In this document: in pieces, positions 1-64,000 of the stretch | How the letters are laid out: each line of letters begins with the position of its first letter | Numbering within the stretch: position 1 is the stretch's first letter | From: Eledone cirrhosa | Lineage: Eukaryota | DNA length: 64,000 nucleotides | NCBI GenBank assembly: GCA_964016885.1 | Contig: OZ024741.1 | Coordinates: 110,856,001 to 110,920,000 of the forward strand | Direction: 5' to 3' | Notes under the pieces: model-generated | The model's input: only the letters and a program-made list of their open reading frames with translations | What the model was told of the DNA's origin: nothing | Database searches by the model: none | Made by a program: the position numbers and the translations under genes

Positions 1-90
1 TCATTATTTATTCAAAGTAATCCAACTTATTTTACTAATGGGATAAATTATAAACCGTACGCAGTCCCGCGCTCCTTACTTTATTATAGT
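1..90. repeat. End of an unclassified interspersed repeat also present at 54119-54208
   Basis: TCATTATTTATTCAAA.TAATCCAACTTATTTTACTAA...CTCCT..CTTTATTATA shared. Confidence 0.7.
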
Positions 91-126
91 TTACACATAT
101 ATATATCTATCTATCTTTCGCTACAG

Positions 127-219
127 AGATCCAGTGATCGTTCATGGAAACCATGTTTGGTGCTGCTGAAAGGCCAAGAACTCTATCTCACAGACAAACG
201 CAAGGACAATAATTCATTT
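127..219 (+). CDS. RhoGAP gene exon A (PH domain, N-terminal strands)
   Basis: ctacag|AGA TCC...TCA TTT|gtgagt; RSSDRSWKPCLVLLKGQELYLTDKRKDNNSF; 93 nt, phase 0/0; absent from the ORF track. Confidence 0.85.
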
Positions 220-3200
220 GTGAGTTCTTTGCTTTGGTTTCTGATTTCTTATTCCACTAATTCTAACCTATTGTATGTTGTTCTATATGGGATCGTTTTT
301 TTAATTTTAAAAAAAAAATTGTGGTTTCCAAATTAGTATCAAAATGGTTAAATATGAACTGATATTTTTTTGTCTTATGTTCCAACTGCAGATCTCTGAG
401 ATTGACCAGCCTGTGTCTGTAAAGTCTTCTTCAGTCGAGGTGGCCACAGATTACACCAAGAAGAAGAATGTATTTCGTCTGACTACCAACAACCCTGCGT
501 CAGAGTTTCTCTTTCAGGCTGAGGACAGTGACACAATGTCATCTTGGATCCAGGCCCTCAGATCCTCTAGTGATATTCAAGTAGATTATGTAAGTACATA
601 ACTTTCCAGATATTCATTGTTTTATCTTTCTATTGTTATCTCTATTATCAAAGAAGCCACATAAAACAATGTGCTACATGTCGAGACTTTATAACTGACT
701 AGTCAGCATGTCTGTCTGTCTCTTTCCCTCTCTCCCTCTCTCTCTTTATTTATATATATAATGCCTTAACCTTTCACAATTATTTAATATGTTCATCATT
801 GCCAGGAGCCAGTAATTGCCCCGACCCCTAACATCAAAAGCTCCCCACAGATGCCAGTGAAGAGTTCAAAGAAATTACCAGTACTGTCTTTTCGACAAAA
901 AATGACACATTCCCCAAATCCCCGCCGAAGGAAAAATAACGGTAAGTACATTAAAGTATCAAGTAAATTCTACTAGGCATTGGTAAACTTAGGGGATGAG
1001 TTTGTGTTTAATATGGAGGCACATGGCTTAGTGGTTAGAGCATTGGCCTTGCAATCGAAAGGTTGTGAGTTCAATTCTCAGACCGGGTGATGTGTTGTTT
1101 CCTTGAGCAAGACACTTTATTTCACATTGCTCCAGTTTACTCAGCCTGTAGAAATGAGATGATAGGGACTGGGGTCCCTATCATTCCACTGCAAAGTGGT
1201 CGTGGAGGTGCCACGGCAAAAAAGCACCCAGCACTCACTGTAAATGAGGTTGGTGTTAGGAAGGGCATCCAGCTGTAGAAATCAAGCCAGAATCAGTTCC
1301 CGTCCCACCCTTGCAAGCAGGGAAAAGGCGGACGTAAAATGAAATGATGATGATGATGATGATGATGATGATAGGGACAACTTGGGGTTCATGTGTATGT
1401 GTTTCATATAAGGGCTCCTTGGGATTGACATGAGAATGTGTTTGACACAGGGACACCTTGAGATTGAAATGGGGGCATGTTGTGTTTGATATAGGGAACC
1501 CTGTGTTTAACATAGGGACACTTTGGGATTCTTCTTTCTTCTTCTTTGCTCTCTTATTCCTGAGAGGATCGTGGGAGCAGAGTCCTCAGACACCTCTTCT
1601 AGAGGGTCCTATCAGAAGCAACCACTCTAAATGATCCAACTGAGCTTATGGATGTTATCCAACCACCTAGTTCGTGGTCTACTTTTGGGTCTCCTGCCAG
1701 TTAGTTTTGCTTATATATAAAATCTGTCAAGTGATTCTTTTCTTAGACATTCTAGCTACATGTCTGTAGTATTGGAGTTGTGATCTCTTGATGCAGAGAA
1801 GTAGCAGCTCTACCTGGAGCAACTCCCTGGTTCAGCAATGCATTGTATCGAGTAACATTGTTCCAAAGACCCTTCGTAGGAACCCCATTTTGGCCTCGTG
1901 TATTCGCAATCATGTTCTTTCAGTCATTACCCCAAATTCATGACCATAGATAAGAATAGGAACAAACACCAAATTGAAGATAGTAAGTATAGCTTTTATA
2001 CCTAGGTCTCTTCTGATACTAGCACATCACTGCACCAGTTCTTGCTTTTAATTCTGCTTCCTACTTTCTATCACTTGTTAAAATGGCCCTGAGATGCTTG
2101 AACTGCTTCAGTGTAACTCCACTTAATCCTTTAATGTTCAAACCGATCAAAACTTGCCAAAATTCTCTACCCTTTTCTGTTGAAACTGGCTGTAACTGGT
2201 TGTTCAAACTGATGTTAAGGTATTGTTCTCAAAATAAATACTTTCAAAATCTCATAGATTCGATATTATGCGAGATAATTATGTGAGATAAAGCCTTTAC
2301 CATGAAAATACAATAGTATATATAGAGAGTAATGTAAATGCTAAAGGGTTAACATTTAGAAAGAACTGTCTGGGCTTCCTTGGGAGGATGAGTGACTCAG
2401 TCTTCACAGCACTGATTTTCATTCTTGCTATGCAACACTTTGCAGCAAACCTGTTAAGTGCATGTCAGAGATCACCTTCCAACAAGTTAAGTATTACTGT
2501 GTCACCTGAAAATTCCAGCCAACTGATCCTACACTTGCCAGATATGATACTACTTCCCACCTGGCTGCACATGTCAATCATATTCCCAGAGATTATGAAT
2601 GGGATGCATCCTTGCAGAGGCCAGCCCCCGACATTCAATGGTTTTGATTTAGCACTATTTATTCAAACATTACTAGGGCACTCATATAAAAACTTCAAGG
2701 CAACAAGGTGTGCATAACCTCCTATATATAATTGATATATTGGCATCTTGTGATTGACATAGGGGTACTGACATTGGCACATTGTGGTTAAGATGGGGTA
2801 CTCAGTGATTGATATAGTGGCACCTTATTATTGACATAAGGGTACATTGTAGTTAATAGAAGTATATTCAATTTGAATTAAGGGCACCGACAGTGACACC
2901 ATGGGATTGATGTAGGGGCATCTTCTTTTCCATACAGTGGTGCTTTGTAATTAACAAAAGGGTACCCTATATTTCATACAGAGGCACCTTGTGATTGATA
3001 TAAAGGTACCCTCCTTTCTATACAGTGGCACCTTGTAATGTAGGGGTACTGATAGTGGCATCTTGTGATTGACATAGGGATATCCTTGTGGTTGATGTAG
3101 GCTCACCCTGTATTTGACATAAGAGTTCTTTATTGTTGGTTCAGGGGTGCCTCAAACTTGACATGGAAGCAACGTCTACTTGACTTAAGGTTGTATTCGC

Positions 3201-3977
3201 TTTTGAATAGAAATATATCTCCTTTTGAACGCTGAAATTGTCCTTGCCCTCTTTACTAAACAGGTTGTTTATATTATAATACGGATTGAACAACAGATAA
3301 CTTGGTCAAGTTGATCTCTATCAACTATGATGATAATGTTGATGATGATGATTATATCAGCAGTGCGAGCCAGTGTTTGTGTAGTTACTACAAGGATGAT
3401 GATGATATCAGCAGTGCAAAGCCAGTGTTTTGTGTGTAGTTTGAATGTCTGAAACAAACACTCTTATTTACATCTGTGAGCCATATCTATTAACAAAGAC
3501 AAGACAACGTTGTACAGAAATAGAATATATATATATTACAGTAATATATACTTCATAACAATAACTTAAGTGTGTAGGGAAGGGGTTGGTATCTTTAGTT
3601 TGAAAAATTCCTTAATCTCCATTCACAATAAAGTAGATATTAACAGCTAAGATTTTAAAGTAAATATCATAACACATTATAATGTGAATTATATTATAAT
3701 AATGATACATATGATATTAATATAATGGATAAATTTGTCGGTGGCACTTCAATATAATGGTTAGCACAGTGAAACAGTATATTGTAGGTATAGGTTCAAG
3801 TCCTAGAGGTGGCACTGTACAAATATTTTCATCTCCAGATTTTATATGCCCAAATTCTTAGACTATTTTTCATAGTAAAAAAACATTGATGCTTCTAATT
3901 CAGAAATTCAAAATTTCCTATCACTCAATGGTTATAAAAATAGATTGTTTATATAAATATGTATATGTGTGTGTGTG

Positions 3978-4038
<61 letters not shown>

Positions 4039-7000
4039 GTAATTACAAAAGAAAAGAATGAGCCCTCGATATGTAAACAGTTAATTTATAATACTTAAAA
4101 TACATCACATCCAAGCATATGATTTTGTCAGTACTCAGAGTATCCTGATGGTATCTGATTAATTGTAGCAGATTAATCTCAAGTGCACCATCAATCGCCT
4201 GCCTTTATGAAAAATTCTTTTTCATAAAAGGTATCTGGAAGGATGCTCTTCCTGACACTAACCCTTTTAGTCACTTCTGACATGCAGTGATAGTGTACCT
4301 ATTGTAAACTAGATACATAGGTGTGTTAATGTTATCAATGAAACCCACTCCCTAGCTTCGATTGTCTACATGATGCTGTATTTTTCAGAAGATGGTACAA
4401 AGTCAAAGAGTTGGAAAGAAAAAATTCGTTTCAAAAACAAAGGAAGTAACCAAGCCCCAGTCCCTGAAGAAGCAACTGGTTCTTTTGGGGTTCATCTTGA
4501 AGTCTGTATGCCTTCACCTTATAAGGAAGTGAGTAGCCTTCACAACCACCACCCCCACATCATTATTACCACTTCCACAACACCACCTTTACAACATCAT
4601 CTTTTCAACACTACCTTCACAACACCACTTTCATAACGTATAATCTTTACAACACACCATCTTCAAAAACACACCTTCACAATAAGCCACCTTCACAAGC
4701 ACAACTCCTTCACATTATCTTCACAACACCACTGCCACAAACACTACTTCACAAAAAAAACTTTCACATATACTACCTTCACAACACCACCTTCTCACCA
4801 TGTCATCTTCACAACACCACTGCGACAAACACTACTCCCACAACACCACCTTCTCAGCATGTCATCTTCACAACACCACTGCCACAAACACTACTCCCAC
4901 AACACCACCTTCACAACATAATACACTTTTATTTTTTACTCCAAAAGTTATTTTCGCTCATTTGTTTATTCAAGATGAGCTTGATGTAAATTAATTAATC
5001 AAAATGTAAGCATTATTGATTATATTTTTTGTTAATGAAATATACATTGAAAAAATGTTTGATCTCTGCAAATTCTTTGGGTATTCTTTTAATATATATA
5101 TACAGATACACACATACACACACACAATATATATATGTATTTATTCATTTATTTCCTCTATATCCAGTCTGTGCCATTCATAGTTGATCTGTGCACCAGT
5201 ATCGTAGAGACCCGAGGACTGAAGGTTGTTGGTGTTTACAGAATTCCTGGCAATAAGTTAGTCATTTCTAATATGCAGGAGGAACTTAACAAGGTACGTA
5301 CTATCTACTATAACACATACATACACACACATCCATACATATTTAAGAATAGGTGTACTATATACCTGCATGTCATAAGAGGCAACTAAAAGGTGTAAAA
5401 AAAAAAGGACTTCTAGCTGAAAACATTACTTCAAAGACCCTTCAGAGGAATCCCATTTTGGCCACTTGTATTTGCAATCATTCTTTCAATCCTTACCCAA
5501 GATTCATGACCATAGGTAAAAGTAGGCACAAACACCAAATTGAAGATAGCTTTTACAGCCACCTCCTTTCTTGTATCAAAATTAGAAATCATTATTGTTG
5601 TTGTTATGCAAATATTATTGTTGTTGATAGCCTCTGTTGGTTGGTATATAGGGGCCTCAACAGATCCTTATTTCACTGCTATATATTGATAGGCAACCCC
5701 TGCTATATAGGGGCCTCAACAGATACTTATTTCACTGCTACATATTGATAGTCCCTATTGGGGCCTGAACAGATGCTTATTTCACTGCTATATATTGATA
5801 GCCCCTATTGGGGCCTCAACAAATACTTATTTCACTGCTATATATTGATAGGCAACCCTTGCTATGTAGGGGCCTGAACAGATACTTATTTCACTGCTAT
5901 ATATTGATAGTCCCTATTGGGGCCTGAACAGATGCTTATTTCACTGCTATATATTGATAGCCCCTATTAGGGCCTGAACAGATACTTATTTCACTGCTAT
6001 ATATTGATAGCTTCTATTGGTTGCTTTATAGAGGCCTCAACAAATCCTTGTTTCACTGCTATGTTGTCTTCTTTTCTCCAGGGTCTCGACTACATCAACC
6101 AAGAAAATGAGAAATGGCAAGATGTGAATGTAATCAGTAGTTTGTTAAAGTCTTTCTTCCAGAAACTTCCGGAGCCATTAGTTACCAATGGTCAGTATAC
6201 ATTGCTTTCTCTTTCTCTCTCTCTATCTATCATTGTCTCCCTCTCTCTCCCTACCTCACACACACACACATATATATAAAACATTGTCTCAAAATAGTCT
6301 GTTCAACCCATGCCAGCATGGAAAAGTGGACATAAAAATGATGTCATATGTATGTTTGTGTGTATGTGTGTAAGTATGCATCCATGTGTGTTTGCTGCAC
6401 CACTATATACATATATTTGTACAGATTGCTATCTCTCTCTCCCTCTCTATCTTATATCATGTATTTGTTGTGCCCCACTATACCTCTACCTCCACAATGC
6501 AATGCACACCAGTACAATCCCATTGTAATGTACACAACTATATCACAACCCACCACCACTACTACTACACCAACACTACCACCACAATATAATGTAAACC
6601 ACCATAACTACGCTACCACCACAATGTAATGTAAACCACCATAACTACACCACCACCACCACAATATAATGTAAACCACCATAACTACACCACTACCACC
6701 ACAATATAATGTAAACCACCATAACTACACCACTACCACCACAATATAATGTAAACCACCATAACTACACCACTACCACCACAATGTAATGTAAACTGCC
6801 ATAACTACACCACTACCACAATGTAATGTAAACCACCATAACTACACCACCACCACCACCACAATATAATGTAAACCACCATAACTACACCACTACCACC
6901 ACAATATAATGTAAACCACCATAACTACACCACTACCACCACAATATAATGTAAACCACCATAACTACACCACTACCACCACAATGTAATGTAAACTGCC

Positions 7001-10000
7001 ATAACTACACCACTACCACAATGTAATGTAAACCACCATAACTACACCACCACCACCACCACAATATAATGTAAACCACCATAACTACACCACTACCACC
7101 ACAATATAATGTAAACCACCATAACTACACCACTACCACCACAATGTAATGTAAACCACCATAACTACACCACTACCACCACAATATAATGTAAACCACC
7201 ATAACTACACCACCACCACCACAATGTAATGTAAACCACCATAACTACACCACCACCACCACCACAATATAATGTAAACCACCATAACTACACCACTACC
7301 ACCACAATATAATGTAAACCACCATAACTACACCACTACCACCACAATGTAATGTAAACCACCATAACTACACCACTACCACCACAATATAATGTAAACC
7401 ACCATAACTACACCACTACCACAATGTAATGTAAACCACCATAACTACACCACTACCACCACAATATAATGTAAACCACCATAACTACACCACCACCACC
7501 ACAATGTAATGTAAACCACCATAACTACACCACCACTACCACAATATAATGTAAACCACCATAACTACACAACTACTACCACAATATAATGTAAACCACC
7601 ATAACTACACCACTACCACAATGTAATGTAAACCACCATAACTACACCACCACTACCACCACAATATAATGTAAACCACTATAACTACACCACTACCACC
7701 ACAATATAATGTAAACCACCATAACTACACCACCACAACTACCACAATATAATGTAAACCACCATAACTACACCACCACCACAATATAATGTAAACCACC
7801 ATAACTACACTACCACCACAATATAATGTAAACCACCATAACTACACCACCACCACCACAATATAATGTAAACCACCATAACTACACCACCACAATATAA
7901 TGTAAACCACCATAACTACACCACCACCACAATATAATGTAAACCACCATAACTACACCACCACCACCACAATATAATGTAAACCACCATAACTACACCA
8001 CCACTACCACCACAATATAATGTAAACCACTATAACTACACCACTACCACCACAATATAATGTAAACCACTATAACTACACCACTACCACCACAATATAA
8101 TGTAAACCACCATAACTACACCACCACTACCACCACAATATAATGTAAACCACTATAACTACACCACTACCACCACAATATAATGTAAACCACCATAACT
8201 ACACCACTACCACCACAATATAATGTAAACCACCATAACTACACCACCACAACTACCACAATATAATGTAAACCACCATAACTACACCACCACCACCACC
8301 ACAATATAATGTAAACCACCATAACTACACTACCACCACAATATAATGTAAACCACCATAACTACACTACCGCCACAATATAATGTAAACCACCATAACT
8401 ACACCACCACCACCACAATATAATGTAAACCACCATAACTACACCACCACCACCACAATATAATGTAAACCACCATAACTACACCACCACCACCACCACC
8501 ACAATATAATGTAAACCACTATAACTACACCACTACCACCACAATATAATGTAAACCACCATAACTACACCACCACAACTACCACAATATAATGTAAACC
8601 ACCATAACTACACCACCACCACAATATAATGTAAACCACCATAACTACACTACCACCACAATATAATGTAAACCACCATAACTACACTACCACCACAATA
8701 TAATGTAAACCACCATAACTACACCACCACCACCACAATATAATGTAAACCACCATAACTACACCACCACCACCACAATATAATGTAAACCACCAAAACT
8801 ACACCACCACAACTACCACAATATAATGTAAACCACCATAACTACACCACCACCACCACCACCACCACAATATAATGTAAACCACCATAACTACACTACC
8901 ACCACAATATAATGTAAACCACCATAACTACACTACCACCACAATATAATGTAAACCACCATAACTACACCACCACCACCACAATATAATGTAAACCACC
9001 ATAACTACACCACCACCACCACAATATAATGTAAACCACCATAACTACACCACCACCACCACAATATAATGTAAACCACCATAACTACACCACCACCACC
9101 ACAATATAATGTAAACCACCATAACTACACCACTACCGCCACAATATAATGTAAACCACCATAACTACACTACCACCACCACAATATAATGTAAACCACC
9201 ATAACTACACCACCACCACCACAATATAATATAAACCACCATAACTGCACCACCACCACCACAATATAATGTAAACCACCATAACTACACCACTACCACC
9301 ACAATATAATATAAACCACCATAACTGCACCACCACCACCACAATATAATGTAAACCACCATAACTACACCACTACCGCCACAATATAATGTAAACCACC
9401 ATAACTACACTACCACCACCACAATATAATGTAAACCACCATAACTACACCACCACCACCACCACAATATAATATAAACCACCATAACTGCACCACCACC
9501 ACCACAATATAATGTAAACCACCATAACTATACCACTACCACCACAATATAATATAAACCACCATAACTGCACCACCACCACCACAATATAATGTAAACC
9601 ACCATAACTACACCACTACCGCCACAATATAATGTAAACCACCATAACTACACCACCACTACCACAATATAATGTAAACCACCGCAATATAATGTAAACC
9701 ACCATAACTACACCACCACTACAATATAATATAAACCACCATAACTACACCACCACTACCACAATATAATGTAAACCACCATAACTACACCAATACCACC
9801 ACAATATAATGTAAACCACCATAACTACACCACTACCACCACAATATAATGTAAACCACCATAACTACACCACCACTACCACAATATAATGTTAACCACC
9901 ATAACTACACCACCACCACCACAATATAATGTAAACCACCATAACTACACCACCACAATATAATGTAAACCACCATAACTACACCACCACTACCACAATA

Positions 10001-13000
10001 TAATGTAAACCACCATAACTACACCACCACCACCACAATATAATGTAAACCACCATAACTACTCCACCACAATATAATGTAAACCACCATAACTACACCA
10101 CCACTACCACAATATAATGTAAACCACCATAACTACACCACTACCACAATATAATGTAAACCACCATAACTACACCATCACCACAATATAATGTAAACCA
10201 CCATAACTACACCACCACTACCACAATATAATGTAAACCACCATAACTACACCACTACCACAATATAATGTAAACCACCATAACTACACCACCACCACAA
10301 TATAATGTAAACCACCATAACTACACCACTACCACCACAATATAATATAAACCACCATAACTGCACCACCACTACCACAATATAATGTAAACCACCATAA
10401 CTACACCACTACCACCACAATATAATGTAAACCACCATAACTACACCACCACTACCACAATGTTATGTAAACCACCATAACTACACCACCACAATATAAT
10501 GTAAACCACCATAACTACACCACCACCACCACAATATAATGTAAACCACCATAACTACACCACCACTACCACAATATAATGTAAACCACCATAACTACAC
10601 CACCACTACCACAATATAATGTAAACCACCATAACTACACTACCACCACAATATAATGTAAACCACCATAACTACACCACCACTACCACAATGTAATGTA
10701 AACCACCATAACTACACCACCACCACAATATAATGTAAACCACCATAACTACACTACCACCACAATATAATGTAAACCACCATAACTACACCACCACCAC
10801 CACAATATAATGTAAACCACCATAACTACACCACCACCACCACAATATAATGTAAACCACCATAACTACACCACCACCACCACAATATAATGTAAACCAC
10901 CATAACTACACCACCACCACCACAATATAATGTAAACCACCATAACTACACCACCACTACCACAATATAATGTAAACCACCATAACTACACTACCACCAC
11001 CACAATATAATGTAAACCACCATAACTACACTACCACCACAATATAATGTAAACCACCATAACTACACTACCACCACAATATAATGTAAACCACCATAAC
11101 TACACCACCACTACCACCACAATATAATATAAACCACCATAACTACACCACTAGCACCACAATATAATGTAAACCACCATAACTACACCACTACCACTAT
11201 AATGTAAACCACCATAACTACACCACCACTACCACAATATAATGTAAACAACCATAACTACACCACTACCACCACAATATAATGTAAACCACCATAACTA
11301 CACCACCACCACCACAATATAATGTAAACCACCATAACTACACCACAGCTACCACAATATAATGTAAACCACCACCACCACAATATAATGTAAACCACCA
11401 TAACTACACCACCACTACCACAATATAATGTAAACCACCATAACTACACCACCACTACCACAATATAATGTAAACCACCATAACTACACCACCACCACCA
11501 CAATATAATGTAAACCACCATAACTACACCACTACCACCACAATATAATATAAACCACCATAACTACACCACCACTACCACAATATAATGTAAACCACCA
11601 TAACTATACCACCACCATAATATAATGTAAACCACCATAACTACACCACCTCCACAATATAATGTAAACCACCATAACTACACCACCACCACAATATAAT
11701 GTAAACCACCATAACTACACCAACACCACCACAATATGATGTAAACCACCATAACTACACCACTACCACAATATAATGTAAACCACCATAACTACACCAC
11801 TACCACAATATAATGTAAACCACCATAACTACACCAACACCACCACAATATGATGTAAACCACCATAACTACACCACTACCACCATAACTACACCACCAC
11901 TACCACAATATAATGTAAACCACCATAACTACACCACCACCACAATATAATGTAAACCACCATAACTACACCACCACCACCACCACAATATAATGTAAAC
12001 CACCATAACTACACCACCACCACCACCACAATATAATGTAAACCACCATAACTACACCACCACCACAATATAATGTAAACCACCATAACTACACCACTAC
12101 CACCACAATATAATGTAAACCACCATAACTACACTACCACCACAATATAATGTAAACCACCATAACTACACCACCACCACCACAATATAATGTAAACCAC
12201 CATAACTACACTACCACCACAATATAATGTAAACCACCATAACTACACTACCACCACAATATAATGTAAACCACCATAACTACACCACCACTACCACCAC
12301 AATATAATGTAAACCACCATAACTACACCACTACCACCACAATATAATGTAAACCACCATAACTACACCACCGCTACCACCACAATATAATGTAAACCAC
12401 CATAACTACACCACCACCACCACAATATAATGTAAACCACCATAACTACACCACTACCACCACAATATAATGTAAACCACCATAACTACACCACTACCAC
12501 TATAATGTAAACCACCATAACTACACCACCACTACCACAATATAATGTAAACAACCATAACTACACCACTACCACCACAATATAATGTAAACCACCATAA
12601 CTACACCACTACCACCACAATATAATGTAAACCACCATAACTACACTACCACCACAATATAATGTAAACCACCATAACTACACTACCACCACAATATAAT
12701 GTAAACCACCATAACTACACCACTACCACCACAATATAATGTAAACCACCATAACTACACTACCACCACAATATAATGTAAACCACCATAACTACACCAC
12801 CACCACAATATAATGTAAACCACCATAACTACACCACTACCACCACAATATAATGTAAACCACCATAACTACACCACCACCACAATATAATGTAAACCAC
12901 CATAACTACACCACCACCACAATATAATGTAAACCACCATAACTACACCACCACCACAATATAATGTAAACCACCATAACTACACCACCACTACCACAAT

Positions 13001-16000
13001 ATAATATAAACCACCATAACTACACCACTACCACAATATAATGTAAACCACCATAACTACACCACTACCACCACAATATAATGTAAACCACCATAACTAC
13101 ACTACCACTACCACAATATAATGTAAACCACCATAACTACACTACCACCACAATATAATGTAAACCACCATAACTACACCACTACCACCATAACTACACC
13201 ACCACTACCACAATATAATGTAAACCACCATAACTACACCACCACCACAATATAATGTAAACCACCATAACTACACCACCACTACCACAATATAATGTAA
13301 ACCACCATAACTACACCACCACTACCACAATATAATGTAAACCACCATAACTACACCACCACCACAATGTAATGTAAACCACCATAACTACACCACTACC
13401 ACAATATGATGTAAACCATTACCACCACCACCACCCCCATCATCTAATGAACACCACTGTTTATTACAGAGTTATACCAGAGCTTCATCAATGCTAACCA
13501 AATAGAAAATCTACAAAAGAGAATGTTAACATTGAAAAGAATCATACATCAGTTACCTGATGTCCACTTTGAGACATTTCGGCATTTGGCACTTCACCTG
13601 CGTAAGGTCGCTGACCACAGCCATCTGAACAAGGTATGGCCTGTCCTCTTGATGTGACTGTATGTATGTATAGTGTTTTGTTCATGTGACTGTCTGTATG
13701 TATAGTGTGTTGTGGTGTGACTGTATATATAGTGTGTTGTTGGTGTGACTGTATGTATAGTGTGTTGTTGGTGTGGCTGTATGTATAGTGTGTTGTGGTG
13801 TGACTGTATGTATAGTGTGATGTTGGTATGACTGTATGTATAGTGTGTTGTTGGTGTGACTGTATGTATAGTGTGTTGTTGGTGTGACTGTATGTATAGT
13901 GTGTTGTTGGTGTGACTGTATGTATAGTGTGTTGTTGGTGTGACTGTATGTATAGTGTGTTGTGGTGTGACTGTATGTATAGTGTGTTGTGGTGTGACTG
14001 TATGTATAGTGTGTTGTTGGTGTGACTGTATGTATAGTGTGTTGTTGGTGTGACTGTATGTATAGTGTGTTGTGGTGTGACTGTATGTATAGTGTTGTTG
14101 GTGTGACTGTATGTATAGTGTGTTGTTGGTGTGACTGTATGTATAGTGTGTTGTTGGTGTGACTGTATGTATAGTGTGTTGTTGGTGTGACTGTATGTAT
14201 AGTGTGTTGTTGGTGTGACTGTATGTATAGTGTGTTGTTGGTGTGACTGTATGTATAGTGTGTTGTTGGTGTGACTGTATGTATAGTGTGTTGTGGTGTG
14301 ACTGTATGTATAGTGTGTTGTTGGTGTGACTGTATGTATAGTGTGTTGTTGGTGTGACTGTATGTATAGTGTGTTGTTGGTGTGACTGTATGTATAGTGT
14401 GATGTTGGTGTGACTGTATGTATAGTGTTGTGGTGTGACTGTATGTATAGTGTGTTGTTGGTGTGACTGTATGTATAGTGTGTTGTTGGTGTGACTATGT
14501 ATAGTGTGTTGTTGGTGTGACTGTATGTATAGTGTGTTGTTGGTGTGACTATGTATAGTGTGTTGTTGGTGTGACTGTATGTATAGTGTGTTGTTGGTGT
14601 GACTGTATGTATAATGTGTTGTTGGTGTGACTGTATGTATAGTGTGTTGTTGGTGTGACTGTATGTATAGTGTGTTGTTGGTGTGACTGTATGTATAGTG
14701 TGTTGTTGGTGTGACTGTATGTATAGTGTGTTGTTGGTGTGACTGTATGTATAGTGTGTTGTGGTGTGACTGTATGTATAGTGTGATGTTGGTGTGACTG
14801 TATGTATAGTGTGTTGTTGGTGTGACTATGTATAGTGTGTTGTTGGTGTGACTGTATGTATAGTGTGTTGTGGTGTGACTGTATGTATAGTGTGTTGTTG
14901 GTGTGACTGTATGTATAGTGTGTTGTTGGTGTGACTGTATGTATAGTGTGTTGTTGGTGTGACTATGTATAGTGTGTTGTGGTGTGACTATGTATAGTGT
15001 GTTGTGGTGTGACTGTATGTATAGTGTGATGTTGGTGTGACTGTATGTGTAGTGTGTTGTGGTGTGACTATGTATAGTGTGTTGTTGGTGTGACAGTATG
15101 TATAGTGTGTTGTGGTGTGCCTGTATGTATAGTGTGTTGTTGGTGTTACTGTATGTATGGTGTGACTATGTATAGTGTGTTGTTGGTGTGACTGTATGTA
15201 TAGTGTGTTGTGGTGTGACTGTATGTATAGTGTGTTGTTGGTGTGACTGTATGTATAGTGTGTTGTTGGTGTGACTGTATGTATAGTGTGTTGTGGTTTG
15301 ACTGTATGTATAGTGTGTTGTGGTTTGACTGTATGTATAGTGTGTTGTTGGTGTGACTATGTATAGTGTGTTGTTGGTGTGACGATGTATAGTGTGTTGT
15401 GGTGTGACTGTATGTATAGTGTGTTGTTGCTGTGACTATGTATAGTGTGTTGTTGGTGTGACTATATGTATAGTGTGTTGTGGTGTGACTATATGTATAG
15501 TGTGTTGTGGTGTGACTATATGTATAGTGTGTTGTGGTGTGACTGTATGTATAGTGTGTTGTTGGTGTGACTGTATGTATAGTGTGTTGTTGGTGTGACT
15601 GTATGTATAGTGTGTTGTTGGTGTGACTGTATGTATAGTGCATTGTTGGTGTGACTGTATGTATAGTGTGATGTTGGTGTGACTATGTATAGTGTGTTGT
15701 TGGTGTGACTGAATGTATAGTGTTGTTGTTGTGACTGTATGTATAGTGTTGTTGTTGTGACTGTATGTATAGTGTGTTGTTGGTGTGACTGTATGTATAG
15801 TGTGTTGTGGTGTGACTGTATGTATAGTGTGTTGTGGTGTGACTGTATGTATAGTGTGATGTTGGTGTGACTGTATGTATAGTGTTGTGGTGTGACTGTA
15901 TGTATAGTGTGTTGTTGGTGTGACTGTATGTATAGTGTGTTGTTGATGTGACTGTATGTATAGTGTGTTGTGGTGTGACTATGTATAGTGTGTTGTTGGT

Positions 16001-19000
16001 GTGACTGTATGTATAGTGTGTTGTTGGTGTGACTATGTATAGTGTGTTGTTGGTGTGACTATGTATAGTGTGTTGTTGGAGTGACTGTATGTATAGTGTG
16101 TTGTTGGTGTGACTGTATGTATAGTGTGATGTTGGTGTGACTATGTATAGTGTGTTGTGGTGTGACTGTATGTATAGTGTGTTGTTGGTGTGACTATGTA
16201 TAGTGTGTTGTGGTGTGACTGTATGTATAGTGTGTTGTTGGTGTGACTATGTATAGTGTGTTGTGGTGTGACTGTATGTATAGTGTGTTGTTGGTGTGAC
16301 TGTATGTATAGTGTGTTGTTGGTGTGACTGTATGTATAGTGTGGTGTTGGTGTGACTGTATGTATAGTGTGTTGGTGGTGTGACTGTATGTATAGTGTGG
16401 TGTTGGTGTGACTGTATGTATAGTGTGTTGTTGGTGTGACTATGTATAGTGTGTTGTGGTGTGACTGTATGTATAGTGTGTTGTTGGTGTGACTGTATGT
16501 ATAGTGTGATGTTGGTGTGACTGTATGTATAGTGTGATGTTCGTGTGACTATGTATAGTGTGTTGTGGTATGACTGTATGTATAGTGTGTTGTTGGTGTG
16601 ACTATGTATAGTGTGTTGTGGTGTGACTGTATGTATAGTGTGTTGTTGGTGTGACTATGTATAGTGTGTTGTTGGTGTGACTGTATGTATAGTGTGTTGT
16701 TGGTGTGACTGTATGTATAGTGTGTTGTTGGTGTGACTGTATGTATAGTGTGTTGTTGGTGTGACTGTATGTATAGTGTTGTTGGTGTGACTGTATGTAT
16801 AGTGTGTTGTGGTGTGACTGTATGTATAGTGTTGTGGTGTGACTATGTATAGTGTGTTGTGGTGTGACTGTATGTATAGTGTGATGTTGGTGTGACTGTA
16901 TGTATAGTGTGTTGTTGGTGTGACTGTATGTATAGTGTGTTGTTGGTGTGACTGTATGTATAGTGTGTTGTGGTGTGACTGTATGTATAATGTTGTTGGT
17001 GTGACTATGTATGTGTTGTTGGTGTGACTGTATGTATAGTGTGTTGTTGGTGTGACTGTATGTATAGTGTGTTGTTGGTGAGACTGTATGTATAGTGTGT
17101 TGTTGGTGAGACTGTATGTATAGTGTGTTGTTGGTGTGACTGTATGTATAGTGTGATGTTGGTGTGACTGTATGTATAGTGTGTTGTTGGTGTGACTGTA
17201 TGTATAGTGTGTTGTTGGTGTGACTGTATGTATAGTGTGTTGTGGTGTGACTGTATGTATAGTGTTGTTGGTGTTACTGTATGTATAGTGTGTTGTTGGT
17301 GTTACTGTATGTATAGTGTGTTGTTGGTGTGACTGTATGTATAGTGTGATGTTGGTGTGACTATGTATAGTGTGTTATGGTGTGACTGTATGTATAGTGT
17401 GTTGTTGGTGTGACTGTATGTATAGTGTGTTGTTGGTGTGACTGTATGTATAGTGTGTTGTTGGTGTGACTATGTATAGTGTGATGTTGCTGTAACTATG
17501 TATAGTGTGTTGTTGGTGTGACTATGTATAGTGTATTGTGGTGTGACTGTATGTATAGTGTGTTGTTGGTGTGACTGTATGTATAGTGTGTTGTGGTGTG
17601 ACTATGTATAGTGTGTTTTGGTGTGACTGTATGTATAGTGTGTTTTGGTGTGACTGTATGTATAGTGTGTTTTGGTGTGACTGTATGTATAGTGTGTTTT
17701 GGTGTGACTGTATGTATAGTGTGTTTTGGTGTGACTATGTATAGTGTGTTGTTGGTGTGACTGTGTGTATAGTGCGTTGTTGGTGTGACTGTATGTATAG
17801 TGTGTTGTTGGTGTGACTGTATGTATAGTGTGTTGTTGGTGTGACTGTATGTATAGTGTGTTGTTGGTGTGACTGTATGTATAGTGTGTTGTGGTGTGAC
17901 TGTATGTATAGTGTGTTGTTGGTGTGACTGTATGTATAGTGTGTTGTGGTGTGACTGTATGTATAGTGTGATGTTGGTGTGACTGTATGTATAGTGTGTT
18001 GTTGGTGTGACTGTATGTATAGTGTGTTGTTGGTGTGACTGTATGTATAGTGTGTTGTTGGTGTGACTGTATGTATAGTGTGTTGTTGGTGTGACTGTAT
18101 GTATAGTGTGTTGTTGGTGTGACTGTATGTATAGTGTGTTGTGGTGTGACTATGTATAGTGTGTTGTTGGTGTGACTGTATGTATAGTGTGTTATTGGTG
18201 TGACTGTATGTATAGTGTGTTGTTGTTGTGACTGTATGTATAGTGTGTTGTGGTGTCACTGTATGTATAGTGTGTTGTTGGTGTGATTGTATATATAGTG
18301 TGTTGTTGGTGTGACTGTATGTATAGTGTGTTGTGGTATCACTGTATGTATAGTGTGTTGTTGGTGTGACTATGTATAGTGTGTTGTGATGTGACTGTAT
18401 GTATAGTGTGTTGTTGGTGTGACTATGTATAGTGTGTTGTGGTGTGACTGTATGTATAGTGTGTTGTTGGTGTGACTATGTATAGTGTGTTGTGGTGTGA
18501 CTGTATGTATAGTGTGACTGTATGTATAGTGTGTTGTTGGTGTGACTGTATGTATAGTGTGATGTTGGTGTGACTATGTATAGTGTGTTGTGGTGTGACT
18601 GTATGTATATTGTGTTGTTGGTGTGACTATGTATAGTGTGTTGTGGTGTGACTGTATGTATAGTGTGTTGTTGGTGTGACTATGTATAGTGTGTTGTGGT
18701 GTGCCTGTATGTATAGTGTGTTGTTGGTGTTACTGTATGTATGGTGTGACTATGTATAGTGTGTTGTTGGTGTGACTGTATGTACAGTGTGGTGTTGGTG
18801 TGACTGTATGTATAGTGTGTTGTTGGTGTGACTATGTATAGTGTGTTGTGGTGTGACTGTATGTATAATGTGTTGTTGGTGTGACTGTATGTATAGTGTG
18901 ATGTTGGTGTGACTGTATGTATAGTGTGATGTTGGTGTGACTATGTATAGTGTGTTGTGGTGTGACTGTATGTATAGTGTGTTGTTGGTGTGACTATGTA

Positions 19001-22000
19001 TAGTGTGTTGTGGTGTGACTGTATGTATAGTGTGTTGTTGGTGTGACTATGTATAGTGTGTTGTGGTGTGACTGTATGTATAGTGTGTTGTGGTGTGACT
19101 GTATGTATAGTGTGTTGTTGGTGTGACTGTATGTATAGTGTGTTGTTGTTGTGACTGTATGTATAGTGTGTTGTTGGTGTGACTGTATGTATAGTGTGTT
19201 GTGGTGTGACTGTATGTATAGTGTGTTGTGGTGTGACTGTATGTATAGTGTGATGTTGGTGTGACTGTATGTATAGTGTTGTGGTGTGACTGTATGTATA
19301 GTGTGTTGTTGGTGTGACTGTATGTATAGTGTGTTGTTGATGTGACTGTATGTATAGTGTGTTGTGGTGTGACTATGTATAGTGTGTTGTTGGTGTGACT
19401 GTATGTATAGTGTGTTGTCGGTGTGACTATGTATAGTGTGTTGTTGGTGTGACTATGTATAGTGTGTTGTTGGTGTGACTGTATGTATAGTGTGTTGTTG
19501 GTGTGACTGTATGTATAGTGTGTTGTGGTGTCACTGTATGTATAGTGTGTTGTTGGTGTGATTGTATGTATAGTGTGTTGTTGGTGTGACTGTATGTATA
19601 GTGTGTTGTGGTGTGACTGTATGTATAGTGTGTTGTTGGTGTGACTATGTATAGTGTGTTGTTGGTGTGACTATGTATAGTGTGTTGTGGTGTGACTGTA
19701 TGTATAGTGTGTTGTTGGTGTGACTGTATGTATAGTGTGTTGTTGGTGTGACTGTATGTATAGTGTGATGTTGGTGTGACTATGTATAGTGTGTTGTGGT
19801 GTGACTGTATGTATAGTGTGTTGTTGGTGTGACTATGTATAGTGTGTTGTGGTTTGACTGTATGTATAGTGTGTTGTTGGTGTGACTATGTATAGTGTGT
19901 TGTGGTGTGACTGTATGTATAGTGTGTTGTTGGTGTGACTGTATGTATAGTGTGTTGTTGGTGTGACTGTATGTATAGTGTGTTGTTGGTGTGACTGTAT
20001 GTATAGTGTGGTGTTGGTGTGACTGTATGTATAGTGTGTTGTTGGTGTGACTATGTATAGTGTGTTGTGGTGTGACTGTATGTATAGTGTGTTGTTGGTG
20101 TGACTGTATGTATAGTGTGATGTTGGTGTGACTATGTATAGTGTGTTTTGGTGTGACTGTATGTATAGTGTGTTTTGGTGTGACTGTATGTATAGTGTGT
20201 TTTGGTGTGACTGTATGTATAGTGTGTTTTGGTGTGACTGTATGTATAGTGTGTTGTTGGTGTGACTGTGTGTATAGTGCGTTGTTGGTGTGACTGTATG
20301 TATAGTGTGATGTTGGTGTGACTATGTATAGTGTGTTGTTGGTGTGACTGTATGTATAGTGTGTTGTGGTGTGACTGTATGTATAGTGTGTTGTGGTGTG
20401 ACTGTATGTATAGTGTGTTTTGGTGTGACTGTATGTATAGTGTGTTTTGGTGTGACTGTATGTATAGTGTGTTTTGGTGTGACTGTATGTATAGTGTGTT
20501 GTTGGTGTGACTGTATGTATAGTGTGATGTTGGTGTGACTATGTATAGTGTGTTGTTGGTGTGACTGTATGTATAGTGTGTTGTTGGTGTGACTGTATGT
20601 ATAGTGTGTTGTTGGTGTGACTGTATGTATAGTGTGTTGTGGTGTGACTGTATGTATAGTGTGGTGTGGTGTGACTGTATGTATAGTGTGTTGTTGGTGT
20701 GACTGTATGTATAGTGTGTTGTTGGTGTGACTGTATGTATAGTGTGTTGTTGGTGTGACTGTATGTATAGTGTGTTGTTGGTGTGACTGTATGTATAGTG
20801 TGTTGTTGGTGTGACTGTATGTATAGTGTGTTGTTGGTGTGACTATGTATAGTGTGTTGTGGTGTGACTGTATGTATAGTGTGTTGTTGGTGTGACTATG
20901 TATAGTGTGTTGTGGTGTGACTGTATGTATAGTGTGTTGTTGGTGTGACTATGTATAGTGTGTTGTGGTGTGACTGTATGTATAGTGTGTTGTTGGTGTG
21001 ACTGTATGTATAGTGTGTTGTTGTTGTGACTGTATGTATAGTGTGTTGTGGTGTGACTGTATGTATAGTGTGTTGTTGGTGTGACTGTATGTATAGTGTG
21101 TTGTTGGTGTGACTGTATGTATAGTGTGTTGTTGTTGTGACTATGTATAGTGTGATGTTGGTGTGACTGTATGTATAGTGTGATGTTGGTGTGACTATGT
21201 ATAGTGTGTTGTGGTGTGACTGTATGTATAGTGTGTTGTTGGTGTGACTATGTATAGTGTGTTGTGGTGTGACTGTATGTATAGTGTGTTGTTGGTGTGA
21301 CTATGTATAGTGTGTTGTGGTGTGACTGTATGTATAGTGTGTTGTTGGTGTGACTGTATGTATAGTGTGTTGTTGGTGTGACTGTATGTATAGTGTGTTG
21401 TTGGTGTGACTGTATGTATAGTGTGTTGTGGTGTGACGGTATGTATAGTGTGTTGTGGTGTGACTATGTATAGTGTGTTGTGGTGTGACTGTAAGTATAG
21501 TGTGATGTTGGTGTGACTGTATGTATAATGTTGTTGGTGTGACTATGTATCTGTTGTTGGTGTGACTGTATGTATAGTGTGTTGTTGGTGTGGCTGTATG
21601 TATAGTGTGTTGTTGGTGTGACTGTATGTATAGTGTGTTGTTGGTGTGACTGTATGTATAGTGTGTTGTTGGTGTGACTGTATGTATAGTGTGTTCTTGG
21701 TGAGACTGTATGTATAGTGTGTTGTTGGTGAGACTGTATGTATAGTGTGTTGTTGGTGTGACTGTATGTATAGTGTGATGTTGGTGTGACTATGTATAGT
21801 GTGTTATGGTGTGACTGTATGTATAGTGTGTTGTTGGTGTGACTGTATGTATAGTGTGTTGTTGGTGTGACTGTATGTATAGTGTGTTGTTGGTGTGACT
21901 ATGTATAGTGTGATGTTGCTGTAACTATGTATAGTGTGTTGTTGGTGTGACTGTATGTATAGTGTGATGTTGGTGTGACTATGTATAGTGTGTTATGGTG

Positions 22001-25000
22001 TGACTGTATGTATAGTGTGTTGTTGGTGTGACTGTATGTATAGTGTGTTGTTGGTGTGACTGTATGTATAGTGTGTTGTTGGTGTGACTGTATGTATAGT
22101 GTGTTGTGGTGTGAATGTATGTATAGTGTGTTTTGGTGTGACTGTATGTATAGTGTGTTTTGGTGTGACTGTATGTATACTGTGTTTTGGTGTGACTGTA
22201 TGTATAGTGTGTTGTTGGTGTGACTGTGTGTATAGTGCGTTGTTGGTGTGACTGTATGTATAGTGTGATGTTGGTGTGACTATGTATAGTGTGTTGTTGG
22301 TGTGACTGTATGTATAGTGTTTTGTTGGTGTGACTGTATGTATAGTGTGTTGTGGTGTGACTGTATGTATAGTGTGTTGTTGGTGTGACTGTATGTATAG
22401 TGTGTTGTGGTGTGACTGTATGTATAGTGTGTTGTGGTGTGACTGTATGTATAGTGTGATGTTGGTGTGACTGTATGTATAGTGTGTTGTTGGTGTGACT
22501 GTATGTATAGTGTGTTGTTGGTGTGACTGTATGTATAGTGTGTTGTTGGTGTGACTGTATGTATAGTGTGTTGTTGGTGTGACTGTATGTATAGTGTGTT
22601 GTTGGTGTGACTGTATGTATAGTGTGTTGTGGTGTGACTATGTGTAGTGTGTTGTTGGTGTGACTGTATGTATAGTGTGTTGTTGGTGTGACTGTATGTA
22701 TAGTGTGTTGTTGGTGTGACTGTATGTATAGTGTGTTGTGGTGTGACTATGTATAGTGTGTTGTTGGTGTGACTGTATGTATAGTGTGTTGTGGTGTGAC
22801 TATGTATAGTGTGTTGTGGTGTGACTGTATGTATAGTGTGTTGTTGGTGTGACTGTATGTATAGTGTGTTGGTGGTGTGACTGTATGTATAGTGTGTTGT
22901 TGGTGTGACTGTATGTATAGTGTGTTGGTGTGACTGTATGTATAGTGTGTTGTGGTGTGACTGTATGTATAGTGTGTTGTGGTGTGACTGTATGTATAGT
23001 GTGTTGTGGTGTGACTGTATGTATAGTGTGTTGTTGTTGTGACTGTATGTATAGTGTGTTGTTGGTGTGACTGTATGTATAGTGTGTTGTGGTGTGACTG
23101 TATGTATATTGTGTTGTTGGTGTGACTGTATGTATAGTGTGTTGTTGGTGTGACTGTATGTATAGTGTTGTTGGTGTGACTGTATGTATAGTGTGTTGTT
23201 GGTGTGACTGTATGTATAGTGTGTTGTTGCTGTGACTATGTATAGTGTGTTGTTGGTGTGACTGTATGTATAGTGTGTTGTTGGTGTGACTGTATGTATA
23301 GTGTGTTGTTGGTGTGACTGTATGTATAGTGTTGTTGGTGTGACTGTATGTATAGTGTGTTGTTGGTGTGACTGTATGTATAGTGTGTTGTGGTGTGACT
23401 GTATGTATAGTGTGTTGGTGGTGTGACTATGTATAGTGTGTTGTTGGTGTGACTGTATGTATAGTGTGTTGTTGGTGTGACTGTATGTATAGTGTGTTGT
23501 GGTGTGACTGTATGTATAGTGTGTTGTGGTGTGACTGTATGTATAGTGTGTTGTTGGTGTGACTGTATGTATAGTGTGTTGTTGGTGTGACTGTATGTAT
23601 AGTGTGTTGTGGTGTGACTGTATGTATAGTGTGTTGTTGGTGTGACTGTATGTATAGTGTGTTGTTGGTGTGACTGTATGTATAGTGTGTTGTGGTGTGA
23701 CTGTATGTATAGTGTGTTGTTGTTGTGACTGTATGTATAGTGTGTTGTTGGTGTGACTGTATGTATAGTGTGTTGTGGTGTGACTGTATGTATAGTGTGT
23801 TGTGGTGTGACTGTATGTATAGTGTGTTGTGGTGTGACTGTATGTATAGTGTGTTGTGGTGTGACTGTATGTATAGTGTGTTGTGGTGTGACTGTATGTA
23901 TAGTGTGTTGTGGTGTGACTGTATGTATAGTGTGTTGTTGTGACTGTATGTATAGTGTGTTGTTGGTGTGACAGTATGTATAGTGTGTTGTTGGTGTGAC
24001 TGTATGTATAGTGTGTTGTTGGTGTGACTATGTATAGTGTGTTGTTGGTGTGACTGTATGTATAATGTGTTGTTGGTGTGACTGTATGTATAGTGTTGTT
24101 GGTCTGACTGTATGTATAGTGTGTTGTTGGTCTGACTGTATGTATAGTGTTGTGGTGTGACTGTATGTATAGTGTGTTGTTGGTGTGACTGTATGTATAG
24201 TGTGTTGTTGGTGTGACTGTATGTATAGTGTGATGTTGGTGTGACTGTATGTATAGTGTGACTGTATGTATAGTGTGTTGTTGGTGTGACTATGTATAGT
24301 GTGTTGTTGGTGTGACTGTATGTATAGTGTGTTGTTGGTGTGACTGTATGTATAGTGTGTTGTGGTGTGACTGTATGTATAGTGTGATGTTGGTGTGACT
24401 GTATGTATAGTGTGTTGTGGTGTGACTGTATGTATAGTGTGTTGTTGGTGTGACTGTATGTATAGTGTGTTGTTGGTGTGACTGTATGTATAGTGTGTTG
24501 TGGTGTGACTGTATGTATAGTGTGTTGTGGTGTGACTGTATGTATAGTGTGTTGTGGTGTGACTGTATGTATAGTGTTGTTGGTGTGACTGTATGTATAG
24601 TGTTGTTGGTGTGACTGTATGTATAGTGTTGTGGTGTGACTATGTATAGTGTAATGTTGGTGTGACTGTATGTATAGTGTGTCGTTGGTGTGACTGTATG
24701 TATAGTGTTGTTGGTGTCACTATGTATAGTGTGTTGTGGTGTGACAGTATGTATAGTGTTGTTGATGTGACTATGTATAGTGTGTTGTTGGTGTGACTGT
24801 ATGTATAGTGTGTTGTTGGTGTGACTATGTATAGTGTGTTGTTGGTGTGACTATGTATAGTGTGTTGTTGGTGTGACTGTATGTATAGTGTGTTGTTGGT
24901 GTGACTGTATGTATAGTGTTGTGGTGTGACTGTATGTATAGTGTTGTTGGTGTGACTGAATGTATAGTGTGTTGTTGGTGTGACTATGTATAGTGTGTTG

Positions 25001-28000
25001 TGGTGTGACTGTATGTATAGTGTGTTGTGGTGTGACTGTATGTATAGTGTGTTGTTGGTGTGACTGTATGTATAGTGTGTTGTGGTGTGACTGTATGTAT
25101 AGTGTGTTGTTGGTGTGACTGTATGTATAGTGTGTTGTTGGTGTGACTGTATGTATAGTGTTGTTGGTGTGACTGTATGTATAGTGTGTTGTGGTGTGAC
25201 TGTATGTATAGTGTGTTGTGGTGTGACTATGTATAGTGTGTTGTGGTGTGACTGTATGTATAGTGTGATGTTAGTGTGACTGTATGTATAGTGTGTTGTT
25301 GGTGTGACTGTATGTATAGTGTGTTGTTGGTGTGACTGTATGTATAGTGTGTTGTGGTGTGACTGTATGTATAATGTTGTTGGTGTGACTATGTATGTGT
25401 TGTTGGTGTGACTGTATGTATAGTGTGTTGTTGGTGTGACTGTATGTATAGTGTGTTGTTGGTGAGACTGTATGTATAGTGTGTTGTTGGTGAGACTGTA
25501 TGTATAGTGTGTTGTTGGTGAGACTGTATGTATAGTGTGTTGTTGGTGAGACTGTATGTATAGTGTGTTGTTGGTGTGACTGTATGTATAGTGTGATGTT
25601 GGTGTGACTGTATGTATAGTGTGTTGTTGGTGTGACTGTATGTATAGTGTGTTGTTGGTGTGACTGTATGTATAGTGTGTTGTGGTGTGACTGTATGTAT
25701 AGTGTTGTTGGTGTTACTGTATGTATAGTGTGTTGTTGGTGTTACTGTATGTATAGTGTGTTGTTGGTGTGACTGTATGTATAGTGTGATGTTGGTGTGA
25801 CTATGTATAGTGTGTTATGGTGTGACTGTATGTATAGTGTGTTGTTGGTGTGACTGTATGTATAGTGTGTTGTTGGTGTGACTGTATGTATAGTGTGTTG
25901 TTGGTGTGACTATGTATAGTGTGATGTTGCTGTAACTATGTATAGTGTGTTGTTGGTGTGACTATGTATAGTGTATTGTGGTGTGACTGTATGTATAGTG
26001 TGTTGTTGGTGTGACTGTATGTATAGTGTGTTGTGGTGTGACTATGTATAGTGTGTTTTGGTGTGACTGTATGTATAGTGTGTTTTGGTGTGACTGTATG
26101 TATAGTGTGTTTTGGTGTGACTGTATGTATAGTGTGTTTTGGTGTGACTGTATGTATAGTGTGTTGTTGGTGTGACTGTGTGTATAGTGCGTTGTTGGTG
26201 TGACTGTATGTATAGTGTGTTGTTGGTGTGACTGTATGTATAGTGTGTTGTTGGTGTGACTGTATGTATAGTGTGTTGTTGGTGTGACTGTATGTATAGT
26301 GTGTTGTGGTGTGACTGTATGTATAGTGTGTTGTTGGTGTGACTGTATGTATAGTGTGTTGTGGTGTGACTGTATGTATAGTGTGATGTTGGTGTGACTG
26401 TATGTATAGTGTGTTGTTGGTGTGACTGTATGTATAGTGTGTTGTTGGTGTGACTGTATGTATAGTGTGTTGTTGGTGTGACTGTATGTATAGTGTGTTG
26501 TTGGTGTGACTGTATGTATAGTGTGTTGTTGGTGTGACTGTATGTATAGTGTGTTGTGGTGTGACTATGTATAGTGTGTTGTTGGTGTGACTGTATGTAT
26601 AGTGTGTTGTTGGTGTGACTGTATGTATAGTGTGTTGTTGTTGTGACTGTATGTATAGTGTGTTGTGGTGTCACTGTATGTATAGTGTGTTGTTGGTGTG
26701 ATTGTATATATAGTGTGTTGTTGGTGTGACTGTATGTATAGTGTGTTGTGGTATCACTGTATGTATAGTGTGTTGTTGGTGTGACTATGTATAGTGTGTT
26801 GTGATGTGACTGTATGTATAGTGTGTTGTTGGTGTGACTATGTATAGTGTGTTGTGGTGTGACTGTATGTATAGTGTGTTGTTGGTGTGACTATGTATAG
26901 TGTGTTGTGGTGTGACTGTATGTATAGTGTGTTGTTGGTGTGACTGTATGTATAGTGTGTTGTTGGTGTGACTGTATGTATAGTGTGATGTTGGTGTGAC
27001 TATGTATAGTGTGTTGTGGTGTGACTGTATGTATAGTGTGTTGTTGGTGTGACTATGTATAGTGTGTTGTGGTGTGACTGTATGTATAGTGTGTTGTTGG
27101 TGTGACTGTATGTATAGTGTGTTGTTGGTGTGACTGTATGTATAGTGTGTTGTTGGTGTGACTGTATGTATAGTGTGTTGTTGGTGTGACTGTATGTACA
27201 GTGTGGTGTTGGTGTGACTGTATGTATAGTGTGTTGTTGGTGTGACTATGTATAGTGTGTTGTGGTGTGACTGTATGTATAGTGTGTTGTTGGTGTGACT
27301 GTATGTATAGTGTGATGTTGGTGTGACTGTATGTATAGTGTGATGTTGGTGTGACTATGTATAGTGTGTTGTGGTGTGACTGTATGTATAGTGTGTTGTT
27401 GGTGTGACTATGTATAGTGTGTTGTGGTGTGACTGTATGTATAGTGTGTTGTTGGTGTGACTATGTATAGTGTGTTGTGGTGTGACTGTATGTATAGTGT
27501 GTTGTGGTGTGACTGTATGTATAGTGTGTTGTTGGTGTGACTGTATGTATAGTGTGTTGTTGTTGTGACTGTATGTATAGTGTGTTGTTGGTGTGACTAT
27601 GTATAGTGTGTTGTGGTGTGACTGTATGTATAGTGTGTTGTGGTGTGACTGTATGTATAGTGTGATGTTGGTGTGACTGTATGTATAGTGTTGTGGTGTG
27701 ACTGTATGTATAGTGTGTTGTTGGTGTGACTGTATGTATAGTGTGTTGTTGATGTGACTGTATGTATAGTGTGTTGTGGTGTGACTATGTATAGTGTGTT
27801 GTTGGTGTGACTGTATGTATAGTGTGTTGTCGGTGTGACTATGTATAGTGTGTTGTTGGTGTGACTATGTATAGTGTGTTGTTGGTGTGACTGTATGTAT
27901 AGTGTGTTGTTGGTGTGACTGTATGTATAGTGTGTTGTGGTGTCACTGTATGTATAGTGTGTTGTTGGTGTGATTGTATGTATAGTGTGTTGTTGGTGTG

Positions 28001-31000
28001 ACTGTATGTATAGTGTGTTGTGGTGTGACTGTATGTATAGTGTGTTGTTGGTGTGACTATGTATAGTGTGTTGTGGTGTGACTGTATGTATAGTGTGTTG
28101 TTGGTGTGACTGTATGTATAGTGTGTTGTTGGTGTGACTGTATGTATAGTGTGATGTTGGTGTGACTATGTATAGTGTGTTGTGGTGTGACTGTATGTAT
28201 AGTGTGTTGTTGGTGTGACTATGTATAGTGTGTTGTGGTTTGACTGTATGTATAGTGTGTTGTTGGTGTGACTATGTATAGTGTGTTGTGGTGTGACTGT
28301 ATGTATAGTGTGTTGTTGGTGTGACTGTATGTATAGTGTGTTGTTGGTGTGACTGTATGTATAGTGTGTTGTTGGTGTGACTGTATGTATAGTGTGGTGT
28401 TGGTGTGACTGTATGTATAGTGTGTTGTTGGTGTGACTATGTATAGTGTGTTGTGGTGTGACTGTATGTATAGTGTGTTGTTGGTGTGACTGTATGTATA
28501 GTGTGATGTTGGTGTGACTATGTATAGTGTGTTTTGGTGTGACTGTATGTATAGTGTGTTTTGGTGTGACTGTATGTATAGTGTGTTTTGGTGTGACTGT
28601 ATGTATAGTGTGTTTTGGTGTGACTGTATGTATAGTGTGTTGTTGGTGTGACTGTGTGTATAGTGCGTTGTTGGTGTGACTGTATGTATAGTGTGATGTT
28701 GGTGTGACTATGTATAGTGTGTTGTTGGTGTGACTGTATGTATAGTGTGTTGTGGTGTGACTGTATGTATAGTGTGTTGTGGTGTGACTGTATGTATAGT
28801 GTGTTTTGGTGTGACTGTATGTATAGTGTGTTTTGGTGTGACTGTATGTATAGTGTGTTTTGGTGTGACTGTATGTATAGTGTGTTGTTGGTGTGACTGT
28901 ATGTATAGTGTGATGTTGGTGTGACTATGTATAGTGTGTTGTTGGTGTGACTGTATGTATAGTGTGTTGTTGGTGTGACTGTATGTATAGTGTGTTGTTG
29001 GTGTGACTGTATGTATAGTGTGTTGTGGTGTGACTGTATGTATAGTGTGGTGTGGTGTGACTGTATGTATAGTGTGTTGTTGGTGTGACTGTATGTATAG
29101 TGTGTTGTTGGTGTGACTGTATGTATAGTGTGTTGTTGGTGTGACTGTATGTATAGTGTGTTGTTGGTGTGACTGTATGTATAGTGTGTTGTTGGTGTGA
29201 CTATGTATAGTGTGTTGTGGTGTGACTGTATGTATAGTGTGTTGTTGGTGTGACTATGTATAGTGTGTTGTGGTGTGACTGTATGTATAGTGTGTTGTTG
29301 GTGTGACTATGTATAGTGTGTTGTGGTGTGACTGTATGTATAGTGTGTTGTTGGTGTGACTATGTATAGTGTGTTGTGGTGTGACTGTATGTATAGTGTG
29401 TTGTTGGTGTGACTGTATGTATAGTGTGTTGTTGGTGTGACTGTATGTATAGTGTGTTGTTGGTGTGACTGTATGTAGAGTGTTGTTGGTGTGACTGTAT
29501 GTATAGTGTGTTGTGGTGTGACGGTATGTATAGTGTGTTGTGGTGTGACTATGTATAGTGTGTTGTGGTGTGACTGTATGTATAGTGTGATGTTGGTGTG
29601 ACTGTATGTATAATGTTGTTGGTGTGACTATGTATCTGTTGTTGGTGTGACTGTATGTATAGTGTGTTGTTGGTGTGGCTGTATGTATAGTGTGTTGTTG
29701 GTGTGACTGTATGTATAGTGTGTTGTTGGTGTGACTGTATGTATAGTGTGTTGTTGGTGTGACTGTATGTATAGTGTGTTCTTGGTGAGACTGTATGTAT
29801 AGTGTGTTGTTGGTGAGACTGTATGTATAGTGTGTTGTTGGTGTGACTGTATGTATAGTGTGATGTTGGTGTGACTATGTATAGTGTGTTATGGTGTGAC
29901 TGTATGTATAGTGTGTTGTTGGTGTGACTGTATGTATAGTGTGTTGTTGGTGTGACTGTATGTATAGTGTGTTGTTGGTGTGACTATGTATAGTGTGATG
30001 TTGCTGTAACTATGTATAGTGTGTTGTTGGTGTGACTGTATGTATAGTGTGATGTTGGTGTGACTATGTATAGTGTGTTATGGTGTGACTGTATGTATAG
30101 TGTGTTGTTGGTGTGACTGTATGTATAGTGTGTTGTTGGTGTGACTGTATGTATAGTGTGTTGTTGGTGTGACTGTATGTATAGTGTGTTGTGGTGTGAA
30201 TGTATGTATAGTGTGTTTTGGTGTGACTGTATGTATAGTGTGTTTTGGTGTGACTGTATGTATAGTGTGTTTTGGTGTGACTGTATGTATAGTGTGTTGT
30301 TGGTGTGACTGTGTGTATAGTGCGTTGTTGGTGTGACTGTATGTATAGTGTGATGTTGGTGTGACTATGTATAGTGTGTTGTTGGTGTGACTGTATGTAT
30401 AGTGTTTTGTTGGTGTGACTGTATGTATAGTGTGTTGTGGTGTGACTGTATGTATAGTGTGTTGTTGGTGTGACTGTATGTATAGTGTGTTGTGGTGTGA
30501 CTGTATGTATAGTGTGTTGTGGTGTGACTGTATGTATAGTGTGATGTTGGTGTGACTGTATGTATAGTGTGTTGTTGGTGTGACTGTATGTATAGTGTGT
30601 TGTTGGTGTGACTGTATGTATAGTGTGTTGTTGGTGTGACTGTATGTATAGTGTGTTGTTGGTGTGACTGTATGTATAGTGTGTTGTTGGTGTGACTGTA
30701 TGTATAGTGTGTTGTGGTGTGACTATGTGTAGTGTGTTGTTGGTGTGACTGTATGTATAGTGTGTTGTTGGTGTGACTGTATGTATAGTGTGTTGTTGGT
30801 GTGACTGTATGTATAGTGTGTTGTGGTGTGACTATGTATAGTGTGTTGTTGGTGTGACTGTATGTATAGTGTGTTGTGGTGTGACTATGTATAGTGTGTT
30901 GTGGTGTGACTGTATGTATAGTGTGTTGTTGGTGTGACTGTATGTATAGTGTGTTGGTGGTGTGACTGTATGTATAGTGTGTTGTTGGTGTGACTGTATG

Positions 31001-34000
31001 TATAGTGTGTTGGTGTGACTGTATGTATAGTGTGTTGTGGTGTGACTGTATGTATAGTGTGTTGTGGTGTGACTGTATGTATAGTGTGTTGTGGTGTGAC
31101 TGTATGTATAGTGTGTTGTTGTTGTGACTGTATGTATAGTGTGTTGTTGGTGTGACTGTATGTATAGTGTGTTGTGGTGTGACTGTATGTATATTGTGTT
31201 GTTGGTGTGACTGTATGTATAGTGTGTTGTTGGTGTGACTGTATGTATAGTGTTGTTGGTGTGACTGTATGTATAGTGTGTTGTTGGTGTGACTGTATGT
31301 ATAGTGTGTTGTTGCTGTGACTATGTATAGTGTGTTGTTGGTGTGACTGTATGTATAGTGTGTTGTTGGTGTGACTGTATGTATAGTGTGTTGTTGGTGT
31401 GACTGTATGTATAGTGTTGTTGGTGTGACTGTATGTATAGTGTGTTGTTGGTGTGACTGTATGTATAGTGTGTTGTGGTGTGACTGTATGTATAGTGTGT
31501 TGGTGGTGTGACTATGTATAGTGTGTTGTTGGTGTGACTGTATGTATAGTGTGTTGTTGGTGTGACTGTATGTATAGTGTGTTGTGGTGTGACTGTATGT
31601 ATAGTGTGTTGTGGTGTGACTGTATGTATAGTGTGTTGTTGGTGTGACTGTATGTATAGTGTGTTGTTGGTGTGACTGTATGTATAGTGTGTTGTGGTGT
31701 GACTGTATGTATAGTGTGTTGTTGGTGTGACTGTATGTATAGTGTGTTGTTGGTGTGACTGTATGTATAGTGTGTTGTGGTGTGACTGTATGTATAGTGT
31801 GTTGTTGTTGTGACTGTATGTATAGTGTGTTGTTGGTGTGACTGTATGTATAGTGTGTTGTGGTGTGACTGTATGTATAGTGTGTTGTGGTGTGACTGTA
31901 TGTATAGTGTGTTGTGGTGTGACTGTATGTATAGTGTGTTGTGGTGTGACTGTATGTATAGTGTGTTGTGGTGTGACTGTATGTATAGTGTGTTGTGGTG
32001 TGACTGTATGTATAGTGTGTTGTTGTGACTGTATGTATAGTGTGTTGTTGGTGTGACAGTATGTATAGTGTGTTGTTGGTGTGACTGTATGTATAGTGTG
32101 TTGTTGGTGTGACTATGTATAGTGTGTTGTTGGTGTGACTGTATGTATAATGTGTTGTTGGTGTGACTGTATGTATAGTGTTGTTGGTCTGACTGTATGT
32201 ATAGTGTGTTGTTGGTCTGACTGTATGTATAGTGTTGTGGTGTGACTATGTATAGTGTGTTGTTGGTGTGACTGTATGTATAGTGTGTTGTTGGTGTGAC
32301 TGTATGTATAGTGTGATGTTGGTGTGACTGTATGTATAGTGTGATGTTGGTGTGACTGTATGTATAGTGTGTTGTTGGTGTGACTATGTATAGTGTGTTG
32401 TGGCGTGACTGTATGTATAGTGTGTTGTTGGTGTGACTGTATGTATAGTGTGTTGTTGGTGTGACTGTATGTATAGTGTGTTGTGGTGTGACTGTATGTA
32501 TAGTGTGATGTTGGTGTGACTGTATGTATAGTGTGTTGTGGTGTGACTGTATGTATAGTGTGTTGTTGGTGTGACTGTATGTATAGTGTGTTGTGGTGTG
32601 ACTGTATGTATAGTGTGTTGTTGGTGTGACTGTATGTATAGTGTGTTGTGGTGTGACTGTATGTATAGTGTGTTGTGGTGTGACTGTATGTATAGTGTGT
32701 TGTGGTGTGACTGTATGTATAGTGTTGTTGGTGTGACTGTATGTATAGTGTTGTTGGTGTGACTGTATGTATAGTGTTGTGGTGTGACTGTATGTATAGT
32801 GTAATGTTGGTGTGACTGTATGTATAGTGTGTCGTTGGTGTGACTGTATGTATAGTGTTGTTGGTGTCACTATGTATAGTGTGTTGTGGTGTGACAGTAT
32901 GTATAGTGTTGTTGATGTGACTATGTATAGTGTGTTGTTGGTGTGACTGTATGTATAGTGTGTTGTTGGTGTGACTATGTATAGTGTGTTGTTGGTGTGA
33001 CTATGTATAGTGTGTTGTTGGTGTGACTGTATGTATAGTGTGTTGTTGGTGTGACTGTATGTATAGTGTTGTGGTGTGACTGTATGTATAGTGTTGTTGG
33101 TGTGACTGAATGTATAGTGTGTTGTTGGTGTGACTATGTATAGTGTGTTGTGGTGTGACTGTATGTATAGTGTGTTGTGGTGTGACTGTATGTATAGTGT
33201 GTTGTTGGTGTGACTGTATGTATAGTGTGTTGTGGTGTGACTGTATGTATAGTGTGTTGTTGGTGTGACTGTATGTATAGTGATGTTGGTGTGACTGTAT
33301 GTATAGTGTGTTGTTGGTGTGACTGTATGTATAGTGTGTTGTTGGTGTGACTGTATGTATAGTGTGTTGTTGGTGTGACTATGTATAGTGTGTTGGTGGT
33401 GTGACTGTATGTATAGTGTGTTGTTGGTGTGACTGTATGTATAGTGTGTTGTTGGTGTGACTGTATGTATAGTGTGTTGTTGGTGTGACTGTATGTATAG
33501 TGTGTTGTGGTGTGACTGTACGTATAGTGTGTTGTGGTGTGACTGTACGTATAGTGTGTTGTTGGTGTGACTGTATGTATAGTGTGTTGTTGGTGTGACT
33601 GTATGTATAGTGTGATGTTGGTGTGACTGTATGTATAGTGTGTTGTTGGTGTGACTGTATGTATAGTGTGTTGTTGGTGTGACTATGTATAGTGTGTTGT
33701 TGGTGTGACTGTATGTATAGTGTGATGTTGGTGTGACTGTATGTATAGTGTGTTGTGGTGTGACTGTATGTATAGTGTGTTGTTGGTGTGACTGTATGTA
33801 TAGTGTGTTGTTGGTGTGACTGTATGTATAGTGCGTTGTGGTGTGACTGTATGTATAGTGTGATGTTGGTGTGACTGTGTATAGTGTGTTGTTGGTGTGA
33901 CTATATGTATAGTGTGTTGTTGGTGTGACTATATGTATAGTGTGTTGTGGTGTGACTGTATGTATAGTGTGTTGTTGGTGTGACTGTATGTATAGTGTGT

Positions 34001-37000
34001 TGTTGGTGTGACTGTATGTATAGTGTGTTGTGGTGTGACTGTATGTATAGTGTGTTGGTGTGACTGTATGTATAGTGTGTTGTGGTGTGACTGTATGTAT
34101 AGTGTGTTGTTGGTGTGACTGTATGTATAGTGTGTTGTTGGTGTGACTGTATGTATAGTGTGTTGTGGTGTGACTGTATGTATAGTGTGTTGTGGTGTGA
34201 CTATGTATAGTGTGTTGTGGTGTGACTGTATGTATAGTGTGTTGTGGTGTGACTGTATGTATAGTGTGTTGTTGTGACTGTATGTATAGTGTGTTGTTGG
34301 TGTGACAGTATGTATAGTGTGTTGTTGGTGTGACTGTATGTATAGTGTGTTGTTGGTGTGACTATGTATAGTGTGTTGTTGGTGTGACTGTATGTATAGT
34401 GTGTTGTTGGTGTGACTGTATGTATAGTGTTGTTGGTCTGACTGTATGTATAGTGTGTTGTGGTGTGACTGTATGTATAGTGTGTTGTTGGTGTGACTGT
34501 ATGTATAGTGTGTTGTTGGTGTGACTGTATGTATAGTGTGATGTTGGTGTGACTGTATGTATAGTGTGATGTTGGTGTGACTGTATGTATAGTGTGTTGT
34601 TGGTGTGACTATGTATAGTGTGTTGTGGCGTGACTGTATGTATAGTGTGTTGTTGGTGTGACTGTATGTATAGTGTGTTGTTGGTGTGACTGTATGTATA
34701 GTGTGTTGTGGTGTGACTGTATGTATAGTGTTGTGGTGTGACTGTATGTATAGTGTGTTGTTGTTGTGACTGTATGTATAGTGTGTTGTTGGTGTGACTG
34801 TATGTATAGTGTGTTGTGGTGTGACTGTATGTATAGTGTGTTGTGGTGTGACTGTATGTATAGTGTGTTGTGGTGTGACTGTATGTATAGTGTGTTGTGG
34901 TGTGACTGTATGTATAGTGTGTTGTGGTGTGACTGTATGTATAGTGTGTTGTGGTGTGACTGTATGTATAGTGTGTTGTTGTGACTGTATGTATAGTGTG
35001 TTGTTGGTGTGACAGTATGTATAGTGTGTTGTTGGTGTGACTGTATGTATAGTGTGTTGTTGGTGTGACTATGTATAGTGTGTTGTTGGTGTGACTGTAT
35101 GTATAGTGTGTTGTTGGTGTGACTGTATGTATAGTGTTGTTGGTCTGACTGTATGTATAGTGTGTTGTTGGTCTGACTGTATGTATAGTGTGTTGTGGTG
35201 TGACTGTATGTATAGTGTGTTGTTGGTGTGACTGTATGTATAGTGTGTTGTTGGTGTGACTGTATGTATAGTGTGATGTTGGTGTGACTGTATGTATAGT
35301 GTGATGTTGGTGTGACTGTATGTATAGTGTGTTGTTGGTGTGACTATGTATAGTGTGTTGTGGCGTGACTGTATGTATAGTGTGTTGTTGGTGTGACTGT
35401 ATGTATAGTGTGTTGTTGGTGTGACTGTATGTATAGTGTGTTGTGGTGTGACTGTATGTATAGTGTGATGTTGGTGTGACTGTATGTATAGTGTGTTGTG
35501 GTGTGACTGTATGTATAGTGTGTTGTTGGTGTGACTGTATGTATAGTGTGTTGTGGTGTGACTGTATGTATAGTGTGTTGTTGGTGTGACTGTATGTATA
35601 GTGTGTTGTGGTGTGACTGTATGTATAGTGTGTTGTGGTGTGACTGTATGTATAGTGTGTTGTGGTGTGACTGTATGTATAGTGTTGTTGGTGTGACTGT
35701 ATGTATAGTGTTGTTGGTGTGACTGTATGTATAGTGTTGTGGTGTGACTGTATGTATAGTGTAATGTTGGTGTGACTGTATGTATAGTGTGTCGTTGGTG
35801 TGACTGTATGTATAGTGTTGTTGGTGTCACTATGTATAGTGTGTTGTGGTGTGACAGTATGTATAGTGTTGTTGATGTGACTATGTATAGTGTGTTGTTG
35901 GTGTGACTGTATGTATAGTGTGTTGTTGGTGTGACTATGTATAGTGTGTTGTTGGTGTGACTATGTATAGTGTGTTGTTGGTGTGACTGTATGTATAGTG
36001 TGTTGTTGGTGTGACTGTATGTATAGTGTTGTGGTGTGACTGTATGTATAGTGTTGTTGGTGTGACTGAATGTATAGTGTGTTGTTGGTGTGACTATGTA
36101 TAGTGTGTTGTGGTGTGACTGTATGTATAGTGTGTTGTGGTGTGACTGTATGTATAGTGTGTTGTTGGTGTGACTGTATGTATAGTGTGTTGTGGTGTGA
36201 CTGTATGTATAGTGTGTTGTTGGTGTGACTGTATGTATAGTGATGTTGGTGTGACTGTATGTATAGTGTGTTGTTGGTGTGACTGTATGTATAGTGTGTT
36301 GTTGGTGTGACTGTATGTATAGTGTGTTGTTGGTGTGACTATGTATAGTGTGTTGGTGGTGTGACTGTATGTATAGTGTGTTGTTGGTGTGACTGTATGT
36401 ATAGTGTGTTGTTGGTGTGACTGTATGTATAGTGTGTTGTTGGTGTGACTGTATGTATAGTGTGTTGTGGTGTGACTGTACGTATAGTGTGTTGTGGTGT
36501 GACTGTACGTATAGTGTGTTGTTGGTGTGACTGTATGTATAGTGTGTTGTTGGTGTGACTGTATGTATAGTGTGATGTTGGTGTGACTGTATGTATAGTG
36601 TGTTGTTGGTGTGACTGTATGTATAGTGTGCTGTTGGTGTGACTATGTATAGTGTGTTGTTGGTGTGACTGTATGTATAGTGTGATGTTGGTGTGACTGT
36701 ATGTATAGTGTGTTGTGGTGTGACTGTATGTATAGTGTGTTGTTTGTGTGACTGTATGTATAGTGTGTTGTTGGTGTGACTGTATGTATAGTGCGTTGTG
36801 GTGTGACTGTATGTATAGTGTGATGTTGGTGTGACTGTGTATAGTGTGTTGTTGGTGTGACTATATGTATAGTGTGTTGTTGGTGTGACTATATGTATAG
36901 TGTGTTGTGGTGTGACTGTATGTATAGTGTGTTGTTGGTGTGACTGTATGTATAGTGTGTTGTTGGTGTGACTGTATGTATAGTGTGTTGTGGTGTGACT

Positions 37001-40000
37001 GTATGTATAGTGTGTTGGTGTGACTGTATGTATAGTGTGTTGTGGTGTGACTGTATGTATAGTGTGTTGTTGGTGTGACTGTATGTATAGTGTGTTGTGG
37101 TGTGACTGTATGTATAGTGTGTTGTTGGTGTGACTGTATGTATAGTGTGTTGTGGTGTGAGTATGTATAGTCTGTTGTTGGTGTGACTGTATGTATAGTG
37201 TGTTGTTGGTGTGACTGTATGTATAGTCTGTTGTTGGTGTGACTGTATGTATAGTGTGTTGTGGTGTGACTGTATGTATAGTGTGTTGTTGGTGTGACTG
37301 TATGTATAGTGTGTTGTGGTGTGACTATGTATAGTCTGTTGTTGGTGTGACTGTATGTATAGTGTGTTGTTGGTGTGACTGTATGTATAGTCTGTTGTTG
37401 GTGTGACTGTATGTATAGTGTGTTGTGGTGTGACTATGTATAGTGTGTTGTTGGTGTGACTGTGTGTTGTGGTGTGACTGTATGTATAGTGTGATGTTGG
37501 TGTGACTGTATGATAGGGACCCCAGTCCCTATCATCTCATTTCTACAGCTGATTAAACTGGAGCAATGTGAAATAAAGTGTCTTGCTCCAGGAAACAACA
37601 CTGTGGCTGTATGTATAGTGTGTTGTGGTGTGACTGTATGCAGGGTCTGTGTCTTAGTGGTACTCTTAAGTAAAATGTCCTAGTGTTGCAACTGTAAATG
37701 TGTGTGTTTATTCCTATATGTGTTATAATGTTTCTACTTTAGATGTATGTATGTTTGTGTGTGTTTATTCCTATATCTATATGTTTCTACTTCAGATGTG
37801 TGCCCGAAATCTGGCCATAGTTCTTGGCCCCACATTAGTGCGCCGCCATGATGCAGATGTCCAGGCAATGGCAATAGATATGTCGCATCAATGTCGCATT
37901 ATTGAGAGTGTCATTCTTCATGTGAGTAATATTACCTTCTACAACTTCCACTAACACCAAACCTCTTTATGGCCACACTTATAGCCAAAATTCTTGATGT
38001 CAATTATGTTCATACCTCTTGTTACCAAATTTCTGAACTGTTAAGCCTCTTGTAGCCTAATATCTGAACTATTATCCCTCTTGTGGCCTGATGTCTATCA
38101 TTTTATCTCTTGTGACCCAATGTCTATCATGTTATCTTCTTTGTGACTCAGTGTCTATCATGTCATCCCTTTTGTGGCCTGATATCCAAACCCTCTTGTG
38201 ACTCAATGTCTAGCATGTTATCCCTCTTGTGGCCTGATATCTGAACTGTTAACCCTGCTGTGGCCTGATGTCTAAACTGTTAATCCTGTGGTGAGCCAAT
38301 GTCTATCGTATTATCCCTCTTATCCTTCTTATCTGGTATCTGGTATATCAACAGGTTTTATATCCTAATCTCCTTGTATCTGTACTGTTAACCTTATAAT
38401 CTGATGTCTTATGTTAACACTCTTATAGCTGATTGTCTGTTATATTAGCCCTCTGTTTAGTATGTTACCAAGTCTATATCCTCAAATCCTGTTTGAAATG
38501 TTGACCCTCCTTTAACCCTTTAGCATTTAAACCGGCCATATCTGGCCAGAATTCTAACCTTTTTCTGTTCAAACAAACTCCAACCAACCGCTCATACTGA
38601 TGTTAAGGTGTTGCTCTCAAAATAAATATTATCAAAATCTCATAGATTCGATATTATGAGAGATAATTATGTGAGGTAAAGCCTTTACCGTGAAAATATA
38701 ATAGTATATATAGAGTTATGTAAATGTTGAAGGGTTAACTGAATGTTAAACATGTTAATTTATGATCTCCTAATACCTGAACTATTAGCCCAGTTAGAGC
38801 TGGCAGTCTATTCTCTTAAACCTATCATAACCTCATATTGGTGTCTGTCCTTTGCTTGTGTTATCCCTATCATAACTTATGTTATTCTGGCATGTTAGGG
38901 TTCTTATTCTATGTACTATATTTTGGGAGTATCATCCTCCTATCCACTGCTAATTAGGTCATTTCTCACTGGTGCTCTTTCTGATACTTTTGTGCATTTG
39001 CCATACAAACTTACTTTTCTTGAGTAATCTGCATTTGATACTACTTCATCAGTTGTGCACCTAAAGTTTACACTGTAAGGAGTTTCTTCCTACCTCTTTT
39101 CTGCTTGACAAACATTACCATTTCCAAGGGTCCTGAATATTTTCTTACTTACTAAAATGTTAGTCTTTGCTAAGTTTCCTCAGAAGATTTTTGTTTCTCC
39201 ATGTGGAGTTTCTCTAAATGGACTAAATAAAGTCTAAAGTTTGTCTCCAGCTTGGAGACACATTTGGCTGGTGCATATCATGGTTTCCTTGGTGTTAAGG
39301 GAATGAGAGTACATGACTATTTCCTTGACAGGACACCAATCAATCACAGGGTTGAACCCCATCTACTGATGGTACTCATTTTCAGCTGAGTATATTGGGG
39401 CAACATGAAATGGAGTGTTTTACTCAAGAACACAACACACAACCCAGTGCCGGAATCGAACTTACAACATTATGATTGTAAGTCCAACACCCTAACTACT
39501 AGGCCATACAGCTAAAAGTACTAGTTTATCAATCATTAGACAAGAGTTTCCATAGACAGCCTGCCTTAAACTCTGTTCATTACCTGGAGAACTATAATAA
39601 ACAAGAGTTGATTGAGAATCTAACATTGGACTCCTACCTGCACATTGAATTTATCACTTAGCACATTGCTTAGTCTCACTTTGCAGACAGAATTTCTGTA
39701 CATAACTTGCACTATTCTCACAAGACATTCATCTAATCCTACTTTTCTTACGGGCCATTAGACTACAGAGCATGGTTCTCTTTCAAAGGCCTACTCTAGG
39801 CTATATGTATATATGGACCCATAATTCCTGGTGGGGTTGCAGGGGTACCATAGAGACTTAGGGCGTTTTGGGGGAATTTTCTAAACCTGGCGGAGCCCAT
39901 CTCCTCTCTAGATCAAAACACAACCAATTTCTTACAGAAGAGAGTGATAGAGAGGAAGAAGTAAGAGAGTGATAGAGAGGAAGAATCAACCCCAGTATTG

Positions 40001-43000
40001 GACTGATACTTTTTTTTATCGACCTAGAAAGGATAAAAGGCAAAGTTGACCTCAATGGATTTTGAACTCGGAAAGCAGAGTGCTGGAACAAATATTGCAA
40101 AGTATTCTATATGACATTCTAATAACTCTGCCGATTCGCCACCTCTCTCCCTCCATATTAATAAATGCTAAATATAGGGGCTTACTCTTTGCCAAGAACT
40201 TCTTTTGCAGTTATCTTACTGTATTCTGTTTATTTGTTGTTTTCAGCCAAACTGGTTCTTTAGTTCATGGGATGTTGATGATCATGTCCCTGTAGATGAG
40301 AATGGAGCAGCTGAGGTGCCATCAGGAATGGCCAGTCCCATAGCACCAGCATCCACTCCTGATGATGATCTGGGTAAGTCACAACACACAAGTGCATATA
40401 TATATATATATATGCACACACTTGTAGTAGATATATAGTAAACATATACAGAAATACATACACACACACACATGTAGTAAATATATAGTAAATATCCACG
40501 CCACGCAAGTGTGGAAAAGCAGATGTAAAAACAATGATGATACACACGCATACACATGTAGTAGATATATAGTAAACATATACACATGTAGTAAATATAT
40601 AGTAAACATATACATACAAATACATATTGCAGATATATAGTAAACATATACACACACATGTAGATATATAGTAAATATATACACAAATATAGTAACGTAC
40701 AGCATGTCATGGGCATTTTAAACCTGGCAGAGCCCATCCTCTCTTCAGATCATGTACAGATATATGTACACTAAAACAAGGGTAAAGACCCTCTTCGGTC
40801 ATGATTGACCATAGGTTTTGCACCTAGAAAGTTCCCCTCTGAAGTACAAGCCCAGGCAAAATGTTTTTGTTGTTTGTTGTTTGTTTTTGTGGAAGACCAG
40901 CAGTCACCCATGTCTGCCAGTCTTCCTTCTCCATGCCATCAATGCTGCCACACTTGATGTTACACTTTAAACACTACATTATATATGATTTTGTTCAAGG
41001 CTGATACAGCTTGGTACCAATGATGTTGCAACCCATTCTCCAACTGAGGGAACTGGAGTAATGTGAAATATAGTGTCTTACACAAGGACACCACACATCA
41101 CATGGTCCCGAACTGAATTCACAATCTCATGATTGTGAACCCAATGCTTCTAACCACTAAAACACATTCCTTCACATGCACACGCCAACTACATGATAAA
41201 CCTACATGTAAGAGGTCTGATAAAATAAATACCAATCACATCTTAGGGTTGATTAAATTAATTTCTCTCTCCCTTACTCACTCTTTCACACTCCCTCTCT
41301 CTTACTCTCTAGTTATCTATATATATATATTTTTTTTTCTACGTCTTTCTCTTAGTCTATTCTTCTCTGTCTATCTCCATACATACACATATCACTCCAG
41401 TACTGGGGTCAATTTAAAAATTGTAGGCTTTGTGCCTATCTTAGAAACCCTTACCGTTGTTGTTGTTGCTGAATGTTTGTGTTTTTTTTTTTGTTTTTTT
41501 TTTATATATTTTTGTAAAAAATAGAGTGCTTTATTAGAAGGCTACTACAGCATTGCAAATGGGACATTAAATGTTAAAAATAATAACAAAAATGTTGGAA
41601 TGTCACCTTGGAGGTTTTTAGTAGTCTATGATATTTTGAGATGACATCCCTTCATCCCGAAATATGAAGGACTACTAAACAATGCCATCTTTATCATTAT
41701 TTTTAGCATTCAATTTTTGTCAGTGAATTGGCAGAATCATTAAAGTGTCAGACAAATGCCATTGCAGTATTTGTTCCAACTCTGATTCTGAGTTCAAATA
41801 CCGTTGACCGCATGTTGTTTTTTATCATTCTTGAGTTGATAAAATAAAGTACCTGTCAAGTACTGGGGTTGATTTAATCAACTTCCCCTTTCTGCATATT
41901 GCTGGCCTTGTGCTAATGTTAAAAAGAATTGTTTTTAACATTTAATGTCCCAGTTACATTGCTGAAGCCTTCTAATAAAATACACTATTTTCTATACTTT
42001 ACACAATGCTTCATGCTAACTACAACACTATATTTGTATTTTCAGATGAATCTGAAGAAACAAGTCCATTGGAAATTGTTTCTGCCATGATTGCTGCTGC
42101 CAAGAACAAAAACCAAATCAAGAAAACAAAGGGTCTTGATGAACCTGATTCATCAACACCACCTGGCCCTAAACATGAAGAAAGAAATATTGATGCAGAG
42201 ATTGCTAAGTACCAAGCTAACAAAGCTCTTGCTAACTCAATGGAACTTCAGTCTGATGGTTCTCAAAGTCAACTAGACACCCTTTCTTACTGCAGTCGCG
42301 TCACCAGTGAACATAAAGCATCTGTATCATCATTGTCGATAGGTTTCGATGACTACCCTGACTCAGATGTCTTCTCCAAGTCTTCAAACCCTCATCTGGC
42401 TCGTCAATTTTCTGATGAATCTCTACTGGAAAAGAGTGACGAGCTGGAATTCTCATATGGCCTTCACAAGAATTACAGCCACAGTCATGAGTCAAATCTA
42501 CAAAGCAAACAGGAGTTTCTCAAGAAAGTCCAAGAGCAGCATAAAAGAGAATGTGAAGTGAGAGAAAAAGAGTCAAAGAAATTTGACCAAGAATATCTAC
42601 GGACTATGCAAGAGATGGAGTTGGAAGATAAACATAGTCTTGAAGAGTTGTTAAATCCTAGAAAGCTATGGTATTCTACTAACTACCATACTCCTTACAT
42701 TGGTGCTGCCACCTATAACAAACCTTATGATTCATTAGACTCTAATCAATTACAGAGCAAGGGCTGGTCTTCATCCAAAGCTAATGAACCAGCAGGTGGT
42801 GGAAAGTATTTTGTTAGTGTTGGAAACAGTAAGATCTCTGATAGAATGTCATACCTCACTACAGGCTTTGAAAATGCAAAGAGGTCAAATTCTCTTGAGA
42901 CAATAATTGACACAAGTCAAGTTTGGGCATCTCCAGTATCAATGGTTACCCGTAAGACACAAGACAGGGAGTTGAGTCCACAAAATGACTGCGATCTTGG

Positions 43001-44156
43001 TCTTACACGGAGAAACAGCTTACGGAGAGGTTCTCTAGATTCAATGATAGACTTTTATGATAAGAAAGAGAACCGTTTGTCATGGGCTTCAACTGATTCT
43101 GAAGATGGTTCAGACTTATTAACAAGCTTGACTTCAACGTTTGACCAGAAACTCCAGATTCTGTTAAATCCTAAATATAAATTAAATGGAAGTTCCAGAC
43201 CACGGCCTCCATCTAACATAGGGATGCCAGCATTGTCAGCTGTGAAAAACAGTGAAATTGTCCCCTCCAACAGCTGTGTGTATGATTGTACAAGTGAGGG
43301 CCTTGAGTTGGCTCAGGCAGAAAGTACGCGAATGTTGAACTTTGGATTGGCTTACAGCAGACACGCCAAAAAGAACACAGATGTTTTTGACAGTTTCCGT
43401 GATCCCAGTTTACATCGTTCTCAGAAACCAGAGACAAAAATAGGAATTGCTTCTCGTTTTACACGCAGTAACTCCAGTCCTACTGCACATGTTCTGGGTG
43501 AACGGGCAATTATAACACATGGTGCTGCACCAATAGCTGCAAGTCATTTAGCATCCTCTTCAGAATTGGTGCAACGCCGAAGTAATGGTGGTGGACTCTG
43601 TACTGAGTATATAGACTCTAAACTTTCTAATTTAGGTAAAATATATTCCTTATCCCCTTCAACAAGTTCTTCTTCACCCCCAAAAGATTACCATTTTAAA
43701 AAAAACTTAAAATCATCTTGTAACAAAAATAACTGTTTCAATGGTGGCTACAGATCTGAAAATACACGAAAGAACTTTCCATCATGGTGTAACAGAGATT
43801 CTGCTGGTGGTCAGCAGTCATGGACACCCCGGTCAATGGTAGTGGCCAAAGTGAACACAACTGCAAAACCTCGGTCCAATTCCCCACCCCCTTTAGCACG
43901 AAGGAAAGTACGGGGCAAGCGACGGCACACGGTTGGTGGTAGTGAACATTATAACACACTGGTATTGCTACTGCAGCGTAAGGACGATTCTAGTCGTACT
44001 ATACTAAAAGAATCCTTCCAACCCACCCCTACAATCAAGGAGGTCCACGACTATTCCCCCCTTGCTTGGTTACAGGCTTATAGTCTTCAGACCAGTTCCC
44101 CAGAATTGTCTTTCTCGACCCAGCCAACAATTGAGCAGACTCTAAGGAAATTATAA
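127..44156 (+). CDS. ARHGAP21: Rho GTPase-activating protein, ARHGAP21/ARHGAP23-like (PH + RhoGAP + long low-complexity C-terminus); 5'-partial, 10 coding exons: 127-219, 392-589, 806-941, 4389-4528, 5168-5293, 6082-6190, 13470-13633, 37796-37921, 40247-40373, 42046-44156
   Basis: Hand-spliced exons all have AG/GT boundaries and compatible phases, giving one open frame of 3330 nt. PH motifs (RSWKPCLVLLKGQELYL; DYTKKKNVFRL...FLFQAED...WIQAL) and RhoGAP motifs ([50 protein letters not shown], WFF). The symbol means closest family by recall; an invertebrate gene would be co-orthologous to ARHGAP21/23. Confidence 0.88.
392..589 (+). CDS. RhoGAP gene exon B (PH domain C-terminal half)
   Basis: ctgcag|ATC...TAT|gtaagt; ISEIDQPVSVK...DYTKKKNVFRL...WIQALRSSSDIQVDY; 198 nt. 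Confidence 0.92.
806..941 (+). CDS. RhoGAP gene exon C (basic, Pro-rich linker)
   Basis: gccag|GAG CCA...AAC G|gtaagt; EPVIAPTPNIKSSPQMPVKSSKKLPVLSFRQKMTHSPNPRRRKNN; 136 nt, phase 0/1 matches the next exon. Confidence 0.82.
1015..1372 (+). mobile_element. Young tRNA-derived CORE-type SINE with RTE-derived tail (family 1), full length
   Basis: A box TGGCTTAGTGG, B box GAGTTCAATTC, CORE-like CCTTGAGCAAGACACTT...CAGTTTACTCAGCCTGTAGAAATG, tail shared with LINE 61220-61495, (TGA)n end. Confidence 0.9.
1530..2715 (-). mobile_element. Degenerate RTE-clade LINE 3' fragment, interrupted by a MITE
   Basis: Minus translation gives FVPILIYGHE...MGFLRRVFG...RSQLQYYRHVARM...GRRPKSRPRTRWLD with stops; (AAG)n-like tail at 1530-1547. 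Confidence 0.75.
2127..2348. mobile_element. piggyBac-type MITE, copy 1
   Basis: TTAA at 2123-2126 and 2349-2352; right end TAAATGCTAAAGGG; interior matches copies 2 and 3. Confidence 0.8.
2730..3170. repeat. Degenerate ~22-bp minisatellite (TGTGATTGACATAGGGGCACCT), also at 990-1014 and 1372-1530
   Basis: Same motif on both sides of the SINE and of the RTE fragment. Confidence 0.7.
3960..4035. repeat. Compound microsatellite (GT)n(AT)n(AG)n
   Basis: Read directly. Confidence 0.95.
4389..4528 (+). CDS. RhoGAP gene exon D (start of RhoGAP domain)
   Basis: tttcag|AA GAT...GAA|gtgagt; ...SWKEKIRF...GSFGVHLEVCMPSPYKE; 140 nt, phase 1/0. Confidence 0.9.
5168..5293 (+). CDS. RhoGAP gene exon E (arginine finger)
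   Basis: atccag|TCT...AAG|gtacgt; [42 protein letters not shown]; 126 nt. Confidence 0.95.
5420..5560 (-). mobile_element. Short fragment of the same old RTE family
   Basis: Aligns by eye to 1855-2000. Confidence 0.65.
5645..6062. repeat. Minisatellite GGGCCTCAACAGATACTTATTTCACTGCTATATATTGATAG + variable spacer (about 8 units) abutting the exon F acceptor
   Basis: Units of about 49-59 bp read directly. Confidence 0.9.
6082..6190 (+). CDS. RhoGAP gene exon F
   Basis: ctccag|GGT...AAT G|gtcagt; [36 protein letters not shown]; 109 nt, phase 0/1. Confidence 0.95.
6580..13420. repeat. C/A-rich intronic satellite, 40-bp core unit ACAATATAATGTAAACCACCATAACTACACCACTACCACC, length varying in steps of 3 (CAC)
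   Basis: Period 40 visible from 6661; 34/37/43/46-bp variants; about 6.8 kb, roughly 175 units (estimate). Confidence 0.98.
13470..13633 (+). CDS. RhoGAP gene exon G (between the two satellites)
   Basis: ttacag|AG TTA...AAG|gtatgg; (E)LYQSFINANQIENLQKRMLTLKRIIHQLPDVHFETFRHLALHLRKVADHSHLNK; 164 nt, phase 1/0; absent from the ORF track. Confidence 0.95.
13650..37640. repeat. G/T-rich intronic satellite, 28-bp unit GTGTGTTGTTGGTGTGACTGTATGTATA with 25-27-bp variants
   Basis: Period 28 (13871 to 13899); about 23.9 kb, roughly 850-900 units (estimate); fills nearly all of the 24162-nt intron. Confidence 0.98.
37510..37601 (-). mobile_element. Internal fragment of family-1 SINE (hairpin + CORE) inside the end of the G/T satellite
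   Basis: Matches 53576-53666 almost base for base; satellite units on both sides. Confidence 0.88.
37796..37921 (+). CDS. RhoGAP gene exon H
   Basis: cttcag|ATG...CAT|gtgagt; [42 protein letters not shown]; 126 nt. Confidence 0.95.
38010..38330. repeat. Degenerate ~29-bp minisatellite (TTATCCCTCTTGTGGCCTGATGTCTATCA)
   Basis: Motif CCTCTTGTG recurs at about 29-bp spacing. Confidence 0.7.
38516..38734. mobile_element. piggyBac-type MITE, copy 2
   Basis: TTAA|CCCTTTAGCATTTA...TAAATGTTGAAGGG|TTAA. Confidence 0.85.
39310..39510 (-). mobile_element. Older tRNA/CORE SINE (family 2)
   Basis: Reverse complement has TGGCCTAGTAG A box, GTTCGATTCC B box and CORE-like segment; resembles 49264-49530. 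Confidence 0.7.
39985..40145 (-). mobile_element. Family-4 SINE
   Basis: TTTATCGACC..AAGGATAAAAGGCAAAGTTGACCTC...TTTGAACTC...CTCTGCCGATTCGCC is the reverse complement of the family-4 pattern. Confidence 0.65.
40247..40373 (+). CDS. RhoGAP gene exon I (end of RhoGAP domain)
   Basis: tttcag|CCA AAC TGG TTC TTT...CTG G|gtaagt; PNWFFSSWDVDD...; 127 nt, phase 0/1. Confidence 0.9.
40410..40695. repeat. Minisatellite CACATGTAGTAGATATATAGTAAACATATA just after the exon I donor
   Basis: About 6-7 imperfect units. Confidence 0.75.
40775..41180 (-). mobile_element. Degenerate tRNA/CORE SINE with a different tail (family 3)
   Basis: CORE + tRNA head at 41030-41180 on the minus strand; tail unlike families 1 and 2. 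Confidence 0.6.
41516..41991. mobile_element. Palindromic (foldback/MITE-like) element with a SINE inserted in its right arm
   Basis: ~60-bp inverted repeats 41516-41580 / 41932-41991 plus inner inverted repeat 41617-41644 / 41652-41679. Confidence 0.65.
41722..41930 (+). mobile_element. tRNA-derived SINE, family 4 (GCCTTTCATCC..GGTCGATAAAATAAAGTACCAG type)
   Basis: Head TGGCAGAATC...GAGTTCAAATACC, body GTTGATAAAATAAAGTACC...TACTGGGGT...GGCCTTGTGC; related pieces at 39985-40145 (-), 41395-41450, 59240-59345, 59460-59530, 62710-62810. Confidence 0.7.
42046..44156 (+). CDS. RhoGAP gene terminal coding exon (Ser-rich tail, coiled-coil-like segment, RRHTVGG motif)
   Basis: tttcag|AT GAA..., phase 1 matches exon I; 2111-nt open frame ending TAA at 44156. 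Confidence 0.9.
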
Positions 44157-44752
44157 AGGCTGGCACTGTAATAGTATGGTGAACCACTATATATATATAT
44201 ATTAAGAACCAGCAGAAGACACTGTTCCCACCCATACCCTTATACACATACAGAATGAATTGCTGATAATTATTTGGGAAGTTGTCCTTTTTAATTTAAA
44301 AATACAAATTTCTACTCTAAAATGAGTAAATAATTATATATATATATGTGTATATAAATATATATATACATACATACAAACGCATATTACATACCTTCAA
44401 AAGTGTACATATTACACTCAATCGTCCTGTTCCCATATATGCATTATATCCCTAAAATAATTTGATAAAAGGTATATATATATTTGTTCCTTTAAAAAAA
44501 AACAATGTCAGCCCTTTCCATCTCTAACCCCCACCTCTACTAGGAAACTCCAAAAACCCTACGCATATATAAAACCGATTGGGGGGCTGGCAACTTTTTA
44601 CTGAACTAAAAAAAAAAAATGGGCATTTGTGTCCCTGTCATTGGGAGTTTGTGAGGTTGTGAGGAGAGAAAGCATGAATGGGAAGAATATATTGTATATT
44701 TCTGAAACATTTCTGCCAACAAAGCAAACCAAAATAAAAAAAAATGCAAGAT

Positions 44753-44789
<37 letters not shown>

Positions 44790-44889
44790 TTGTTTGTTTT
44801 TTATTTTGTTTTAAATTTGAAAATGTGAGACCACCAAATGCAGAAAATAAGGAATTGTTTAGCAATACAGTTAGTTAATACAGAACTTG

Positions 44890-45270
44890 TAGATTTAGGG
44901 CTGCTGTAGTGGGTAAAATCTATCCCTTGGACTGTTTCCCCTCAGCACTCAACAGTTTCTGTTGGTGCAGTCTGATACTTTTGGGGATGCATTATCCCAG
45001 GTGAGGATGTAGCATTGACAAAACCATGTGGAATAGTTTTTGCTGCCTTGATGAGAAGTTCACAGAAATCTGAATAGGTGTGGTCAATGTTAGATGGGTC
45101 TGGTGTAGGAATACTTTACACTTCAGTATCTGCCAGTCTTTCAAACTGTTCTGTTAACCTTGTGGAAATTCCATTGTTTAACTAGTTTTGTTAGAATTGG
45201 TTCAATTGGATTATCTGGAATGATCAGGGAAGGACTGTGTTGTGATTTTGGAAAGGGGTTCAGGATTATG
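44890..45270 (-). mobile_element. Highly degenerate non-LTR retrotransposon fragment (EN-RT linker)
   Basis: Minus translation PFPKSQHSPSLI...WNFHK...AAKTIPHGF with stops and frameshifts. Confidence 0.45.
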
Positions 45271-45309
45271 CAATGCATATCTGTGCTCTAAAGCCATGCT
45301 CCTGCACCC

Positions 45310-45405
45310 CTGAATGAACTGGAGCAATGTGAAAGTGTCTTGCTCAAGGGCACAATGCACCACCTGATCTTGGAATTGAACTTACAACCTAGTGATTGTA
45401 AGCAA
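45310..45405 (-). mobile_element. CORE SINE fragment
   Basis: AACTGGAGCAATGTGAAAGTGTCTTGCTCAAGG...GGAATTGAACTTACAACC similar to family 1. Confidence 0.65.
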
Positions 45406-45787
45406 TGCATTTAAAGCTATTAAAGATATCAGAATTTTTTAATAGTCAATTTACAGTAAAATACCCTTGGAGATGAAAAACAGTGGACAGAGACGCAGGT
45501 GGTTTGATTCCTTGCAGGTGTACTTTACCTGTGGCAACTAGGTTTTTTTATATATTGTTAATGACATCTTTTTTTTTAATCCATTATTAATGGCAACAGG
45601 GTTACTGAGAACAGTATTAGAGAACTAATTAATGTAAAATATATCTGGACCCTCGAAGATTACAACTTATAATTCAACTATAACTAAAAAGAAAAAAATT
45701 AGATCGGATCAAGGAAACAGTTTTCATTGGACTTTCCATTGCTGGTAATATCTGCCAGTCTAACATAGCATGAATATATACCTTTAA

Positions 45788-45991
45788 CCCTTTAGCTTTT
45801 AAACCAGCTGCATGCGGCCAGAATTCTCTTGCCTCTTTCTGTTCAAACCAGCCATAACTGGCTGCTTATTCCAACGTTAAGGTATTGTTCTCAAAATAAA
45901 TAATATCATATTATGCGAGATAATTATGTGAGGTAAAACCTTTACCATGAAAATACAATAGTAAATATAGAGTAATGTAAATGCTAAAGGG
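45788..45991. mobile_element. piggyBac-type MITE, copy 3
   Basis: TTAA|CCCTTTAGCTTTTA...TAAATGCTAAAGGG|TTAA. Confidence 0.85.
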
Positions 45992-46935
45992 TTAAAGGAA
46001 AAGTCAATCATCAGATTGGACCATAGAAAAAGTGTTTCCATTGGATTTTTCCTTGCTGATACTATCTACTGCTGGTTGCAAATTCTGACAGATAGAGCAA
46101 CATAAAATATCTTGTTCTAGAAAGGAAATATTATCATAGAGATTATTTTTCTTAAAGAATTATCAATTGGTATGATTCCCCCAAAATTCTCATTTGTACT
46201 TTAGAAACCAGAATTTCTTGTTGATTTGTTGTTTAATCAATCAATATTTTAAATGTACCAACACTATATTAATTCTAAAGGGGAATAATTCCTTTCCTTT
46301 TTGTGAGAGAAGAATGAACACCCAATAGTATGTGTATATATTATGTTTATAACAGAGTACTTGAAGTTGTTAGACAGTGATAACAATTAAAAAGAGAAGA
46401 ATGGATACCTAATAGCATATGTGTATTATGTTTATGATAAAATACTAGAAATTGTTATACTAAAGGGTTAAAGGAAAAGTCAATCATCAGATTGGACCAT
46501 AGAAAAAGTGTTTCCATTGGATTTTTCCTTGCTGATACTATCTACTGCTGGTTGCAAATTCTGACAGATAGAGCAACATAAAATATCTTGTTCTAGAAAG
46601 GAAATATTATCATAGAGATTATTTTTCTTAAAGAATTATCAATTGGTATGATTCCCCCAAAATTCTCATTTGTACTTTAGAAACCAGAATTTCTTGTTGA
46701 TTTGTTGTTTAATCAATCAATATTTTAAATGTACCAACACTATATTAATTCTAAAGGGGAATAATTCCTTTCCTTTTTGTGAGAGAAGAATGAACACCCA
46801 ATAGTATGTGTATATATTATGTTTATAACAGAGTACTTGAAGTTGTTAGACAGTGATAACAATTAAAAAGAGAAGAATGGATACCTAATAGCATATGTGT
46901 ATTATGTTTATGATAAAATACTAGAAATTGTTATA
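45984..46935. repeat. 476-bp direct tandem duplication
   Basis: 45984-46459 and 46460-46935 read identical by eye. Confidence 0.93.
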
Positions 46936-47430
46936 CAGTGATAATAACAATTGAAAGAGAAATGTTTATATTTAGTGAAGAATGGAAGTGTATATTATGT
47001 TACAGTGATAATAATTGTTTCTACTTTTTGGCCAGAGAATTGTTTATATTTAGTGAAGAATGGATACCCAATAGTGTGTATATATTATGTTTATAACAAA
47101 GTAGGAAAGAGAGAAATGTTTATTTTTTAGAGAAGAATGGATACTCAATATCATCATCATTTTCATGGGCGTTTTAAGGTTCGCTTTCCCTGCTGGCAAG
47201 GGTTGGACTAAGTGTGGGTATATTATGTTTATAACAAAGTACTTGAAATTGTTATACAGTGAGAATAACAATCAAATGTAGGAAATGTTTGTACTTAGAG
47301 AAGAATGGAGACCAAATAGTGTGTGTATATTATGTTTTAATAGAGTACTTGACATTGTTATACAGTGATAACAATTAAAAATAGAAGAATGGTTACCCAA
47401 TAGCATGTGTATTATGTTTATAACAGTACT
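46300..47430. repeat. Degenerate tandem repeat (GAGAAGAATGGATACCCAATAG...ATTATGTTTATAACA...GTTATACAGTGATAACAAT)
   Basis: Motif recurs about 8 times with variable spacing. Confidence 0.7.
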
Positions 47431-47896
47431 TTAACGATTTGAACTTATGAGCCTTGAACTTTAAACCACTGATTTAAACACAGTAGTGGAGATGATATTT
47501 GTGGTGGAGGTGTTATTGCTGATGGTGGTGGTGGTGTTGGTGTTGTTGTTGCTGGTGGTGGTGGTGTTGTTATTGCTGATGATGGTATTGGTGGTGGTGT
47601 TATTGGTGTTATTTCTATTGCTATTGGTTCTTGCTTTTGTTGTTAAACAAGTACACTAATAGTGTTACTGATGTTTAGTTTGTTTTTATATAATAAAACA
47701 AACCACTAGAACACTATCCACACCACCTTACACCTCACCTCCACAAGCCTCACTACCATCCACACAACTACACACTCCACAACCTAACAAACCTTGCAAC
47801 ACCACCAAACTACTAAATTCCACAAACCTTCACACACCTCTACAAAAACACCATACTTCCACAAACCATTACACACCACATCACCAAACTCTACAC

Positions 47897-48571
47897 CGGG
47901 GTCAGCAGCCACATCTGACTTGCAAAGGATTTTGGTCCAGTCTGCCAACAGGTTTCAATCTTAGGCTAAGCGATCCCTGAAAAAGTGCTCTGAATTATTT
48001 CTGATTAGAATACTGACTAGAGAAAATGTCTAGCCACAAGACTCACTTAACAATGTAATTTTTTGCGTGGCAATAACAAACAATCAAACTCAGATAGAAT
48101 AGTCAGACACCGAGGTCAATTGGACTCTTTGTGTGTATGTGTATTCATGTATATACGTACATACATAGTATGTGTATGGCAGGAATGTGGAATGACTAGA
48201 CTAACCTAAAACAAGTCAGTGTGTCTGACATACAGTTATTTCATTTCATCCTCAAAATTTTTCATTTTAGTTTGTCTGGTAGAAAAACATCTGTAAGTGA
48301 CTGTATTTGATAATAATGTTTATTTATTTTGCTACGTTAAACGTGTTCAGTATTATTAGAAGTAATTTTTTTTATCAAACAAATGGCAACCCTGATCTAA
48401 ATACACTGCCAGGTATCATGGTTTTGGCACAGTTTATTTAAAATGTCAGTATTTTATCATGTTACTGTATTCGTTTTTACATGTTCTCATTACCTATTTG
48501 ATATCATGGCCCACCCATGAGACACTGCATAGCAATGTGGCCCACACACCCCAAAAGGTTTCCGACCTCTG
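47897..48571. mobile_element. Non-autonomous hAT (Charlie-like) element
   Basis: 8-bp duplication CTCTACAC at 47889-47896 and 48572-48579; imperfect TIRs CGGGGTCAGCAGCC / GGTTTCCGACCTCTG. Confidence 0.78.
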
Positions 48572-48811
48572 CTCTACACAATAGAATAAAAGAAATTGTT
48601 CTAACTTTGAATTAGAAGTTCTCACTCCCTTTAGGGTATGTGTTGATAGCAGAAAGACATACTAGACTCAAAAACATGTTCCTTCCATTAACATTGAAAA
48701 AGTGTTCTAGTGCAATCAGATGATTCTGGGAACTGGGCACTATATCCAGATTTATCATTATCATCATCATGTAATGTCCATTTTCCCTGCTGGTAAGGTT
48801 TGGATCATTTC

Positions 48812-49149
48812 ATTCATTCATTTCATTTTACGTCCGCTTTTTCCCTGCTTGCAAGGGTGGGACGGGAACTGATTCTGGCTTGATTTCTACAGCTGGATGT
48901 CCTTCCTAACACCAACCTCATTTACAGTGAGTGCTGGGTGCTTTTTTGCCGTGGCACCTCCACAACCACTTTGCAGTGGAATGATATGGACCCCAGTCCC
49001 TATCATCTCATTTCTACAGCCGAGTAAACTGGAGCAATGTGAAATAAAGTGTCCTGCTCAAGGAAACAACACATCACCCGGTCTGAGAATTGAACTCACA
49101 ACCTTTCGATTGCAAGGCCAATGCTCTAACCACTAAGCCATGTGCCTCC
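48812..49149 (-). mobile_element. Family-1 SINE, full length
   Basis: Near-identical reverse complement of 1015-1372; possible GATCATT target duplication. Confidence 0.9.
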
Positions 49150-49263
49150 ATGATCATTAATATTAAACTGAAAAAATCTAAAGTTTTTATATCTTCGTTC
49201 ATCTCTTAAGGAATACCTCCAGATTAGATCTTACTGACAGTAAACTGAATTCATTTCTTGATC

Positions 49264-49630
49264 TGGCCTAATGGTTAAAGTGTTGGACATACGATCATGT
49301 CATGGGTTCGATTCCTGGGCCAGGTTCTGAGTTGTGTTCTGGAGCAAAACACTTCATTTCATATTGTTTCAGTACATTCAGATGAAAATTAGTAATAAGC
49401 AGTAGCTGGGGGTTTAACCCTGTAATTGACTGGTGTCCTGTCCACCAGGAAGTCTTGTACTCTCAGTTGTTTAACACCAGTGAAAACCAGGATAAGGACT
49501 GGCCTGATGAGCTTCTGAGTTTGGGACAGACTTTAAACCTGTGATGGACTGGCATCCTGTCCAGGAAGAAGTCACTTCCTCCCAATGAAACTGAGATAAG
49601 CATCAACCTGAGGAGCCTCCAAGACAGACT
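49264..49630 (+). mobile_element. Older tRNA/CORE SINE (family 2) with duplicated 3' segment
   Basis: TGGCCTAATGG...GGTTCGATTCC head, CORE-like body; 3' part (CCTGT..TGGACTGG...GATAAG...CAGACTTT) occurs twice. Confidence 0.7.
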
Positions 49631-50429
49631 TTTTTTTTCATTAAGAAGTTCGGTTTGAACTGTGTCCAAAACAACTGAAGCAAACTTTCATGCTCATAGG
49701 TGAATGCATACAAATGTATTGATTTAACCTAATTAAAATTTTATCCTGTTATAGGTTTCCTTTGAGTTCCATATGAAATAATTACTTTAAAACAAATTCA
49801 AAAGCAACATCAATTGTCATCTTCTCTCTCCTTGAATAATGTCCTCTGTCTTGTCCTGTTCACTTCTCAGTAACCCCTTACGGTTTAGTGGTTTTATTGC
49901 CTTGCTTGGGAGTGAGCAAAAACAAAACCATGATCACTTCTTCAATATCAACTGTACTGTGATAAATGTCTCTTTTATTATTTTCTAAGGGACCGACAAA
50001 TTATCTTAGCCTTGTTTTATCCTATCTAATATTATCACCCATAAATAACTTTAAAGCAAATTTTAACAAAGTTTGTTCCCTCACACATTTTACATATGGA
50101 AATGTCTTCTGGCTTCTTGCTTTCCTGACCATTACAATTTGTAAAAATTCAAAACCATTACTCTCACTATAACAAGCAGTAACTCTATAACCTATTTTAA
50201 TCAATAATCTGCAACATAAACCACCTGTGGGGGGAAAAAAAAAAATTTTATTTCAAAAACAAAAGTGTACTTTATGGATTTACCTATATAAATTGACCTT
50301 TTTTTTTTTTTTTTTTTTTTTGATAAACAATTTTTAATCCTAAACTGACTATTTTGCTCCAGCACACCCCTCCCTGTTGCTACTTGCACAATTCTCAAGC
50401 CAATCTTAACAGCAAATATTGTTCTAGAA

Positions 50430-50843
50430 CAGGGGTTTCAACCTTAAGGACTCATAAGGGTTATTACATCACGAGGAAGAGTGTTAGCAGGTCAAAGTGA
50501 GTTGAGGAGGTGGAGTATGATTTTCACTAATTATAATGCTAATCTGCAAATCAGCTGATATGCTGCTATATGTATTTTTTTTATTTTTTTTTTTTTATTT
50601 TCACTAAAATAAATACACACAAGATAATAAGTGGGATATGTGAACTAGTCCAAAATTTGGGGAAACAAATTTTCCTAAATTTCATTTTTTTTTTTTCCAA
50701 TTTATTTTATTTCGCGAATAAATTGTGTTCTGAATATTAAAACTGGGACAAATTACCAAGTTTTAGGGAAATATTAGTCCTGAAAATTGTTCTGCCACAG
50801 GCCATAAAGAAGTCATTTGTGGGCCATGTGTTTGAGATTCCTG
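50430..50843. mobile_element. Non-autonomous hAT (Charlie-like) element
   Basis: TTCTAGAA / TCCTAGAA flanks (7/8 match, NTCTAGAN-like); ends CAGGGGTTTCAA / TTTGAGATTCCTG. Confidence 0.65.
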
Positions 50844-51554
50844 TCCTAGAATAAGCCCAGCAACACTAAAAGTGGTAAGAGACCAGAGGCCACAAGTACT
50901 GGCAGTAGAATGGGGACACTATAGGCTTTGAAAGGGCTCTTCAGTCTGGATGCAACCTCTTTACTGCTATTATCATGATAAAATGCATCCAGTGCACTCT
51001 GTAAAGTGGTAGTGTTGGTGTTGATAAAATGCACCCAATTCACCCTGTGTCTGTGTTTTAATATTTTTCATATAATTTATTGCAATTTACCCATGTAATA
51101 CAATAAAATAGAAAAAATGGGATTTATCAAAAGTGAAAATAGATAAAAAGGAAATTTACTAAAATTAAAAACAAAAGGGAAAATTGTCTCCCAACATTTT
51201 ATATTAATTTACATATCTCACTATAATGTGTGTATTCATTTTGATGAAAAAAAAAAATATATATATATATATCAGCTGCATTCTACCATTGTTCCAATAT
51301 TTCTGCCAATTTGCAGTCTGTTTTGTAAATTAGACTAACCTTTAATAAATAAATACATCAGTGAAACTCAGAAATCACCACCAGAGGCAAACTTATATCA
51401 ATATGTTCAGAGACAGTTAAATTGTAATTTGGATTTGGGAGAAAAACTTTCATTAACATGTTGGAAGAAACAATAGAAAGAAGAGCATAGAAGGAATCCA
51501 TTAACATGTAGGACAAAATGACGGAAGGAAGAGATGGCAGGATATCAAAGTTAT

Positions 51555-51900
51555 ATAATAATAATAATGAAATTATTGTGTACAATGCTCAGGAGCACTA
51601 CAACTCGTCAAAAGTACATATAATAATGTACAAATGTCAGAAATGAACAGTGTATGAATTATGATATACATGTGTGCTTGTGTATGCAAATTTTAGGAAG
51701 CATGGAGGTTTTAAAGGATGCAGCATCTCGACAGCTGCTAACTGATGCAGGTATTTCGTTCCATGCTTCAGCAAATTTGAGCATGAAAAAATGTTTCCAA
51801 AAGTCATTGTTTTCTGACTTTGTAGGCATGCCTGCATATGTAAGACAAATGGTGCTCAGGGTTGTTGTTGGCAAGATGGTTAATAATTTTGTAAAAGCTA
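51555..51900 (-). mobile_element. 3' end fragment of a CR1/L2-like LINE
   Basis: HFFMLKFAEAWNEIPASV...FKTSM resembles the FF..R...WN.LP..V...FK C-terminus; (TTA)n-like tail near 51555-51568. Confidence 0.55.
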
Positions 51901-52129
51901 AGTGAAAAATATTTAACATTATTAGAAAAGGTAATGCCTGAAAGAATATGATCACAAATACAAGCAGTTAAAATGAGGTTCTTCCGAAGGGTCTTTGGAA
52001 TAACGTTATTCGATAGGGTATCTAGTTTCTAGAAGAAACCACCAACCTACAAACATCTCTTTTTTATATTATGTATAGATATTACAATTAGCTGTCATTT
52101 TTTCCAGCACGGGTCCTGGTAGTGTCTGT

Positions 52130-53060
52130 ATAAATGTAGACAGTTGAGGAAGTTTGTCTACAGATATGGACAGTAGAGGAAGTATATCTGTGTCTATAAA
52201 TGTGGACAGTTGAGGAAGTATATCTGTCTATAAATATGGACAGTTGAGGAAGTACGTCTGTGTTTACAGAAGGGGAGTTTTGTCTGTCTGTAGATGTGAC
52301 CATTGAGGAATTATGTTTGTAGATGTAGACATTTAAGGAAGATTGTCTATCTTTACAGATGTGAACATTTGGGGAAGTTTGTCTGTGTCTAAAGGTGTGG
52401 ACATTTTAGGAAGATTATCTGTGTCTACAGATGTGAACATTTAGGGAAGTTTGTCTATAGATGTGGACAGTTAAGGAAGTATGTCTGTAGATGTGGCCAG
52501 TAGACGAAGTTCATCTATGTCTACAGATGTGGACAGTAGAAGTTTGTCTGTGTTTGTAGATGTGGCCAGTAGAGGAAGTTCATCTATGTCTACAGATGTG
52601 GACAGTAGAAGTTTGTCTGTGTTTGTAGATGTGGCCAGTAGAGGAAGTTCATCTATGTCTACAGATGTGGACAGTAGAAGTTTGTCTGTGTTTGTAGATG
52701 TGGCCAGTAGAGGAAGTTCATCTATGTCTACAGATGTGGACAGTAGAGGTTTGTCTGTGTTTGTAGATGTGGCCAGTAGAGGAAGTTCATCTATGTCTAC
52801 AGATGTGGACAGTAGAAGTTTGTCTGTGCTTGTAGATGTGGCCAGTAGAGGAAGTTCATCTATGTCTACAGATGTGGACAGTAGAAGTTTGTCTGTGTTT
52901 GTAGATGTGGCCAGTAGAGGAAGTTCATCTATGTCTACAGATGTGGACAGTAGAAGTTTGTCTGTGCTTGTAGATGTGGCCAGGAGAGGAAGTTCATGTA
53001 TGTCTACAGATGTGGACAGTTGAGGAAGTATGTCTATGTCTTCAGATGTGAACAGTTGAA
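52130..53060. repeat. 69-bp minisatellite (about 8 homogeneous units at 52480-53020, degenerate ~35-bp half-units upstream)
   Basis: Period 69 (52561 to 52630); unit made of two related halves, each containing GTAGATGTGG / ACAGATGTGG. Confidence 0.92.
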
Positions 53061-53400
53061 GAAGACGATTTAAATTGTGTATACACTGTGACATCATTAA
53101 GTTTTGTTCTAGAATAGTGACTCTTTGCCGTCAGTAATGACAGCAATGGCATTGAGTGCAGTTTCTGGAGTTCATGATTGCTTTGCTATATATATATACA
53201 ATATTTACTGGATATATGAACAAACATACAAACTGGGAAATTTGCGTTTTGATAAATTAATGGTTTACATAACAGAAACCTTATGGTTTATGTTCATTAC
53301 TGACACTAGCAGAACCCCCCCCCCCCTTCTGGTAGTTTTCTGCTAGCATATGTAGTGTGCATATTGATATTATACACAAATATATATGCATGTAGATATG

Positions 53401-53743
53401 ATCATCATCATCATCATCATTTTACGTCCGCTTTTTCCCTGCTTGCAAGGGTGGGACGGGAACTGATTCTGGCTTGATTTCTACAGCTGGATGCCCTTCC
53501 TAACACCAACCTCATTTATAGTGAGTGCTGGGTGCTTTTTTGCCGTGGCACCTCCACGACCACTTTGCAGTGGAATGATAGGGACCCCAGTCCCTATCAT
53601 CTCATTTCTACAGCTGAGTAAACTGGAACAATGTGAAATAAAGTGTCTTGCTCAAGGAAACAACACATCACCCAGTCTGAGAATTGAACTCACAACCTTT
53701 CGATTGCAAGGCCAATGCTCTAACCACTAAGCCATGTGCCTCC
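53401..53743 (-). mobile_element. Family-1 SINE, full length
   Basis: Near-identical reverse complement of 1015-1372; (CAT)n tail; possible ATATGAT target duplication. Confidence 0.9.
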
Positions 53744-54559
53744 ATATGATACGTCAAATAAAATCGTAATTGACAATATGCACAGAAATTGAAGAGTGTC
53801 TGTGTTACACTCTCTTCTGTAATCAGTAAAGTAATCCATGATACATTAAAAAAAGACGATATTATATATAAACTGCATTACGGCAAAATTTTATGAAAAC
53901 GAAAGAGGAGAAAATTAGCGACAGAAATATAAACCTTATATATTGATGCAAGTATATGAACTTTTATATAAGCGATGTGATATAACATCCATTATATCAT
54001 AACTGAAAGTATTGACTTTTGAAAATTTTAAAAGAAGTGAATCTTGAAATAAGCAATAAAATTATTTATATTTAAACAAGAGTTACTAAATTTAGTACAT
54101 AAATTATGTAATATTCATTCATTATTTATTCAAAATAATCCAACTTATTTTACTAACGAGATAAAAATATATTCAGGACACAATCCTGCACTCCTCCCTT
54201 TATTATATTATGATGGGGAACTGATTAAAAATAAGAATGATATTCTAATAACATTTTTCTTGGATATAATTACATAAGTGTTCAGCAATTACAGGGTTAA
54301 AAAATGAGTAACTTTGGTAGAAATAATTATGTATAGGCACAAACGTCAGGAAAAGCAACATGACTGATATAGGAAATGTGTGGTTTGTGTGAATTTTAAA
54401 GAGTTACAGACGGAAATATATATAAACTAGACCACCCGTTACCCACTGGGTCACGTTCACTTAAAGATATTTTTTTTAAAATCATGTTTACTTAAAAATA
54501 ATTTTAAAATAATTAAATTATACACAGACATGTATATAATGAAAATAAAATTGAAAGGC

Positions 54560-54591
<32 letters not shown>

Positions 54592-54595
<4 letters not shown>

Positions 54596-54815
54596 GTGAA
54601 AGAGTGAAGAATAACATGGTCGGCTGTACAAAAAGGGGTTTTATGTACAGTATTAACAATTGTTTCATTGATCAGGTGAGTCTAAAGGCCGCAAATCACT
54701 CGAAATTGCGCCACTCGACCTTAAATACAGTATGGGTCACTTGATCAAATCATCGGAATACTGGAGCGGGTAACACATGGCATTGGTTTTTATAGATACA
54801 TCGGAGAATCAAGGT
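54592..54815 (-). repeat. ~200-bp repeat carrying the hammerhead motif (inverted partner of 59550-59748)
   Basis: Reverse complement aligns with 59550-59748 over the full length. Confidence 0.9.
54648..54763 (-). ncRNA. Second copy of the CCGAUGA hammerhead-like motif
   Basis: Reverse complement has identical stems and core; longer stem II loop. Confidence 0.65.
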
Positions 54816-55170
54816 TGAGAGATTTAATGATCCAACTGATCATTAAATCAACATCATGAATCTCCCAACCTTTCTTTCACTCTCTCTATAACCGCATCAC
54901 CTCCATTAAGATAAAACAATCAGTCTACCAGACCTTAATCACCCATATATCATCACTGCCCCTTTCACTTTTTATTCTCTATCTGTCTATCTACTGCTTC
55001 CCCGTCCTTACTCCTACCCTTTATGTCTCATCCTCGAATCCTTATTCTTATTCTCTGTCTCCTGTTCCTTATCTCTTTCTCTCTTACTTTTTATTTTTCA
55101 TTTAATCCTCTGATATTTTATTGTACCTCTTGCATTTTATTTCACCAATTTATAAACTCTATACACTACA

Positions 55171-58100
55171 TATCATCATCATCATCGTTTAACATCCATC
55201 TTCCACGCTAGCATGGGTTTAGATGGGAATTGTCCCACGGGAGGCAAGATTGGTCGTCTTGCTCGTATAGGACTGTTTGGCGGGTTTTCTACGGCTGGAT
55301 GCCCTTCCTAACACCAACCACGTTTACAGTGTGGAGTAGGAGGTTTTTACCGTGTTACCTACACGGCCACATTACAGCGTGGACTGTGTGTTTTTTTGTC
55401 GTGGCACCTACACGACCAAATTACAGCGTGGACTGTGTGTTTTTTTTTTGTCGTGACACCTACACGACCTCATTTATTTAGGACTGGATGTTGTGGTACC
55501 AACATAATTATACAGCGAAAGGGGTGGTGTAGATGGGGATGGGGGTGTATTTTTGGTTAGGAGGTGCCTACTGACTGTAGGTTTCGCTTTGTACTTAGGC
55601 AAGGCGGGTCTTCTGTATTACTGCGCAGTGCCAAAGATCTCGGTCCAGTGACATTGTCTTGGAGAGGTGTAAGTGTGTAAGGTCGGAATTTATCAAATCG
55701 TCCCAGGTTTTTCTGGGTTTGCTTACTCCGTAGCTTCCATCAGTTTTGATCGCCCTGCACTTTTTTATACAGCTGTCATCTTTCATGCGCATCACGTGAC
55801 CATACCAATGTAGTCTTCTTTCGAGTAAACAGCATCTGATCCCTCTTATTCCTAATTTCTCACTTAGTTCATTTATGCTTTGCCATTCACATATATTACT
55901 ATTACACATCCAACGGAGCATGCAAGCTTCGTTCCTCTCCAATCTGCGCAGATCCTCTGCACACAATGCTCATGTCTCATTGCCATGTAACATTGCTGTT
56001 CGTATGCAGGCATCATACAGTCTGCCTTTCATTTTTAGAGAGAAAACTTTAGCGGCCAATAGTGGTATAAGCTTTCTGAACTTTTTCCATCCCGTTCTGA
56101 CTCTGGCTACTGTACTTTCAGAGCACCCTCCACCATTTTATCACCCAGGTAACGGAAGGTATCCCCTATTTCTATAGAAACATCTGGGCAATGGAAGGAG
56201 CTAGTATCCTGTGGGCACTTGCTACTACTTATTGCACCTGAGAACCGGACACATTTAAAATCTATGTTCTTAGTTAGCTTACCTGTGATCCCACTACATC
56301 TTTTATGCACGCATACTTTGCATTTGGGACATAAAATGGAGTTTCTGCCTACTCCTTTCCTACACACTGAGCATGGCCATTTCCCAGAGGGGACCAGTGC
56401 CCTATTTTCCTTCCTACATACTAAAACTTTAGTCTTAGACAAGTTAATTTTAAGGCCCTTTGATTCTAGGCCATGCTTCCAAGTTTGGAATTTCTTCTCT
56501 GATTCAGCTATGAGCGTTAGATCATCTGCGTATAGAAGTTCCCATGGGCAGCCGGTCTTGAACTCCTCTGTTATAGCCTGAAGGGCAATAATAAATAGGA
56601 GGGGGCTAAGGACAGAGCCCTGATGAACACCAACTTTTAAGCTAAATTTTTCACTATATTCGTTGTTAATTCTAACCTTGCTGACTGTTACTTTATACAC
56701 GGCTTGTAAAGCTCTCACGAGCCATTCATCAACACCTAGTTTTCTAAGAGCCCACCAGATAATGGAGCGGGGGACTCTGTCAAAAGCTTTCTCCAAGTCT
56801 ACAAAAGCTAAGTATAGGGGTTTACTTTTAGCTAGGTACTTCTCCTGTAGTTGTCGTACAATGAAAAGAGCGTCCGTGGTACTTTTACCAATTTGCTCTC
56901 TGATTAGTTGCGCTATAACTTTTTCTGTGACCTTCATGACCTGGTCAATTAATTTAATGCCTCTATAGTTTCCCCTATCTCGGGCATCTCCTTTACCCTT
57001 GTAGCAGTTAATGATGATGATGCTACGCCAGTCATTTGGTATGACCCCATTCTGTATGACTTGGTTTACTATCCAGGTGACCATAGTGTGTCCCACCAAT
57101 CCAGATGCTTTCAGCATTTCAGCAACTATCTCTGAAGGCCCAGCTGCTTTGCCTGTCTTCATATCTTTGATTGCCTTACTTATTATACTACCTTCAACTT
57201 GCACTGCTGGTCCCTCTATTGGATCGATTTGGGGCAGACTATCTTTTTCCCACTTATTCTCCTCATTTAGTAGCCTCTCGTAGTGACACTTCCAAGCTAC
57301 CTTCTTATCAGCGTCAGTGATGGCAAGTACACCATCATCATTATGGACACACTTCTCCCCGATAATATCACGGTTTTCATTGACACATTGTCTAGCAATC
57401 CTGAACACCTCACGTTTTGGGTCCTCGCGTTGTAGAACATGCTTGAACTTTCTTTCCTCTGCTTCTTTTCTTGCAAGGTACACTTGTCTCCTAGCTTCCC
57501 TCCTGGCCACTTGATAGTGTCCTCTACTTCCCCCATCACGCCATACTTCCCAAGCCTGCTTTTTGGCCTTGATTGACTCCCCCACCTTACTATTCCACCA
57601 CCTTGTTACTCTCCTCCTGCCTATAGGTCTGCTCCAGCCACAGATTTCATCTGTCGCCTTCAGCAGGTTAACTTTCAGGAATTCCCACTGTTCCTCTATA
57701 CTGTACGCCTCTAATTGGTCTTCCTTACTGTCAAAAGCATCAAGTAATATGCTTTTAAATTTGTTACTGGTTGTGGCGTCCTTTAACTTCCATATTCTTC
57801 TTCTCAGGGTAGTCCTCCTCTGTTGTCGAGTATGTATCGTCCTGACTATGAGGTCACTAACTATGAGGCTGTGTTGGGAGGTGCATTCTTCACGGGGGAG
57901 GGATTTAGTGTTTACAACAGACACTTTGTCACGTCTTCTGGTAAGGATATAATCTATCTGACTGGCGTGTTCCTCTGATCTATAGGTGATCAAGTGATTG
58001 TCTCATTTTTTGAAGTTTGTGTTACAGATAGTTAGGTTATTTGCGTCACAGAATTCCAGGATTCTGAAGCCTTCCTCATTTCTGGTACCAAACCCGTAGC

Positions 58101-58780
58101 CTCCATATATTCCCTCATAGCCGTCACAATGTTGTCCAACATGACCATTTAGGTCGCCAGCAATAATTATGTAGTCACTGTCGGTTAGTTGGGAGGTAGT
58201 GAGTATTAGTGACTCATAGAATCTGTCTTTTATAACGCCAAGCAGTCCAGATTGGGGTGCGTAAGCGGATATTATTGTTACAGTAGTTCTATTTAGGACA
58301 AGTCTTATTTTGATTATTCTGTCGTTCACTCTATTATGCTAACATAATTCCTACTCCACCCAGCCCATTTTCATTTCCCACCCAGAAAAGTTTATAGCAT
58401 CGTTTTTTACCCACAATGAATCTACCTAGTCTTTTGGATGCAACAAGCATCAACTTCCTTACGTTCAAGCATCTCTACAACCTCGTTAGAGTGACATTTT
58501 AAAGTGCCTACATTCATGGTACCAACTCTGAAGTTTTGGATTTCGTTTGGTGGGTGGAAGGGATGGGTTGGAGGTGTAGGGAGGAGTGAGGGAGATGGGG
58601 TTATGTTTGCCATCTACGTCTGAAATAAAGAGGAATCCTTGCATTTTCGTCCGGCCACATGAGGTGAATTTATCTTTATCTTTGACATTGTCATTTGAGT
58701 GTCCAGATTCTTTGACTCTCCAGAATTCCACAGTCCATCTAGCATATCAAAGGCAACCAGGTTTAAACTTAGGGAGTGAA
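55171..58780 (-). mobile_element. Near full-length, inactivated RTE-clade LINE (APE endonuclease + RT + Cys-rich finger)
   Basis: EN motifs GTMNVGTL, SAYAPQ, GDLNGHVG, SQIDYIL; RT motifs DLEKAFDRVP, QGSVLSP, LYADDL; C-x2-C...C-x2-C...H-x2-C finger; ORF broken into 58422-58613, 58003-58329, 56107-57993, 55595-55966; QFGF motif deleted; (TGA)n tail at 55172-55186; 5' end approximate. Confidence 0.93.
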
Positions 58781-58933
58781 TAGCCAATGCGGTGGTTTTG
58801 TGTAAAAGATTGGTAAGAGAAACGTATAAGCCTCTGAATTATGATTGGACCATCTAATAATGGTGACGAGTGAGGGGAGAGGGATATGGGGAAGTTAATG
58901 AGAAGGTTATTTTTTTTATAATCTAAACCTACA

Positions 58934-59060
58934 AACGAATGTATAACAGTAATCAGTGTTTAAATACGAGAAGGTTATTAAACGAACGTATAACAGTAAT
59001 CAGAGTTTAAATACGAGAAGGTTATTAAACGAACGTATAACAGTAATCAGAGTTTAAATA
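58934..59060. repeat. 47-bp tandem repeat, about 2.7 copies
   Basis: AACGAACGTATAACAGTAATCAGAGTTTAAATACGAGAAGGTTATTA starts at 58934, 58981, 59028. Confidence 0.9.
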
Positions 59061-59239
59061 AGAGGAGATTGTTTTTGAGGGTCTGACAGAATTATCGAAA
59101 TTGACCACCGACAGGTTCATTTTATACTTGCTAAGAGAGAGAGGGAGGCATCATATATTTCGTATTTCTTTTCGTGTTATTGTTATCATTAATGTCATCA
59201 CTATTTTACACATCCACTTACTCACCATTATAACTTCAA

Positions 59240-59530
59240 CCGCCGAGGTTGACTTTGCCTTTCATCCTTACGAGGTCGATAAAATAAAGTACCAGTAATG
59301 TACTGGGTATTTGCTGGCCTTGTGCCAAAAGTAGAAACAATTATAACTTCAACCACCACCACTACTACTATTATCAGTAACCGTATTTTGTACTTATTTT
59401 TTACATCTTTATCATTTTCATTTTTACTTATTTATACTTTTATTATTGTTTATTATCTTTTCGATAAAATAAAGTACCAGTGAGGCACTGGGTAGTTGCT
59501 GGCCTTGTGCCTAAAGTAGAAACAATTATT
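59240..59530 (+). mobile_element. Two headless family-4 SINE fragments in tandem
   Basis: CCGCCGAGGTTGACTTTGCCTTTCATCC...GGCCTTGTGCC..AAGTAGAAACAATTAT at 59240-59345; 3' half repeated at 59460-59530. Confidence 0.7.
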
Positions 59531-59549
59531 GATGTTATTGTTTTCATTC

Positions 59550-59748
59550 ACTTGATTCTCTGATGTATCTATAAATACCAATGCCATGTGTTACACCCTC
59601 CAGTATTCCGATGATTTGATCAAGTGACACACTGTATTTAAGGTCGAGTGATTAGCGGGCTTTAGACTCACCTGATCAATGAAACAATTGTTAATACTGT
59701 AAATAAAACCCCTTTTTGTACAGCGGACCATGTTATTCTTCACTACTA
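59550..59748 (+). repeat. ~200-bp repeat carrying the hammerhead motif
   Basis: Inverted copy of 54592-54815. Confidence 0.9.
59601..59699 (+). ncRNA. Type I hammerhead-like ribozyme, CCGAUGA core variant with extended stem II
   Basis: CAGUAUU CCGAUGA U-UUGAUCA-A-GUGA-(40 nt)-UCAC-C-UGAUCAA-U GAAA C-AAUU-G UU AAUACUG: stem I 7 bp perfect, stem II 7+4 bp. Confidence 0.65.
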
Positions 59749-59902
59749 TTACTCCAAGAACGACCTGCATGGGAATTTTCGCAAACTCACTACCTAACTA
59801 AGGAAACTTCTTGTTGAGTCAAACAACGCCGTACGTTTAAATTATCCACAGTACAGAGTACTCACAATCTCTAACTGGATTACCTAAAGCGATAACTTTT
59901 TA

Positions 59903-59960
<58 letters not shown>

Positions 59961-59964
<4 letters not shown>

Positions 59965-61495
59965 GTAAAGCCTTTGACAGAGTTCCACGTGCTGTAATCT
60001 GGTGGGCTCTTAGAAAACTAGGAGTAGATGAATGGCTTGTGAAAGCTGTACAAGCCATGTATAGGGGAGCAGTCAGCAAAGTTAGGATTAGCAATGAGTA
60101 TAGCGAGGAATTTAGCGTACAGGTTGGGGTCCACCAGGGCTCTGTTCTTAGCCCTCTCCTGTTCATCATAGTCCTGCAGGCAATAACGGAGGAGTTTAAG
60201 ACCGGATGCCCATGGGAACTCCTGTATGCTGATGACCTCGCACTTATAGCTGAATCTATGGTAGAACTAGAGAAAAAATTCCAAACTTGGAAGCAGGGAC
60301 TAGAAAGAAAGGGTCTCAAAGTCAACCTGACAAAGACTAAGGTCCTTGTAAGTAGACGAGAAAACAGAACCCAGATCCCCTCAGGGAAATGGCCTTGCTC
60401 AGTATGTAGGAAAGGTGTAGGTAGGAACTCCATTCTCTGTCCCAAATGCAAACAATGGGTACACAAGAGATGTAGCGGGATCTCAGGAAGCTTAATTAAG
60501 AATGTAGGCTTCACATGCAGCAGCTGTGCTGGGACAGCAAGCAGCAAACGACCACAGGAAACAAGTACCACCAATCTCTGGGAGGGCTCTGTAGAAACAG
60601 TAGACAGCTTCTGCTACCTAGGTGACCGAATTAGCAGCGGAGGTGGGTGTTCAGAAAGTACAATAACTAGGGTAAGAACGGGATGGAAGAAGTTCAGGGA
60701 ACTACTGCCACTGCTAGCTGCAAAAGGCTTCTCCCTCAAAATGAAAGGCAGGCTGTATGATGCGTGTATCCGAACAGCAATGTTACATGGTAGTGAGACC
60801 TGGGCGCTGAAGGTGGAAGACTTACGTAGATTAGAAAGAAACGAAGCCTGCATGCTCCGATGGATGTGTAATAGTAATATACGCGAACGACAAAGCATAA
60901 ATGAATTAAGAGAGAGACTGAGCATAAGAGGAATCAAATGCTGTGTGCAGGAGAGGCGGTTGCGTTGGTATGGACATGTGATGCGTATGAAGGATGACAG
61001 CTGCATAAAAAGGTGCAGAGCTCTAGAAGTAAATGGAAACCGCGGAGTGGGGAGACCCAAGAAGACCTGGGATGAGGTGATAAAAGCCGACCTTACCCAA
61101 TTACACCTCTCAAAGGCAATGACACACGACCGTGACCTCTGGCGTCACGCAGTAATACAGTGTACCCGACCTCCCATGGGTACAAGCTGAAGCATATAGA
61201 CAATATGCCCCCACACCCTCCCACTGCAAGGTGGTCGTGGAGGTGCCACGGCAAAAAAGCACCCAACCCACACTGTAAAGTGGACGTGTAGGCGCCACGG
61301 AAAAAGCACCCAGGACTCACTATAAATGAGGTTGGTGTTAGGAAGGGCATCCAGCTGTAGAAATCAAGCCAAAATCAGTTCCTGTATGAGCAAGGCATGG
61401 TCAGCCGACCAGACACTGCCCACAAGAGGACAACCCGTCTAACCCATGCTAACATGGAAGAACGGACGTAAAACGGTGATGATGATGATGATGAT
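59961..61495 (+). mobile_element. 5'-truncated young RTE-clade LINE inserted in a (TA)n tract
   Basis: Starts at KAFDRVP, uninterrupted frame to stop at 61190 (LYADDL, Cys finger, RRLRWYGHV, GRPKKTW); 3' UTR; (TGA)n tail; (TA)n on both flanks. Confidence 0.95.
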
Positions 61496-61562
61496 ATATG
61501 TATATATATGTATGTATATATATGTATATATATGTATATATGTATATATAAATATATATGTA

Positions 61563-61610
<48 letters not shown>

Positions 61611-62085
61611 CATGTTTAAGAATAAACGGGCTGTGTAGTTGCTAGATAAGGTGTACTTATAAAAAGCGGAAAGTAGAGCGGGAGAAAATTTTCCTTCATC
61701 AGTTGTTTTCTGGGGGTCTTGGACATTTCAACGCATTAAAGACAATATGTCTCACCCCAGGGCGTCAATAACTCAAGGAAGTTATTGAGGGAAAAGGGGA
61801 AAGAGAGAATAAAAGAAATTGTAACAGAAAGGAAGATGGAAGAAAAAGGAAAAAAAAAACAGCGGAAAAAAAACGGGAAGCAACAGACCGAGGAGGGAAA
61901 CCCGAAGTACATGTGTGTGAGCTACTGGAAGAGAGAGAGAAAAATTAAAATCAACATCAATTACTGAAAATAAGTTCGAGATTGCTGTGGACGACAAAAA
62001 AAAAAACACGTCTGACCTCCGCAAGAGTAAGTGAGAAAGAGACAACTAGAGGAGCAGGCGAGAGAAACAGTGTGTGTGTGTGTGT

Positions 62086-62221
62086 CAAATGAAAAAAACC
62101 AAGATAAAGACTCACGTTAATCCCCTGTAATTTTATGAGCTCAAGGAACATTTTCCGGGCTCTTCATAATACAGTATAAAGAGAAGAAAACAGAAAAGGG
62201 GGTATGTTTTCAGTTACAAGA
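62086..62221. repeat. ~135-bp direct repeat, copy 1 (copy 2 at 63228-63360); probable Penelope pseudo-LTR/3' UTR sequence
   Basis: CAAATGAAAAAA...TTTTATGAGCTCAAGGAA...CCGGGCTCTTCATAATACAGTATAAAGAGAAGAAAAC...GGGGTATGTTTTCAGTTA in both. Confidence 0.85.
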
Positions 62222-62709
62222 GGTATAGAACCACTATAGTGAAGAATATACGATCTACGAAAAGTGGGGAAACTACATAATAATCAAAAGATAAAATTAA
62301 AATGTAAAAAAACTCATTTTTCTAACTATAGAACACCTTCATATTCTCGAAAAAGAGAATGTTTCGCTATACCGTGTTGGTATGTAGCGAAATCTGTCCA
62401 CACCTTGACCCCTGGGTAACATTTAACGGTCAAATTCTGGGTTACCTCCTTTCTGGCGTAAACAAGTCTATGCATGGGCGATCTCTTGAGGTCACCCCGG
62501 TGGTTCTCGAGGCAGAAGAAGCAACATATATTAATAGCCTGTCTTAGACCAAGCAAAAGGCAGTTCGAAGCATTCCTAACAGAGTAACGATGTAAAACGT
62601 TTGCTTTCTACAGACTATTACTCTCTCTTCTGGTCTTACAGACTCTCACCTTCTCTTGTCACTGAGCTTTGAATACTACCTTGCTGCTACGACTAACGAA
62701 CAATATCTT

Positions 62710-62810
62710 GCCGAGGTTAACTTTGCCTTTCATCCTTACGGGGTCGATAAAATAAAGTACCAATAATGCACTGGGATAATTGCTGGCCTTGTGCCAAAAA
62801 TAGAAACAAA
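62710..62810 (+). mobile_element. Headless family-4 SINE fragment
   Basis: Close match to 59243-59342. Confidence 0.7.
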
Positions 62811-63227
62811 TATCTTGCCACTCTCTATTTCAGCATAACGAAATAACAGCCAAAACATTGTCAACCTGTATGATTTGTAGTAATCTTATTCTTTGTTCCT
62901 TTATTCACTGAAGTGAAGTAAAGTTTATATTTAAACGAAACTATTTATTTTGTCGTGTTATTGGAGCTCTAACAACATTTGTTAACTTCGCTTCGCTTCA
63001 GGAACACTACCCTCTCATGGCTTATTACCAGGCGCAGAGAAGGTATAGCCAACAAATCTAAAGAGATTTCAGACAATTGAATAACAGCACATGGTGAGAG
63101 AAAATGAAAATATGTGCTCTAGACAGTATATAGTGGGTTGAGTGGATTAAGAAACCGCTAGAAATGGTAGCCTATAACCACTCAACATAGAAAGCTCAAC
63201 CAACGAAGCATTTAGGAGAACAAATAT

Positions 63228-63360
63228 CAAATGAAAAAACAGAGATAAAGACTTGCGTTAATCTTCTGTAATTTTATGAGCTCAAGGAAAATTTCCGGGC
63301 TCTTCATAATACAGTATAAAGAGAAGAAAACTCAAAAAGGGGTATGTTTTCAGTTAGAAG
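63228..63360. repeat. ~135-bp direct repeat, copy 2, adjacent to the Penelope hammerhead
   Basis: See 62086-62221. Confidence 0.85.
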
Positions 63361-63382
63361 TGGTTACACAACAGTTAGTTCA

Positions 63383-63432
63383 CCATACCGAGAACAATTG
63401 TTTCACCTTAGCGGATCCTCAGCTCGTAATGG
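63383..63432 (-). ncRNA. Type I minimal hammerhead ribozyme in the Penelope 3' region
   Basis: Minus strand CCAUUA-CGAG CUGAGGA U-CC-GCUAA-GG-U GAAA C-AAUU-G UU CUCG-GUAUGG: full core, stem I 4 bp + 2x2 loop + 4 bp, palindromic stem III. Confidence 0.72.
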
Positions 63433-63594
63433 ACATGGTTATACGGAACAGGAAGGACAACCGTACGAACGCGCATGCGCAGAAACGATCACTTCACACA
63501 GGCAATACTAAATTGCGTGCGAGAGGTGTAAGGGGGATAACTGCGAAAGTCCGAAAGTTTCTAGTTGATAAGAAAATTAGGATGTTGTTGTAAT

Positions 63595-64000
63595 TCAATC
63601 CGGAGCCTTGTAGTTATGTAAGAGGTGTTTCCAGACGTGTGGACAACGTGTGAAGAATTCATTTCCCGTGTTTAGGCAATCACTATTGTGTAATCTCTTT
63701 AGAATATTTATTCGTTCATCAATACATAGTCCACACGACGCATTGCTCCTTGCGTATGGCTTGGACTTAGTGATGGCTTTCCATTGAATGGAGTAGTCTA
63801 TACTTGAATCCTTGAGGGACCATACGTGGCTCGCGAATTTCGTGGATGAACGTCTGTCCGGGTACCTAAAGGTCGACTGGTGATTCAGGAAGCGTTCCTT
63901 AAGTCGGCCCTCCGTCATACCCACATAGGATTTAACCTCCTGTGGTTGATTTGGTCGGTTGGAAGTGACCACAGCTTCATAAACTACAGCGGGTGTGTTG
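63595..64000 (-). mobile_element. Penelope-like element, GIY-YIG endonuclease C-terminus (continues beyond the window)
   Basis: Minus frame AVVYEAVV...SYVGMTEGRLKERFLNH...LASH-like FASHVW...CGLCIDE...LN..NE...CPH. Confidence 0.88.

Follow-up and report, generated by a model that had tools for sequence, protein, structure and literature searches.

What does a hammerhead-like motif with an altered core do in a repeat of Eledone cirrhosa, and what kind of element carries it? A preliminary description of the stretch analysed here (hereafter the window, 64,000 nucleotides) had read the motif as a non-canonical type I hammerhead ribozyme within a small non-coding repeat, and had taken the repeat for a retrozyme-like element or solo pseudo-LTR (pLTR), non-autonomous and mobilised in trans by Penelope machinery. 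We examined the motif in the window, the family to which its carrier belongs and the conservation of the ribozyme across that family.

The motif and its carrier in the window

Every position that had been proposed for the stems, the core, the palindrome and the cleavage site matches the sequence (Table 1). The motif has the three-stem topology, the conserved core and the NUH triplet of a type I hammerhead at all points except position 4, and the results support a hammerhead of the kind found in Penelope-like elements (PLEs), with a short palindromic stem III. A custom hammerhead descriptor that accepts C or U at position 4 matched the window twice, at 59608 (+) and 54756 (−), and had no matches when the 26-kb non-satellite part (38001-64000) was dinucleotide-shuffled 200 times. 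The minimum free energy fold of the window motif forms stems I and II while the core boxes pair with each other, and its stability is unexceptional (z −1.41, with 16 of 200 shuffles equally stable). An Rfam scan returned no hammerhead match at 59601..59699; since it likewise missed the canonical motif of a sister family at 63389-63426, this result is uninformative on C4. The stem II arm was outlined from the family alignment, pair counts and the inner helix recovered by RNAalifold. According to the family alignment, the GUGA/UCAC helix described earlier within stem II is peculiar to the window copy and is not the pairing of the family, and 15 nt of the apical arm that are present in most copies are missing from the window copy.

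Table 1. Coordinates of the features discussed, in window positions.
Feature	Position	Strand	Remarks
Type I hammerhead motif	59601..59699	+	stem I, C4 core, long stem II, GAA, palindromic stem III
Stem I strands	59601-07/59693-99	+	checked against sequence
Core boxes	CCGATGA 59608-14; GAAA 59681-84	+	checked against sequence
Stem II arm	59615..59680	+	U-U base, outer helix, internal loop, inner helix
Self-complementary stem III, predicted dimer interface	59684..59691	+	duplex energy −6.4 kcal/mol
U17, predicted cleavage after	59692	+	checked against sequence
5'-truncated Hydra-clade PLE copy, subfamily A	59150..59906	+	3' UTR end, hammerhead, tail; without ORF
Tail, ~160 nt	59746..59906	+	in full-length elements leads into the next unit's 5' UTR and ORF
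(TA)n target tract at 3' end	59907..59960	.	placed from the ends of copies
TATA-like box, candidate pLTR promoter	59570..59575	+	32 nt before A59602
Inserted fragment of another abundant repeat	59241..59339	+	14-bp duplication 59227-40/59340-53
Second, shorter fragment of the same inserted repeat	59462..59524	+	interrupts the PLE copy
Second hammerhead-region copy, short form	54590..54813	-	C3 at 54756; without tail; ends in (TA)n
3' UTR piece, same family	54832..55137	+	~80-89% identity to L075
Sister-family hammerhead, canonical U4, 2-bp stem II	63389-63426	-	second Hydra-type PLE family
Sister-family endonuclease remnant	63703-63930	-	

The term small non-coding repeat turned out to be too narrow, because homology extends over 59150-59906 and the family carries an ORF. 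The window copy reaches ~450 nt upstream of the motif into the 3' UTR and is collinear with an endonuclease-bearing copy, L075, in three blocks of 91, 76 and 87% identity. The 3' UTR piece near 55 kb is inverted relative to the hammerhead at 54.7 kb.

Other repeats lie in and around the copy. The very abundant one inserted at 59241-59339 and 59462-59524, which we take to be SINE-like, is carried at matching sites by two independent PLE copies (L005 and L008), and its 3' end resembles GAAACAATT of the hammerhead. LINE-type RT frames, presumably RTE-like, lie in opposite orientation at 59966-61300 (+) and ~55600-56790 (−) and are ~77-82% alike. Large strand-asymmetric minisatellite arrays with ~40-bp and 25-28-bp units occupy ~6000-13500 and 13500-37500. 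About 200 kb away (G000:C2:111116900-111120120) the window copy recurs, together with its flank, in inverted orientation and nearly identical.

The element family and its copies

A search of the 3.0 Gb genome (1,796 contigs) gave at least ~2,500 first-look candidates for the hammerhead region, which is a lower bound and not a copy number. Several kb of common flank are shared by 23 of the first 30 loci, which we counted as one segmental duplication. In L010-L030 a segment of at least 3 kb with one PLE copy has been duplicated at 95-99% identity across many contigs, often within ~100 kb of a contig end, and may be subtelomeric. Longer copies run upstream into an endonuclease frame (L009) and an RT frame, and both frames are present in L100 and L101. 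When copies are nearly complete, the 160-nt tail recurs before the ORF and is followed by the 5' UTR and the start codon, which is the partial-tandem layout of a pLTR. At one locus, L271, an intact 794-aa ORF with RT and a GIY-YIG fold lies between two C4 hammerheads 3,538 bp apart, and the two hammerhead copies are identical over 390 of 390 nt. This element belongs to subfamily C (see below); compared with the endonuclease-side frame of a copy from subfamily A, it is 59% identical over 162 aa. An assembly artefact is unlikely to lie behind this association of ORF and hammerhead, because it is seen at many loci. The motif therefore lies in the 3' UTR/pseudo-LTR of an autonomous RT and GIY-YIG element and is almost certainly a PLE-pLTR hammerhead; mobilisation in trans of a non-autonomous unit found no support, given this ORF and a window copy that reaches the 3' UTR.

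Pfam and PDB sequence searches returned nothing useful for identifying the protein. An AF2 model of the L271 ORF (mean pLDDT 79) had its structural matches among RTs, with TERTs at ranks 2-9 (E ~1e-8). The C-terminal domain aligned with I-TevI (Z 10.2, rmsd 2.3, 89 aligned), T4 EndoII (Z 8.2) and the UvrC GIY-YIG domain (Z 6.8), all three within the top four; in Foldseek the same GIY-YIG families came out on top, although at E values above 0.2.

Craig et al. (2021; PMC8557442) characterise the Hydra clade by the RWK and DKT motifs, a CxCX5C linker, CxxC and CxH, and (TA)n insertion. Both RWK and DKT are present in the L271 ORF, as are CxxC and CxH in its endonuclease; the linker is found in L200, L202 and L206, and in L271 with a Tyr at the third Cys. 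Insertion into (TA)n was seen for 27 of 28 copies selected by the 211 nt downstream of the motif (hereafter tail-picked copies). On these motifs and the insertion site we assign the family to the Hydra clade; an identity with Neptune, suggested at first by motifs, was dropped against this definition. The family shows the structural traits of endonuclease-bearing PLEs: pLTRs made up of partial tandems, truncation at the 5' end, inverted 5' copies and a tail at one end. With the published Hydra-clade PLEs it shares the clade motifs, a C-terminal GIY-YIG domain, (TA)n targets and a type I hammerhead near the 3' end; it differs in a unit length of 3.5 kb (generally <3 kb in that clade) and in a tail of ~160 nt, against the 30-40 bp described for PLEs (PMC8557442). 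The hammerhead and the ORF start of Hydra-1_Obim also differ from those of the family, in a comparison made by eye only. This Hydra-clade family is apparently undescribed. Beside Hydra copies, at L066:7966-9990 (−) and L206:6309-7499 (−), there are long open frames that belong to other PLE-like families and show, by eye, motifs like those of RT or GIY-YIG.

All except one of the 28 tail-picked copies end at one motif followed by (AT)n. The 5' end differs from copy to copy, and for many copies there is an inverted partner, which stops ~160 nt short of the 3' end. Fixed 3' ends lie downstream of the cleavage site, at distances of ~55 and ~215 nt, in UA-rich sequence able to pair with a nicked (TA)n. 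No 5' junction fell at the cleavage site, either in 30 loci picked by the 5' UTR or in the 28 tail-picked subfamily A copies; in subfamily F, 2 of 30 copies start at the cleavage site or 2 nt after it, too few to count. In subfamily A, 24 of the 28 have their start within the ribozyme or at its edge and are of solo-pLTR size, and to this extent part of the earlier reading survives; the window copy itself runs into the 3' UTR. The 5' junctions of 13 of the 28 cluster at −8..−4 from C3, on the 5' margin of stem I; the TATA-like box is 32 nt away. This cluster may be a pLTR transcription start or may reflect cDNA fold-back at stem I. The junctions near −13 that a promoter would predict in subfamilies F and C were weakly represented, in 2 of 30 copies each, and subfamily C has no TATA box. 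We also considered, and discarded, a 3' splice site where stem I begins: YAG is present in A, B, D, E and H and not in C, F and G, and no shared upstream exon was seen.

Core, position 4 and stems across subfamilies

To compare the ribozymes of the family, we reduced 244 hits to 125 that cover the whole motif after removal of duplicates and sorted them by best seed into eight subfamilies (A-H) of 3 to 34 copies. Their majority sequences are 58-91% identical; the subfamilies are related in a ladder-like tree, and the majorities are not independent. C3, G5, A6, G8, G12, A13, A14, A15.1 and U16.1 are identical in all eight majorities, while U, A and G occur at N7, and U, C and A, but never G, at N17; as judged from the alignment, the variation at positions 7 and 17 fits the hammerhead rules. 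The core is better conserved than the rest of the region (9 of 11 core positions invariant vs 64 of 170 elsewhere, Fisher p 0.005 over the eight non-independent majorities), but the downstream flank is conserved too, with 28 of 51 positions invariant, and the core is not far above it. Each subfamily carries some change expected to weaken catalysis. A9 is U or C in all five G copies, with U as the majority; in F the base of stem II is A-A; and the stem III palindrome, which is the majority sequence in 7 of 8 subfamilies and is found in the sister family as well, is broken in the youngest subfamily (duplex energy −0.7 vs −6.4 kcal/mol).

Position 4 is C in the majorities of A, C, E and H and U in those of B, D, F and G. 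The tail-picked copies that cover the core, an unbiased set, have C4 in 17/17 cases in A and 27/27 in C, and U4 in 19/19 in F, which rules out C4 as an artefact of decay. TG at the C4 CpG occurs in 3 of 28 A copies, a rate similar to that of other CpGs (14 of 140); CpG decay would thus account for these three A cases and not for U4 throughout F. In a 38-row tree C is nested in F, and A, E, H and B lie beside D, so that at least three changes at position 4 are needed. Subfamily C is the youngest: among the matches listed, 32 of 40 have one and the same score, with 99.5% identity to the query, and lie on many contigs; flanks differ among the 25 loci that were examined. A narrow pattern search, whose gap was too short, picked up 3 deletion variants only.

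The sister family allowed us to separate what is particular to this family from what is normal in the clade. It has 34% protein identity to L271 and ~3,500 first-look candidates, and it carries U4 in 20 of 20 loci; the U-U pair at the stem II base, the palindrome and GUU are common to both families. By our own count of the 26 Hydra rows in the published table (PMC8557442), U-U occurs in 14, GUU in 10 and GUA in 12 (GUU or GUA in 22), all with U4 and a loop 2 of ≤10 nt. Two features that had been called unusual, the U-U pair and the GUU triplet, are thus ordinary for the clade, and only C4 and the long arm stand out. The other two claims of this kind were borne out: C4 is a true feature of the family, as the majority state of four subfamilies including the youngest, and stem II forms a covarying arm of ~80 nt where the published Hydra rows have their short loops. 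The family accordingly departs from the canonical hammerhead (CUGANGA core, short loop 2), and C4 and the long arm look new relative to the Hydra hammerheads in that table.

Other published hammerheads are close in part. Those described by Cervera and de la Peña (2014; PMC4209133) in PLEs are likewise of type I and located in pLTRs, with a helix II enlarged to 7-8 bp, an unpaired base after A9, a palindromic helix III, a predicted dimer, and solo and inverted copies; in the text consulted, the core variant given is U3-A8 and not C4, and no multi-helix stem II arm is described. U4C and U10.1-U11.1 are both natural hammerhead variants according to Perreault et al. (2011; PMC3088659), who report that viroid U4C is considerably less active in vitro and slow, yet supports infectivity. 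A rare variant in viroids, U4C is here fixed in the master lineages of an animal retrotransposon, where it arose at least twice. We found no report of U4C in PLEs in the literature surveyed, outside which lie the work of Lünse et al. on PLE hammerhead variants and the supplements of the other hammerhead papers.

Covariation was assessed in an alignment of 31 rows, comprising the window copy and up to four copies per subfamily; because rows were chosen for intact core boxes, core invariance in this alignment is by construction. RNAalifold recovered only seven pairs, of the inner and apical helices, and none of stems I-III, so the structure counted was drawn by hand from the alignment. It pairs 82.9% of cells, vs 26-43% when the partners are slid. 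Two-sided changes were found in 98 cells, a value reached in 0 of 500 shuffles; they fall on 13 of 34 pairs, a count that 81 of 500 shuffles reach. Stems I and II both show compensatory changes, although the number of pairs with two-sided changes is not above that of shuffles. All 31 rows preserve the second pair of stem I, as C-G, U-A or U-G; outer stem I is irregular because of bulges, and in the register used its pairs are preserved in just 9 to 13 of the 31. Pairing reaches 90% in the inner helix of the arm, which is the part that RNAalifold found unaided. All eight subfamilies have the long arm; its internal motif is invariant and equals the core in conservation, and the arm is likely a conserved structural or protein-binding module.

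Probable cleavage and its possible role

Our main reading, with a probability of roughly 0.6, is that the motif is the pLTR hammerhead of an autonomous Hydra-clade PLE and probably a slow self-cleaving RNA that depends on dimerisation. Low, dimer-dependent activity has been reported for PLE hammerheads (PMC4209133). Where a transcript runs across two pLTRs, the palindrome of stem III would join its two hammerheads into a dimer, and cutting after GUH would yield a unit-length RNA, perhaps circularised. The element's endonuclease would nick a (TA)n target and the RT would prime at the UA-rich sites ~55 or 215 nt downstream of the cleavage site. Dimers between this family and the sister family are conceivable, because the palindrome is shared. 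Since integrated copies run through the cleavage site, the template would have been uncut or re-ligated there, which fits weak cleavage and also fits none. Weak cleavage would then cost the element little, and this would explain why U4C, A9U, a mismatch at the base of stem II and a broken palindrome could become subfamily majorities.

Residual self-cleavage, which on the whole we favour, competes mainly with a reading in which the element and its origin are the same and the hammerhead no longer cleaves, its fold being kept as a structural signal (for RT binding, priming or template handling) or through overlap with a promoter. Such a loss would agree with the different catalysis-weakening changes borne by different subfamilies, with copies that run through the cleavage site, with a flank and an internal arm motif as conserved as the core, and with the proliferation of Naiads without canonical hammerheads (PMC8557442). 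It sits poorly with nine core positions unchanged in eight majorities that are only 58-91% identical and with an N17 that is never G, a pattern that closely matches the catalytic rules, and we regard it as possible at clearly less than even odds. A bolder proposal, which we consider doubtful, is that the lineage, a recently active one, repeatedly detuned its hammerhead (U4C twice, A9U, the stem II mismatch and the broken palindrome) and kept the arm as a docking site through which its own RT or a host protein may switch cleavage on.

The origin proposed at the outset, a retrozyme-like or solo-pLTR family moved in trans by Penelope machinery, could draw on the 24 of 28 tail-picked A copies that consist of ribozyme and tail only, and on the 13 junctions beside the TATA-like box, given that short RNAs initiated in the pLTR could be a source of such copies; a 2026 preprint (Li et al.) also derives retrozymes from pLTRs. 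The non-LTR retrozymes of Cervera and de la Peña (2020; PMC7229834) and of that preprint resemble the present motif in being of type I, low in GC and PLE-related. Retrozymes are, however, short tandem repeats without coding capacity, whereas this family has an RT and endonuclease ORF, intact in L271; no head-to-tail hammerhead repeats of 150-450 bp, their defining layout, were seen in the loci examined, which are the top matches among thousands of candidates. The window copy reaches the 3' UTR, endonuclease-bearing copies exist in the same subfamily, and the junction cluster is weak in F and C (2/30 each), all of which makes this origin improbable. A chance resemblance in an AT-rich repeat is less credible still: the modest fold score and the absent Rfam match would suit it, but Rfam also missed the canonical sister motif, shuffled sequence yielded no descriptor match, covariation is present, the motif lies where a PLE hammerhead is expected, and the comparison of subfamilies already contradicts it.

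A hammerhead in a PLE pLTR is a well-known context, so the surprise is moderate and lies in the variant features, C4 and the long arm. What hammerheads do in PLEs that bear an endonuclease has been stated to be unclear (PMC8557442). The family described here offers a ready test set, in which young, intact elements carry ribozymes with differences at defined positions of the core, and the sister family is a canonical, short-armed control in the same genome. Whole PLE lineages escape descriptors built on CUGANGA and short loops, a point that matters for clades reported to be without hammerheads. Should the detuned reading be true, the eight subfamilies and the sister family would make up a natural allelic series for the function of Penelope hammerheads.

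What the first reader, a model, noticed from the sequence alone, without database searches (positions are those of the whole stretch)
63383..63432. Penelope-linked minimal hammerhead shares a three-part signature with the two stand-alone motifs
Seen: about 160 nt downstream of the GIY-YIG stop and on the same strand lies CGAG CUGAGGA UCCGCUAAGGU GAAAC AAUU GUU CUCG. It shares GAAACAAUUGUU exactly and the U-U pair at the base of stem II with the 54.7 kb and 59.6 kb motifs, although stems I and II differ entirely in sequence. Established: Penelope pseudo-LTRs carry minimal hammerheads. Inference: same fold with different stems is natural covariation, and ties the small repeats to a Penelope partner. 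The shared palindromic stem III could let RNAs of the two families form cleaving heterodimers.
Basis: partly seen in the sequence, partly recalled or inferred. Interest (0 to 1): 0.75.

Follow-up and report, generated by a model that had tools for sequence, protein, structure and literature searches.

The report
Hammerhead ribozyme in Hydra-type Penelope tail
This is mostly ordinary: the tail of a repeated jumping gene (a Penelope-like retrotransposon, likely of the Hydra clade) carries the predicted self-cutting hammerhead RNA known from such elements, and two nearby short repeats, likely leftovers of a related family, would not form a cutting pair with it because their first stems do not match.

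Summary
The motif is real: a type I hammerhead at 63389-63426 (-), its core 173 nt after a GIY-YIG stop. The endonuclease lacks CCHH and has CxxC/CxH, and its relatives carry RT: this matches Hydra-clade Penelope-like elements, whose hammerheads are published (Craig 2021). Sequencing runs show the tail is highly repeated, ends near 63365, and is identical in a contig under another organism label. The shared signature is weaker than claimed. U-U is a clade trait (14 of 26 published rows; 19 of 51 families found here), and 23 of 51 families share loop III and cut base with another family. Only the AAUU loop is distinctive (0 of 51). The heterodimer idea fails: a double hammerhead swaps stem I strands, and the two families form 0 bp at both junctions, against 4-7 bp in homodimers. 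The stand-alone copies are one ~200-nt family. A TATA box 38 nt before the core (as in 10 of 56 relatives) and one end at (TA)n suggest truncated tails, or retrozyme-like monomers, of a sister family. Their long stem II (66/83 nt) and U4C core are unusual. New member of a known kind.

The parts
63595..63999 (-). C-terminal GIY-YIG endonuclease of a Penelope-like element with Hydra-clade motifs; open to the window edge, RT lies outside
   Evidence: 3761 hits at E<=0.001; Hydra profile iE 4e-31, positions 580-706; no Cys between the two beta motifs; CxxC..E..N..CxH present
63365..63594 (-). 3' UTR / pseudo-LTR tail of the element; 3' end inferred near 63365
   Evidence: summed depth falls from ~390,000 in bin 63317-63393 to 374 in bin 63240-63316; X1 record 7 aligns to 63366 and then runs on unlike; flank homology with the 62.1 kb copy starts at 63364
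63383..63432 (-). Type I hammerhead: stem I 63426-63423/63392-63389 plus extension, core 63422-63416, stem II 63415-63405 (U-U plus 2 bp), helix III with AAUU loop 63399-63396; predicted cut between 63393 and 63392
59551..59744 (+). Stand-alone copy 1 of a ~200-nt repeat: TATAAA 59570-59575, hammerhead 59601-59699 (7-bp stem I, U4C core, 66-nt stem II)
54603..54813 (-). Stand-alone copy 2 of the same repeat: TATA 38 nt before the core, hammerhead 54763-54648 (83-nt stem II), followed after about 11 nt by (TA)n at ~54563-54591
   Evidence: 88% identity over 211 columns
62085..62224 (-). Second copy of the flank 63226-63365; lies outside the element and helps fix its 3' end
   Evidence: 90% over 140 nt; low depth over 63240-63316

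Best explanation
The motif is a hammerhead fold in the 3' tail of a highly repeated Penelope-like retrotransposon that likely belongs to the Hydra clade, and it would cut its own family's RNA, likely as a homodimer, not the RNA of the neighbouring repeats. Inferred mechanism: in a tandem or read-through transcript two copies pair through the 8-nt palindrome ACAAUUGU and exchange stem I strands, each core cutting the other copy after GUU. This would trim or release element RNA. The monomer is predicted to misfold, so protein help is likely, as reported for a lizard element. The 54.7 and 59.6 kb motifs are inferred to be 5'-truncated tails (promoter, hammerhead, short 3' end) of a sister family. 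That family shares stem III by descent but has its own stem I, so each family's dimers would be self-specific.
For: Shown: sequence and descriptor hit. EN with the Hydra-diagnostic pattern. Full-length relatives carry RT and Hydra motifs: RWK 39 of 40, DK[TS] 40 of 40, CxCx4-7C 40 of 40. In related loci 66 of 98 EN stops have a hammerhead within 600 nt (18 had no room, 14 had room but none), median 130 nt, window 173. Tail depth is 100-1000 times the flank and higher on the hammerhead than on the EN, as 5' truncation predicts (summed depth is not a copy number). A contig of run X4 (other organism label, other study) matches 63380-63474 with 0 differences. Predicted energies: homodimer -26.4 vs -25.0 kcal/mol for two free monomers; monomeric hammerhead -7.6 vs a -12.5 misfold. 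Stand-alone family: TATA at -38, in the bin where 10 of 56 related hammerheads have one against 0-3 in the other bins; one copy ends at (TA)n, the clade's reported target. Published: hammerheads in PLE pLTRs, dimer cleavage at low rate (PMC4209133), protein-assisted cleavage (PMC11167929).
Against: No cleavage or expression is shown. RT, linker and a 5' pLTR lie outside the window, so clade membership rests on the EN. This copy's 3' junction is not (TA)n, and it has no TATA in the 70 nt before its core. Stem II has only 2 bp. No parent ORF was found for the stand-alone family, and its stem II (66/83 nt) exceeds all 51 related families (10-25 nt), while U4C occurs in only 1 of 51. In the one PLE tested in vitro, ribozyme mutants did not impair insertion, and no RNA-seq reads ended at the cut site (PMC11167929), so the role of cleavage is open.
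Confidence: 0.8

Rival explanations
1. The stand-alone family is a non-autonomous, self-promoted retrozyme-like element that moves as a unit using Penelope proteins, possibly those of this very family, rather than a set of truncated tails of its own autonomous parent.
For: Two copies share nearly the same ~200-nt span with no ORF remnant beside them. Long hairpin stem II and U4C are outside the range of the related pLTR hammerheads. AAUU is in 0 of 51 related families and absent from the Craig supplement, yet shared here; random family pairs share loop and cut base in only 13 of 1275 cases. Retrozymes as PLE derivatives, with many monomers, are described (bioRxiv 10.64898/2026.07.22.740005).
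Against: No tandem arrangement: the copies are inverted and 4.9 kb apart. No homology to the element's tail outside core and stem III. Within one well-sampled host, families share loop III often (11 of 78 Hydra magnipapillata pairs, counted by hand), so sharing does not single out a partner.
Confidence: 0.3
2. One reading: RNAs of the two families form cleaving heterodimers through the shared palindrome.
For: The palindromic stretch can pair across families (duplex -8.8 kcal/mol).
Against: Each junction needs the 5' stem I strand of one RNA to pair with the 3' strand of the other: 0 contiguous bp at both junctions (2-3 scattered pairs of 8), against 4 and 7 in homodimers. The forced heterodimer is 10.6 kcal/mol above the two free monomers. 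The geometry follows from the standard hammerhead strand order.
Confidence: 0.03
3. The hammerhead is an inert passenger of an old element: copied with the tail, no longer cutting.
For: This copy differs from the majority of copies at 12 listed positions in 63535-63934. Predicted misfold. 8 of 9 Xenopus retrozyme dimers did not cleave. U4C lowers activity in vitro (PMC3088659), which bears on the stand-alone copies.
Against: None of the 40 listed difference rows falls in 63333-63534 (645 rows hidden), and the X4 contig is identical across the motif. The motif sits at the conserved place in 66 of 98 related EN tails.
Confidence: 0.25

Closest known systems
Hydra-clade C-terminal EN+ Penelope-like elements and their hammerheads (Craig et al. 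2021, PMC8557442; includes Hydra-1_Obim)
   Same: GIY-YIG without CCHH, with CxxC and CxH around E and N; type I hammerhead shortly after the stop and near the 3' end; U-U at the base of stem II.
   Different: A different family from any listed: Hydra-1_Obim has another hammerhead and, by eye, a related but distinct EN and 3' UTR. Loop III here is a perfect 4-nt palindrome, while the 26 published rows have 5-6 nt. Stem II is only 2 bp. No (TA)n at this copy's end.
PLE min-HHRs (Cervera and de la Pena 2014, PMC4209133)
   Same: In the pLTR, short stem I, palindromic 15.2-16.2 region, mostly single dispersed copies attributed to truncated PLEs, dimer-dependent.
   Different: Strict min-HHRs lack helix III and have a 7-8 bp helix II with G10.1-C11.1. 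This one belongs with their 'small palindromic helix III' variants.
Animal non-LTR retrozymes (PMC7229834; bioRxiv 10.64898/2026.07.22.740005)
   Same: For the stand-alone family: non-coding, ~200 nt, type I hammerhead, 2-bp helix III with tetraloop, U-U at the stem II base (as axolotl HHR_Amex2), proposed PLE origin.
   Different: No tandem units here, a very long stem II, a U4C core and an upstream TATA; circular RNA untested.

Membership tests
Type I hammerhead ribozyme | CUGANGA and GAAA core, three stems, NUH cut site | tested here: met
   the stand-alone copies carry U4C
Type I hammerhead ribozyme | Rfam model match | tested here: not met
   no hammerhead family up to E=5 in 54-64 kb
Type I hammerhead ribozyme | Self-cleavage | not testable with these tools
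   needs an assay
Strict min-HHR (Cervera 2014) | No helix III/loop 3; long helix II opening with G10.1-C11.1 | tested here: not met
   helix III of 2 bp plus AAUU; stem II is U-U plus 2 bp (definition)
Hydra-clade PLE | C-terminal GIY-YIG lacking CCHH | tested here: met
Hydra-clade PLE | CxxC and CxH flanking the conserved E and N | tested here: met
Hydra-clade PLE | RT with RWK and DKT motifs, CxCX5C linker | not testable with these tools
   beyond the window edge, no genome held; present in 39-40 of 40 full-length relatives
Hydra-clade PLE | Canonical hammerhead near the 3' end | tested here: met
Hydra-clade PLE | Insertion in (TA)n (reported for almost all families) | tested here: inconclusive
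   absent at the 63365 junction, present at the 54.7 kb copy; in related loci 18 of 66 tails have (TA)n within 200 nt, so it is not a per-copy rule
Hydra-clade PLE | RT phylogeny places it in the clade | not tested
   no RT sequence of this element available
Non-LTR retrozyme (stand-alone family) | Tandem units, each with a type I hammerhead | tested here: not met
   two inverted monomers 4.9 kb apart; the rest of the genome was not available
Non-LTR retrozyme (stand-alone family) | No coding capacity | tested here: met
   no Hydra-profile signal in or beside either copy
Non-LTR retrozyme (stand-alone family) | Circular RNA intermediate | not testable with these tools
   needs RNA data
Active double hammerhead between the two families | Cross-complementary stem I strands | tested here: not met
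   0 contiguous bp at both junctions

The most novel reading that the evidence does not exclude
The ~200-nt stand-alone repeat is an independent, non-autonomous 'promoter plus ribozyme' element: a TATA box fires at the first bases of hammerhead stem I, the ribozyme (U4C core, 66-83-nt hairpin stem II) cuts about 90-110 nt later, and a Hydra-clade Penelope protein copies it into (TA)n. The TATA about 38 nt before the core in a subset of Hydra tails would mean these elements start their RNA with the ribozyme. The shared AAUU palindrome could at most let the small RNA bind and block, not cleave, the element's RNA.
Probability: 0.2. Interest if true: 0.55.

Novelty: new member of a known kind. Interest (0 to 1): 0.25.

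Why it matters
As it stands it adds one more Hydra-type Penelope family with its expected hammerhead, and a probable sister family. Two points have some general use. First, stem I, not the palindrome, should set partner specificity in double hammerheads, which predicts that co-resident families with the same loop III do not cross-cleave. Second, a TATA sits at a fixed distance before the core in a subset of Hydra tails. The Drosophila Penelope promoter is described as TATA-less and internal (PMC2377424), and one search listed no paper combining TATA with pLTR and hammerhead. If the novel case held, it would give a compact invertebrate example for testing how retrozyme-like RNAs arise from and depend on Penelope elements.

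Tried and rejected
No whole genome is held, so the contig could not be extended and no genome-wide descriptor search was run. Rfam and Pfam (EN fragment) gave nothing relevant. Word-based protein searches with the EN found nothing; the full HMMER search did. Viral contigs hold no relative. A 24-nt pattern of the stand-alone family found 0 matches in metagenome contigs. No RNA holder listed; this says nothing on expression. I first took 62085-62224 for a truncated copy of the element, and rejected this because depth over 63240-63316 is at flank level. An ORF start or N-terminal remnant after any of the three hammerheads, or an EN remnant before the stand-alone copies: no signal (best iE 0.54). 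Homology between the stand-alone repeat and the element's tail outside core and stem III: none. The bacterial promoter scan is not applicable. Lunse et al. 2017 could not be read; I saw only its citation and a review's passages. Earlier scan notes by place, by sequence and by the long word list were empty. Heterodimer in print: one search listed one unrelated paper.

Full report
Observation. The shared 12-mer occurs exactly at 54655 (-), 59681 (+) and 63393 (-). A loose descriptor over the whole window gave 5 hits. The strict version gave only these 3, against 0.01 hits per window in 200 simulated windows of the same dinucleotide make-up. Rfam did not match them up to E=5. Much of the window (about 6.6-37.5 kb) is satellite DNA.

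The element. An open frame runs from the window edge to a stop at 63595. Pfam gave no family and two word-based searches gave nothing, but phmmer over 1.84 billion representatives gave 3761 hits at E<=0.001. The longest of the 27 hits I aligned carry an RT upstream. Craig et al. 2021 (PMC8557442; I read passages, section 11, and supplement parts 1, 2, 52 and 53) define the Hydra clade by a C-terminal GIY-YIG without CCHH, CxxC and CxH around the conserved E and N, a CxCX5C linker, RWK and DKT motifs, canonical hammerheads and insertion in (TA)n. The window's EN has no cysteine between the two beta motifs and has CxxC..E..N..CxH. Of 40 full-length relatives (40 of the 120 listed), 39 have RWK and 40 each have DK[TS], the Cys linker and CxxC..CxH. 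Their profile hits the window only here (iE 4e-31; the next hit is iE 0.99). RT and linker of this copy are outside the window and no genome is held, so membership rests on the EN. The supplement lists Hydra-1_Obim from Octopus bimaculoides; by eye its EN is related, but its 3' UTR and hammerhead differ. No call identifies the host; that the short interspersed repeats here look octopus-like is my recollection only.

Other copies. Four of the ten listed runs were laid on 61700-64000. In X1 the summed contig depth is 44,000-94,000 over the EN bins, 320,000-390,000 over 63317-63470, and 113-374 over 63009-63316. The tool warns that this is not a copy number, but the shape fits a highly repeated element with many 5'-truncated tails. 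One diverged contig aligns down to 63366 and then runs on unlike. The flank's second copy (62085-62224, 90% over 140 nt) begins to match at 63364, so the 3' end is near 63365, about 25 nt after stem I, and is not at (TA)n. A contig of X4 (other organism label and study) matches 63380-63474 with no difference. Of the 40 difference rows shown, 12 fall in 63535-63934 and none in 63333-63534; 645 rows were hidden, so this is suggestive only. In the RAD library X8, 1862 molecules end at 63399 against a depth of 2700 beside it, at the AATT. This looks like a restriction cut (enzyme identity recalled) and is biased towards copies that keep the site.

How special is the signature? The published table has 26 Hydra rows; counted by hand, 14 have U on both sides at the base of stem II, and none has AAUU. 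Hydra-1_cRog and Penelope-17_HM share the whole stem III string and cut base with different stems I and II. Among 13 distinct Hydra magnipapillata families, 11 of 78 pairs share loop III and 3 of 78 share loop and cut base. I also fetched 96 related loci (the best 80 of 481 metagenome hits and 16 from genome bins). Of these, 69 hold a hammerhead (90 hits, about 51 families by a rough clustering that mis-merged a few). U-U is in 19 of 51; 23 of 51 share loop and cut base with another family; 13 of 1275 pairs share loop and cut base and 3 share all three parts; a 4-nt loop is in 5 of 51 and AAUU in none. So U-U is a clade trait, also known from axolotl retrozymes (PMC7229834, passages), while the AAUU match is real but modest evidence: about 7% for two random 4-nt palindromes, about 4% with the cut base. 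It favours common ancestry of the two families. With core and stem III masked, the stand-alone repeat and the element's tail align no better than shuffles (391 of 500 score as high). Of 98 EN stops in the related loci, 66 have a hammerhead within 600 nt (median 130, range 46-515), 18 lack room and 14 have room but none; the window's 173 nt is ordinary.

Heterodimers. In a type I hammerhead the strand after the cut base pairs with the strand before the core. When stem III forms between two RNAs, the cut strand at each junction comes from the partner, so stem I is intermolecular too. This follows from the standard strand order; the double-hammerhead concept is in PMC4209133 (parts 1-2 read) and PMC6466107 (passages). 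Across families there are 0 contiguous pairs at both junctions, against 4 and 7 within families; the forced heterodimer lies 10.6 kcal/mol above the free monomers, the stand-alone homodimers 3.0 below. With the extended stem I, the element's homodimer is -26.4 against -25.0 for two free monomers, and its monomeric hammerhead is -7.6 against a -12.5 fold in which the core pairs with the 3' strand. These are nearest-neighbour estimates without tertiary contacts. The palindrome alone can pair across families (-8.8), so binding without cutting is not excluded. In related loci, families with the same loop cross-pair stem I over 4 or more bases in 12 of 46 ordered pairs, against 122 of 2504 for different loops; cross-family dimers may thus be possible between close families elsewhere, but not for this pair.

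The stand-alone family. The two copies are 88% identical over about 200 nt, inverted and 4.9 kb apart. Both have a 7-bp stem I, a U4C core and a stem II of 66 or 83 nt that differs mainly by a 15-nt indel. Both have a TATA 38 nt before the core; in 56 distinct related hammerheads the -42 to -37 bin holds a TATA in 10, the other 19 bins in 0-3. The element at 63.4 kb has none. The 54.7 kb copy ends about 11 nt before (TA)n. These features point to tails of a sister Hydra-type family, and Cervera 2014 already read dispersed single motifs as truncated PLEs. Against this, no parent ORF is visible, stem II exceeds all 51 families (10-25 nt), and U4C is in 1 of 51; U4C is reported to lower activity in vitro (PMC3088659, passage). 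A retrozyme-like monomer is the main rival; a 2026 preprint (10.64898/2026.07.22.740005, parts 1-3 of 5 read) argues that animal retrozymes derive from pLTRs, so a link between small hammerhead repeats and Penelope elements is in print.

Mechanism. Shown: the fold's sequence, its place, its repetition and its conservation in one other organism label. Inferred: cleavage as a homodimer in tandem transcripts, probably with protein help as for the Anolis element, where cleavage needed the protein and was dispensable for insertion in vitro (PMC11167929, parts 1-2 read). Its role in the life cycle is open in the literature and is not advanced by this copy.

Verdict. New member of a known kind; interest 0.25. 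A 2026 octopus repeat annotation lists Penelope-like families and has no mention of hammerheads (PMC13282606, term search), and one search for octopus with hammerhead ribozyme listed only the Craig paper as relevant. These particular families may be undescribed, but their kind is not.

Noticed in passing
window 13663-37516 and 6574-13418: A 28-bp satellite of about 870 copies and a 40-bp satellite of about 170 copies fill half the window.
   Followed up: no
window 55595-58613 (-) and 59960-61190 (+): Two copies of a LINE with RT and a PHD-like finger, 77-82% alike, in inverted orientation; each lies beside one stand-alone hammerhead copy.
   Followed up: partly
window 62710-62813, 59242-59344, 59461-59529: Fragments of a very high-copy short repeat; summed depth over 12 million in X1 at 62701-62777.
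   Followed up: no
window 63226-63365 and 62085-62224: A 140-nt low-copy duplication that by eye contains an imperfect hairpin; the Penelope-like element ends at the edge of one copy.
   Followed up: partly
L081-L096: Hydra-type retroelement sequence occurs in 16 contigs of bacterial genome bins, several titled as symbionts or host-associated; most likely animal DNA in the bins.
   Followed up: no
L085, L087, L092: Single contigs carry three or four different hammerheads within a few kb, like the clustering seen in the window.
   Followed up: no
L001-L096: Base of stem II and loop III length go together in related hammerheads: U-U with 5-nt loops (19 of 22 U-U cases), 6-nt loops mostly with G-C (17 of 23); may mark two sub-lineages.
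   Followed up: partly
window 45984-46936: A perfect 476-bp tandem duplication, recent or an assembly artefact.
   Followed up: no
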